Both the position numbers and the translations under genes were made by a program. Below the pieces are notes generated by a model. That model had not been told where the DNA came from. It worked only from the letters and a program-made list of their open reading frames with translations, and did no database searches. From a phage, in the sequence record PZ445532.1: a stretch of DNA of 44,581 nt; one strand, 5' to 3'. Numbering within the stretch: position 1 is the first letter of the stretch; the number at the start of each line of letters is the position of its first letter. This document shows positions 1 to 44,581 of the stretch, piece after piece.

Positions 1-1386
1 ATGCGTAACTATGCGGCGGAACACCGCGCACTTGAACGAGAGATCGCAAAGCGCAACCGACCTCCACGCCCAACGCGCGTTGCGCAGGCCGTCCGCCTGT
101 ACCAGCCTGATTGCCTTCCGCACCAAGTGGAACTACTGCGGGACACGAAGACTAAAATCCTCGGCCTGTGTTCTGGCTTCGGTGGTGGAAAGTCATGGGT
201 CGCGGCGCGTAAGGTCATCCAGCTTCTGACACTGAACCCTGGGCATGACGGCATCGTGACCGAGCCGACTATCCCACTCCTGGTTAAAATCATGTATCCG
301 GAATTGGAGAAGGCTTTCGACGAGGCTGGCTTCCGGTGGAAGTTCAACAAGCAGGACAAGATCTATAGCGTTCTGGTGAAAGGCAAATGGACCCGCGTTA
401 TCTGCGAGTCAATGGAGAACTACACCCGCCTAATCGGGGTTAACGCCGCGTGGATTGTTGCCGACGAGTTCGACACCACGAAGCAAGACGTCGCAATGGC
501 GGCTTATCACAAATTGCTCGGTCGTCTGCGTGCGGGCTTCGTCCGCCAGTTCGTCATAGTATCCACGCCTGAAGGCTTCCGGGCGATGTATCAAATTTTC
601 GAGGTGGAGAAGGATAGCCAAAAGCGCCTGATCCGGGCGAAGACCACCGACAACCACCATTTACCGGCAGACTTTATCGACACGCTGCGCAGTCAGTACC
701 CGGCTAACCTGATCGACGCGTACCTGAACGGCCTATTTGTTAACCTTACGTCGGGCGCGGTGTATAAGATGTTCAACCGAGAGGAGAACGCCAGCACCGA
801 AGAAGTACAACCGGAAGACACGCTGATTATCGGAATGGACTTTAACGTCACGAAAATGGCGGCGGTCGTGTACGTCAGACGGCAGCGAGTCGCCGAGAAC
901 AAGGAGTTCCGCGACGAGATTCACGCGGTGGATGAATTTGTGGACCTGTTTGATACCCCGGCTATGATTGAGGCGATCGAGGAGCGCTACCCCGATCATT
1001 GTGCTGCCGGTCGTGTTGTCGTTTACCCGGATAGCAGCGGAAAATCCCGCAAAACGGTCAACGCGTCGTCGTCCGATATCGCGCAACTGGAAGATGCGGG
1101 CTTCGAGGTGGAGTATGACAGTGTTAACCCGCCTGTGAAAGACCGATTGATCGCGATGAATACGATGATGTGCAACTCGAAGGGTGTGCGCCAGTATTTT
1201 GTCAACCTGGATAAATGCCCTACACTAGCGAAATGTCTGGAACAGCAGGTGTACGACCTGAAGAAAGGCGAGCCGGATAAAACTGCCGGTGTGGACCACA
1301 TGAATGACGCAGCGGGCTACCCTATTGCGCACTTGTTCCCTGTGATTCGTCCGATCGCCGTTGTTCCTACCGTAGATTTCTACTAA
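1..1386 (+). CDS. terminase large subunit
   Basis: 461-aa ORF. Walker A-like GFGGGKSW and Walker B-like WIVADEFD motifs. Lies between the small-terminase candidate (which wraps across the window end) and the portal gene. Confidence 0.88.
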   Translation: MRNYAAEHRALEREIAKRNRPPRPTRVAQAVRLYQPDCLPHQVELLRDTKTKILGLCSGFGGGKSWVAARKVIQLLTLNPGHDGIVTEPTIPLLVKIMYPELEKAFDEAGFRWKFNKQDKIYSVLVKGKWTRVICESMENYTRLIGVNAAWIVADEFDTTKQDVAMAAYHKLLGRLRAGFVRQFVIVSTPEGFRAMYQIFEVEKDSQKRLIRAKTTDNHHLPADFIDTLRSQYPANLIDAYLNGLFVNLTSGAVYKMFNREENASTEEVQPEDTLIIGMDFNVTKMAAVVYVRRQRVAENKEFRDEIHAVDEFVDLFDTPAMIEAIEERYPDHCAAGRVVVYPDSSGKSRKTVNASSSDIAQLEDAGFEVEYDSVNPPVKDRLIAMNTMMCNSKGVRQYFVNLDKCPTLAKCLEQQVYDLKKGEPDKTAGVDHMNDAAGYPIAHLFPVIRPIAVVPTVDFY

Positions 1387-1397
1387 GGAAACCGACC

Positions 1398-2918
1398 ATG
1401 ACCGTTAACGTTGACAACCAGCACCCGCTCTATGCGCGCATCGCGCCAGAGTGGAAAATGATCCGTGACTGCGTAGCAGGGGAGCGCGCCGTGAAGGCGT
1501 GCGGCCCCTTGTACCTGCCACACCCCGCAAGCGGCGACACCACCGACCCGAAATCACGGGCACGGTATAAGGCATATAAGCAACGTGCTGTATTCCTGAA
1601 CGCCACCGCCCGCACACTGAATGCGCTGTTAGGGGTCGCCTTCGCCAAACCGGTGAGTATGGACCTTTCCGGGGCAATGGCTGACCTTATTGATGACGTT
1701 GACGGCAGCGGTATGCCGCTGGCGCAACTCCTGCGCGGTGCTATGTCTGAAGTTCTGCAATCAGGCCGTGCCGGGTTTATGGTCGACTACGACCGCCAGG
1801 CGCATTTTGACGAACTGGGTAACGTAGTACCGCAGACAGCCGCTGAAATGGCAGCACACCGCCCGCTTATCCGCCTGTATACGGCTGAACAGATCATTAA
1901 CTGGCGGCAGACCCACGGGGTCGACACGCTAATCGTGCTGAAGGAAACGGACGAAATCAGCACCGAAGACCCGGACGACTTCGCAAACCACGAGGTGACC
2001 ATCTGGACCGAGCTTCGCATGATTGAAGGCAAGGCACACGCCCGCCGCTGGTTTTACAATGCGGACACGTCAGAAGTGCAAATGGACTTGCCGCGGGGAT
2101 TCACCCGCACCGATCTTGTACCACTGGTGGATGCCTCCGGTAATGCGCTTACTCAACTGCCATTTTGCTGGTGTGGCGCGGTGGACAACAACGCGACACC
2201 GGACGCCGCACCACTGGCGGATATTGCATCCATCAACATTAAGCACTACAACGCCGAAGCAGACGTCGCCGAGATTGCGCACATCGTGGGTCAACCTACC
2301 CTCATTGCGACCGGCCTTACCCAGTCATGGGCGGACAAGAACCTGAAAGGCGGCATCGCGCTCGGGGCAACTAAGGGCGTTATCCTGGGCCAGAACATGG
2401 ACGCCAAACTGCTTCAGGCCGAAGAACGAAACCTATCGGTCGCACTGTGTGAACGCCGAGAGTTGCAAATGGCTAAACTGGGCGCGGCCCTTGTCGAGAA
2501 AGGGACCGCACCTAAGACGGCAACCGAGGCGGCTTATGATGCGCAGACTGATAACAGTATCCTGTCTCTGATTGCCGGTAACGTTGAGAAGGCTTTCAAC
2601 CGTGCGCTGCAAATTGTCCAGCTATTCACTGGTGACACCGCCGATCAGCGCGTAACGCTGAACAAGTTCTACACCGAAATCACGGTTGACGCGCAGCTTA
2701 TGACCGCAATGATGGCTGGTGTGCAGACCGGTACGGTCCGTCTGGCGGACTTTATCAAGTGGATGATGGCCCAGGGCGTTATTGACGACTCGCAAACCGT
2801 TGAGCAGGTGGAAGACGAATTGCGAAATCAGAATCCATTGCCTCAAATGTCCCCGGATGCGGTAGAATCTACCGAAGAAGACCCGGACAAGGTAGCGGAC
2901 AATGGCGAAGACAATTAA
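1398..2918 (+). CDS. portal protein
   Basis: 506-aa ORF directly after the large terminase. RBS AAGGAAA 6 nt upstream. Acidic C-terminus. Call rests on size and gene order. Confidence 0.8.
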   Translation: MTVNVDNQHPLYARIAPEWKMIRDCVAGERAVKACGPLYLPHPASGDTTDPKSRARYKAYKQRAVFLNATARTLNALLGVAFAKPVSMDLSGAMADLIDDVDGSGMPLAQLLRGAMSEVLQSGRAGFMVDYDRQAHFDELGNVVPQTAAEMAAHRPLIRLYTAEQIINWRQTHGVDTLIVLKETDEISTEDPDDFANHEVTIWTELRMIEGKAHARRWFYNADTSEVQMDLPRGFTRTDLVPLVDASGNALTQLPFCWCGAVDNNATPDAAPLADIASINIKHYNAEADVAEIAHIVGQPTLIATGLTQSWADKNLKGGIALGATKGVILGQNMDAKLLQAEERNLSVALCERRELQMAKLGAALVEKGTAPKTATEAAYDAQTDNSILSLIAGNVEKAFNRALQIVQLFTGDTADQRVTLNKFYTEITVDAQLMTAMMAGVQTGTVRLADFIKWMMAQGVIDDSQTVEQVEDELRNQNPLPQMSPDAVESTEEDPDKVADNGEDN

Positions 2919-4005
2919 TCAATATATGGCGGATCGAATGATCCGCCGACACATCTTCACCCAGCGCCTGAGCAATGACCAGGCGCGAAGGGTGCTGGCT
3001 ATGTGGGAGAAGTTCCGGCCTACGTTACTGGGAAAGCTGACTGAGTTGCTTGATGGCAAATCGTCAATGAACAACAAGGCACTTTCAACCCTGCTAACGC
3101 AACTCGACAAGACCGTTAAAACAGAACTGCGCACCGAGTTTAAGGCGTTGGCTGAAAGCCTTCAGGAGTTTGCCGACACCGAGGCCGATTATCTCGCCGA
3201 CACATTAACGGCAGCGATCCAGCCGGTGGTCGCCGTACCGGCGGTCGAGGTGGTTGGCGTAGTGACCGGTGCGCAGATCGCAGCGACGGCAATTAAAAAC
3301 CCGTTCCAGGGTAATACGATGATGCAATGGCCTGACTCACTTTCTGAGTGGACCAGGACGCAGATCGGCAATCAGGTGCGCGCCGGATTCATCCAGGGCA
3401 AGCCGACTATGGAAATTATTGCGGACGTGAGGCGCGCGCTCGGCGGTCGTAGTGCGCAAGCTATCTCGAGCGTTGTTAAATCCGCAGTAAACCACTATGC
3501 GGCGACTGCCCGCGAACTAATGGTAAAAGCAAATGACGATATTCTCGAAGGTCGCCAATGGTTATCTACATTGGACACGCATACTTCTCCCATGTGCCAG
3601 CTACGCGATCGCCTGTTTTATCCGGTTGATGTTACTCCCGACACCAAAGGAAAGCGCGGCGGGAAAGTGGTGGCTGGATCACAATATGGCGCTGGTCCAG
3701 GCAAGCTACATTATTGCTGCCGTTCGACGGAGACGTGGAAAGTCAAAGGTATGGAAGATTGGCCCAGTGGTAAGCGTCCGGCACTGAAGGCTGACGCGGG
3801 GCGATTGCTGAGTGAGCAGGTCGACGCGCAGACTGATTTCTTCTCATGGGTGCAGCGCCAGCCGCGCCATATCCTGGAGGAATTATACGGGGTGCAACGC
3901 GCCGACCAGATTATGCGCGGCGTGAAAGTCCCGAAGATGTTCACCGATTCCGGCGAACTAATGACTATCGCACAGCTTAAAAACCGGGGGTTATGGCGTG
4001 ATTAA
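2902..4005 (+). CDS. head morphogenesis protein (minor head protein, SPP1 gp7 / Mu F-like)
   Basis: 367-aa ORF overlapping the portal stop. Typical position after the portal gene. Confidence 0.6.
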   Translation: MAKTINQYMADRMIRRHIFTQRLSNDQARRVLAMWEKFRPTLLGKLTELLDGKSSMNNKALSTLLTQLDKTVKTELRTEFKALAESLQEFADTEADYLADTLTAAIQPVVAVPAVEVVGVVTGAQIAATAIKNPFQGNTMMQWPDSLSEWTRTQIGNQVRAGFIQGKPTMEIIADVRRALGGRSAQAISSVVKSAVNHYAATARELMVKANDDILEGRQWLSTLDTHTSPMCQLRDRLFYPVDVTPDTKGKRGGKVVAGSQYGAGPGKLHYCCRSTETWKVKGMEDWPSGKRPALKADAGRLLSEQVDAQTDFFSWVQRQPRHILEELYGVQRADQIMRGVKVPKMFTDSGELMTIAQLKNRGLWRD

Positions 4006-4327
4006 ATATGCGGCTATTGGACTGGTTATGGGTCTGGCGGTAGGATTCTGGCTAGGTGACTCCTACCGCGCTGGCGTAGTGGCGAAGGCGGCGCAAGAAG
4101 CGCAATCCCAAGCCCAACGGCAGCAAACTAAAGTAATTGAGCGCTCCGTGCAGGCAGAACAAGCCCGCGACGTGGAATACCGGACTATCACAAAAGAGGT
4201 TGTTAAATATGTTACGCGCCCTAACCGCCCTGATTGTAGTTTTGACGCTGAGCGCGTGCGGATCAAGCAGCGTGCCGTTGATGCCGCTAACGGAATCGGC
4301 ACTGCGACCGCCGTGCAAGTTCGATAA
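3998..4327 (+). CDS. i-spanin (Rz-like inner-membrane spanin component)
   Basis: GTG start. N-terminal transmembrane helix IGLVMGLAVGFWLG followed by a charged Gln/Ala-rich coiled-coil-like region. Overlapped in the +1 frame by a lipoprotein ORF. Confidence 0.6.
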   Translation: MIKYAAIGLVMGLAVGFWLGDSYRAGVVAKAAQEAQSQAQRQQTKVIERSVQAEQARDVEYRTITKEVVKYVTRPNRPDCSFDAERVRIKQRAVDAANGIGTATAVQVR

Positions 4328-4439
4328 CCCGTCTGCGGACCCCGACGAAGATTTGATGATTGACGTGAAAAATATGGAATGCGGGGCGAAGCTAAGGGCG
4401 CAGGTGCTGGAGTTGCAGCAAATAATTAAGGGGCCATAA
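4209..4439 (+). CDS. o-spanin (Rz1-like outer-membrane lipoprotein)
   Basis: 76-aa ORF in the +1 frame relative to the i-spanin. Signal peptide with lipobox LTLSAC|GSS, proline-rich mature part. RBS AAGAGG upstream. Confidence 0.62.
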   Translation: MLRALTALIVVLTLSACGSSSVPLMPLTESALRPPCKFDNPSADPDEDLMIDVKNMECGAKLRAQVLELQQIIKGP

Positions 4440-4451
4440 TGGCCCCTTTTT
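4430..4451. terminator. bidirectional rho-independent terminator
   Basis: GGGGCC-ATAAT-GGCCCC followed by TTTTT. The reverse complement is also followed by a T-rich tract. Sits between convergent genes. Confidence 0.7.
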
Positions 4452-4453
4452 CG

Positions 4454-5218
4454 TTAGCGCGGAATGCCGCAAATCTCGTTGAGTGTTTTCACATCCAGCG
4501 CCACCGCCGTGGATTTTGGCTTGTCCGGGTATGGGATGAATTGCTCAACTTCAGGCCATGCTTTAATCAGCTTCTTGTCAGTATTGTGCAGGTCCAGCAC
4601 ACCGGTAACGGTGAGTTTGAACGCGTCATACTTAGCACGCAACTCACGGCGGGCCTGGTCGTTACGGTCCAGGCGCTTACAGAAGTCATGGTCCGCAGGG
4701 TAATCTGCGCGACCGCGTGGGAGATATATCGGCAGCGCTTTCCCGTCCTCGTCCACTTCGCACACTGACGCGAGCATAACTGTCTCGAACCCCGGAACGA
4801 TATCGCCGAGATCAGGCGCGAGCTTATTCATATATTTCTCTTCCCAGTATCCGCGATGTACGCGGTATTGGTGACCGTCACCGCTCAAGGACAAGGTGCG
4901 AACATTTCCGCCTGCGTTGATTTCGAAAGTGGCGTCGTAAACGCTGCCGATACCTTTCGGGCGGTCGGTGTTATAACTATATGTCGCCTTGTTGGTATAT
5001 ACACTGACGCCGTACATCTGCGACGGGTCATCGACGATTGCGGCAATGCGCTCTAGTAGCTTGGCGAACGTGCGAATGCCTTCCGGCATACAGTCCAGCG
5101 TAATGGCATAAGCCAGGTCGCGCGAGTCCGTCATGATTTGTTTGGCTTCGGTTGCGATTTCGTGGTCGCGCAGGATGTTAGCCAGAATCTGATTTTTAAT
5201 GTCTTTAGTCAGTCTCAT
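4454..5218 (-). CDS. hypothetical protein (second gene of antisense cassette)
   Basis: 254-aa ORF. RBS GAGGA 7 nt upstream of the ATG. No recognisable motif. Co-oriented with the DnaN-like gene. Confidence 0.6.
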   Translation of the reverse strand: MRLTKDIKNQILANILRDHEIATEAKQIMTDSRDLAYAITLDCMPEGIRTFAKLLERIAAIVDDPSQMYGVSVYTNKATYSYNTDRPKGIGSVYDATFEINAGGNVRTLSLSGDGHQYRVHRGYWEEKYMNKLAPDLGDIVPGFETVMLASVCEVDEDGKALPIYLPRGRADYPADHDFCKRLDRNDQARRELRAKYDAFKLTVTGVLDLHNTDKKLIKAWPEVEQFIPYPDKPKSTAVALDVKTLNEICGIPR

Positions 5219-5299
5219 TTTTGTGTCCTCGTTGTTGGGGCTTTCGCCCCGTTTGGTTTAGTTAAACTTGATGTTGCCGCCAATAGGGTGCTTTGTTAG

Positions 5300-5818
5300 C
5301 TACAAACGCATCGGCATGATAACAAGGAAGGCACCGCCTTTGAACAGCACACGTGTCGCCTTGTCTACTCCCTGAAATTCCAGTTTTAAGCTATCAAACT
5401 TACGGTCGAACAATTTAGCAATTTTGCAGGCGTCGGACAGGTATACCCCGGCAAACCCTATAGCCTCCACTTTAGCGCTGTCGAAAGACGTAACACGACG
5501 CCAGTCTGGGAATCTGCCGTCTATGATCTCTACGGGTATGGTACCGATTAATACGTCTTTACTATCAAAGAACGCAGCGGATGTGCCGTCTATGTTGCAG
5601 TATTCGAATTTTGTAGGTAAGCGGCCTTTAATTGCTACTATTTTACTTTCACCTTCGGGAACAACCGCGGACCCGCAGAACAAACGATGACCGTCGGTGG
5701 CCACGATGAATCCTTTCTCGTCGAAAAATACACCATTCAGATAGTACCGCACGTCATTAGTTGCGGCGCACATCATAGCGGCTTTAAGATCGGCATAGTT
5801 AACTTTAATCATTGTCAT
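5300..5818 (-). CDS. truncated beta-sliding-clamp (DnaN) homologue, domain II plus C-terminal segment
   Basis: 172 aa from MTMIKVNY (internal start of the 5300..6259 ORF, RBS GAGGAA). Contains DVRYYLNGVFF, ATDGHRL, DGRFPDWRRV and C-terminal VIMPMRL. These match the conserved E. coli DnaN blocks DVRYYLNGMLF, ATDGHRLA, DGRFPDYRRV and C-terminal VVMPMRL (recalled from memory). Confidence 0.7.
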   Translation of the reverse strand: MTMIKVNYADLKAAMMCAATNDVRYYLNGVFFDEKGFIVATDGHRLFCGSAVVPEGESKIVAIKGRLPTKFEYCNIDGTSAAFFDSKDVLIGTIPVEIIDGRFPDWRRVTSFDSAKVEAIGFAGVYLSDACKIAKLFDRKFDSLKLEFQGVDKATRVLFKGGAFLVIMPMRL

Positions 5819-5960
5819 TTCCTCATGTTGGTGTGCAACCAATATACTGCAACCAACATACGCAATGCAAGCGAATTTTGCGATTATTTTTATCACTGAT
5901 AATATTAGAGGCGTGAAGTCGAGCGGGTGGCCCGCTCTGCCACAATCCCAGGGGGATAGC

Positions 5961-6662
5961 ATGAAACTTACTAAAGCAGAATATGACGCGTTGCCGGAAG
6001 GTATGAAGGCGCTTTTTGTCGCCGATGGTGATGGGTATAAATCAACGTTCATGACCGCCGAAGAAGTACAGGCGGAGATCAAGGGTCTGAAAGACAACAA
6101 CGCGAAGCTGGTTAGCGAGAAGAAAGCAGAAGCCGAACGCCGCGCCGAAGCTGAGCGCCTTGCGAAAGAGAAAGAGGAAGCCGCCGCGCGCAAAAATGGC
6201 GACCTCGAAGCGATCGACAAGTCCTGGAAAGATAAGTTTGCAAAACACGAAGCAGACACATCGGGAAAAATCGAAGCCTACCGCAAGCAGATCCACGATC
6301 TAACCATCGGCAGCGCTGCCAAAGACCTGGCGTCGAAGCTATTCGGTAAGAATGCGGGCATCATGCAACGCCACGTTATGGACCGCCTGACGCTGGAGGA
6401 CGGCGAAGACGGCAGCTTGAAGGTGCGCGTCCTGCAGGATGGCAAACCGTCCGCGCTAACTATGGAAGAGCTTGAAAAAGAGTTCCGTAATAACGCCGAT
6501 TTTGCATCCGTCCTGGCTGGCACGCCAGCCGGTGGTGCGCCGAGCAAACCGACGCATGTTGTCGAAGATGTGAAGTCGAAAATCTCTATGGGCCACAGCT
6601 TCGGCATCACCGATCTGACGAAACAGGCTGGTGAAATCATCGCTAAAATGGGCGACGAGTAA
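5961..6662 (+). CDS. head scaffolding protein (putative)
   Basis: 233 aa from MKLTKAEYD (RBS GGGGGA). Charged, Ala/Glu/Lys-rich coiled-coil-like sequence directly upstream of the major capsid gene. Confidence 0.55.
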   Translation: MKLTKAEYDALPEGMKALFVADGDGYKSTFMTAEEVQAEIKGLKDNNAKLVSEKKAEAERRAEAERLAKEKEEAAARKNGDLEAIDKSWKDKFAKHEADTSGKIEAYRKQIHDLTIGSAAKDLASKLFGKNAGIMQRHVMDRLTLEDGEDGSLKVRVLQDGKPSALTMEELEKEFRNNADFASVLAGTPAGGAPSKPTHVVEDVKSKISMGHSFGITDLTKQAGEIIAKMGDE

Positions 6663-6666
6663 GCAA

Positions 6667-6691
6667 ATTGCCCGCGAAAGCGGGCAATTTT
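6667..6691 (+). terminator. hairpin, possible attenuator between scaffold and capsid genes
   Basis: ATTGCCCGC-GAAA-GCGGGCAAT followed by TTTTG. Confidence 0.4.
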
Positions 6692-6759
6692 GCGAGCGCG
6701 TAAATCTAAGGTAACATTAACGGTACTGGGCGAATGCTCACAACTCAAAGGATTTCGAT

Positions 6760-7860
6760 ATGTCTTTAACAGTGTTCCAGCGTAAACTCGTCACCGCGGT
6801 TACGCAAATGATCCCCGACAACCTGAACGTGTTCAACGCTGCCGCTAACGGCGCTGTTGTTCTCGGCACGGGTGAAGTGCTGAAGGACGTTGTAGAAAAA
6901 ATGTCCGTAGGCTTGATCGCCAACCTCGTTACCGACCGTAACGCCTATGCCCCCGTCGGTACTCCGGCGACAGCAAAAGTGCTGGCGCGTATGCTGACCA
7001 ACTCCGTTAACCTGTCCGCGAAAGTGGGTCCGGTAGCAATCACTAAGGCTATGATGGCTAAAATCGAAACCAACGTTAACAGCGTTGCGGCTGAGATTGC
7101 GGCACAGGCTACTCAAGCGATTATGCTGCATTACCTGAAGGCTGGCATCGGCGCAAGTAAAGCGGCGATCGAGAGCAACGCAGCGGCAAAATACACCCAA
7201 CCGGCGCGCGTTGACGGCGTTGGCGGTCGTACCTTCCCGACCCTGGCAGACTTCCCGCTGGCGGCTTCTAAGTTCGGCGATCAGGCGTCTTTGATTAAGT
7301 CCTGGTTTATGGACGGCGTCACCTGGGCAAACTTCATTGCGTACCAGGCACTCCCTTCCGCTGAACAGGTATTCGCAATTGGCGATCTCCAGGTAATGGG
7401 TGATGGCCTGGGCCGTCGCTTCATTATCTCCGATGCCGCTGCCGATGCTATGGGCACGGGTAACATGCTGGGTCTGGTCCCTGGCGCGGTTGCAGTTACC
7501 ACCAACGGTCTTGATATGCTGGCGCAGGAGAAAGGCGGTAACGAGAACATCGAACGTTGGTGGCAGGGCGAGTTCGACTTCAACGTGGCGGTTAAAGGCT
7601 ATCGTCTGAAGGCGTCCGCACGTACTCCGGTCGAAGGTGTTCGCTCGTTCAAACTGTCCGACATCACCACTTCCGCTAACTGGGAACTGGACCAGGGCCA
7701 GGTAGACAACGCCCCTGCAACCGTGCAGGACGTTGGCGCTGTTGGTGATGGCGATACTAAAGGCCGTCGTAAGACCCAGGCCGCACAGGAAGTGCCGACC
7801 CGTCACATCAAGGAAACGGCGGGCGTACTGGTTACGCTGACTGCGACCAAAGCGTCCTGA
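6760..7860 (+). CDS. major capsid protein
   Basis: 366-aa ORF after the scaffold gene, followed by a strong terminator. RBS AAAGGA. Confidence 0.7.
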   Translation: MSLTVFQRKLVTAVTQMIPDNLNVFNAAANGAVVLGTGEVLKDVVEKMSVGLIANLVTDRNAYAPVGTPATAKVLARMLTNSVNLSAKVGPVAITKAMMAKIETNVNSVAAEIAAQATQAIMLHYLKAGIGASKAAIESNAAAKYTQPARVDGVGGRTFPTLADFPLAASKFGDQASLIKSWFMDGVTWANFIAYQALPSAEQVFAIGDLQVMGDGLGRRFIISDAAADAMGTGNMLGLVPGAVAVTTNGLDMLAQEKGGNENIERWWQGEFDFNVAVKGYRLKASARTPVEGVRSFKLSDITTSANWELDQGQVDNAPATVQDVGAVGDGDTKGRRKTQAAQEVPTRHIKETAGVLVTLTATKAS

Positions 7861-7878
7861 TCTACGCACATCCCAAAT

Positions 7879-7903
7879 GGGCGGGCTTATGCCCGCCTTT
7901 TTT
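7879..7903 (+). terminator. rho-independent terminator
   Basis: GGGCGGGC-TTAT-GCCCGCC followed by TTTTTT. Confidence 0.8.
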
Positions 7904-7918
7904 ATAGGAGCAAATAAG

Positions 7919-8419
7919 ATGTATGGCGACCCGCAAACATTTGTTGTTTATGCCGCGGCGCGAGGCGTTGAAATTACGCAGAGCGACGCAACGCGACACC
8001 TTACCATTGTTAATGACTTCCTTAACGGCATCGACTGGATCGGCGAACAAGCGGACCCGACCGGAATTGACGCATGGCCCCGCGTCAACTACCCGTCAGA
8101 CGGTAAGCCGGTGCAAAACACACTTACTGAAGATTTGACAGTAGTTCCGGCGGGGCAGATTGTAGACTTCGCATCAATCCCTGTTGCCGTTGAGCAAGCA
8201 GTTTACCGGCTGGCAATGTTGGTGGCGGACGATGTTGATATTTCTCCGGTCAGCGATGGTAAGGAGACTATCCGTGAAACGGTAGGCCCGATCACGATGG
8301 AGTATGACGCCGCGACGATTGGTAGCGGTGTATCTTTCCCGTGGTGGGATGGCTTGCTGGGCTACTGGGTGAATGTAGACGGCAACGCAGCGGGTAATTT
8401 TGACGTATTCCGGGGGTGA
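7919..8419 (+). CDS. structural protein, possible head-tail connector/adaptor
   Basis: 166 aa from MYGDPQTF (RBS AGGAG). The ORF-track start at 7877 lies inside the terminator. Function from position only. Confidence 0.5.
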   Translation: MYGDPQTFVVYAAARGVEITQSDATRHLTIVNDFLNGIDWIGEQADPTGIDAWPRVNYPSDGKPVQNTLTEDLTVVPAGQIVDFASIPVAVEQAVYRLAMLVADDVDISPVSDGKETIRETVGPITMEYDAATIGSGVSFPWWDGLLGYWVNVDGNAAGNFDVFRG

Positions 8420-8523
8420 TATGAATCCTGCATTACTGGCGGCTATTATCGCCGCAAATACTAAACGCCAACAAGAACCTGAACCAGCGCCAGAACCGGA
8501 ACCACCGGTGCAGGAGGATGAAA

Positions 8524-8877
8524 ATGGCGGGCATTAATTACGCGGGCTTAAAGCGGAAAGTCAATCAGCTGATTAAAAAGTACGGCATGACGACTAAGGT
8601 GATGCGTCCTGGTACAGTCGACCGCGTAGACGGCGACGAAGTGGTCACCCCGCCGACCTCGTTTGACGTCATCGGTCTTCGCGAGGAGTACAAGCCTAGC
8701 GAGATCGACGGAACGCGTATCGTTGCCGGTGATGTGAAGTTTTTATGTCGGGCGGTTGAGCAATTGCGGGTGGGCGACCTGGTTAACCTGAACGGCACTG
8801 ACTACCGGGTCATCAACCCTAACCCACTGCAACCGGCGGGAACTACCATGCTGTTTCAACTACAGCTAAGGGGCTAA
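8524..8877 (+). CDS. structural protein, possible head completion protein
   Basis: ORF 8518..8877. The second ATG at 8524 has better spacing from RBS AGGAGG. Confidence 0.5.
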   Translation: MAGINYAGLKRKVNQLIKKYGMTTKVMRPGTVDRVDGDEVVTPPTSFDVIGLREEYKPSEIDGTRIVAGDVKFLCRAVEQLRVGDLVNLNGTDYRVINPNPLQPAGTTMLFQLQLRG

Positions 8878-8878
8878 C

Positions 8879-9472
8879 GTGGCTGAAGTCTACTCATTCG
8901 CCGCCACTATTGCTACGTGGGTGGATAAGACGAAGGAGAACAACGACAAGGCGGTGCGGGCGTACGGTATGCAAATACTCGGACGCCTGATCGAGATCTC
9001 CCCGGTGGGGGATCCCCGCCGGTGGAAAATTAACAGGGCTTACGCGCTTGCCCGCCAGCACGCAAACAAGGTGAACGCCGCACAGCGTCGCAAGAATGGT
9101 GGCAAACTGAAGCGCGGGCAGAAGAAGCACGCCAGCGTGCTGGTATCATTCAAGACTAAAAACGGCAATGTGACATTCCGCCAGCGTGGCTGGGCCGCGA
9201 AGAATTACACCGGCGGACGCTTCCGGGGAAACTGGCAGGTTACGTTCGACCGACCGGCGGTTGGCGCTATAGACCGCGTGGACAAGGCCGGAACGGCAAC
9301 ATTAGCCGCGGGGCGTGAAGTGCTGGCGCATTACGATTCCAGTGAATACGGGTCGATCTGGTTTACTAACAACGTGCCATACGCGCAGCGACTTGAGTAT
9401 GGCTGGAGTAAACAAGCGCCCGCGGGGATTGTTCGCGTCGTAGCGGCAGAAATTAATTCGAAGGTGAAATAA
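8879..9472 (+). CDS. structural protein, possible neck / head-tail joining protein
   Basis: 197-aa ORF with GTG start, tightly packed in the head-to-tail joining region. Confidence 0.5.
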   Translation: MAEVYSFAATIATWVDKTKENNDKAVRAYGMQILGRLIEISPVGDPRRWKINRAYALARQHANKVNAAQRRKNGGKLKRGQKKHASVLVSFKTKNGNVTFRQRGWAAKNYTGGRFRGNWQVTFDRPAVGAIDRVDKAGTATLAAGREVLAHYDSSEYGSIWFTNNVPYAQRLEYGWSKQAPAGIVRVVAAEINSKVK

Positions 9473-9894
9473 TGAGCAATACCGCAATCCGCAAAGCGCT
9501 TAACAGCGTGGTTGATGAGTTATCGGCAAGCCTGAGCACAAGCCAGCGTCCGATTAGGGTTAACTGGGAGAACGTGAGCGGCGACCACGCAAACGGCAGC
9601 GGTGTCTACCTGGAGCCGTACCTGCTACCGGCCCCGACCCAGTTTGTGGGCTTACAGCAGAAGGGCCGGATCTATGCTGGCGTATATCAAGTTGCCGTGG
9701 TGTTCCCGGCTGGCACTGGCACACAGTACGCGAGCGAACTGGCGGACGCCATCGCTACGTCGGATAAGTGGTCGGCGGTGAAGATTTCCGGCGCGTCATT
9801 TCAGCTTCAGGACGCGCCATACACCAGTTCAGTGATTGAAGACGTTGATCGCGCCCGCATCGTGGTTACAGTCCCCTACACCTGTGGCGCCTGA
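9472..9894 (+). CDS. structural protein, possible tail completion/terminator protein
   Basis: 140-aa ORF. Its ATG overlaps the upstream stop (translational coupling). Confidence 0.5.
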   Translation: MSNTAIRKALNSVVDELSASLSTSQRPIRVNWENVSGDHANGSGVYLEPYLLPAPTQFVGLQQKGRIYAGVYQVAVVFPAGTGTQYASELADAIATSDKWSAVKISGASFQLQDAPYTSSVIEDVDRARIVVTVPYTCGA

Positions 9895-9955
9895 TTTGGC
9901 GCAATTCTGCGCGTGCTGTATCATTAAACCGTATATCTAAACAGGAGCTTTCATT

Positions 9956-10681
9956 ATGGGTTATCAACTTCCTAACGGATCAAGCGTCCAGATTGGGTCC
10001 GTACTGGGCAACGGCATCGCTGTTACGGCAGCTACCAACGCCGCCGCGTCGATCTCTGATCTTACGAAAGGTTGCGTTATCACCTGCGCGGCTTCTCATG
10101 GCCTGCGAGTTGGTGACGTGGTTATGTTCACTAAAACCCCGTGGGTCCGTGCGTTGAACCGCGCGTTTATCGTGGGTAAAGTGGCGACTAACGACGTTAC
10201 ACTGGCGCGCTTCGATACTAAAGACGTCACCAAATACCCTACCGGCGCTTTCAGCGTAGGCACACCGGGTGAGGTGGTGAAGGTGTCGAGCTTTGTCGAC
10301 TTCCCGTATATCACTAACGTTGCTGTGTCGGGTGGCGATCAGCAGACTACTACCTTCCAGCCGTTGCAGGTGAATACCGCGATTAGTCTGAACACCACGA
10401 AAAACCCGTTGGTCCAGACCTACACTTTCACCCACGACGAAGAAGACCCGATCCGCCCGATTCTGGAAGACCTGGACGACACACAGAAAACCACTGTGAT
10501 TAAGTTCACTAACCCGGCAGCGGCGAGCGGCAAAGGTGAGATCCGCATTTACCCGGCTAAGGTGTCTTTCCGGAAGATTCCATCGTCTGAAGTAAACAAC
10601 GTGGAAACGGTGGAGTCCACTCTGACCATGCAGTCTGATATGGTTATCTACCGTAAGGATCTGGTCGAGGCATTGTCTTGA
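9956..10681 (+). CDS. major tail (tube) protein
   Basis: 241-aa ORF followed by a strong terminator and then the chaperone and tape-measure genes. Candidate promoter upstream (TTGGCG-17-TATCAT, about 9901..9930). Confidence 0.65.
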   Translation: MGYQLPNGSSVQIGSVLGNGIAVTAATNAAASISDLTKGCVITCAASHGLRVGDVVMFTKTPWVRALNRAFIVGKVATNDVTLARFDTKDVTKYPTGAFSVGTPGEVVKVSSFVDFPYITNVAVSGGDQQTTTFQPLQVNTAISLNTTKNPLVQTYTFTHDEEDPIRPILEDLDDTQKTTVIKFTNPAAASGKGEIRIYPAKVSFRKIPSSEVNNVETVESTLTMQSDMVIYRKDLVEALS

Positions 10682-10711
10682 TTTGGTCGCTTAAATAGCG
10701 AGTGATAATAT

Positions 10712-10734
10712 GGGGCCAGCACGGCCCCTTTTTT
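10712..10734 (+). terminator. rho-independent terminator
   Basis: GGGGCC-AGCAC-GGCCCC followed by TTTTTT. Confidence 0.8.
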
Positions 10735-10735
10735 A

Positions 10736-11113
10736 TTGGAGAATACTACAATGGCTAAAGCACCACTCTTTACACTTGACCCTAAGCCTACCTTTAAGCT
10801 GCCGATTGAGATCCCGCGCCCAGGCGAAAACGAACCGGGCAAAATGACGTTTACCGTGCGCCACCGTCCGATCGACGAGTTTTCGCAGACCATGCAGGAT
10901 ACTGAGCGCAAGCTGTCGGAATATGACGACAACGACCCGGAAGGCTTTAACGTTATGGTCGAGGCCATAATGCACGTCGCTGAAGGCTGGAATCTGCCAG
11001 ATGAATTTAACGCGGAGAACGTCCGCCGCCTGGTGGTTAACTACCCTCGAGCGTTCGGTGTGTTCCACACGTCGTACTATCTCGAATTGATGGGGTTGCG
11101 TGAAAAAAACTAA
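10736..11113 (+). CDS. tail assembly chaperone (gpG-like)
   Basis: 125-aa acidic ORF two genes upstream of the tape measure. Ends REKN* on the slippery run GAAAAAAAC. Confidence 0.7.
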   Translation: MENTTMAKAPLFTLDPKPTFKLPIEIPRPGENEPGKMTFTVRHRPIDEFSQTMQDTERKLSEYDDNDPEGFNVMVEAIMHVAEGWNLPDEFNAENVRRLVVNYPRAFGVFHTSYYLELMGLREKN

Positions 11114-11427
11114 TTGAGGCGGCGCGACGCTTTTATGGCCCGCCGCCACCCTCCGAAGATTTAGCCGCGAGTTTATGGGGAGCGACCCCTGAAGACGTTT
11201 GCCCCCCGGTTGCACTATGGCCCGACAACGCGAAGGTAGTCGCAGTCTTCACAGATTGCTCCACGCAATGGCGCACCGGATTCGGTGGCGCATACGGCAT
11301 CGACTACGGCGTACTGGAATGGCTATTTAAGATGCACGGCATCGAAAACGCACAACGTGCGTTTAAAGATATCAAGCTAATGGAACGCGTTGCGCTGGAT
11401 GAAATGGCGCGGCAGAACCCCGCATAA
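10736..11427 (+). CDS. tail assembly chaperone, -1 frameshift fusion product (gpGT-like)
   Basis: Heptamer A_AAA_AAC at 11104..11110 sits just before the zero-frame stop. The -1 frame is open for 108 codons (LIEAARRFYGPPPP...ARQNPA*) to 11427 and has no start codon of its own. Confidence 0.6.
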
Positions 11428-11429
11428 CG

Positions 11430-11742
11430 AAGCGGGACAGGCGGGACGTCCCGTTTTGTCCCGCACCTCTAAAACTGCATATTTACCCACTTACATTGCA
11501 TAAATTAAAAGCGGGACAGGGTGCTGTCCCGATCTATCCCACCCTCAAAATGTGAATATCTATTCTGTTTTCGTGCATAAAGTAAGCGGGACAAAAAGCG
11601 GGACAAACAGGAGGCGGGACAAAGCGGGACAGCACCCTGTCCCCGCCAGTGCTGCCGCGGGTTTTAGCCGATCGGGACAGGCGGGACAAAGCCCAGTCTT
11701 TCAGACTAGACGGGGGTCAATGGCCCCCCTCGTCTGAGACTG
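11430..11742. repeat. non-coding module: GCGGGACA(G) repeat array, inverted repeats and 51-bp conserved hairpin element (copy A)
   Basis: At least 8 copies of GCGGGACA in a 380-bp gap, several paired with CTGTCCC as hairpins. Ends with a 51-bp sequence (11692..11742) identical to 39840..39890. Confidence 0.85.
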
Positions 11743-11810
11743 AATAAGGTTTGTTTTAAATTCGCTGATACAATAACCGACGGCAACTGCATAAAAAGGG
11801 GGACTGCATA

Positions 11811-14453
11811 ATGGCAGATCAGGCAGCGGGCATCACGCTCAAGGCGGATGTTGCACAAATCAGAACGGCGAATACTGTACTTGATTCATTCGCACAGAAA
11901 TCTGAGAACACAGAACAGAAAGTAAAGAAATTAAACGACACCCTCGGCAAGTCGAAAAAGGTTACTGGCGACGCCGCGGGCGGAATGGAAAAGTTAGCGA
12001 CTGAATCGCAGCGTGCCGCCGATGGCATGACGAAACAAGAGCGACTCGCCAGCCGACTAGGCATGTCAACCAAAAACCTGGGATTCGCATCGCGGAACGC
12101 GGCATTCCAGTTACAGGATATCGCGGTTACGCTTGAGATGGGTATGCCGGTGCACCGCGTTATGCTTCAGCAGCTACCACAGCTAACCGGCGCATTTGGC
12201 GGACTGGGTAACACGCTGCGATATGTTGCAGGCTTCCTCGGCCCAGTAGGGATCGGACTTGCTGCCGTAACGGCGACGTTAGGCGTGGGTGTGGCAATTA
12301 CGTCACGGGCAGAGAACCAAGTAGCCGCGCTTAATAAGACGCTGGCGCTGTCCGGTAATATCTCCGGCCTCACAGCTAACCAGATCCTGGTGCTGTCCGA
12401 GAACGCCGAGCGCATGGGCGGGTCTTTTCGCAAGACGCGTGACACAATCCAGGCACTGGCGGCGGCTGGTGTGAAAGCGGGTGGTGACTTCGGCGCATTG
12501 GCTAAGGTAGTTAATGACTTTGCGAAGGTGTCCAGCCAGCCGATCGAGGATGTGGTGGCGGCGGTGGCTAAGCTGTCAACCGACCCCGTTGGCGGACTGC
12601 GTGCGCTGGCGGATAAGTATCACGTCGTAAACGAAGCGCAGATCCAGCAGGTACAGTCGCTCGTTGATGCGGGTCGTGAGACAGACGCAGTTGCGTTGGC
12701 TAACAAAACAGCCGCTGCGTCGTTCACCAGCATGACCAATGAAATCAAGTCCAACATGGGTACGCTTGAGCGGTCGATGAACGTCGTCACATCGGCAGCT
12801 AAATCTATGTGGGATGCAATCCTGGATGTGGGCCGCGCGCAGTCCTCGAATGAGTCAGAGATGAAAGCGCGTGAGTCATTGCAGCGCATGACCACGGCTT
12901 ATTATGCCGAGATGAAAGCGGTAAACGCTGCCGGTGGGGTAATGACTGAAGCGCAGAAAGCACGTATTAACATGCTTTACAGCGAACTGGTCGCCCAGGA
13001 AAAAGTGGTGGCGTCGCTCACCCTGCGCAACCGCGCCGAGCGTGACAACGCCCGCGCCGCGGATGAATCAGCAAAGGCGAACGAGGAGGCCAACCGCACT
13101 GCCCGTGACCGCGCCGCGTTCGAGAAGGAATACGCCACCAACGCTAAGAAGCGCGCCGACGAGATCGCCCGCCTCAATTTGCTGAATAAGCGCGGCGTTA
13201 TTGATGAGAAAGAACTAGCCGAGGCGGTTAAGCAGGTCAACGAGCGCTACAAAGACCCCGCCCCGAAGAAGGCCGCGGCTGTTCGCGTGGATGCCGGTAT
13301 GAAAATGCTGGAAGTCGCACGGAGCGAACTGGCCCAGCTTCGAGAATCCGGCAAGCAGATCGAAGCCAACGCGTCTACGCAGACCCGCACGCAACGCGCT
13401 CAAGCGGCCTTAAACAAGCTGATCGCCGACAATGAGCAGTTAATCGCTGCGAGCAAAGAAAGAGCGCTAACGGCAGCAGAAAAGCAGCAATTAGTCGAGT
13501 TCGGGCGCGTGAAGGAAGTCCGCGAGCAGATCGTCGAAGAAGCCAAATTGCTGGATGCGAAAGAGCAGCAGGTTAAGGCGCACGCGCAGATCGATGCCTT
13601 CGTTAAGAACCAGAACGCCGAACTAAAAGCCACCGCCGCGGGGTATGCGCTTTCCACTCGCGAAGCGGCAAACCTGCGCGAAGAATTGCAGCTAATTGAC
13701 CGCCTGAAGCGGGTTGGCGCTAACGATACCGATATTGACAAGGCGGTGTCTAAGCTGCGCGAAGTGCAGGAAGCACAGACCGGCGCTAACGCCTCGCTAT
13801 GGGATGGCTTCAGCCGCGGGCTTAAGGATAGCGTGGATGAAATGGGTAACGGATATACGCAGATGGCGACGCTAACGAAATTCACGTTCAGCGCTATGCA
13901 AGACACGATGAACGAGTTTTTCGAGACTGGCAAGCTGAACGCAAAGGATATGGTTAAATCCATCCTGAGCGAACTAATCAAGCTGGCTACCTCGCAGGCG
14001 TTCAAGTCCATCGTTAGCGCTTTCGGTGGCGACGGCGGCAAAAACGGATTGTTCGGCGCTATCTTCTCTGGCCTCACTAAGAATGCGGACGGCGGAGCGT
14101 ACGCAGGAGGCAATCTCGCGGCCTATTCGGGTAAAGTGGTAAGCCAGCCTACCTTTTTCAGTTATGGCGTCCAGGCGTTCGCTAAGGGCGCAGGATTGAT
14201 GGGGGAGGCCGGACCCGAGGCCATCATGCCACTGAAGCGCGGGCCGGACGGGAAACTGGGCGTTGCCGCGTCTGGCGCAGGTGGTGGTATGGTCGTGACG
14301 ACTAACGTTTACACGGGGACCGGTAAAACGGATACCAGTGTCAGCGGGCCGGACCCCCGTACTGCGCAGGCGTTCGGCAAGCAAATCACCGAGGCGGTGA
14401 AATCCGAGATCGTGAAGGCGACGAAACCGGGTGGTGTACTTTACAAACGATGA
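11811..14453 (+). CDS. tail tape measure protein
   Basis: 880-aa ORF, Ala/Gln/Lys-rich with long predicted helical segments and a glycine-rich C-terminal part. Canonical position. Confidence 0.9.
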   Translation: MADQAAGITLKADVAQIRTANTVLDSFAQKSENTEQKVKKLNDTLGKSKKVTGDAAGGMEKLATESQRAADGMTKQERLASRLGMSTKNLGFASRNAAFQLQDIAVTLEMGMPVHRVMLQQLPQLTGAFGGLGNTLRYVAGFLGPVGIGLAAVTATLGVGVAITSRAENQVAALNKTLALSGNISGLTANQILVLSENAERMGGSFRKTRDTIQALAAAGVKAGGDFGALAKVVNDFAKVSSQPIEDVVAAVAKLSTDPVGGLRALADKYHVVNEAQIQQVQSLVDAGRETDAVALANKTAAASFTSMTNEIKSNMGTLERSMNVVTSAAKSMWDAILDVGRAQSSNESEMKARESLQRMTTAYYAEMKAVNAAGGVMTEAQKARINMLYSELVAQEKVVASLTLRNRAERDNARAADESAKANEEANRTARDRAAFEKEYATNAKKRADEIARLNLLNKRGVIDEKELAEAVKQVNERYKDPAPKKAAAVRVDAGMKMLEVARSELAQLRESGKQIEANASTQTRTQRAQAALNKLIADNEQLIAASKERALTAAEKQQLVEFGRVKEVREQIVEEAKLLDAKEQQVKAHAQIDAFVKNQNAELKATAAGYALSTREAANLREELQLIDRLKRVGANDTDIDKAVSKLREVQEAQTGANASLWDGFSRGLKDSVDEMGNGYTQMATLTKFTFSAMQDTMNEFFETGKLNAKDMVKSILSELIKLATSQAFKSIVSAFGGDGGKNGLFGAIFSGLTKNADGGAYAGGNLAAYSGKVVSQPTFFSYGVQAFAKGAGLMGEAGPEAIMPLKRGPDGKLGVAASGAGGGMVVTTNVYTGTGKTDTSVSGPDPRTAQAFGKQITEAVKSEIVKATKPGGVLYKR

Positions 14454-14460
14454 TAAAATG

Positions 14461-14489
14461 GCCCTCACATCCATCGTGGGGGCTTTTTT
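14461..14489 (+). terminator. putative terminator/attenuator
   Basis: GCCCTCAC-ATCCATC-GTGGGGGC (one mismatch) followed by TTTTTT immediately before the next ATG. Confidence 0.45.
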
Positions 14490-15089
14490 ATGTCACAAGG
14501 TACAATCACATTAACTAAGGGGAGTAAGACCGTTACGGGCGTGGGGACGGCGTTCCTTAGCGAGATCGGGAAGGTACGTGTATTCACCCGCATCGACGGC
14601 AACGACTACACCGGCAAAATTGCAGCATTCAACTCGAACACGGTCATTACACTGAAAGATAACTGGGCCGGTCCGACGAAATCCGGTGCGGCATATGAGC
14701 TAATCGAAGCACACGACCCGCGATCAAACGAATGGCCCTATTACTGGCACATGCAATTGCAGGGCGGTGGCGACGTGCAGTTGGCTTTCCGGTCCGAGGA
14801 ATTGCAATTCGGTAATGGCTACGGGCAGAACATCGCGGACGGCCCGAACGCCGAAACGAAACAATTCCCCGTGCAATTCGTCGGGCTAACTACTGATAAG
14901 TGGTGCGACCCCAAACTGGTTTATAACTTCCTTCGCGGGCACTTCGTCAAGCCGTTTGTCGTCACCGCGCCGGATGGCGAAACAGGTTTATTCGTGGTCG
15001 AGCGTTCGAGCTTGTCATACACGGACAACGGGCACTACACGGCAACGGTATCCGCCACCCTGAAAACTGCTATTGGATTCGTAAGATGA
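14490..15089 (+). CDS. minor tail protein (gpM position; shares N-terminal motif with side tail fiber)
   Basis: 199-aa ORF. N-terminus TLTKGSKTVTGVGTAF resembles the N-terminus of the 21974 tail fiber (SVTNNSKAVVGVGTTF). Confidence 0.55.
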   Translation: MSQGTITLTKGSKTVTGVGTAFLSEIGKVRVFTRIDGNDYTGKIAAFNSNTVITLKDNWAGPTKSGAAYELIEAHDPRSNEWPYYWHMQLQGGGDVQLAFRSEELQFGNGYGQNIADGPNAETKQFPVQFVGLTTDKWCDPKLVYNFLRGHFVKPFVVTAPDGETGLFVVERSSLSYTDNGHYTATVSATLKTAIGFVR

Positions 15090-15874
15090 ATAAACTCTAT
15101 CGTGAAGCGACGCGCTTTGACCCCTCTGGACGCGTTCGCCTGATTCACATTGACGCGCAGGACGTGGAACCCGGAGACGGCGCGATCGGCGCGGGCCACC
15201 ACTATTTTCATTACTGCTTCATCCCACACACTGCGGAGGATATCGCTGCCGCGGGTGGTGACGAGGATAAGCTAAAACCCAAATCAATCTTCTTCGGTGG
15301 GCAGGAGTTCGAATTTTGGCCCTTCGATTTGTCCGGCCTTAACTTTTCCACATCGACGGCAGCAGAACCGCAACTAACAATCGTCGATATTGGCGGCATA
15401 ATAACCCGGCTGTCACTGAATCACGACCAGCTACTGGGCGCGAAGGTTGAAATAATCGACACATTCGCGAAGTTCCTGGACAACGGGTCAGATCCAGACC
15501 CGACGCAGAAACGAGTTCAGGAGTATTACATCGACTCGCAGGTCGGGCGCAATCCAGGCAAGCAAATCACCTTCGCACTATCCTCCCCCGCGGATATGGA
15601 AGGGCAGGTCGTCCCCCGTCGCCAAATCATGAATATGTGCGAATGGGCGCTCAACGGGAAGTACGCCAGCGGGGACGGATGCACTTGGAACCGTGCGAAG
15701 CCTGGGATCAAGTATTACGACGAGCGAGGTAATGAAGTCATTGCGATGAATATGGACCGATGCGGCGGATGTTTGTCCGACTGCTATCTTCGTTTTGGGC
15801 AAGGGCTTGCGGACCCTAAAGCGGCGGTGCTGGACTTCGGCGGCTTTCCGGGGTCCAGATTAATTAAGGGGTAG
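15086..15874 (+). CDS. minor tail protein (lambda gpL-like)
   Basis: 262-aa ORF; cysteine cluster CGGCLSDC near the C-terminus. Gene order M-L-K-I-J. Confidence 0.6.
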   Translation: MNKLYREATRFDPSGRVRLIHIDAQDVEPGDGAIGAGHHYFHYCFIPHTAEDIAAAGGDEDKLKPKSIFFGGQEFEFWPFDLSGLNFSTSTAAEPQLTIVDIGGIITRLSLNHDQLLGAKVEIIDTFAKFLDNGSDPDPTQKRVQEYYIDSQVGRNPGKQITFALSSPADMEGQVVPRRQIMNMCEWALNGKYASGDGCTWNRAKPGIKYYDERGNEVIAMNMDRCGGCLSDCYLRFGQGLADPKAAVLDFGGFPGSRLIKG

Positions 15875-15876
15875 TT

Positions 15877-16617
15877 ATGTTAACGAAGAAGGTTAAAAGC
15901 GATATCGCCGCACACGTCGCGGCCTGTCTGCCGGAAGAAGCCTGTGGCCTGGTTGTCATGGCGGGTCGCAAGCAAGTGTTCGTCCCATGTATGAACGTAT
16001 TCGAAGACCCTACCGGCGTGCGCTCACGCAAAGACGCGTTTACCATTAGCGACACAGCCTGGATGGATGCCGAGGATATGGGCGACGTCGTTCGCGTAGT
16101 CCACTCACACCCGGGTCAGCGCGAGTTAACCCCCTCACTGGGCGACGTTAACGGATGCAACGGCAGCGGCGTCGTCTGGACCATCACTAACGAATATGGC
16201 GACTTTATCGAGATAGACCCGGAAGACCCGCCGCTGGTAGGCCGCCGATTTGTTCTCGGAATTACGGATTGTTATGGCCTCGTCATGGACTGGCACAAAA
16301 AGCAGGGAGTAAATTTGCCAGACTTCCGCGTGCCGTATAACTGGTGGGAGACAGGCGAAAATCTGTATATGGATAATTGGTACGGTGCTGGCTTCAGGGA
16401 ATGCGAGGAGAATACGCCGGGGGCGATGGTTATCATGCAGATCAGCGCGCCAGTACCTAACCATGCCGGGATATTCCTTCCGGGCAACCAACTACTCCAC
16501 CATATCTACGGCAGCCTGTCGAGCGTGATACCCTTCCGGTCAGGATTTTTCCGGGACAATGTGGTTAAATGGGTACGTCATAAAGACCTACCGGGGAATA
16601 TAACAGAATGGCAATGA
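15877..16617 (+). CDS. tail assembly protein (lambda gpK-like, JAMM/MPN plus NlpC/P60)
   Basis: EEACG...HSHPGQRELTPSLGD matches the JAMM motif (E, HxH, S, D). Downstream Cys/His region DCYGLV...H is consistent with NlpC/P60. Confidence 0.75.
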   Translation: MLTKKVKSDIAAHVAACLPEEACGLVVMAGRKQVFVPCMNVFEDPTGVRSRKDAFTISDTAWMDAEDMGDVVRVVHSHPGQRELTPSLGDVNGCNGSGVVWTITNEYGDFIEIDPEDPPLVGRRFVLGITDCYGLVMDWHKKQGVNLPDFRVPYNWWETGENLYMDNWYGAGFRECEENTPGAMVIMQISAPVPNHAGIFLPGNQLLHHIYGSLSSVIPFRSGFFRDNVVKWVRHKDLPGNITEWQ

Positions 16618-17225
16618 CCACATTTAAATTATACGGCGTTTTAGGGCGTCGATTCGGTAAAGTGCATAAGCTGGACTGCTTCACTCCGGGCGAGGGTATC
16701 ACCGGCCTGTGCGTGAAGTTACCCGGCTTACAGGACTTTCTAATGTCGGCCCACCTGAACAATATGATGTTCAAGGTGCGCAAAGGCGACCACACGATGA
16801 CCGGCTATGATGAGCTGGGCGAGTTCCACGGCAACCGCGTAGTTACCATCGCGCCGGTTATGACGGGCGCAAAAAGAGGGTTGGGACAATTGCTGGCGGG
16901 TGTCGCGATCGTTGTGGCGTCGTTCTATACGGGCGGACTTGCTACTGCCGCTTTCGGGGCTTCGGCGGCGACCGCTGCCGCTATCGGGACGGCGACGTTT
17001 TCGTTCGGGATGTCGATGGCGCTGGGTGGCGTTATGCAATTGCTGTCGCCACAACCGAAAGGATTGCAGACAAGGCAGGACGTGGATAACAAGGCGTCGT
17101 ATGCGTTCGGCGGGCCTGTAAACACGACCGCGCAAGGTACAGCACTTGGTGTATTATGGGGTGAGCGTGAGATCGGCGGCGCTATTATTTCAGCCGGAAT
17201 CGTAACCGAGGACTTGAACGAATGA
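16608..17225 (+). CDS. tail assembly protein (lambda gpI-like)
   Basis: 205-aa ORF with a hydrophobic Gly/Ala-rich C-terminal half, between the K-like and J-like genes. Confidence 0.6.
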   Translation: MAMTTFKLYGVLGRRFGKVHKLDCFTPGEGITGLCVKLPGLQDFLMSAHLNNMMFKVRKGDHTMTGYDELGEFHGNRVVTIAPVMTGAKRGLGQLLAGVAIVVASFYTGGLATAAFGASAATAAAIGTATFSFGMSMALGGVMQLLSPQPKGLQTRQDVDNKASYAFGGPVNTTAQGTALGVLWGEREIGGAIISAGIVTEDLNE

Positions 17226-20200
17226 CGATTATCTACGACGTCACAGGGCATAAAGGCGGCGGCGGCAAACAGCACACCCCACAGGAGACGCCAGACAGCC
17301 TGCATTCGCTGGCTAAAATCCGCATCTTGCTTGCGCTGGGGGAAGGGGAATTCGAAAGTATTACCAGCGCCAGCGAATTGCGGCAGCGTGTTTACTTGGA
17401 TGGAACGCCGATCCAGAACGCTGACCTGTCCGAAAACTTCCCTGGCGCGCGTGTGGAGTTCCGCCCCGGCACACAGCACCAGGATGTGATCCACGGATTT
17501 TCAGCGGTGGAAAGTGAGCAATCTGTCGGCGTAAAACTGGAAAACGGCACGCCGTGGGTGCGCCAGATTAACGACACCAGTTTGGACGCCGTGCGCATCC
17601 GAGTCGGCATACCAGCCCTGTACACTAACGAAGATAATGGCGACCTGGTGGGCGGGCGCATCGACTATAAAATCGTTGTGTATACGGATAATGCCGACCC
17701 GCGTGAGTTCAGATTCGCCGCCGTTGGTAAAACAATGTCGCTGTATGAGCGCGACCACCGCATCGAATTACCGCCGAACGTGAATACCGGCTGGCGAGTG
17801 GAGGTGCACCGCATAACGGCGGACTCCACATCGGCGAAAGTGGTTAATGATATCCGGGTGCAGTCCATCACTGAGATTATTGACGCCCGTCTGCGTTACC
17901 CGCTAACCGCGCTGTTGTTTGTGGAGTTCGACGCCAAAGCGTTCCAGAACATCCCGCGCGTGTCCATCAAGTGCAAAGGCCGCAAAGTTCTAATACCGAA
18001 CAACTACGACCCGATTAACCATACCTATTCCGGGGACTGGGACGGCACGTTTAAACGCGCATGGACGGATAACCCTGCGTGGCACTGGTACGATATTTGT
18101 ATTACTGAGCGCTTCGGCCTCGGTCGGCGTATCAAACCGCAAATGTTGAACCGGTACGCGCTCTACCAGATTGCGCAGCGCTGTGATCAGTTGGTCAGCG
18201 ACGGCAACGGTGGGCAAGAAATCCGCTTTAAGAATGATATGTACATCCAGTCGCAGACAGACGCCTGGACCGTGCTTAAGGATTTAGCCGCCATCTTCGC
18301 CGGAATGACCTGGTGGGGCAACCAGATGTTGAATATCGTCAGTGACCAACCGGTCGCAGCGGTGTCCCACACTATCACCAACGCATCGGTTATTGATGGG
18401 CGCTTCGACTACGCGTCCGGTAGCCAGAAAACTCGATACTCCACGTTCGCGGTAGCATACGGCAACCCGAAGAACCACTATGAAGATGCCATCGCAACGG
18501 GGCAACGTGTCGAACTGGTACGCCGCCATAAGATTAACCGTCTTGATATTACGGCGATCGGCTGTACGCGTGAATCTGAAGCGCAACGCCGCGGGCACTG
18601 GGCGTTAATTTCCAACCAGCTTGACCAGCAAGTTAGCTTTAAAGTTGGCATGGAAGGGTTATTCTTTATTCCTGGTAGCGTAGTCGCGATCGCAGATACT
18701 AATATTTCTGGCGGATTCGAGACTCGTGGCGGTCGACTGTTGTCAGACCCCGGAACGCGTACCGTGCTGAACACGGACAGCGAAATCACGTTCCGCCCTG
18801 GCGATAAGTTCCTGGTGCGCACCGATAGCGGTAATGTGGAGACTCGCGAGATCGCCAGCGTCAACGGCAACAAGGTTACGCTAAAAACTGCACTGGATGC
18901 CGACCCGATTCCAGACCAGCCGTTTTGCGTTGATGGCAACGATATCCAGTTGCAGAAGTTCCGCATAACCGACCTGGAATATGACGACTCTACCAGCACT
19001 TTTTCGGTGCGCGGGATTGAATACAACGATAGCAAATATGATGCCGTTGATAATGGCGCGCGCCTTGACCCAGGCATCTTTACGCAAGTGCCTGACGGCG
19101 TAATGAAGGGGCCGGAATCCGTGACCATAACCCCGTCGCAGATTTCATCGCAAGGCCAGCTAATCACCAACGTGGATATTGTTTTCCCGCCGGTGAAGGA
19201 CGCCGTGGTGTATGAAATACAGTGGCGGCGCACCAGCTTACAGAATATGGAAATCCAGTGGGGTAACGACTGGGTGAATATCCCACGCACGGCGTCGAAT
19301 GGGGCGCACATCCCCAACGTGTTCTCCGGTAACTATCAGGCACGCGTCCGCGCAATCGGTATGGGTGAAATCTCGTCCCCGTGGGTGTCATCCGCAATCA
19401 CGCCGGTGGAAGGTCGCCTCGGTGGGCTTAACGCACCAATCATCACCAACGCGATTTCGGGCCTACACCAAATTTTGTGGAAGTGGAACCACAACAACGC
19501 CGCTACTGATATCTCTTACACCGAGCTTGAAGTGCGCAAGACTGGTGAGACTGAATGGAAATTCCTTACCAACGTTCCATATCCGGGCGCGGAGTACGCG
19601 CAAACGTCGCTTGAGTTCGGCATCTACCAGCAGTTGCGCGCCCGTGTAGCAGATAAAATCGGCAACCTGTCGGACTGGTCGGCCCCGTTTGAAGGGCAGG
19701 TAAGTGACAACGTTGACGAGTACATGAAGGGGCTTGATAACGAGTTCTTGACTTCCGAGGATGGTAAACACTTCCAGGAAGCTATTAACACGATCCCGCA
19801 AGGCATTTATGAGTCAATGCTCACCGACGCCCAGCAGCTATTCAACGCCCGCGCCGAGTACAAAGGGATTTATGCGGAAATCAAGGTGGCGTATAACGTG
19901 GCGGCAGACGCCAACAAGGCGGTAGCACAACTGGAAACGTTGATCGGCACGCGCCTTGATGACGCTGAAGCATCAATCCACACGTTGCAGACTGCGCAAA
20001 GCACACATGAAAAAGCGTTCGCCCAGTACCAGCAGACTGTTGCCGCTAAGTTTTCGGAACAGGAAGCCGCCATCCAGCAGGTACAAACGGCAACGGCGGA
20101 CGTGGCTGGCGCACTGGCGGAGTACAAGACCCAGGTCGCGGCGCAGTTCGGTCAGCAGTCCGCCGCGATCGAGCAGAAGATGACGTCTTCGTTTAACCAT

Positions 20201-20641
20201 GCGGGTGGCAGCGCCACGTACAGTCTTAAGGCTGGCGTGACGTATAACGGGACTTACTATGACGCCGGTATGCAGCTTTCCGTCGTGACGTCGGGCAACG
20301 CGGTTAAATCCCGCATCGCATTCAAGGCGGATCAGTTCTACATTATGCACCCATCTAATGGGTCGCTTTCTTCCGCTTTTATCGTGGATGGCGGGCAGGT
20401 GTATATTGACACGGCACGCATCAAGGACGCGTCAATCAACTTTGCACAGATCACGGACACGCTGCAATCGAATAACTACGACGGCAGTACGCGTGGTTGG
20501 CGCTTAGGGAAAGACGGAACGTTTATCAACCTGGGGACTGGAAGCGGTGGTGGTACAAAGCAGACCAACACCAACTACAGCGTTAAAGACGAGAACGGTG
20601 TTTTACGCGTGCAAATTGGCGAGCTTACTGGTCGCTGGTAG
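17222..20641 (+). CDS. central tail fiber / host specificity protein (lambda gpJ-like)
   Basis: 1139-aa ORF, similar in size to lambda J (about 1130 aa). Follows the I-like gene and is followed by a terminator. Confidence 0.85.
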   Translation: MTIIYDVTGHKGGGGKQHTPQETPDSLHSLAKIRILLALGEGEFESITSASELRQRVYLDGTPIQNADLSENFPGARVEFRPGTQHQDVIHGFSAVESEQSVGVKLENGTPWVRQINDTSLDAVRIRVGIPALYTNEDNGDLVGGRIDYKIVVYTDNADPREFRFAAVGKTMSLYERDHRIELPPNVNTGWRVEVHRITADSTSAKVVNDIRVQSITEIIDARLRYPLTALLFVEFDAKAFQNIPRVSIKCKGRKVLIPNNYDPINHTYSGDWDGTFKRAWTDNPAWHWYDICITERFGLGRRIKPQMLNRYALYQIAQRCDQLVSDGNGGQEIRFKNDMYIQSQTDAWTVLKDLAAIFAGMTWWGNQMLNIVSDQPVAAVSHTITNASVIDGRFDYASGSQKTRYSTFAVAYGNPKNHYEDAIATGQRVELVRRHKINRLDITAIGCTRESEAQRRGHWALISNQLDQQVSFKVGMEGLFFIPGSVVAIADTNISGGFETRGGRLLSDPGTRTVLNTDSEITFRPGDKFLVRTDSGNVETREIASVNGNKVTLKTALDADPIPDQPFCVDGNDIQLQKFRITDLEYDDSTSTFSVRGIEYNDSKYDAVDNGARLDPGIFTQVPDGVMKGPESVTITPSQISSQGQLITNVDIVFPPVKDAVVYEIQWRRTSLQNMEIQWGNDWVNIPRTASNGAHIPNVFSGNYQARVRAIGMGEISSPWVSSAITPVEGRLGGLNAPIITNAISGLHQILWKWNHNNAATDISYTELEVRKTGETEWKFLTNVPYPGAEYAQTSLEFGIYQQLRARVADKIGNLSDWSAPFEGQVSDNVDEYMKGLDNEFLTSEDGKHFQEAINTIPQGIYESMLTDAQQLFNARAEYKGIYAEIKVAYNVAADANKAVAQLETLIGTRLDDAEASIHTLQTAQSTHEKAFAQYQQTVAAKFSEQEAAIQQVQTATADVAGALAEYKTQVAAQFGQQSAAIEQKMTSSFNHAGGSATYSLKAGVTYNGTYYDAGMQLSVVTSGNAVKSRIAFKADQFYIMHPSNGSLSSAFIVDGGQVYIDTARIKDASINFAQITDTLQSNNYDGSTRGWRLGKDGTFINLGTGSGGGTKQTNTNYSVKDENGVLRVQIGELTGRW

Positions 20642-20644
20642 TAT

Positions 20645-20664
20645 GGGGGCTTCGGCCCCTTTTT
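20645..20664 (+). terminator. rho-independent terminator
   Basis: GGGGGC-TTCG-GCCCC followed by TTTTT. Confidence 0.8.
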
Positions 20665-20677
20665 AACGAGGTTATTT

Positions 20678-20980
20678 ATGGCATTCGGTATCGCAACGTG
20701 GGACGCGCAAGGACGCCCAAACAACTACGGCATTAAACCGGTAAGCGTGATCGGAAGGATTCATCTTGCGGAAGGACAAAAATCAGGCGCATGGTCATTC
20801 CCTGTACCGGCGGGGATGAAGGTCGGATACGTGGTCGCACTGGATAAAGGCGCGGTCGGGCCAGGACGCAGAATAACCGCCAGCGGGAACACTATCACGG
20901 TTTCCGCGGCAAGTGAGGTTGGGGGCGGGGTTTACTCCGCATCTGAATGTGACGTTATTGTTTTTGTGGAGCGAGCATAA
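20678..20980 (+). CDS. hypothetical protein
   Basis: 100-aa ORF after the J-like gene. Confidence 0.5.
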   Translation: MAFGIATWDAQGRPNNYGIKPVSVIGRIHLAEGQKSGAWSFPVPAGMKVGYVVALDKGAVGPGRRITASGNTITVSAASEVGGGVYSASECDVIVFVERA

Positions 20981-21654
20981 TGGCTAATTACGGCGCGTTG
21001 ATTGACTTACCAAACGGCAACCCGTTTATCACGCCAGAATCGACGCCGTTTTGTCTATTCCGCCGTGTGGTTGTTGGGTCTTCGGCTAACGGCACTGCGC
21101 AGTCGGCGGCTGCCGATATTAATTTGGGCGGTGACTACCCTGCAATAGCGTTTGTGAAAACTACGCACACCGCCCAGCCGACCGTCGTAGGGTCTTCTCG
21201 CGTTGGTAATGTGGTGAAGGTGAGCGCCAGCAATCCATTCGGGCAAGGCTTCACGATGACGGCTTACATCTTTGCCATATTCCCACAGACCCTTCCGCGG
21301 TGGGGCTTCGCTATTTGGGATAAGACGGGGAAGCTAGTGCTTACTAATGAGAGTCGCGTACTAAGCGATTTAGTTACCGTCGGATCGCCAGGCGCTAACG
21401 GGGGGATTAACATTGACCAGACGCTAAATGGCAGCTACGCCGTCGCTCCTGGCATATTGGGGTCTACGCTGATCAGGTTTTTTGTGCAGGGCCAGCCGCA
21501 AGTAATATCGGTAACGGCGTACACGGGGGCCAGATTCGATGGGTCGCGAACGCGTATATCGGCAGCGTCGTCGGGGAACGCCACGGGGGATGTGGTGGGG
21601 TATACTAACAACGGCAACGCGATTATGGCGATTAACACTGCCAATTATGATTGA
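20980..21654 (+). CDS. hypothetical protein (tail-associated by position)
   Basis: 224-aa ORF. Its ATG overlaps the upstream stop. Confidence 0.5.
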   Translation: MANYGALIDLPNGNPFITPESTPFCLFRRVVVGSSANGTAQSAAADINLGGDYPAIAFVKTTHTAQPTVVGSSRVGNVVKVSASNPFGQGFTMTAYIFAIFPQTLPRWGFAIWDKTGKLVLTNESRVLSDLVTVGSPGANGGINIDQTLNGSYAVAPGILGSTLIRFFVQGQPQVISVTAYTGARFDGSRTRISAASSGNATGDVVGYTNNGNAIMAINTANYD

Positions 21655-21680
21655 AGAAAGCCCCTTTCGGGGCTTATTTA
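21655..21680. terminator. hairpin shared by convergent genes (weak terminator)
   Basis: AAGCCCC-TTTC-GGGGCTT. Modest T-tracts on both sides. Confidence 0.45.
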
Positions 21681-21892
21681 CAGGTTGTGCTTTTGAAGTG
21701 GTCAACCGACACATACTGGAAGTTGAAGGGGTATCCCGCCCGTAACATTTTATGACCGCTAACGTCTGCAACCCCAAACACAGGGACGGAATACTCCATA
21801 CCACTATTCATGTATGTTGCGTCGCAGATTTTAGACGGCATGTCGGCACAACCCGCCAACAGAACCGCACAAATCATAATTAAAGTTTTCAT
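21674..21892 (-). CDS. small lipoprotein, candidate superinfection-exclusion protein (Cor/Llp-like)
   Basis: 72 aa from MKTLIMICAVLLAGCADMP (RBS AGGAG). Lipobox LLAGC. Antisense between tail genes. Confidence 0.6.
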   Translation of the reverse strand: MKTLIMICAVLLAGCADMPSKICDATYMNSGMEYSVPVFGVADVSGHKMLRAGYPFNFQYVSVDHFKSTTCK

Positions 21893-21973
21893 GGTATCAT
21901 CTCCTATATTTGGTTGGGTTTTAGTATTGCACCGCTCAACCAAGAATGCAACCAATTTTATGAGGATTCAGCT

Positions 21974-23734
21974 ATGGCAGCGGGTACACTATCCGTAACG
22001 AATAACAGCAAGGCGGTTGTCGGGGTAGGCACGACGTTTACCGCATTTAAAGCTGGCGACTTCTTAACGCTGGTGGTGGGGCAAGTCCCTTACACTGTTG
22101 CTATCGCGTCCGTCGAAAGCGACACCGCGCTTACGCTGGTGCTGCCGTTCGACGGCCCCACGGCAACCGGCCTTGCCTGGGATGGCGTTGCGCGCGATAC
22201 CATGTCGCTGGCAACGATGGGCGTAACAGTCCAGGCCCAAAAAGCATTGCGCTTGCTGATTGCAGATGAAAACAACTGGCGTGCAATCTTCGGCGACGCT
22301 GAAGAAATCACAGTGACTTTACCTAACGGGCAAGTTATGCAGGGTATGTCTTGGGGATACCTGTCGTCTTTGCTGAAGGAAGTCGACCCCGTTGAGATGC
22401 GCAACCTGCAACAACAAGCCGCCGCATCTGAAGACGCCGCGCAAGGATTTCGCAATGAGGCCGAAGGATTCAAGAATGAGACGGCTGGTATTCGCGACGC
22501 CACCAATCAGATTAAGGCGGATACGCAGGCGATCCACGACGCCACCGATGCGATCAAGACGCAAACCAACCAGATTAAGACTGATACGCAGGCTATAAAA
22601 GACCAGACCAACCAGATTAAGACGGATACTGGCGCTATTCGAGATCAGGCCAATACGGCGAAGACGGAAGCGCAAGCTGCCCGTGACGCCGCGCAGGGGT
22701 ATCGGAACGAGGCCGAACAATTTAAGAATGAGATTGACCCGTCGAAATTTCTGGCTAAGTCCAGCAACCTTAGCGACGTTGCTGACCCGGCGGCAGCGCG
22801 CGGGCACTTAGGCATCGGGACGACGGACACCCTTAACGTGGGCGGTCTGGTAACGTCCGGCGGTATCTCCGCGGGTCGTAACTCATGGGATGGATCTAAC
22901 TGGGGCAGTAAGAGTATTCTCGCCTCATTCGCTATCATATCCCCCGACGGAATCTCAACCCCTGGCTTATACGTGCGTAAATCCAATGGCGAGGCCGGTT
23001 ATGCCTCTGACTGGTTGTATTTTGAAAGCACGAATGCATGGGCCACTAAATCCAGTATTATTGGCGATCAGTTCCGATCCACTAAAGGCGCGATGGGATA
23101 TAACCAACTATGGTCGGAGGCTGTTGTACGAGCGGACCCATACACCGCGCAGGCCTACGCGGAAAACTTTCAGTCGTTAATCGCCGGTGCGTGTAAAACA
23201 CAAGGCATAGGCTACGAGGGCGGTGTTTCGTTTGGGATGATGACCACCGGTAACGACAACTGGCCCTGGGCACAGATCTCGATCGGCACAGCGGACCGTG
23301 ACTACGCGGGGAATATGGCTTCGTATATGCACTTCCGCTTTGACGACCAGGGGCGGATTTCTTACAGCGGGCCTGCGGGTGTTGGGTCGTTCCAGAAAGT
23401 ACCTGCGTCGGATCGCAACCTGAAACATGATATTGAAGATGACTCCAGCAGCACCGCCTACGACAATATCAAGGCTTTGCGGTTCCGTACGTTCGTATTC
23501 AACAACGATGAACAGGAACGGCAGCGTCGCGGTATTATTGCGCAGGAAGCGGAAGAAATAGACCCGCTGTACGTGAAGCATCGCGTGTATAACAACCAGG
23601 AATTAAATGGGCCACTAGTGCACCAGTTAGAACTAGACCCGACGCCGCTGTTACTTGATACTATGCGCGCATTGCAAGATACGATTAAGCAGGTGGAGGC
23701 GTTGAAAGCCGAGATCGCGGCGCTGAAGCAATAA
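21974..23734 (+). CDS. side tail fiber with C-terminal intramolecular chaperone (peptidase S74-like) domain
   Basis: 586 aa from MAAGTLSV (RBS TGAGGA). Repeats of the type IRDATNQIKADTQAIHDATDAIKTQTNQIKTDTQAIKDQTNQIKTDT. C-terminal SDRNLKHDI block resembles the self-cleaving chaperone domain of T5 pb1 / endosialidases. Confidence 0.8.
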   Translation: MAAGTLSVTNNSKAVVGVGTTFTAFKAGDFLTLVVGQVPYTVAIASVESDTALTLVLPFDGPTATGLAWDGVARDTMSLATMGVTVQAQKALRLLIADENNWRAIFGDAEEITVTLPNGQVMQGMSWGYLSSLLKEVDPVEMRNLQQQAAASEDAAQGFRNEAEGFKNETAGIRDATNQIKADTQAIHDATDAIKTQTNQIKTDTQAIKDQTNQIKTDTGAIRDQANTAKTEAQAARDAAQGYRNEAEQFKNEIDPSKFLAKSSNLSDVADPAAARGHLGIGTTDTLNVGGLVTSGGISAGRNSWDGSNWGSKSILASFAIISPDGISTPGLYVRKSNGEAGYASDWLYFESTNAWATKSSIIGDQFRSTKGAMGYNQLWSEAVVRADPYTAQAYAENFQSLIAGACKTQGIGYEGGVSFGMMTTGNDNWPWAQISIGTADRDYAGNMASYMHFRFDDQGRISYSGPAGVGSFQKVPASDRNLKHDIEDDSSSTAYDNIKALRFRTFVFNNDEQERQRRGIIAQEAEEIDPLYVKHRVYNNQELNGPLVHQLELDPTPLLLDTMRALQDTIKQVEALKAEIAALKQ

Positions 23735-23740
23735 GGCTAA

Positions 23741-23761
23741 GGGGCCATACGGCCCCTTTTT
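23741..23761. terminator. rho-independent terminator between convergent genes
   Basis: GGGGCC-ATAC-GGCCCC followed by TTTTT. Confidence 0.8.
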
Positions 23762-24335
23762 AGTTTGAGTTTTCCCAGTCCATTTTGCGCCGCACCAGCG
23801 GGCTTTCGTAATATTCCTTCCCATCCACCTCCACTAAGGGCCAGTCATTAACGATGACGTAAGGCTCTGCGATATCCTCGATCACGCCGTGCGCGCTATG
23901 TTGTCCGAAATCTACGCCCACCAGGATAACCCCGGCAACGCGACGAGTGAGATACTCGCGAGCGCAACGTGCCTCGACCAGTCCTCGACGTATGCCGCTA
24001 GTGGCTTTAACCTCGTAGGTCCATACGGCATCGATCACATGCTCGCGGAAGTCGGGGCCGGATTTAGCCTTACGCTTTCCAACCATGATAATATCGCCGC
24101 GGTCGATAGTGTTAGCGCTAAACAGGCCGGTACGCATTAGCAAACCTTGCGGGATGCAACTACGCCCGCCTGCCTGCCCTTCGAGGTACATTCCTGCAAA
24201 CATTTCGCCCAGCACACCGACAAGGCGACTTTGCTTGCAAGCGTCGGACTTATACCTCCACTGGTCAAACTCGATGCTTGCGATCATTGCCGCAAGGTGG
24301 AATTGTTTACCGGTTATTTCATATTCGCCGTACAT
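23760..24335 (-). CDS. hypothetical protein (possible PD-(D/E)xK-like motif)
   Basis: 191-aa ORF, RBS GAGGGA. GDIIMVG ... TYEVKAT could be a D...ExK nuclease motif. Weak. Confidence 0.5.
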   Translation of the reverse strand: MYGEYEITGKQFHLAAMIASIEFDQWRYKSDACKQSRLVGVLGEMFAGMYLEGQAGGRSCIPQGLLMRTGLFSANTIDRGDIIMVGKRKAKSGPDFREHVIDAVWTYEVKATSGIRRGLVEARCAREYLTRRVAGVILVGVDFGQHSAHGVIEDIAEPYVIVNDWPLVEVDGKEYYESPLVRRKMDWENSN

Positions 24336-24377
24336 TGTGGGTCCCTCATTGCTGCGGGCCGAAGCCCGCGATTAGAA

Positions 24378-24932
24378 TTATTTAAGTGCGCCAGTCACCA
24401 GTGTTTTTTCCATGTTGCGGAAATCTTCCTGCGTCATGCAGATTTTCGATCCGTCTTCGCCGGTGAGCACGACCGTAGGCTGGAATTCTTGGCCTGCAAT
24501 GCCGAACTTAGCGGCTTTAACCATCTTGCCGAACGAGGCCACCGTATCTTCTGCAACGCGAATTGCGCTGTTATACGCATTAATCTCGCCGTCAAGACGC
24601 ACGGACAGATCTTTTAGGCTTTCAAACTGTTCTGCCGTTGTATCGATCTGAATCTCGTCATGCACGGTCATGTAAGACTCGCCCAGCAGGGCGGCATACG
24701 CTACCAGGTCAACGATGTTATCTTCCTGGTGCTTACGGTGCTGGCGCACCAGCTTCAGGCAGATCAGGAAGGTCCAGGCTTCTTGCTCGGACAGGTCGCG
24801 CCCGGTAAGCGCGTTAAACACGGCGGCGATCTGTTTAGCGCTGCGTTCTTCTTTCGCGTTGTCATAGCCGTTTTCTTTCCCGCGCTGTTCCATAGTGGTA
24901 GCGGCGTTTTTGCAGTATTCGTATGCTTTCAT
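24378..24932 (-). CDS. hypothetical protein
   Basis: 184-aa ORF. N-terminal block RGKENGY...IAAVFNALTGRDL...LKLVRQHR looks like a conserved phage domain of unknown function. Confidence 0.55.
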   Translation of the reverse strand: MKAYEYCKNAATTMEQRGKENGYDNAKEERSAKQIAAVFNALTGRDLSEQEAWTFLICLKLVRQHRKHQEDNIVDLVAYAALLGESYMTVHDEIQIDTTAEQFESLKDLSVRLDGEINAYNSAIRVAEDTVASFGKMVKAAKFGIAGQEFQPTVVLTGEDGSKICMTQEDFRNMEKTLVTGALK

Positions 24933-24996
24933 GATGTTTTCCTTTTTAGTGGGAGGCGGTATTGCCTCCCGATGTGGTTAAGATACTGCAACCAAC

Positions 24997-25467
24997 CTAT
25001 TGGTTGCAAGTGAATTTTGCAACGTTTATTGCGTAAATTTTCGGGACTAAATCGCCGCACGCCCGACGAATTGCCGCGATGTTCTTCGGACAGTCTTCAA
25101 TGATGACCAGTTCCGATACGTCCGCATAGCAGACCATTTTGAACACAGCGCACGCCTTAAACTCTGGCGGCGGGGTATCGTCCAGCATGTGGCGCATAAA
25201 CAACCGGCCTGTAGGGAATACTTCCAGTTGTTCGGCGGTGGTGTCCCAACATTCTCGCTGCCGGTTGGTCAGATACGCGATCTCGAAGCCTTGCTCTTTG
25301 TACATGGTCAGCAGCAGCAGCATATCCATGTTAAGGTCTTCGCGGACGTGCGCCTTGTGCCACTTCGCCCAGAAGGTGGATTTAGTTTTTATACCCGGCA
25401 CCAGGTCGGCACGCGCATCGCTTGAACCGTTAATAACTCCATCCAAATCGCAAATCAGTAATTTCAT
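24997..25467 (-). CDS. HAD-superfamily hydrolase (putative phosphatase/nucleotidase)
   Basis: N-terminal LICDLDGVI matches HAD motif I (DxDG). Confidence 0.55.
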   Translation of the reverse strand: MKLLICDLDGVINGSSDARADLVPGIKTKSTFWAKWHKAHVREDLNMDMLLLLTMYKEQGFEIAYLTNRQRECWDTTAEQLEVFPTGRLFMRHMLDDTPPPEFKACAVFKMVCYADVSELVIIEDCPKNIAAIRRACGDLVPKIYAINVAKFTCNQ

Positions 25468-25688
25468 TTTAGGCTCTCAATAAGGGTGGCTCGGGCGCTA
25501 CGCGCGGTGTAAGAGTTGCACACGAAATGACAACGTCGGGTCATGACAAGCCAACCGGTGAGGTCAAGGCCCAGGATGTATTCGGGGCGAGACGCGCGCA
25601 CCACACGATCGCGGCGTGGGTCGATGTTATAGTCTTTTTGCATTTGGTCTACGACCGCGTGGTTGCGGTCAACGATTAAGATATTCAC
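25464..25688 (-). CDS. hypothetical protein
   Basis: 74-aa ORF with overlapping start and stop relative to its neighbours. Confidence 0.45.
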   Translation of the reverse strand: MNILIVDRNHAVVDQMQKDYNIDPRRDRVVRASRPEYILGLDLTGWLVMTRRCHFVCNSYTARSARATLIESLK

Positions 25689-26154
25689 GTAGTTCTCCTT
25701 CGCTCATTATTTCAATTTGTGCGCTGCCGATGGGCGGCGCTTCGTCAAATATTATTAATTGCTGGCACTTGTTATTGCTCGGCCCGACTTCGCCGGTGAC
25801 GGCGTGAATGAATCTAATCCGCCAGTCCAGAAGAATTATCAGGTTTGCAGTCTTCCGGGCCAGCCTCGCCCACTTCGTCGACGTATCCTGATTCAGTAGC
25901 ATGACAGTCCGGCGTCCGTGCGCTGCGCACTCGACCCACGGCAGCGGATCGGAATACGGCGGGTTGCACCACTTCCACCCTTTCAACTCTGACCAGTCCA
26001 CCTCAAGCGCGCTGTGCTCTGCCGTGAAGTAACGCGGTAGCAGATGGTTGGCGTCGCTCGCCGCCATGTCGTAACGGAATCGGTACTTCCGACGAAGCGG
26101 TTTAAATAAAGCTGGCGGCGTGCACCAGCTATCCTTTTGCTCACTCTTCTGCAT
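25669..26154 (-). CDS. DNA N6-adenine methyltransferase (phage Dam family)
   Basis: WCTPP near the N-terminus and the catalytic NPPY motif (KWCNPPYSD). Confidence 0.8.
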   Translation of the reverse strand: MQKSEQKDSWCTPPALFKPLRRKYRFRYDMAASDANHLLPRYFTAEHSALEVDWSELKGWKWCNPPYSDPLPWVECAAHGRRTVMLLNQDTSTKWARLARKTANLIILLDWRIRFIHAVTGEVGPSNNKCQQLIIFDEAPPIGSAQIEIMSEGELREYLNR

Positions 26155-26599
26155 GATCTGGGTCTATCGCGTACAGGGCAATCTTTTTATTACTGTTTAG
26201 AACGCGTTGCACGCGCTTTGATTCCTCGGTGCCAAGCGGTCGGCAGTCGGAGTAGTAAGACCCGTTTGCACGCCACGCTATACGCACCAGTCCTTCCCGC
26301 GGGATCGAAGACTGGCGGCCTTTGGGGCGCACGTACTCCTCGGCGCGTTTACAATGTTCACGCAGACCTTCGGCAGTGATGCGGTTTAGTGCAACGCTGG
26401 TGGTGTATCCGGTGCGCTGCATAATCCCCATCAACTCGAAAAGCAGTTCGAAGCGTTCCTCTAACTCCATGCGACGCTTTTCTTCCGTTTCATAGCTTGA
26501 CAGGTAGGTATCTGCCAGCGCGTTCGCACGTTCGGCCTTTTCACGGGCTTCGAGGCATTGCGCGGCCCAGTATGCTTTTTCTTCTTGTAAAATTTTCAT
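26141..26599 (-). CDS. hypothetical protein
   Basis: 152-aa ORF, RBS GGAGA. Charged, coiled-coil-like N-terminus. Confidence 0.5.
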   Translation of the reverse strand: MKILQEEKAYWAAQCLEAREKAERANALADTYLSSYETEEKRRMELEERFELLFELMGIMQRTGYTTSVALNRITAEGLREHCKRAEEYVRPKGRQSSIPREGLVRIAWRANGSYYSDCRPLGTEESKRVQRVLNSNKKIALYAIDPDHAEE

Positions 26600-26680
26600 C
26601 GTGTCGTCTCCAGGTATTAAAAAGGGCGTCCAAACCGGACACCCTCAATATAATGCGACCAAGCCTATTATGCAACCAAA

Positions 26681-27493
26681 CTATTCATAGTGGCTAAACG
26701 CCTCGCACGACTCCGTACACGATCCGGTTTCATATTGTTTCATCGACCGCATTCGTGAGGCCAACTCGTCACGGCCTACTCCGTCGAATAAGGCTATAAC
26801 CTCGTTCAGTGTGTGCTTCCCTCGGTACATAGTTTGCACTTTCAGCCGGTTGTTGTTAGTGATTAACATGTTGATAAATTGGTCTTTTAGTGCCGGCTCG
26901 TCCATGCAAGCCAGCGCCACTTTCGGCAGCGACTTCTTAATACAGAACACGCAGTTGCCGAGGTGTTCTTGTATTCCTAAGTCGAACGGCTGGCCCGCCC
27001 ACCAGTCAAGAATATCTTGCTTTTCATAATCGCTAATGTCGGCCAGGTAGTGGAATCCATCCCGCGGCTTAATTCTTTTAGGCTCGTCCGCGCGCATACC
27101 TAACCAAGTTTCATAATTACCTTTGCCGTATCGCTCCTCGCAGTATTTAGTAAACGGGACGGTTTTCATGCGGTCGGTGCAGAACGCGCCCCCGACGTAT
27201 GGGTGCCCGTATTTGCGAACCATGCGCCGCCACGGCTCTAAATCTGGCCCGATTTGCTCCTCCGTTAGTACCTCATACCGCCCGGGCTTGCCCATTTCGG
27301 GGTCTGGCACTGCGCGTAGGAATGTTATGCGCCACCCCCAATGTTTGATTATGTCGCGCACAAACTGATATGTGGCAGGGTGTTCTGCGCCCGTATCCAT
27401 GAAAATAATTTCAGCGTGGGGATGGAGTTTAAGCACCTGTTTTGTCATGTAGGCGGATGTACGTCCGCCTGAAAAACTTATAATCTGTTTCAT
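26681..27493 (-). CDS. PAPS reductase-like / PP-loop ATP pyrophosphatase family protein
   Basis: N-terminal PP-loop ISFSGGRTSAYM (SGGxxS). C-terminal cysteines ETGSCTESCEAF. 270 aa. Confidence 0.7.
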   Translation of the reverse strand: MKQIISFSGGRTSAYMTKQVLKLHPHAEIIFMDTGAEHPATYQFVRDIIKHWGWRITFLRAVPDPEMGKPGRYEVLTEEQIGPDLEPWRRMVRKYGHPYVGGAFCTDRMKTVPFTKYCEERYGKGNYETWLGMRADEPKRIKPRDGFHYLADISDYEKQDILDWWAGQPFDLGIQEHLGNCVFCIKKSLPKVALACMDEPALKDQFINMLITNNNRLKVQTMYRGKHTLNEVIALFDGVGRDELASRMRSMKQYETGSCTESCEAFSHYE

Positions 27494-27500
27494 TATTGAT

Positions 27501-27824
27501 TTATCCGTAAAAATTCGGGTCGCGTGCGACGTCTACCAGATACAGGTTACTCATGCGATTGCCGTAGTGACCCGGTGTGCGCTGGCGGCACACAACGGCG
27601 AAGCCTGGAGGGATTGTATTGCCCGTCTCGATAATCCACGCCACGCGTGCGCCGGATAGCGTCTTGCCGTTGTATTCGATACGTGTTCCACCATCGGCAG
27701 TGTTAAGGTTGCCAATCTTGCATCCGGTGGACTTCAGACGGACGACTCCGGTTTTGCTGTCGTAGGTGAATAGCTGGTTAGTCATTGCGACCGAAAAATC
27801 GATTGGTTCGTATATAGCGTTCAT
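27501..27824 (-). CDS. hypothetical protein
   Basis: 107-aa ORF. Confidence 0.5.
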   Translation of the reverse strand: MNAIYEPIDFSVAMTNQLFTYDSKTGVVRLKSTGCKIGNLNTADGGTRIEYNGKTLSGARVAWIIETGNTIPPGFAVVCRQRTPGHYGNRMSNLYLVDVARDPNFYG

Positions 27825-28051
27825 TTTAAATTTTCCTCGTTAACCGCTATCGCGAAGCCGCGCGGAGTGAGCGACCGGATTAATTTTGTGCGGGCGGATT
27901 TGCCTCCGAGGCGACTATACTGTTTCGAGTACCCTTTTTCAACGAAAACAGGTTTCTTCTCTGGCATACGGGAGCCGTAGCACTTATGCCCCATCTCGGC
28001 AGCACGCTCAATCATCAAGCCGCTGCCGTCAAATAATGACCAGATAATCAT
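27821..28051 (-). CDS. hypothetical protein
   Basis: 76-aa ORF. Its ATG overlaps the helicase stop (ATGA). Confidence 0.45.
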   Translation of the reverse strand: MIIWSLFDGSGLMIERAAEMGHKCYGSRMPEKKPVFVEKGYSKQYSRLGGKSARTKLIRSLTPRGFAIAVNEENLK

Positions 28052-29472
28052 TTGCGCGCCTTTTTAGCTTTCATGTATTCCATCAAGTCGTCCTGAATAT
28101 CGCGCTTACTGTCGCGACGCTCGGCGACCAATTCATCCAGTGTGCCACGCGCCTGGATAATGTAGACGAATACCGGACGAGGGTGTCCGGCTTGCATCTG
28201 GCGAACCGGCCCGATACGCTCCACAATCTGCGAAAAATGCTCATAGTTCCAGGTGTCGGAGAAGATGGCAAGGTGGTGTCCGCCATCCTGCAAGTTAAGG
28301 CCGTGACCCGCCGATGCCGGGTGCGCGAACATGATGGGGATCTCGCCCCTGTTCCACGCCTCCATGTCTTTATTGCCCTGCTTACCTTTACCCAACGCAA
28401 CGCCGTGCGGAAATTTCTTCTTGAGACGCGCAAGATCATGCTTGTACTGGTACGCGACGAGCAACGGTGCGCCGTTCAACTCCTCCACGATACTTTCCAG
28501 CGCGTCCAGCTTAGCGTCGTGAATCTTCACCCATTCGTCGGTGCGCTCACCGTCTTCGTCCACCTTATACACGGCCCCGGAAGCAAGCTGAAGGCACTTG
28601 ATAGTCTTCGACGCAGCGTTCGCCGCCTCCACTGTTCCGCTTTCCAGTTCCGCAAATAGCTCCGCTTCGAACTGGTCATAAATCTTGCGGGCTTTCTTCG
28701 GCAGGTCCACAACAACCGGCGTATATATTGGCTTGTCACATCCGAAATATTCAGCCGCATCAACGGTTAGCGACACGTCTGACAGGCGTTGTTGTATTTC
28801 TTTCTCGGAGTTTTTTAGCGGGGCGTGCTGCATAGTGAAGCTACCAGGCTTAACAGGCTTGCTAATAAACCAGCGGTCTGTGAATGCCTTATAGCTACTG
28901 CCGAGGCGTTCGCCACCGTCGATAAACCACGTCTGACCCCATAGGTCTTTCAGTCCGTTTGGTGCGGGTGTGCCAGTTAGGTTAATCCAGCGCTTTACGC
29001 GCTTGTGTGCGATCGCGGCCAGGGCGCGGGCGCGCTTACTGCCCTGCTTGCTGCGGTAGCCTTTCAGCTTAGTGGATTCATCGGCAACAACGACCGTAAA
29101 GGGCCACTCGTCGCCGCAATACTCGACAAGCCACTCAACCACATCATAGTTAACGCAAACCACGTTAGCGTCGCTCTCGAGCGCCGCGATGCGGTCCTTC
29201 TCTGGCCCAGTGCCGTCTACTACCAGCAGGGCTGGGAAACGCCATTTCTCCTGCTCCGGGGGCCATGTACCGGACGCAACGCGAAGCGGGGCCAGCACCA
29301 GTACGCGGTCCTCCTGGCTGGACAGGATACCAGTCTGGAACATTTTATTCAGCGCCCACATAGTCGCGCCGGTTTTACCCGACCCCATTGTCGCCCATAT
29401 ATTGCATCGCTTATGCTTGAGTATGAACGCGGTTATCAACTTCTGATATTCGCGACGTCGGAAACGTGCCAT
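28048..29472 (-). CDS. SNF2/superfamily II DNA helicase
   Basis: 474 aa from MARFRRREYQ. Walker A ATMGSGKTG, DExx box VVVADESTKLK, C-terminal helicase-domain-like motifs. VRR-NUC gene close by, as is common in phages. Confidence 0.8.
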   Translation of the reverse strand: MARFRRREYQKLITAFILKHKRCNIWATMGSGKTGATMWALNKMFQTGILSSQEDRVLVLAPLRVASGTWPPEQEKWRFPALLVVDGTGPEKDRIAALESDANVVCVNYDVVEWLVEYCGDEWPFTVVVADESTKLKGYRSKQGSKRARALAAIAHKRVKRWINLTGTPAPNGLKDLWGQTWFIDGGERLGSSYKAFTDRWFISKPVKPGSFTMQHAPLKNSEKEIQQRLSDVSLTVDAAEYFGCDKPIYTPVVVDLPKKARKIYDQFEAELFAELESGTVEAANAASKTIKCLQLASGAVYKVDEDGERTDEWVKIHDAKLDALESIVEELNGAPLLVAYQYKHDLARLKKKFPHGVALGKGKQGNKDMEAWNRGEIPIMFAHPASAGHGLNLQDGGHHLAIFSDTWNYEHFSQIVERIGPVRQMQAGHPRPVFVYIIQARGTLDELVAERRDSKRDIQDDLMEYMKAKKARK

Positions 29473-29476
29473 ATCT

Positions 29477-29710
29477 TTATTCCGCCTTTTTCCAGACTTC
29501 GGTTTCACTGTTCCAGTTCCTTTTTGTGGCGTCGTAGTTGGTGCTGTGCCCGATGTGCACACCTGTCGCCCGGAAGCGCTTAAACTTCTGCCAGCACACC
29601 GTCAACGGCAGCGGGGAATTAATGCCAGCAATAAACCATACGCGATCGCCTGGTTTACATTCGCCCAGCTTGGTGAGTCGGTAATGTTCTTTCATCGTCA
29701 TGTCTCCCAA
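29477..29710 (-). CDS. hypothetical protein
   Basis: 77-aa ORF preceded by hairpin GGCGGG-ACAAG-CCCGCC. Confidence 0.45.
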   Translation of the reverse strand: MGDMTMKEHYRLTKLGECKPGDRVWFIAGINSPLPLTVCWQKFKRFRATGVHIGHSTNYDATKRNWNSETEVWKKAE

Positions 29711-29738
29711 AAATGGCGGGACAAGCCCGCCGTATTAA

Positions 29739-29912
29739 TTACTTTTGCTCTGCGCGGTAGCGGCGCTGCCGTTCGCGCTCTTTTTTATTGCGGCACGATT
29801 TGCACTCTGCCCGATACCCATCCGGGCTTCGCGCAGTCTTGCCGGTGTATTTGTGGAACTGGGATAGCGGTTTAACGCAGCCGCAATTACTGCAACGTTT
29901 TTCTTCAATCAT
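29739..29912 (-). CDS. small zinc-ribbon protein
   Basis: 57 aa from MIEEKRCSNCGC...CKSC (RBS GAGGA 9 nt upstream). Two CxxC pairs. Confidence 0.4.
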   Translation of the reverse strand: MIEEKRCSNCGCVKPLSQFHKYTGKTARSPDGYRAECKSCRNKKERERQRRYRAEQK

Positions 29913-29952
29913 TTCTAAAATCCTCGGTAGAGCTAACCTGCTCACTATACTG

Positions 29953-30231
29953 TTAAGCGACCAATTCAGCAACCAATAAATCACAGTCGGCTATGTTGTC
30001 GATGACGCGAACGTCAGCACCACGGCGGGCCATTCGCTCATGTTCTCGTACCTGGTGCGGCTTCGGTTTGCCACCAGGGCGCTTAACTTCGACGAAAACT
30101 ATCTTGCCGTTGATGATGATAATAAGATCGGGCGCACCTGCGCGCCCCTCCCAAGCCACTTTACGGCAGAATCCGCCGACGGCTTTCACCCGTCTCATCA
30201 AGAGACTTTGAATCTTGCCTTCTGGTGTCAT
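29953..30231 (-). CDS. VRR-NUC domain nuclease
   Basis: 92 aa. GAPDLIIIINGKIVFVEVKRPGGKPKPHQ matches the VRR-NUC PD-(D/E)xK core. Confidence 0.75.
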   Translation of the reverse strand: MTPEGKIQSLLMRRVKAVGGFCRKVAWEGRAGAPDLIIIINGKIVFVEVKRPGGKPKPHQVREHERMARRGADVRVIDNIADCDLLVAELVA

Positions 30232-30560
30232 TGTGCGTGCCTCATACGGACTATCTCACCTACGATATACCCGATTAAATACGTCATAACCTCTTGGTTG
30301 TTGAGGTCCGGCGCAATCCCACGATCCCGCATAAGATTCAGCGCGACGTGGGTAGCCTCATGCGCCACCGTGCTAATGCCCGCCGTGTGTGGCATCCAGA
30401 CGAGGCACGTACCTTTACCAAAAACGACGAAAGCATCTGCAATAAAGTCTTCGGGGCAAGGCTGATATCCGGTTATCCGCTTGCATTTAGCCGCCACCTC
30501 GTCAGCGCACGGTGAAACGAAAAACTCATAATTATAAACGTCTACTTTTACTTTTTTCAT
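30228..30560 (-). CDS. small HExxH-motif protein (putative zinc metallopeptidase-like)
   Basis: 110 aa with VAHEATHVAL (HExxH). Confidence 0.5.
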   Translation of the reverse strand: MKKVKVDVYNYEFFVSPCADEVAAKCKRITGYQPCPEDFIADAFVVFGKGTCLVWMPHTAGISTVAHEATHVALNLMRDRGIAPDLNNQEVMTYLIGYIVGEIVRMRHAQ

Positions 30561-30564
30561 AATA

Positions 30565-32856
30565 TTATTTCCTATACCTCATCATGCAATCTCCTTCCGC
30601 GGCAAGCGGGAAGCCTTTCGCCCAAACCGGCAGGTCGCACATCAGCGCGCACAACTCCTCGGTTGTGTAGTCGTCGGTATCCGGCACTTCGGTTATCAGT
30701 TCATCGTGTACGGACAGTACGATCTCATACCCTGCAGCTTCAACGCCCGGCATGGACCACGCGAGGATATCGCGACACAGCGCCTGTACGATGTTTTCCG
30801 TTAGTTTGCCGCCGTAGGTATACTGGAAGCCCCACTGGCGCGTAGTCTGATTCTCGCCCTGGTATTTGATGCGGGTGCTGGTGCGCTTCTTACCGGTGTC
30901 TTCGTCGATCTCGGTCGTGACAGACAGCGCGATGCCGGGATAGCTCATGATGCGCCCTGAAGGCAACTCAATTTTAAGCCACCACCCCGCCGCGTTCGGA
31001 TCGTCGCGCTCCTCGTCGAAGGTTGGGTCATGCTTCGCCTTCGTTCGCACTATCTTGAGCGCTTTCCTGCCATCCTGGCGAACGTTCGCGCCAGCCCAGT
31101 ATGCTTTGCCCGGATTGCGGATCGCGCAGAGCACCGCGTCTTCCAGTTCAGCCCAAAATGCTACCGTCTTCGGGTGAGCCTCACGCCACATACGTTTGAT
31201 CGCATCGCACGTCAGCCATACGTTTTTCGGCAGTATGTAAGTTGGGCGCTCGTCTTTCTTGCCAGGCTTCGGCGGGCGCTTAGCTTCGTTAATGCGGGCG
31301 TATTCATAGCCCCGTTTCGCCGCTGCCCAAATATGATCGGGGAATGTGCCCTTCATGACGTCCGCCATCGCATACAGGTCGAGGCCCAGGTTTTTAGCAA
31401 ACTGCAGGAACGCGGCAACGCCGCCACCATAACCCAGCCCCAATTCGCACGCCTTACCAATCTGGCGTAAGTCTTTGCGGTTGGCTTTGATGTATTCCGG
31501 GTCGAGGCCAAACATCTTACCGGCAGTTTCACAATAGATATCGCGACCCGCCCTAAACACCATTAGCGCGGTTTTCTCGCCAGCGATCCAGGCGAGGCCA
31601 CGCCCTTCCACGTTGGAATAGTCCGCTACGACAAACTTCTTGCCCTTAGCCGGAATAATGCACCCGCGAACGGTCGAGGCTGTTAACTTCGATATGTCAT
31701 ACGCCCAGTGTGCCGTCCCGCGTAACAGGGAATTGATGCCGTTGGTGAGCATGTGCGACCGGACCCAAAAAGAAACGTCGCTCTCGCCATCCCGGCGCTT
31801 AATCTTCCCTTCGTGGTCGTCGCTATACTCGCCGCGTGCCAGGTTTTGCGGCTGGAAGCCCTTACCGGCCCAGCGTAGCGTGCGCTTTGCCCCACCATAC
31901 TGAAGACAACCACGGCGGCGACCATCGGCAGACAGCCCATTTACGAGCGGATTGTACTTAGTCGATGCCGTTGATGACGCACCGAGGCGCATCTCGATAA
32001 GCACTTTGCCTTCGTCGGGGAAGTCCGGGTCTTCCAGCAGGTCGTTAAGTGTGGATTTCTGCGCGTTGTGGATTGTGAACGCAGGCGCAAGGTCGCGCAG
32101 CGCTGGCAGGAAGTCATTGCCGGTCAGCTTACCGCCGAAGCGCTCCCAGGCTTCTTCCTTCAGCTCTTCTTTATGCGCCTGCACCGCTTTGATCGCGGCG
32201 TTCGCCAGGTCAACGTCCACATAGAAGCCGCGGTCATTGATCAACTGGTCTATACGCAGGATTTCGTCTTCCTTCGGCGTGTTACCCCAGTCCGGTATGC
32301 GCCAGTAGACTTCCCTCATAGCTATAATATCCAGCGCGGCATAGCGCAGGAATTTAGCCCACTCCTCGGGGTGCGTCTCGCGCGTGTAGCGGCGGATTTT
32401 GTAGGTCTTAGGGGTTGGCTTACAGAATCGTTTGATCAGCGCCTTGCCCGCCTTATCCTTCGCGTGCTCTGCGTCAACGCCCAGCACCTGGCATTGCATA
32501 TCGAGGCTACCCGGCAGCGCGTGCCGAAAGGCCATAATCATGGTATCTTCGATCTGGCCTACCGGCAGGTCAATGCCCCACTTCTCGCGAATAACCAGGC
32601 GGTCAAACAGAAGGCCGTTAGCCATCACGATTTTTGCTTTCTTGCGGGATACCTGGCGGAGCGCCTTGCGCAGTTCACGCGGCATTGTAGGGGACTCGGT
32701 GCAATCCCATGTCTGCACGCGCCCCTCGTCGATGGCGTAGGTGCAAATCATAATCTCGGTTGTCGGGTGCTCCGCGTAGGCGTATGCGCCAACTTTCTTC
32801 AGGTCCACCCCGCTAAATGTCTCGGTATCGAGAAAAAGGCGTTCGAAGTCTTTCAT
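30565..32856 (-). CDS. DNA polymerase, family A, with N-terminal 3'-5' exonuclease
   Basis: 763 aa. Exo I motif FLDTET. Pol motif A VVADYSNVEGR, motif B RQIGKACELGLGYGGG, motif C LSVHDELITEV. Confidence 0.95.
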   Translation of the reverse strand: MKDFERLFLDTETFSGVDLKKVGAYAYAEHPTTEIMICTYAIDEGRVQTWDCTESPTMPRELRKALRQVSRKKAKIVMANGLLFDRLVIREKWGIDLPVGQIEDTMIMAFRHALPGSLDMQCQVLGVDAEHAKDKAGKALIKRFCKPTPKTYKIRRYTRETHPEEWAKFLRYAALDIIAMREVYWRIPDWGNTPKEDEILRIDQLINDRGFYVDVDLANAAIKAVQAHKEELKEEAWERFGGKLTGNDFLPALRDLAPAFTIHNAQKSTLNDLLEDPDFPDEGKVLIEMRLGASSTASTKYNPLVNGLSADGRRRGCLQYGGAKRTLRWAGKGFQPQNLARGEYSDDHEGKIKRRDGESDVSFWVRSHMLTNGINSLLRGTAHWAYDISKLTASTVRGCIIPAKGKKFVVADYSNVEGRGLAWIAGEKTALMVFRAGRDIYCETAGKMFGLDPEYIKANRKDLRQIGKACELGLGYGGGVAAFLQFAKNLGLDLYAMADVMKGTFPDHIWAAAKRGYEYARINEAKRPPKPGKKDERPTYILPKNVWLTCDAIKRMWREAHPKTVAFWAELEDAVLCAIRNPGKAYWAGANVRQDGRKALKIVRTKAKHDPTFDEERDDPNAAGWWLKIELPSGRIMSYPGIALSVTTEIDEDTGKKRTSTRIKYQGENQTTRQWGFQYTYGGKLTENIVQALCRDILAWSMPGVEAAGYEIVLSVHDELITEVPDTDDYTTEELCALMCDLPVWAKGFPLAAEGDCMMRYRK

Positions 32857-33023
32857 TGCTTAATCCTCACTACGGCGTCAGCGCTGCCGATCATGGAGAA
32901 TATACCGTCGGAAAGGGCTATCTCCTCGCCGTTGTTGCGGATCTCGGCAACTGTGAAATATTCCCCCAGTAGCTTGGACCATACTCGCATTCCGACTTTT
33001 ACTTCGCTGGCTTTAATGCGCAT
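32853..33023 (-). CDS. small hypothetical ORF translationally coupled to the DNA polymerase gene
   Basis: 56 codons (MRIKASEVKVGMRVW...VVRIKQ*). Its stop overlaps the polymerase ATG (ATGA). Not in the ORF track (below 60 aa). Confidence 0.3.
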   Translation of the reverse strand: MRIKASEVKVGMRVWSKLLGEYFTVAEIRNNGEEIALSDGIFSMIGSADAVVRIKQ

Positions 33024-33034
33024 TTTTCATTGTC

Positions 33035-33058
33035 CTATTAAAAAGCCCGCATTAAGCG
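33035..33058 (-). terminator. rho-independent terminator (minus strand)
   Basis: On the minus strand AGCCCGC-TTAAT-GCGGGCT followed by TTTTTAAT, directly after the SSB gene stop. Confidence 0.6.
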
Positions 33059-33081
33059 GGCTTGAATAGTGGGCTTTGCCC

Positions 33082-33807
33082 TTAGCGGCGGCGACGTTTG
33101 CGAGGTTTGTCGTCGTCGTCGTCGTCGTCCTCATCTTCGTCATCGCGTGGCTTACGACGTTTACGAGGTTTTTTATCTTCATCATCGTCATCGCGACGTT
33201 TTGACTTTTTGGACTTGCGCGGGCTTTCATCTTCGTCATCGTCGCCCAGGTCCTCGTCTGAGCAAGAAGATCCGCCACCGCCGAAGGCTTCGCCGTCGTC
33301 ACGGAATCGCAGACCCAGCAAGCCAGCCCCTAGACCCTTGCCGTTGGTATTGTTCCACGCCCAGATATCGAGGGACACGTTGCAATAACAACCTGAGTAG
33401 ATCTCCTGGCCTTCGATCTCGTCGCCTTCTACGGTCAGACCCTGTTCGGTCTGCTTCTCGCCTAGTGACGTTTGAATGTTTGGCTGTTTGAACGATTTAG
33501 CGTTGATGTACAACATGCCTTCGAATTCTTCGGTTACTTCGTCGCGCTCGTCACCGTCACGAACTGCGCATTCCTTAGAATCCTGGGCGTAGTGGCGGTC
33601 CATCCACTTATCGGCATTCTTCTCAGATTTCAGCTTGTCGGTGAGCACTGCGCGCGCTGCCGCTTCCACTTTGTCCACCTGCGGATCTTCTTTATCAAGA
33701 AGAATCACGGCGCGGTATGCCGGTTTTTGTCCATCCTGTTTAGGGGTATCACGTTCCCAAATTTTAAGGAAACATACACGCACATTTTTCAGGTTGACTT
33801 TAGCCAT
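33082..33807 (-). CDS. ssDNA-binding protein (T7 gp2.5-like) with mixed-charge low-complexity C-terminal tail
   Basis: 241 aa from MAKVNLKNVR (RBS GAGGAA). Core ...DIWAWNN...GLLGLRF...GEAFGGGG resembles the gp2.5 ...LQLESVMLVELATFGGG block. C-terminus alternates poly-Asp/Glu and Lys/Arg blocks, encoded by GAC/GTC triplet repeats. Confidence 0.65.
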   Translation of the reverse strand: MAKVNLKNVRVCFLKIWERDTPKQDGQKPAYRAVILLDKEDPQVDKVEAAARAVLTDKLKSEKNADKWMDRHYAQDSKECAVRDGDERDEVTEEFEGMLYINAKSFKQPNIQTSLGEKQTEQGLTVEGDEIEGQEIYSGCYCNVSLDIWAWNNTNGKGLGAGLLGLRFRDDGEAFGGGGSSCSDEDLGDDDEDESPRKSKKSKRRDDDDEDKKPRKRRKPRDDEDEDDDDDDDKPRKRRRR

Positions 33808-33897
33808 TTTCCAATTCCTCATTTTCACATGTATCGGGGTTATTGGAAGCCACCCCGTTCGGCTTGGTTGCTAATCTACTTGGTTGCGCCTGAGCGG

Positions 33898-34140
33898 TCA
33901 AGCATTTTCATTAAAAAGATTTCGGGTCACGTAGTTGGAGGCGTTCTCAATCCAGCTTAACGGCGGGCGATCGATGTTCTTACCCACCCAGTCGACGGCA
34001 GCTTCGCTATACCCGTTATCCAGCCAGCGGGTCGGATGGCGAATCATCCAGGCCACCATTAACACGCCTTGCACGCAATGCAGGATAAAGCCCAGCGCGC
34101 CGAGCAAAAACATCAATAAGATTGCGAATACTTTATTCAT
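33898..34140 (-). CDS. small membrane protein
   Basis: 80 aa. Hydrophobic helices AILLMFLLGALGFIL and VLMVAWMI. Confidence 0.5.
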   Translation of the reverse strand: MNKVFAILLMFLLGALGFILHCVQGVLMVAWMIRHPTRWLDNGYSEAAVDWVGKNIDRPPLSWIENASNYVTRNLFNENA

Positions 34141-35563
34141 TGCTTAAGTCCTCGTCAGTGGCCTCCGACCACGCAGGGCGCGGGTCGTCGATTGGGGCTA
34201 ACACCGGTTTGGCAGGTGCGCGCGTGATTTTATCACACAGCTTCGCCCACACTTTCGGTTTTTCGTCCTTCAGTACCTTTTCGGCATCTGTCGGGCTGAG
34301 CAATGTTTCTTTGTACATCACATCGCGCTTGATCCGGGCCTTCGTGAAGATTTCAATCACTTCGCTCTCGTCCGCCCACTTGCGGATTCCTTCCTTACCG
34401 GCAACCATCTTGAGGCCCAGCGATTCGCCATCGCCAGCCATAACCGCCTTGAATACCGCGGACTCGATAGCCTTGATGTGCTGGCGCATTGCGTCCAGGC
34501 CTTCATAAGCCTTGCGCAGTTCCGCCGCGCTCATAGCACCGGGGGCCGCTTCTTCCTTACCACGCTTCGCACGTCGTGCCGCCTTCCTGGCTTCGCGGGC
34601 CATATTGCGGTCATGGTTGGCGCATTCTTCCTCTGTCGCAATACTCACGTCGTCGCCCAGGTCTTCGTCGGTTGCCGTTGGGGGTGTCATCGTGTCGATT
34701 GCGGCCTTAGCGCGGACACTACACTGATCCGCAAATCGGCACCACTGGCACGCATCAACGCTGGGACGGAAGTCGGCACGGGTAAGTCCCTTCTTGCCTC
34801 GGGAATACGCCTCCAGTGCGGCAATAGCGCGCTTGGATGCAAACTTCGCGAATATCTCCAGCGCTTCTACCGAAATATCCCACTCCGACGCCCCGCCGCA
34901 ATACGGCTGGAAGATAACCAGGCGAACGGTAGTAATGTCGTACATGGTTTGCAGCTTGCGCAGCAGGCCGAGCGCGTACAACATAAGCTGTTTGTTTTCT
35001 TTCGCCTCGACCTTATGCCGCCCGGTCTTCAGGTCGCCAACAATCAGCATGTACGTCCCATCGGTCTTTTTCATGACCATGACCATATCGGCAGTACCGA
35101 ACGTTTTAATCCTGTTGCCGTCGATCTCGTAGCCTGAGTGAAGGACGCGGGTCAGATCGGCGCGCATCTCAAGCTGGACAAACTCCGCCACTTCGAGGAG
35201 CGGTCGCCAGTGGTCGATGTACGCGTCGCACTGTTTCACCATGTCGTCGTTGACCAGCACGCCGCCTTTCGGTGCTTTAGGGTGTGCCTTTACTGGCCCC
35301 TTGCCTTCGTTCTCGACGTAGCACCCTTTATACGTCTTCGCGGTTATCAGCTTCTCACCGGCGATAATGCGGTTTAGCACCACCTCAGATACTGTGTGCA
35401 TACTCGTACCGTTAATCGCGGCTTGCCCGGATTCGTTCGGGATATCTTTTTCCACCACCAGGGCAGCAGGGCAACCCATCCATTTTTTAGCACCGGATGG
35501 ACCAAGTAATGAGTGTTCCGTATTGCTACCGGATTGCGTTTTACGTTTTGGTTTAATCGCCAT
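34133..35563 (-). CDS. RecB-family / Cas4-like PD-(D/E)xK exonuclease with Fe-S cysteine cluster
   Basis: 476 aa. Nuclease core ...IVGDLKTG...QLMLYALGL. C-terminal cysteines CQWCRFADQC. Confidence 0.7.
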   Translation of the reverse strand: MAIKPKRKTQSGSNTEHSLLGPSGAKKWMGCPAALVVEKDIPNESGQAAINGTSMHTVSEVVLNRIIAGEKLITAKTYKGCYVENEGKGPVKAHPKAPKGGVLVNDDMVKQCDAYIDHWRPLLEVAEFVQLEMRADLTRVLHSGYEIDGNRIKTFGTADMVMVMKKTDGTYMLIVGDLKTGRHKVEAKENKQLMLYALGLLRKLQTMYDITTVRLVIFQPYCGGASEWDISVEALEIFAKFASKRAIAALEAYSRGKKGLTRADFRPSVDACQWCRFADQCSVRAKAAIDTMTPPTATDEDLGDDVSIATEEECANHDRNMAREARKAARRAKRGKEEAAPGAMSAAELRKAYEGLDAMRQHIKAIESAVFKAVMAGDGESLGLKMVAGKEGIRKWADESEVIEIFTKARIKRDVMYKETLLSPTDAEKVLKDEKPKVWAKLCDKITRAPAKPVLAPIDDPRPAWSEATDEDLSNE

Positions 35564-35751
35564 TATTCCACCCTTGAAAACTGAGCAATGTAATATTCAT
35601 GTTTAACCCCAGCCCGCTTCGCGGCTTCGTTCATGGTAGCCGCCAAACCTCTGGCTTGAGTCCAGCAGCAATTCCAGTTCTGATTCATAACGATTTCCGG
35701 TTGCTCATCGCCGGTAATACGGCAACGAAATAAAACAAAGAATATAGCCAT
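35563..35751 (-). CDS. hypothetical protein
   Basis: 62-aa ORF. Its stop overlaps the downstream start. Confidence 0.4.
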   Translation of the reverse strand: MAIFFVLFRCRITGDEQPEIVMNQNWNCCWTQARGLAATMNEAAKRAGVKHEYYIAQFSRVE

Positions 35752-36003
35752 TTATTTTGTCTCCCAGCGGTCAATAGTTCTTGCTTCGGACGCAACGGCG
35801 AAGCGAACATATTCCAGATTGGAGTCCGCCCAAATATAAAAGTCGGGGTTAGTAAAGGTGGTGCGCTTAATTTGCGCGGGGGTGTTACGTCGTTTATCTA
35901 TTACGGCAACTCGTGACTGAAAGCTGCCGATGCGTTCGAATAGCCAATAGTACGGGCGCTGGTCGCGGGAATCCACCGCCTCGATTAGCGTGAAGCGTGC
36001 CAT
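35752..36003 (-). CDS. hypothetical protein
   Basis: 83-aa ORF, RBS GAGGA, directly after a minus-strand terminator. Confidence 0.5.
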   Translation of the reverse strand: MARFTLIEAVDSRDQRPYYWLFERIGSFQSRVAVIDKRRNTPAQIKRTTFTNPDFYIWADSNLEYVRFAVASEARTIDRWETK

Positions 36004-36015
36004 TGTCTCGTCCTC

Positions 36016-36043
36016 TAAAAAGAGGCCCGCAGATTAGCGGGCC
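36016..36043 (-). terminator. rho-independent terminator (minus strand)
   Basis: On the minus strand GGCCCGC-TAATCT-GCGGGCC followed by TCTTTTT, directly after the stop of the acidic first gene. Confidence 0.6.
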
Positions 36044-36051
36044 GGATAATA

Positions 36052-36567
36052 TTAATCTTCCAGTTCGAAATAAGTTTCGACGATTTCTTTAAGATCTTTG
36101 TGGAAGTCTTCGACGTCTTCATCTTCCAGCTTGGCGATTGATTTGATCTCGAACGATTCCAGCAGGTCGTCAAATTCGTCGTTCGCGTCGTCGTCGTCAC
36201 CACCAGCGATAATAGCGGCATATTGTTTGATTTCGTCGCGCATCTCCGCCAGCGGATCGGCATCTTTCTTGCCTTTGCCTTTCGCCGGAGCTTTTTTACC
36301 CTTCGCTGGTTTTTCGTCTTCGGCTTCATCGTCGTCATCTTCTACGATTTCTTTTTTTGCCTTACCTTTCGCCGGTGCTTTTTTGGTTTTCGCCGGTTTT
36401 TCGTCTTCGGTTTCATCGTCGTCATCTTCTACGACTTCTTTTTTGGCCTTAGACGGCTTCTTGTCTTCCTGCTTACCAACGGCAGCGCCAACGGTTTCAT
36501 AATGTTTAGCGATGATTTCCAGTGCTACTACGCCGCGAGTGATCAGGTTTACGATTTGTTCAAACAT
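36052..36567 (-). CDS. highly acidic tandem-repeat protein, first gene of leftward operon
   Basis: 172 aa from MFEQIVNL (RBS GGAGA). Two near-identical units of about 30 aa (KKE[VI]VEDDDDE[TA]EDEKPAK[TG]KKAPAKGK). Acidic C-terminus. Confidence 0.65.
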   Translation of the reverse strand: MFEQIVNLITRGVVALEIIAKHYETVGAAVGKQEDKKPSKAKKEVVEDDDDETEDEKPAKTKKAPAKGKAKKEIVEDDDDEAEDEKPAKGKKAPAKGKGKKDADPLAEMRDEIKQYAAIIAGGDDDDANDEFDDLLESFEIKSIAKLEDEDVEDFHKDLKEIVETYFELED

Positions 36568-36908
36568 GGTATATCTCCGATTGGTTAAGTTTAGGTGTCG
36601 GCAGTTAACTTCGTCGGTGGCCTTAACATAGTGCCTGGTTACGCGTTCTCCCGTTCGGGTAGTGGACCAGGTTATATAATCACGGTTGGGAATCCTGACA
36701 CTTCGATCCGGCCCCTGCGTTGCCCCTCTCCAGTTTGCGTCCTGCATCCTGTCGACGGAGTGAATAATAGATTGGTTGCAGAAGGGAGTCAACAACTAAT
36801 TTAAAAAAAAAGCGCCGAGGCAAAATGCAACGGCGCTAACCAATAAGAGACAATGAGACGGGATTTATTATTACACGCGTGCGCGCCCGTTTCAATATTC
36901 CAGAGGAG

Positions 36909-36954
36909 TTGACACCCCGCGGTTTTAGGTGTAGTTTCGTTGGTCATTAACCAA
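36909..36954 (+). promoter_or_regulatory. sigma70-like promoter with palindromic operator in front of the HTH gene
   Basis: TTGACA (36909..36914), 17-bp spacer, TAGTTT (36932..36937). Palindrome TTGGT-CATTA-ACCAA (36940..36954) just upstream of SD GAGGG. Confidence 0.45.
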
Positions 36955-36968
36955 CTGAGGGCAGGGCA

Positions 36969-37298
36969 ATGAATATCAACGACGCAATCGAAATGTTAAC
37001 GAAGACTGTTTGCAGTGAGACAAGCCGGTCATGGGCGTATACCGATGCCGTGGGGGCGGTGCTATTTGAGATTGAACGTCTGCGCAGTGTAGAAAAAGAA
37101 TTACGCGCCAGGCTGGAATTGCTCAACGGTACGGCGGCGAGCAAGCTGCAGAAGCACAATGAAGAAATGGAAGAATACAAAAAGCAGGTTATACGTTTGC
37201 GCGCCGAGGGAAAATCCTGGGCGATGATTGCCGAGTTGACTGGGATTAATCAGAGCACAGTGCGCTCCTGGGTACGCAATAATAAAACTTCTAAGTAA
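36969..37298 (+). CDS. HTH DNA-binding protein (putative transcriptional regulator)
   Basis: 109 aa. C-terminal helix-turn-helix-like KSWAMIAELTGINQSTVRSWVRN. Confidence 0.6.
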   Translation: MNINDAIEMLTKTVCSETSRSWAYTDAVGAVLFEIERLRSVEKELRARLELLNGTAASKLQKHNEEMEEYKKQVIRLRAEGKSWAMIAELTGINQSTVRSWVRNNKTSK

Positions 37299-37308
37299 GG
37301 CCACGGCA

Positions 37309-39573
37309 ATGAGCTTAATTAAATTCGCTGTAACAAGGCCCGCTAAAAAAGGCGAAAAAGCCAGGGCGGAAAACTTCCAGATGACCACCGATGAATTTTT
37401 CGAATTTATCAAAGATGCGAAAGAAATATCCTCGGTGCACATCAACAAGACGGAAGATAAAGCCGAGTATGCGCGCCGCAAGCGTAAGGCCGACGGCATC
37501 GTGGCGTATACCAGTGACGGATTGCGTCGTAAGACCAGTGCGGTGGACCGCTCGATCCTGTTCTTCGATATTGACCGCACCGACACCCGCACCCTACGCC
37601 GCTGCCGTAAGGCGTTCACTGACGCGGGGCTGGAACACGTATTCCACACCACAACCGGCGACCGTCACCCATTGAAAGGCGGCACGCGTTGCGCTCGATT
37701 CCTGGTGCTCACTGACAAGCCTGTACCGGCTGAAGACCTGGGCCGCGTCCAGTATGCACTATTACACCAACTGGGTCTGTCAGATGTGGACTTCGACGAT
37801 TGCACGAAAGACACAAACCGCCTGATGTACCTGCCACACCAGCAGTCTGTTATTAAGTGCCACTATGGCAAGCGCGCACGCGTACGTCGTCTGCTCCGCC
37901 TGGCTGACAAGCTGGGAGTTGAGAAAGAGGAAGTCCGTCGCGAACTGACCCCGGGCGACGACGCAGTGGCAGACGGCATTCTGGACTGGTGCTTCCAGGC
38001 AGGATTCGAGGAGTTATCTTCCGGGCGGGGCTATGAAGTGCCGTGCCCGAACGAACATCTGCACAGCGGCGAAGGGTCCACCGCTATTATGGTCAAGGAT
38101 GGCGAGATCCGTTTCAAGTGTATGCACACCGGCAACGAGTGTTGCTCGGAACTGAATAGACACCAGCACCTGGCGCTGCGTCTTATCGGGATCCCGGACC
38201 ACCTGAACGTCGAGCCACACAATATGTCCCGTAAGCAAATCGCCGCCATCCTTCCGGGGCTGGACGACGAGGAAGTCGAATCCTTATATGAACATATTGT
38301 TGATGCGGTTGGCGACGGCGAAGAATACGGCGTGTGCACCGATGCGGATCTGGATAACGAGCCGGTTGCGCTGTTCAGTAAGCACGACCCGATTATCGAG
38401 GGGTTGATTAACTTTAAATCGACCTGGTACATGGCGGGTGAGTCGAATATCGGTAAGTCTTTCTACGTGCTGGGCCAGATGGGCGCGGTTGCCGCGGGTA
38501 TTCCGTTTGGTGGCGCGAAGGTCGTCCAGTCTCATTGCTTCTATTTCGACGCGGAAGGTGGCGAAGCCTCCAACCAGCGTAAAGAAGCATTGCAGATTAA
38601 ATATGAGCACGACCTGGACAAGCTGCACATTATCGATCTGCAGTCACGCGGCTGGGATATCACCAGCAAATCGGGCTTGCGCGAAGTTATCAGCTTTATC
38701 AACCGCACCGCTAACGGCGAACCGGTTGGCCTGGTGGCGTTCGACTCACTAAACCAGACTGTTGCGTTGCGGTCCGCCGAGGCTAAACCGTTCGACGAGA
38801 ACAACGCCAGCGATATGGGTGAAGTGGTCAAAGCGCTGAAGGCCATCGCGGAAAATACAGGTGGCAGTGCGGGCGTCATCCACCACCCGGCTAAAGGTGC
38901 AAACGGCAGCAGAACGCCACGCGGGTCCGGCGCGCTGCATGGTGCTGTCGATTCTGCGTTCTTCCTGGAACAGCCGGACGACAACCAGCCCGGACAATTG
39001 AACCTGTATCACGAAAAGTCACGTAACGGCATCAAGCAAGCGCCGCGCGGCTTCGTCCTGCTCAAGTGCAAGGTGAAGGTGGATCTCCGCAAGTCAGAAG
39101 CGTTCGAGGCGCACCAGTCCACCAGCACCGGGCCAGACTTCGGCGACGTGGTTGCCGGATGGGACGTCAAGCCGATTGCCTCCACGCCACGCGACGAGAC
39201 TCTCTACCTCGTACCGGTTGCCCTGGCACCGTTCGCTATTGAACAGGCGAAGGCGGCGGGCAAGGCCGCGGTTAAGGAAGAGAACACCGCCGGACCGCGC
39301 AACGAAAAAGAGAAAGTGCTTTATGCGGCACTGGAAAAACTGATGGAAGATAACCCGTACCATACTGGATTCAGTAAATCGGCAATTGTCCGCCAGGCGG
39401 GACTCGCAAAAGGTGGCACTTCGACGAAGGCAATCGACGATATGGTGGAGCGCGGGGTAATAGGTTTTTATACAGATCCGCACACCGGGGCCATCTATGG
39501 GTCTTCTAATTTGGTCATCAAATCGGATATCCCTATCACGCTTTCCGCGACCGATGACGATTTAAAAGATTAA
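37309..39573 (+). CDS. DNA primase-helicase (primase domain fused to RecA-like NTPase)
   Basis: 754 aa. Cys/His-rich segment CPNEHLHSGEG...FKCMHTGNECC. Walker A GESNIGKS and Walker B-like LVAFDSLNQ in the C-terminal half. Confidence 0.8.
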   Translation: MSLIKFAVTRPAKKGEKARAENFQMTTDEFFEFIKDAKEISSVHINKTEDKAEYARRKRKADGIVAYTSDGLRRKTSAVDRSILFFDIDRTDTRTLRRCRKAFTDAGLEHVFHTTTGDRHPLKGGTRCARFLVLTDKPVPAEDLGRVQYALLHQLGLSDVDFDDCTKDTNRLMYLPHQQSVIKCHYGKRARVRRLLRLADKLGVEKEEVRRELTPGDDAVADGILDWCFQAGFEELSSGRGYEVPCPNEHLHSGEGSTAIMVKDGEIRFKCMHTGNECCSELNRHQHLALRLIGIPDHLNVEPHNMSRKQIAAILPGLDDEEVESLYEHIVDAVGDGEEYGVCTDADLDNEPVALFSKHDPIIEGLINFKSTWYMAGESNIGKSFYVLGQMGAVAAGIPFGGAKVVQSHCFYFDAEGGEASNQRKEALQIKYEHDLDKLHIIDLQSRGWDITSKSGLREVISFINRTANGEPVGLVAFDSLNQTVALRSAEAKPFDENNASDMGEVVKALKAIAENTGGSAGVIHHPAKGANGSRTPRGSGALHGAVDSAFFLEQPDDNQPGQLNLYHEKSRNGIKQAPRGFVLLKCKVKVDLRKSEAFEAHQSTSTGPDFGDVVAGWDVKPIASTPRDETLYLVPVALAPFAIEQAKAAGKAAVKEENTAGPRNEKEKVLYAALEKLMEDNPYHTGFSKSAIVRQAGLAKGGTSTKAIDDMVERGVIGFYTDPHTGAIYGSSNLVIKSDIPITLSATDDDLKD

Positions 39574-39690
39574 ATTCTGCGCGCATTGGTTGCCGATATG
39601 GTAATTCCCATATCGGTGAATGATTAAATTTTGCGCGCATTGGTTGCCATTTTGAGTGTTTTTACCTGGTCGTATTGGTTGCCGTGTAGT
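39574..39690. repeat. three direct repeats of GCGCATTGGTTGCC plus a perfect 9-bp inverted repeat
   Basis: TTGGTTGCC at 39586, 39640 and 39675. The first two copies sit in a 23-bp direct repeat TAAATT[CT]TGCGCGCATTGGTTGCC. Inverted repeat CCGATATGG-TAATTC-CCATATCGG at 39593..39616. Confidence 0.8.
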
Positions 39691-39724
39691 GTAAATATAG
39701 TGAATAGTTATGCAATAAAACTGC

Positions 39725-39890
39725 ATAAAGTAAGCGGGACAGAAAGCGGGACAGACCAGGGGCGGGACAAAGCGGGACAGCACCCCTGTCCCGCCCCGGA
39801 TGACGCGGCCTGGCGAGGAGCGGGACAGCGGGACAGCACCCCAGTCTTTCAGACTAGACGGGGGTCAATGGCCCCCCTCGTCTGAGACTG
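39725..39890. repeat. non-coding module: GCGGGACA(G) repeat array and 51-bp conserved hairpin element (copy B)
   Basis: AGCGGGACAG repeated at least 6 times. Hairpin GGGACAG-CACC-CCTGTCCC. The terminal 51 bp (39840..39890) are identical to 11692..11742. Confidence 0.85.
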
Positions 39891-40105
39891 CATAAAATCC
39901 AGGATGCACGACGCACGGCAGCATGATGCAAATTGCGGTCGTCGATGAACTAGGCAACCAATGCGAGTTGCAGAATGGTGGGTGGAAAATGCAGTTTGCA
40001 GTCACAGCAGATAGCGATCGACTTTTTCATGCGCGTGATTAATATTGGTTGCATTCGCCCTGGCACACTGCTATATTGGTTGCACACCAACATGAGGACT
40101 GAACA

Positions 40106-40411
40106 ATGAAAGCATTAATCTGGAATTACACAATGGCGGTGGCGAAGCTGTACGAAGCGAAGCACACAAACGGCAACGCAGACGACGCGCGCCAGGTTGT
40201 TATCCTGGCCCAGCAGGGAATCATGAACGCGTTCGACGATATGTTTGCCAGCCTGGACGAACTGGAACCGCTGCGCGTGGCAATCTGCGAATATGCGATG
40301 GCTTTTGCCCGCGAGCGCCTGGCGTATCGCTTCGGGATCGGTGAGACGGCAGTGACAAACGTCGCTCGTATTAAAGCCCAGCGCGAACTATTCGCCCAGC
40401 TTGCAAAATAA
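40106..40411 (+). CDS. hypothetical protein
   Basis: 101-aa ORF preceded by the 27-bp leader shared with the DnaN-like gene. Confidence 0.55.
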   Translation: MKALIWNYTMAVAKLYEAKHTNGNADDARQVVILAQQGIMNAFDDMFASLDELEPLRVAICEYAMAFARERLAYRFGIGETAVTNVARIKAQRELFAQLAK

Positions 40412-40420
40412 GGGGCCAAA

Positions 40421-40690
40421 ATGGACCGCAGACGCGCAAAACGCCTTTCGTGGAGCATCCCACTGCATTGCATACGAATATGGGCTAAGAATGCGAATGA
40501 GGGCGATTCTGTGTTCTGGTGCTACCGCGATGATGTGAAGCCATTAACGCAGACTCGATACTTGCACCAGTTCGCAGCACAACATGATTTCAGGGTGCGG
40601 ACTTCCTTGCAACCAATGGGAATACGTATTACATTACGCCGGAAGCCCGCCGTTGAGCGGGTAGGCAAACACTGGAGACTGAGCAAATGA
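40421..40690 (+). CDS. hypothetical protein
   Basis: 89-aa basic ORF. Confidence 0.5.
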   Translation: MDRRRAKRLSWSIPLHCIRIWAKNANEGDSVFWCYRDDVKPLTQTRYLHQFAAQHDFRVRTSLQPMGIRITLRRKPAVERVGKHWRLSK

Positions 40691-40829
40691 CACCAGCACT
40701 AATGGCAGGATTCTCGCAGAAGTTTATTTCTGTCGATGCCTGCTTAGCAGATTATGAGATTGACGGCATAGCTACGGTATGCGATGGCGACACGAAAACT
40801 GCCGATGAGATCGAGGAGACAGAGCAATG
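40687..40829 (+). CDS. small hypothetical ORF (47 aa)
   Basis: Start overlaps the upstream stop and its stop overlaps the downstream ATG. Acidic. Confidence 0.3.
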
Positions 40830-41450
40830 AAATTACTATTCCGCCGCAACCACGACGGCTGTATCGTGGATCCGGTCCAGGTAAGGGCCTTGACTAAGAA
40901 CGTGCTCCTATGCCGCCAGGCAAGCGGCAAAGTATTCAGCACGCTGCCGCAGTTCTTCACAGTCCACACCCACGATATTGAGCGCGGCGATGTGCTGCGT
41001 GATATTCGCGACGGGCAACTGTGGGTAGTCGAGTACACCTCCAAGCACGGCTTGCGTATGCAGACCCGCAAGGGCGGCGTAGTGGGTAGCGTTCAGAGGG
41101 GTATGACGTACTTCGGGCTGGTCAACTACGAGCGCGTAGGCCGCAAATACTGCCTGCGCGACCGCCAGCCGCATGAGCGCGCGATCGCCATAGCGGATGC
41201 CGTTAACCGCGTAACGCATGATGTGGCGCAGAAGTGCGCGGAGTTCCGCAAGTCACAGCCCGCCTATGCGACCTACGACGCGAGCAAAGTGATGGATCCG
41301 ATACGCCAGGCGACGCATGAGATTATTAATCGCTTCGATGCCGTGACGATCGCCCAGCGCCAGGCTAAGGAGTACGGCGTGGGCTTCATCCGGGTCGAAC
41401 CAGACGGCAACATGACCGCCATCGACCCGCGCTCGGTAATACTGAAATGA
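40827..41450 (+). CDS. hypothetical protein
   Basis: 207-aa ORF. Confidence 0.55.
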   Translation: MKLLFRRNHDGCIVDPVQVRALTKNVLLCRQASGKVFSTLPQFFTVHTHDIERGDVLRDIRDGQLWVVEYTSKHGLRMQTRKGGVVGSVQRGMTYFGLVNYERVGRKYCLRDRQPHERAIAIADAVNRVTHDVAQKCAEFRKSQPAYATYDASKVMDPIRQATHEIINRFDAVTIAQRQAKEYGVGFIRVEPDGNMTAIDPRSVILK

Positions 41451-41593
41451 GCGCAACTATCCGCGATATGCTCATGCATAACCGCTTTGAGATAGGCGGG
41501 CGAGTATTCCGCAATTACTTCGTGGCGCGTGCATGGGCGCGCCATATTGGCAAACCGGAAGGGGCAATTCGATGCTATACGTCTTCGCGGTAG
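41447..41593 (+). CDS. small hypothetical ORF (48 aa)
   Basis: ATG overlaps the upstream stop (ATGA). Overlaps the 41572 peptide ORF in another frame, so only one of the two may be real. Confidence 0.25.
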   Translation: MSATIRDMLMHNRFEIGGRVFRNYFVARAWARHIGKPEGAIRCYTSSR

Positions 41594-41673
41594 TATGTGG
41601 CGGTAGTCTGGCGGCCCTGGTGCTGTTGGCGTCGGTTATTAGTCTGGTTAAATACCTATGGGGCAGATTATGA
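41572..41673 (+). CDS. hydrophobic micropeptide (33 aa, single predicted TM helix)
   Basis: MLYVFAVVCGGSLAALVLLASVISLVKYLWGRL. RBS GGAAGGGG 8 nt upstream. Stop overlaps the next ATG. Confidence 0.35.
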   Translation: MLYVFAVVCGGSLAALVLLASVISLVKYLWGRL

Positions 41674-41957
41674 TTCATGATGTGATTTATTGGTTTGGTA
41701 TGGCAAGCATATTATGCCTGGTTACGGGAGCGCTGGGCGCGATATGGGTATTCCTGGTATGGCCCGCCGTGGAAGCCGCCAGCATTACCCGCATGACGTT
41801 CGAGGTATACAAGCGCCGTGGAATCACGGAGCACCCGACCAGGTTGCGCATGTGGTGGCTGTGGTATCGGGATATGATTGGGGGCCGGATGTTCGAGGCC
41901 GTCAGATCGGAAGGATGGGAGTGGAAAGGCGTCGGCAAGTGGTCCGTTTTCGATTAA
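41670..41957 (+). CDS. membrane protein
   Basis: 95 aa from MIHDVIYWFGMASILCLVTGALGAIWVFLVW. One N-terminal TM helix, Trp/Arg-rich tail. Confidence 0.5.
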   Translation: MIHDVIYWFGMASILCLVTGALGAIWVFLVWPAVEAASITRMTFEVYKRRGITEHPTRLRMWWLWYRDMIGGRMFEAVRSEGWEWKGVGKWSVFD

Positions 41958-41974
41958 TTATGCAAGCGTGATAT

Positions 41975-42009
41975 AGTCCCAGTGAGATAAAACTTACTGG
42001 GACTTTTTT
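41975..42009 (+). terminator. rho-independent terminator
   Basis: AGTCCCAGT-(12-nt loop)-ACTGGGACT followed by TTTTT. Confidence 0.7.
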
Positions 42010-42300
42010 ATGGATAAGCTAAACGAGTGGTTATTCGCCCTTGCGTGTCTTGCTGGTGGCTTCGTCGGCGCACGCATTCATGGCGAGGCAACGAAAGGGC
42101 CGTTGAACTTCGTTTTATATATCGTGGTTGGCTTCCTGTGTGCCATATTTGGTGCGCCAGCTATTGCCGAGTGGTCTGGTTTGTCTGGTGAGCGCACTGT
42201 TGCCGGTTTGGGCTTCGTAACTGCCATCTTCTGGATGCCAATAGCGGACCGGATCCGGGAGACTATTGCGTCGTTCCGACTTCCAGGGGGTGCAAAATGA
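42010..42300 (+). CDS. holin-like membrane protein
   Basis: 96 aa with 2-3 hydrophobic helices, immediately upstream of the endolysin block. Confidence 0.6.
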   Translation: MDKLNEWLFALACLAGGFVGARIHGEATKGPLNFVLYIVVGFLCAIFGAPAIAEWSGLSGERTVAGLGFVTAIFWMPIADRIRETIASFRLPGGAK

Positions 42301-42542
42301 TTATCTCCGTCCTGTTGTTTGTTATCATAGGGGCTTCGTCCCTGTTTAACGTGTATGCGCCGTCCGTTCAGGATGGCATCTTAGGCCGGGTGCTGTATCT
42401 GTTAACGGCAATGATCTGTCTTATCGGATTGCTGCAAACAGGAGACGTATCGGATACCACCTGGACCGCGTTAATCTGGCTGTTTGCATTGCGCACACTG
42501 CGTAATGCTGTTTTAAATGGGGTAAAACATGCGATTCAGTGA
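42297..42542 (+). CDS. second holin/antiholin-like membrane protein
   Basis: 81 aa with hydrophobic helices. Start and stop overlap the neighbouring genes. Confidence 0.5.
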   Translation: MIISVLLFVIIGASSLFNVYAPSVQDGILGRVLYLLTAMICLIGLLQTGDVSDTTWTALIWLFALRTLRNAVLNGVKHAIQ

Positions 42543-43020
42543 TAACGGTCTACGATTTACGGCAGCATGGGAGGCTTTCAGCCCAGTGCCGTATTTCGCG
42601 ACCAAGAAAGAGCAGGCCCGCGGCCTGTACACCTGGGGTTATGGGCACACCGGCACTAATCCGCCACGAAGCATTACCCGTGCGGAAGCGCTGGAACTGC
42701 TCAAGCGAGATGTGGCGTATGCCGAGGACTGGGTGAACAAATACGCACATCCGAGCATTAACCAGGCGCAATTCGACGCGCTGGTGGACCTGGTAATCAA
42801 TGCCGGTCAGGGTCCGATCGTACCGGATGACGTCGCGAATGATTTCGACGATGCGGTCCGCCTGGGCGACTGGGCGAAGGTCCGTGCTACACTGCCGCAG
42901 TTCCGCAAGCAAGGCGGGGAAGTGCTTAAGGGTCTGGTGCGCCGTGCAATCGGTAGACAGGCGTTGTTTGATGGTAAGCAGTGGGACGTTGCCGAGAAAA
43001 TCGGGCGTAACGCAGCATAA
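42529..43020 (+). CDS. endolysin (GH24 lysozyme-like)
   Basis: 163 aa with the lysozyme-like block YTWGYGHTG and surrounding conserved acidic residues. Confidence 0.85.
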   Translation: MRFSDNGLRFTAAWEAFSPVPYFATKKEQARGLYTWGYGHTGTNPPRSITRAEALELLKRDVAYAEDWVNKYAHPSINQAQFDALVDLVINAGQGPIVPDDVANDFDDAVRLGDWAKVRATLPQFRKQGGEVLKGLVRRAIGRQALFDGKQWDVAEKIGRNAA

Positions 43021-43035
43021 TACGAGGAACACAAT

Positions 43036-43449
43036 ATGTTAAAAAGCATTCTTGATCATAACGCCGACGCACTTGCTGCACTGGCTAAAACCGAAGACCC
43101 TGGCGCACGCGCTATCATCGCGGACACTATCAGCCATGCAGGCGTCTTTGACGCGAAGCTGCCGAGTGTGCCGGAAAGAAAGCCCGTGGCAAGTGCGACC
43201 GTAACCATCACCCCAGTGTCAGCCGCAGTTGGTGCGAAGGCCACCGCTTCTGTTGCCGTCCTGCCATCCGACGCAACTAACAAGGCCGGGAAGTGGGTGT
43301 CCGCAAACCCTGACTGCGCGGCAGTCAACCAGACTACCGGCGAAATCACAGCAAAATCGGAGGGTGGCGTCCACATCTTTTGGGTGGCATCCGATGGAGG
43401 CGGGGCGATGGCGTCCGCCATCTTCACCGTAACGGGAGCAGGAAAATAA
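43036..43449 (+). CDS. Ig-like (Big_2-like) domain protein
   Basis: 137 aa. C-terminal half resembles bacterial Ig-like domains (...ITAKSEGGVHIFWVASDGGG...FTVT). Confidence 0.55.
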   Translation: MLKSILDHNADALAALAKTEDPGARAIIADTISHAGVFDAKLPSVPERKPVASATVTITPVSAAVGAKATASVAVLPSDATNKAGKWVSANPDCAAVNQTTGEITAKSEGGVHIFWVASDGGGAMASAIFTVTGAGK

Positions 43450-43455
43450 AACCAC

Positions 43456-43481
43456 AAGCCCGGTTAATTCCGGGCTTTTTA
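43456..43481 (+). terminator. rho-independent terminator
   Basis: AAGCCCGG-TTAATT-CCGGGCTT followed by TTTTTA. Confidence 0.75.
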
Positions 43482-43545
43482 TTGCTTGACTTGCAACCAA
43501 CTATCAGACCATACTGCTACCAATCGACGAGAGGAGTATTACACT

Positions 43546-43632
43546 ATGGCACGTAATGATATTTTGGTGTTGGCAATATGGTCCACTGCGGCATTCATTG
43601 GTATGGTTATTTGTCAGGTGATAAATGGCTGA
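43546..43632 (+). CDS. hydrophobic micropeptide (28 aa)
   Basis: MARNDILVLAIWSTAAFIGMVICQVING. Strong RBS GAGAGGAG 7 nt upstream. TGCAACCAA motif at 43492. Not in the ORF track (below 60 aa). Confidence 0.35.
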   Translation: MARNDILVLAIWSTAAFIGMVICQVING

Positions 43633-43700
43633 GTTAATCCGCCTTATGGCGCGAGATGAACACGTAAAAGTCACATTCTACGATGGTGGGAAGTGTTGAG

Positions 43701-43913
43701 ATGATTAGACAAGTATTCATGAGCACGCAGGCCACACGCCTGAAAGAGCTACGCAAACAACTCGAAGGCTTGCGCCGATTCGAACGAACGGCAACGGCAA
43801 TAGGCATGTCAATCAGTGAGCGGATCGAGATACTATCTCAAATACGCTACACAGAAGGCGCCATACGCGAAGTAGAAAGCATGTTAACCCGATACTACGG
43901 TCGTGCCGTTTAA
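43701..43913 (+). CDS. hypothetical protein
   Basis: ORF track 43683..43913. The internal ATG at 43701 (MIRQVF...) has better RBS spacing. Charged, helical-looking. Confidence 0.45.
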   Translation: MIRQVFMSTQATRLKELRKQLEGLRRFERTATAIGMSISERIEILSQIRYTEGAIREVESMLTRYYGRAV

Positions 43914-43940
43914 CCCTCCCAGCCCGCCGATTTGGTGGGC

Positions 43941-43966
43941 TTTTTTGTGCCTGTTATAATCCCCCT
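43941..43966 (+). terminator. rho-independent terminator
   Basis: AGCCCGCC-GATTT-GGTGGGCT (one G-U pair) followed by TTTTTT. Confidence 0.6.
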
Positions 43967-43971
43967 TAGAT

Positions 43972-43980
43972 GGCAGGGCC
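43972..43980 (+). promoter_or_regulatory. extended -10 promoter element upstream of the small-terminase candidate
   Basis: TGtTATAAT is a perfect extended -10, about 50 bp upstream of the ATG at 44031. Confidence 0.45.
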
Positions 43981-44030
43981 GTCTCCTATGTTGCCGATGG
44001 TCGGCGCATATGCACAAAAGGGCTTAAATC

Positions 44031-44581
44031 ATGGCAGAAATCAAAGTTAAGGGCCGTCGCGCCAAACTGGACGGTAGAGTGGCAGTTACCCCGCGCCGTA
44101 AACCAGGCGAGCAAACCGAACATACCAATCTCGGACCTGAGATCGAATATGGCAAGCGTCGTAAAGGCGGCAAATGTGGGCGCCCGACAGACTACCGCAC
44201 TGTGTATTGTGACCAGCTTCGTCGCTATTTCGCCGATGCCGTAGCCTGGCAGATCAACTACTCCGACAAGGGGGCTGCGCAGGTAATCCCTCGCAACAAA
44301 ATGCCAACCTTCGGCAGATTTGCCGCGGAAATCGGTGTGGGCGTCGCTTGCCTGTATCGCTGGGCGCGCGCACATGAGGAGTTCGCCGAGGCGATGGCGG
44401 ACGCTATGGAATTGCAGAAAACTTTCCTGATGGAAGCTGGCGGCGTAACCATCGCGGCGGGCTTCGCTACGTTCCTGCTTAAAGCCAACCACGGAGTCCG
44501 CGACGATATCCCACTGGATGACGACGAAGATGATAACGGCGACGTCGTTGTTGAGCCTACCGGCAAAGGTCAGGGTGAGTA
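44031..44581 (+). CDS. terminase small subunit (putative), 3' end runs off the window
   Basis: ATG at 44031 with RBS AAAAGGG. 183 codons open to the last base, acidic C-terminus. Final bases ...GAG TA plus window base 1 (A) make a TAA stop overlapping the large-terminase ATG. Missing from the ORF track. Confidence 0.65.
   Translation, partial: MAEIKVKGRRAKLDGRVAVTPRRKPGEQTEHTNLGPEIEYGKRRKGGKCGRPTDYRTVYCDQLRRYFADAVAWQINYSDKGAAQVIPRNKMPTFGRFAAEIGVGVACLYRWARAHEEFAEAMADAMELQKTFLMEAGGVTIAAGFATFLLKANHGVRDDIPLDDDEDDNGDVVVEPTGKGQGE

What the first reader, a model, noticed from the sequence alone, without database searches (positions are those of the whole stretch)
44031..44581. Small-terminase ORF whose stop codon is completed across the window ends
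The ORF starting at 44031 is open to the last base. The final bases ...GAG TA plus window base 1 (A) form a TAA stop that overlaps the large-terminase ATG at 1..3 (TAATG). This is the usual TerS-TerL junction, so the window is most likely a complete circular or circularly permuted genome opened inside this junction. The gene is missing from the ORF track.
Basis: seen in the sequence. Interest (0 to 1): 0.4.

Follow-up and report, generated by a model that had tools for sequence, protein, structure and literature searches.

The report
Phage small-terminase gene split by linearisation
The open reading frame at the end of the window is the ordinary small-terminase gene of a complete E. coli Dhillonvirus phage genome, and it looks truncated only because the circularly assembled genome was cut open at the first base of the next gene.

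Summary
The finding is ordinary.

- **ORF:** 44031..44581 is 183 codons plus TA. Window base 1 completes a TAA stop that overlaps the ATG at 1..3.
- **Products:** The 183-aa product is the Dhillonvirus small terminase (phrog_3064, E 2.4e-72; 97-99% identical to annotated TerS). Its best fold matches are Sf6 gp1 and P22 gp3. The ORF at 1..1386 is TerL and 1398..2918 is the portal gene.
- **Junction:** The two window ends joined in silico align in one piece in 148 of 153 related GenBank phage records. Against circular phiEco273, window bases 44581 and 1 fall on adjacent bases, and the rest of the genome is colinear.
- **Relatives:** All 18 close relatives have a 183-aa terS ending in TAATG or TGATG, followed by a 461-aa terL.
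- **Packaging:** Published PhageTerm analyses of most relatives report headful (pac), circularly permuted genomes.
- **Start point:** Starting exactly on the terL ATG is a software convention (e.g. Dnaapler), not a physical end.

Aside: terS has a conserved leader of promoter plus two covarying NGG-triloop hairpins. This leader has no Rfam match and may deserve its own study.

The parts
43921..43947 (+). Intrinsic terminator (9-bp stem AGCCCGCCG/TGGTGGGCT plus T-run) that ends the upstream lysis/accessory unit
   Evidence: Terminator scan. The same site is present in relative L001 and conserved in the alignment.
43952..43960 (+). Extended -10 promoter-like box TGTTATAAT (TG at 43952-53, TATAAT at 43955-60). 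Inferred promoter of the packaging/structural operon.
   Evidence: Read from the sequence. Conserved as TGnTATAAT or TGnTATACT in relatives down to 38% TerS identity. The consensus scan did not report it because the -35 box is weak. Promoter function is inferred.
43968..43984 (+). Leader hairpin 1: AGATGGC-AGG-GCCGTCT (7 bp, NGG triloop)
   Evidence: All 7 pairs covary across 14 sequences, with 100% standard pairs.
43987..44010 (+). Leader hairpin 2: TATGT-TGCCGA-TGG-TCGGCG-CATA. The loop A-TGG-T is invariant and the core is 43992-44006.
   Evidence: 5 of 6 pairs covary across 9 distinct sequences. It is the only a-TGG-t hairpin with a stem of at least 5 bp in the window on either strand.
44018..44022 (+). 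Shine-Dalgarno-like AAGGG, 8 nt before the terS ATG
   Evidence: Read from the sequence. Conserved in relatives.
44031..44581 (+). terS (small terminase): codons 1-183 plus the first two bases (TA) of its stop codon
1..1 (+). Third base of the terS TAA stop codon, which is also the first base of the terL ATG (the TAATG overlap)
1..1386 (+). terL (large terminase, 461 aa)
   Evidence: Pfam Terminase_6N E 4.2e-14 and Terminase_6C E 4.9e-07. phrog_10250 and phrog_2. Annotated as TerL in relatives.
1398..2918 (+). Portal protein gene (506 aa), the next gene of the packaging module
   Evidence: phrog_145 E 8.5e-137. DUF4055. Annotated as portal in phiEco273.

Best explanation
The window is one complete genome (44,581 bp, 54.3% G+C) of a virulent E. 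coli siphophage of the genus Dhillonvirus (HK578/SO-1-like). Its assembly closed into a circle and was then written out starting at the first base of the large-terminase gene.

That cut falls inside the 1-nt stop/start overlap TAATG, so the small-terminase gene terS (183 codons, 44031..44581 plus base 1) loses the last base of its stop codon to the other end of the record.

Shown: gene identity, the junction, colinearity and completeness.

Inferred from relatives and from knowledge of the P22 gp3 / Sf6 gp1 TerS family:
- TerS oligomers recognise a pac site on concatemeric DNA and recruit TerL.
- TerL cuts and then packages by the headful, giving terminally redundant, circularly permuted virion DNA. 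This is why the assembly circularises and why the record has no natural first base.
- terL translation is probably coupled to terS termination at UAAUG, because no well-conserved Shine-Dalgarno sequence precedes the terL ATG.
For: 1. ORF geometry and stop completion.
3. Purifying selection on the frame.
4. Junction: the joined ends align as a single piece in 148 of 153 records. Window bases 44581 and 1 map to adjacent bases of circular phiEco273, and the whole genome is colinear. There is no terminal overlap between the ends.
5. 18 of 18 relatives have TAATG or TGATG. More distant relatives keep terS-terL overlaps of 1, 4 or 8 nt.
6. The same TAATG and ATGA overlaps occur at other gene junctions in this window.
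7. Headful packaging and permutation were reported by PhageTerm for the relatives Opt-212 (PMC9022532), BF9 (PMC10059673), UDS3lw (PMC13348001) and 4 of 5 bovine dhillonviruses (PMC8407724). GenBank and IMG/VR records of the genus start at many different places.
8. Tools such as Dnaapler re-start phage genomes at terL (PMC11783317).
Against: - No reads or virion-end data exist for this isolate, so permutation is inferred.
- One Dhillonvirus (EE09, about 70% similar) was reported by PhageTerm as 5' cos with ATCTTAAGGG (PMC10673088), and one bovine isolate was reported as 'Fixed' termini.
- The window protein alone is below the Pfam gathering score for GP3_package (20.5 vs 29.4 bits) and Sf6_terminase (20.0 vs 27). 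It has no direct PDB sequence hit.
- Foldseek E-values are weak, 0.06 or worse.
- The pac site itself was not located.
Confidence: 0.93

Rival explanations
1. The genome has fixed physical ends (cos sites or short direct terminal repeats collapsed by the assembler) rather than headful permutation. The record would still be a circularised assembly opened at terL, but the biology of the ends would differ.
For: PhageTerm called a 10-nt 5' cos end in Dhillonvirus EE09 (PMC10673088). It called 'Fixed' termini in vb_EcoS_bov25_1D (PMC8407724).
Against: - The EE09 cos sequence ATCTTAAGGG is absent from the window, even allowing one mismatch.
- Near-identical siblings of bov25_1D were called circularly permuted.
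- Three other groups report headful packaging for closer relatives.
- The TerS fold matches those of the pac phages P22 and Sf6.
Confidence: 0.1
2. The window ends are true molecular ends, or the window is a fragment of a longer molecule (a prophage or a larger contig), and the ORF continues into sequence not shown.
For: Only that the ORF has no stop codon inside the window.
Against: - Joining the ends reproduces, base for base, the junction found in 148 of 153 relatives and in circular phiEco273.
- The window length of 44,581 bp lies within the 41.9-47.1 kb range of the complete-genome records listed, and the module order is complete.
- Base 1 is exactly the A of the terL ATG, which would happen 1 time in 44,581 by chance, and this matches a known reorientation convention.
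- A nuclease cut inside a stop/start overlap is not known for any terminase (own knowledge).
Confidence: 0.02
3. The ORF encodes a helix-turn-helix DNA-binding regulator that merely sits upstream of terL, not the small terminase.
For: Pfam TerS matches are below threshold for this protein. Weak similarity to TetR-type HTH regions.
Against: - phrog_3064 'terminase' at E 2.4e-72.
- Most homologues pass GP3_package.
- The best structural matches are two solved TerS proteins, ahead of all HTH regulators.
- Its position directly before terL, overlapping it, is conserved across relatives down to about 40% identity.
- No other TerS candidate lies next to terL.
Confidence: 0.03

Closest known systems
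Small terminase of Dhillonvirus phages (e.g. HK578 gp1 AFH20506.1; phiEco273 XDN94372.1; Shigella phage 1b WOZ53410.1)
   Same: 97-99% amino-acid identity, 183 aa, the same TAATG overlap with a 461-aa TerL, and the same upstream terminator, promoter and leader.
   Different: In the window the gene is split by the choice of record start. HK578 and Sponge annotate a start 21 nt further upstream (573-nt CDS). In the window that extension is closed by an in-frame TAA at 44025-27 where relatives have TAT. This favours the 183-aa form.
P22 gp3 / Sf6 gp1 small terminases (Pfam PF16677 GP3_package, PF20901 Sf6_terminase; PDB 3P9A, 3HEF)
   Different: Only 10-15% identity in the structural alignments. 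This protein is itself below the Pfam gathering scores. It carries about 50 extra basic, low-confidence N-terminal residues and an acidic, disordered C-terminal tail. The oligomeric state and the pac site are untested.
Lambda Nu1/A terminase with cos ends
   Same: A two-subunit terminase with the small-subunit gene directly upstream of the large one (own knowledge).
   Different: TerL here is of the Terminase_6N/6C (T4-like) type. Relatives are mostly reported as permuted. No cos-type end is indicated in this window.
Promoter-proximal leader RNA hairpins that control phage late or delayed-early transcription (lambda nut boxB; HK022 put). Comparison for the terS leader only.
   Same: One or two hairpins immediately downstream of a sigma-70-type promoter at the head of a long operon. 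Stems covary while loops are conserved. The lambda and HK022 properties are from my own knowledge.
   Different: The loops are NGG triloops, not boxB pentaloops, and the stems are much shorter than those of put. There is no Rfam match, no antiterminator gene was identified, and no function was tested.

Membership tests
PHROG phrog_3064 (terminase; Dhillonvirus-type TerS) | Significant full-length match to the family HMM | tested here: met
   E 2.4e-72, 243 bits, residues 4-183 against profile positions 1-173 of 175.
P22 gp3 / Sf6 gp1-type small terminase (PF16677 / PF20901) | Sequence match at the Pfam gathering threshold | tested here: not met
   GP3_package scores 20.5 bits against a cutoff of 29.4. 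Sf6_terminase scores 20.0 against 27. Indirect support exists: 105 of 120 homologues match GP3_package at E<=1e-3, best 2.5e-18, and the homologue profile hits Sf6 gp1 at E 5.6e-05.
P22 gp3 / Sf6 gp1-type small terminase (PF16677 / PF20901) | TerS fold: HTH DNA-binding region followed by helices that form the oligomerisation core | tested here: met
P22 gp3 / Sf6 gp1-type small terminase (PF16677 / PF20901) | Gene immediately upstream of, and co-oriented with, terL | tested here: met
   TAATG overlap with the Terminase_6N/6C ORF once the ends are joined. Conserved in 18 of 18 close relatives and in distant ones.
P22 gp3 / Sf6 gp1-type small terminase (PF16677 / PF20901) | Ring oligomer (8-9-mer) that binds pac DNA and stimulates TerL | not testable with these tools
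   Needs biochemistry or a multimer structure. Only a monomer was modelled.
Genus Dhillonvirus (complete genome) | Genome-wide nucleotide similarity and synteny with HK578-like phages, about 44-45 kb and about 54.5% G+C | tested here: met
   91-93% identity over 85-97% of each half of the window to many Dhillonvirus records. Colinear with phiEco273. 44,581 bp and 54.3% G+C, against 54.5% reported for the genus.
Headful (pac) packaging with a circularly permuted, terminally redundant genome | Read-start distribution or restriction pattern showing permuted ends and a pac fragment | not testable with these tools
   No reads are available for this isolate. Relatives are reported as pac/permuted, with two dissenting reports.

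The most novel reading that the evidence does not exclude
This reading concerns the non-coding leader just upstream of the terS ORF, not the ORF itself.

- Layout: a terminator, an extended -10 box, then two tandem hairpins with NGG triloops (43952-44010).
- Conservation: found in phage lineages whose TerS proteins are only 38-57% identical. The stems covary (7 of 7 and 5 of 6 pairs) and one loop, A-UGG-U, is invariant.
- Second copy: a similar promoter-plus-hairpins leader precedes the scaffold/head genes at 5878-5960.
- It matches nothing in Rfam.

It could be an undescribed cis-regulatory RNA of the late (packaging and structural) operons. Possibilities are a docking site for a phage or host factor that makes late transcription processive, a 5' stabiliser of late mRNA, or less likely part of the packaging signal.
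Probability: 0.4. Interest if true: 0.5.

Novelty: already known. Interest (0 to 1): 0.12.

Why it matters
For annotation it matters in a small, practical way. A gene caller run on the linear record will miss terS, so the record should be treated as circular or rotated before genes are called. The record's ends must not be read as packaging ends.

Biologically the TerS-TerL junction is standard for the genus and is already annotated in more than a hundred records.

The only part with discovery potential is the conserved, covarying double-hairpin leader in front of terS, together with its counterpart before the head genes. It is not described in Rfam or in the papers searched.

Tried and rejected
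- A direct phmmer search of TerS against PDB sequences gave only noise, E 0.5 or worse.
- Pfam on the single protein gave only sub-threshold TerS hits. Both problems were resolved through homologue profiles and the predicted structure.
- The search for homologous proteins gave only 6 hits, so the exhaustive representative search was used for alignment depth.
It was repeated with 12 sequences.
- The EE09 cos motif ATCTTAAGGG was searched for and is absent.
- Rfam found nothing. A sensitive scan of the terS region gave only two sub-threshold hits at the 43456-43477 terminator. A scan of the whole window at gathering scores gave none.
- A MAFFT alignment of the whole leader mis-registered three lineages (A3), so each hairpin was analysed as an ungapped block.
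- I considered the leader as a pac or DNA palindrome. Against this, stem pairs include 12 G.U cells and no A.C cells in hairpin 1, which fits pairing in the sense-strand transcript. It is not excluded.
- A literature search for 'Dhillonvirus' plus 'late promoter' returned nothing.
- I did not locate the pac site. The only lead is that UDS3lw, which PhageTerm analysis indicated uses headful packaging with a preferred pac site (PMC13348001), has a record that begins at the window equivalent of 40005.

Full report
**1. The observation**

The last 551 bases of the window (44031..44581) start with ATG. An in-frame TAA at 44025-44027 lies just before it. The frame stays open to the final base.

551 nt is 183 codons plus 'TA'. 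Window base 1 is A, so the joined sequence reads ...GGT GAG TAATG CGT... This forms a TAA stop whose last base is the first base of the ATG at 1..3. Translating across the join gives a stop exactly at codon 184.

The ORF is missing from the mechanical ORF list only because that tool omits ORFs that run off an end.

The frame is under purifying selection. Against 18 relatives, 834 of 960 nucleotide differences are at third codon positions. 810 changed codons are synonymous and 83 are non-synonymous.

**2. What the genes are**

The 183-aa product matches PHROG phrog_3064 ('terminase') at E 2.4e-72 over its full length. It is 97-99% identical to CDSs annotated 'terminase small subunit' in Dhillonvirus records.

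On its own it is below the Pfam gathering scores for GP3_package (P22 gp3) and Sf6_terminase. It has no direct PDB sequence match.

An exhaustive search gave 826 homologues. Of the 120 aligned, 105 match GP3_package, with best E 2.5e-18. Their profile hits the Sf6 small terminase in the PDB at E 5.6e-05.

An AlphaFold model built on that alignment is confident for the core: residues 51-160 average about pLDDT 94. The first 50 basic residues and the acidic C-terminal tail are low-confidence.

The ORF at 1..1386 has Terminase_6N and Terminase_6C domains. The ORF at 1398..2918 is the portal gene.

**3. Whether the two ends are neighbours**

I joined the last 900 and first 900 bases and searched the phage collection. 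148 of 153 matching records contain the joined sequence as a single colinear piece at 91-94% identity. terS and terL are annotated side by side in those records.

Against the circular record of phage phiEco273, window base 44581 aligns to base 43548 and window base 1 to base 43547. These are adjacent bases. The rest of the window is colinear around the whole circle.

There is no sequence overlap between the two window ends.

In all 18 close relatives examined, terS is 183 codons and ends in TAATG (17 cases) or TGATG (1 case), followed by a 461-codon terL. More distant relatives (TerS 40-74% identical) keep terS directly before terL, with overlaps of 1, 4 or 8 nt.

The same TAATG and ATGA stop/start overlaps occur at several other junctions in this genome. 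The arrangement is therefore routine here.

**4. What the window is**

Both halves of the window match many Dhillonvirus genomes (HK578/SO-1-like E. coli siphophages) at 88-94% identity over 85-97% of their length.

The size of 44,581 bp and G+C of 54.3% fit the genus. No record is more than about 95% identical overall, so this looks like a separate isolate or species-level variant of a well-populated genus.

Records of the genus begin at many different points. Several begin at or just before terS. One announcement states that the assemblies circularised, that PhageTerm predicted headful packaging, and that the genomes were therefore oriented with the small terminase first (PMC9022532).

Headful/pac, permuted genomes were also reported for BF9 (PMC10059673), UDS3lw (PMC13348001) and four of five bovine dhillonviruses (PMC8407724).

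Two reports dissent. EE09 was called 5' cos with ATCTTAAGGG (PMC10673088), but that motif is absent from the window. One bovine isolate was called 'Fixed'.

The window starts exactly on the A of the terL ATG, which would happen 1 time in 44,581 by chance. This matches the practice of restarting circular phage assemblies at terL with tools such as Dnaapler (PMC11783317). The break is therefore best read as a bookkeeping choice, not a DNA end.

**5. How it most likely works**

Shown:
- gene identities
- the overlap
- completeness and colinearity

Inferred from the P22/Sf6 TerS family and from the relatives' packaging calls:
- TerS oligomers bind a pac site on concatemers and recruit TerL.
- TerL makes the first cut and then packages slightly more than one genome length per head. 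This gives permuted, terminally redundant DNA that assembles as a circle.
- The bases before the terL ATG vary at synonymous sites and form only a weak Shine-Dalgarno sequence. terL translation is therefore probably coupled to terS termination at UAAUG.
- The true terS start is 44031. The 21-nt upstream extension annotated in HK578 and Sponge is closed by a TAA in this window.

**6. Comparison and novelty**

This is the known Dhillonvirus TerS and a remote member of the P22 gp3 / Sf6 gp1 structural class. The membership table gives the details.

The finding is ordinary and matters mainly for annotation: call genes on a circular or rotated sequence, and do not treat the record ends as termini.

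**7. Seen on the way: the terS leader**

The 110 nt before terS are far more conserved than the synonymous sites of terS. The layout is:
- an intrinsic terminator at 43921-43947
- an extended -10 box TGTTATAAT at 43952-43960
- hairpin 1, AGATGGC-AGG-GCCGTCT, at 43968-43984
- hairpin 2, with core TGCCGA-TGG-TCGGCG, at 43992-44006
- a Shine-Dalgarno-like AAGGG, then the ATG

The same layout is found upstream of terS in lineages whose TerS is only 38-74% identical. Stems differ between lineages and the A-TGG-T loop is invariant.

Hairpin 1 shows 7 of 7 covarying pairs and 100% standard pairs, against 37-57% in slid controls. Hairpin 2 shows 5 of 6 covarying pairs and 96% standard pairs. Stem pairs include G.U but never A.C, which fits pairing in the sense transcript.

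Caveat: the hairpins were extracted with a hairpin finder, so the percentage paired is partly circular. The independent evidence is their fixed position and rarity. The whole window, both strands, has only one a-TGG-t hairpin and only two tandem NGG-triloop hairpin pairs.

The second tandem pair lies at 5921-5957. It sits behind another extended -10 promoter (TTGCGA-16-TAATAT, 5878-5905) and just before the real start (5961) of the scaffold-like gene. It also shows compensatory changes in relatives.

Two TerS relatives lack the leader: L045 and L094. Rfam has no match, and a literature search found nothing. Function is unknown. The candidates are late-operon antitermination or processivity, 5' mRNA stabilisation, or a packaging signal.

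Noticed in passing
window 43921-44030: The terS leader consists of a terminator, an extended -10 box TGTTATAAT and two tandem NGG-triloop hairpins (43968-43984 and 43987-44010). It is nearly invariant within the genus. In lineages with only 38-74% TerS identity it keeps covarying stems and an invariant A-TGG-T loop. There is no Rfam match.
   Followed up: partly
window 5878-5960: A second leader of the same style: TTGCGA-16-TAATAT with an upstream TG, hairpin GAGCGGG-TGG-CCCGCTC (5921-5937), and hairpin ATCCC-AGG-GGGAT (5945-5957) whose 3' arm is the Shine-Dalgarno sequence. Relatives show compensatory G-C to A-U and G.U changes. It implies that the scaffold-like gene starts at 5961, not at 5865 as the mechanical ORF list suggests.
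   Followed up: partly
window 4457-5218 (-) and 5303-5818 (-): Two minus-strand genes sit inside the plus-strand structural module. One is an Nmad5 protein (nucleotide modification associated domain 5; PF18757, E 1e-57). The other is a 172-aa protein with a weak, sub-threshold DNA polymerase III beta-clamp central-domain match (E 3.7e-5). The stretch 5239-5808 has no counterpart in phiEco273.
   Followed up: partly
window 11432-11747 and 39722-39895: The octamer GCGGGACA occurs 17 times, against 2.1 expected. 15 of the copies lie in two non-coding clusters, one before the tape-measure gene and one after the primase/helicase gene. Each cluster ends in the same hairpin of about 50 nt. Together they form a direct repeat of about 175 bp, at 83-86% identity to the relative's (phiEco273) copy of the other repeat; the two window copies were not aligned to each other. 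They could be iterons, operator arrays or a packaging-related site.
   Followed up: no
window 39574-40105 and 5816-5850: ATTGGTTGC motifs recur in the 530-nt non-coding region. A 27-nt block, TATATTGGTTGCACACCAACATGAGGA, precedes both the gene at 40106 (+) and the minus-strand gene ending at 5818. This looks like a second promoter/leader class. The UDS3lw record starts at the window equivalent of 40005; the starts of the other GenBank records (terS lies about 3.3-5.1 kb into several of them) were not mapped.
   Followed up: partly
window 43036-43688: Most relatives carry a calcineurin-like phosphoesterase gene of about 1.1 kb between the lysis genes and terS. The window lacks it. Instead, the short ORF after the lysozyme gene is extended to 137 aa with a Big_2 Ig-like domain (E 8.7e-11). 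BASEL phage KarlBarth aligns across 99% of 43020-43700, so it appears to share this layout.
   Followed up: partly
window 43683-43913: A 76-aa ORF (phrog_20931, function unknown) lies directly upstream of the terS leader. Under the matches to AV129 and BF9, features annotated 'transcriptional regulator' and 'HTH luxR-type domain-containing protein' are listed; whether they correspond to this ORF was not checked. Pfam gives no hit. It could be a regulator of the adjacent late promoter.
   Followed up: no
window 44010-44030: The alternative upstream terS start used in the HK578 and Sponge annotations (ATG at 44010, 21 nt upstream) is closed in this window by an in-frame TAA at 44025-27, where relatives have TAT. 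This suggests the shorter 183-aa form is the real product across the genus.
   Followed up: yes
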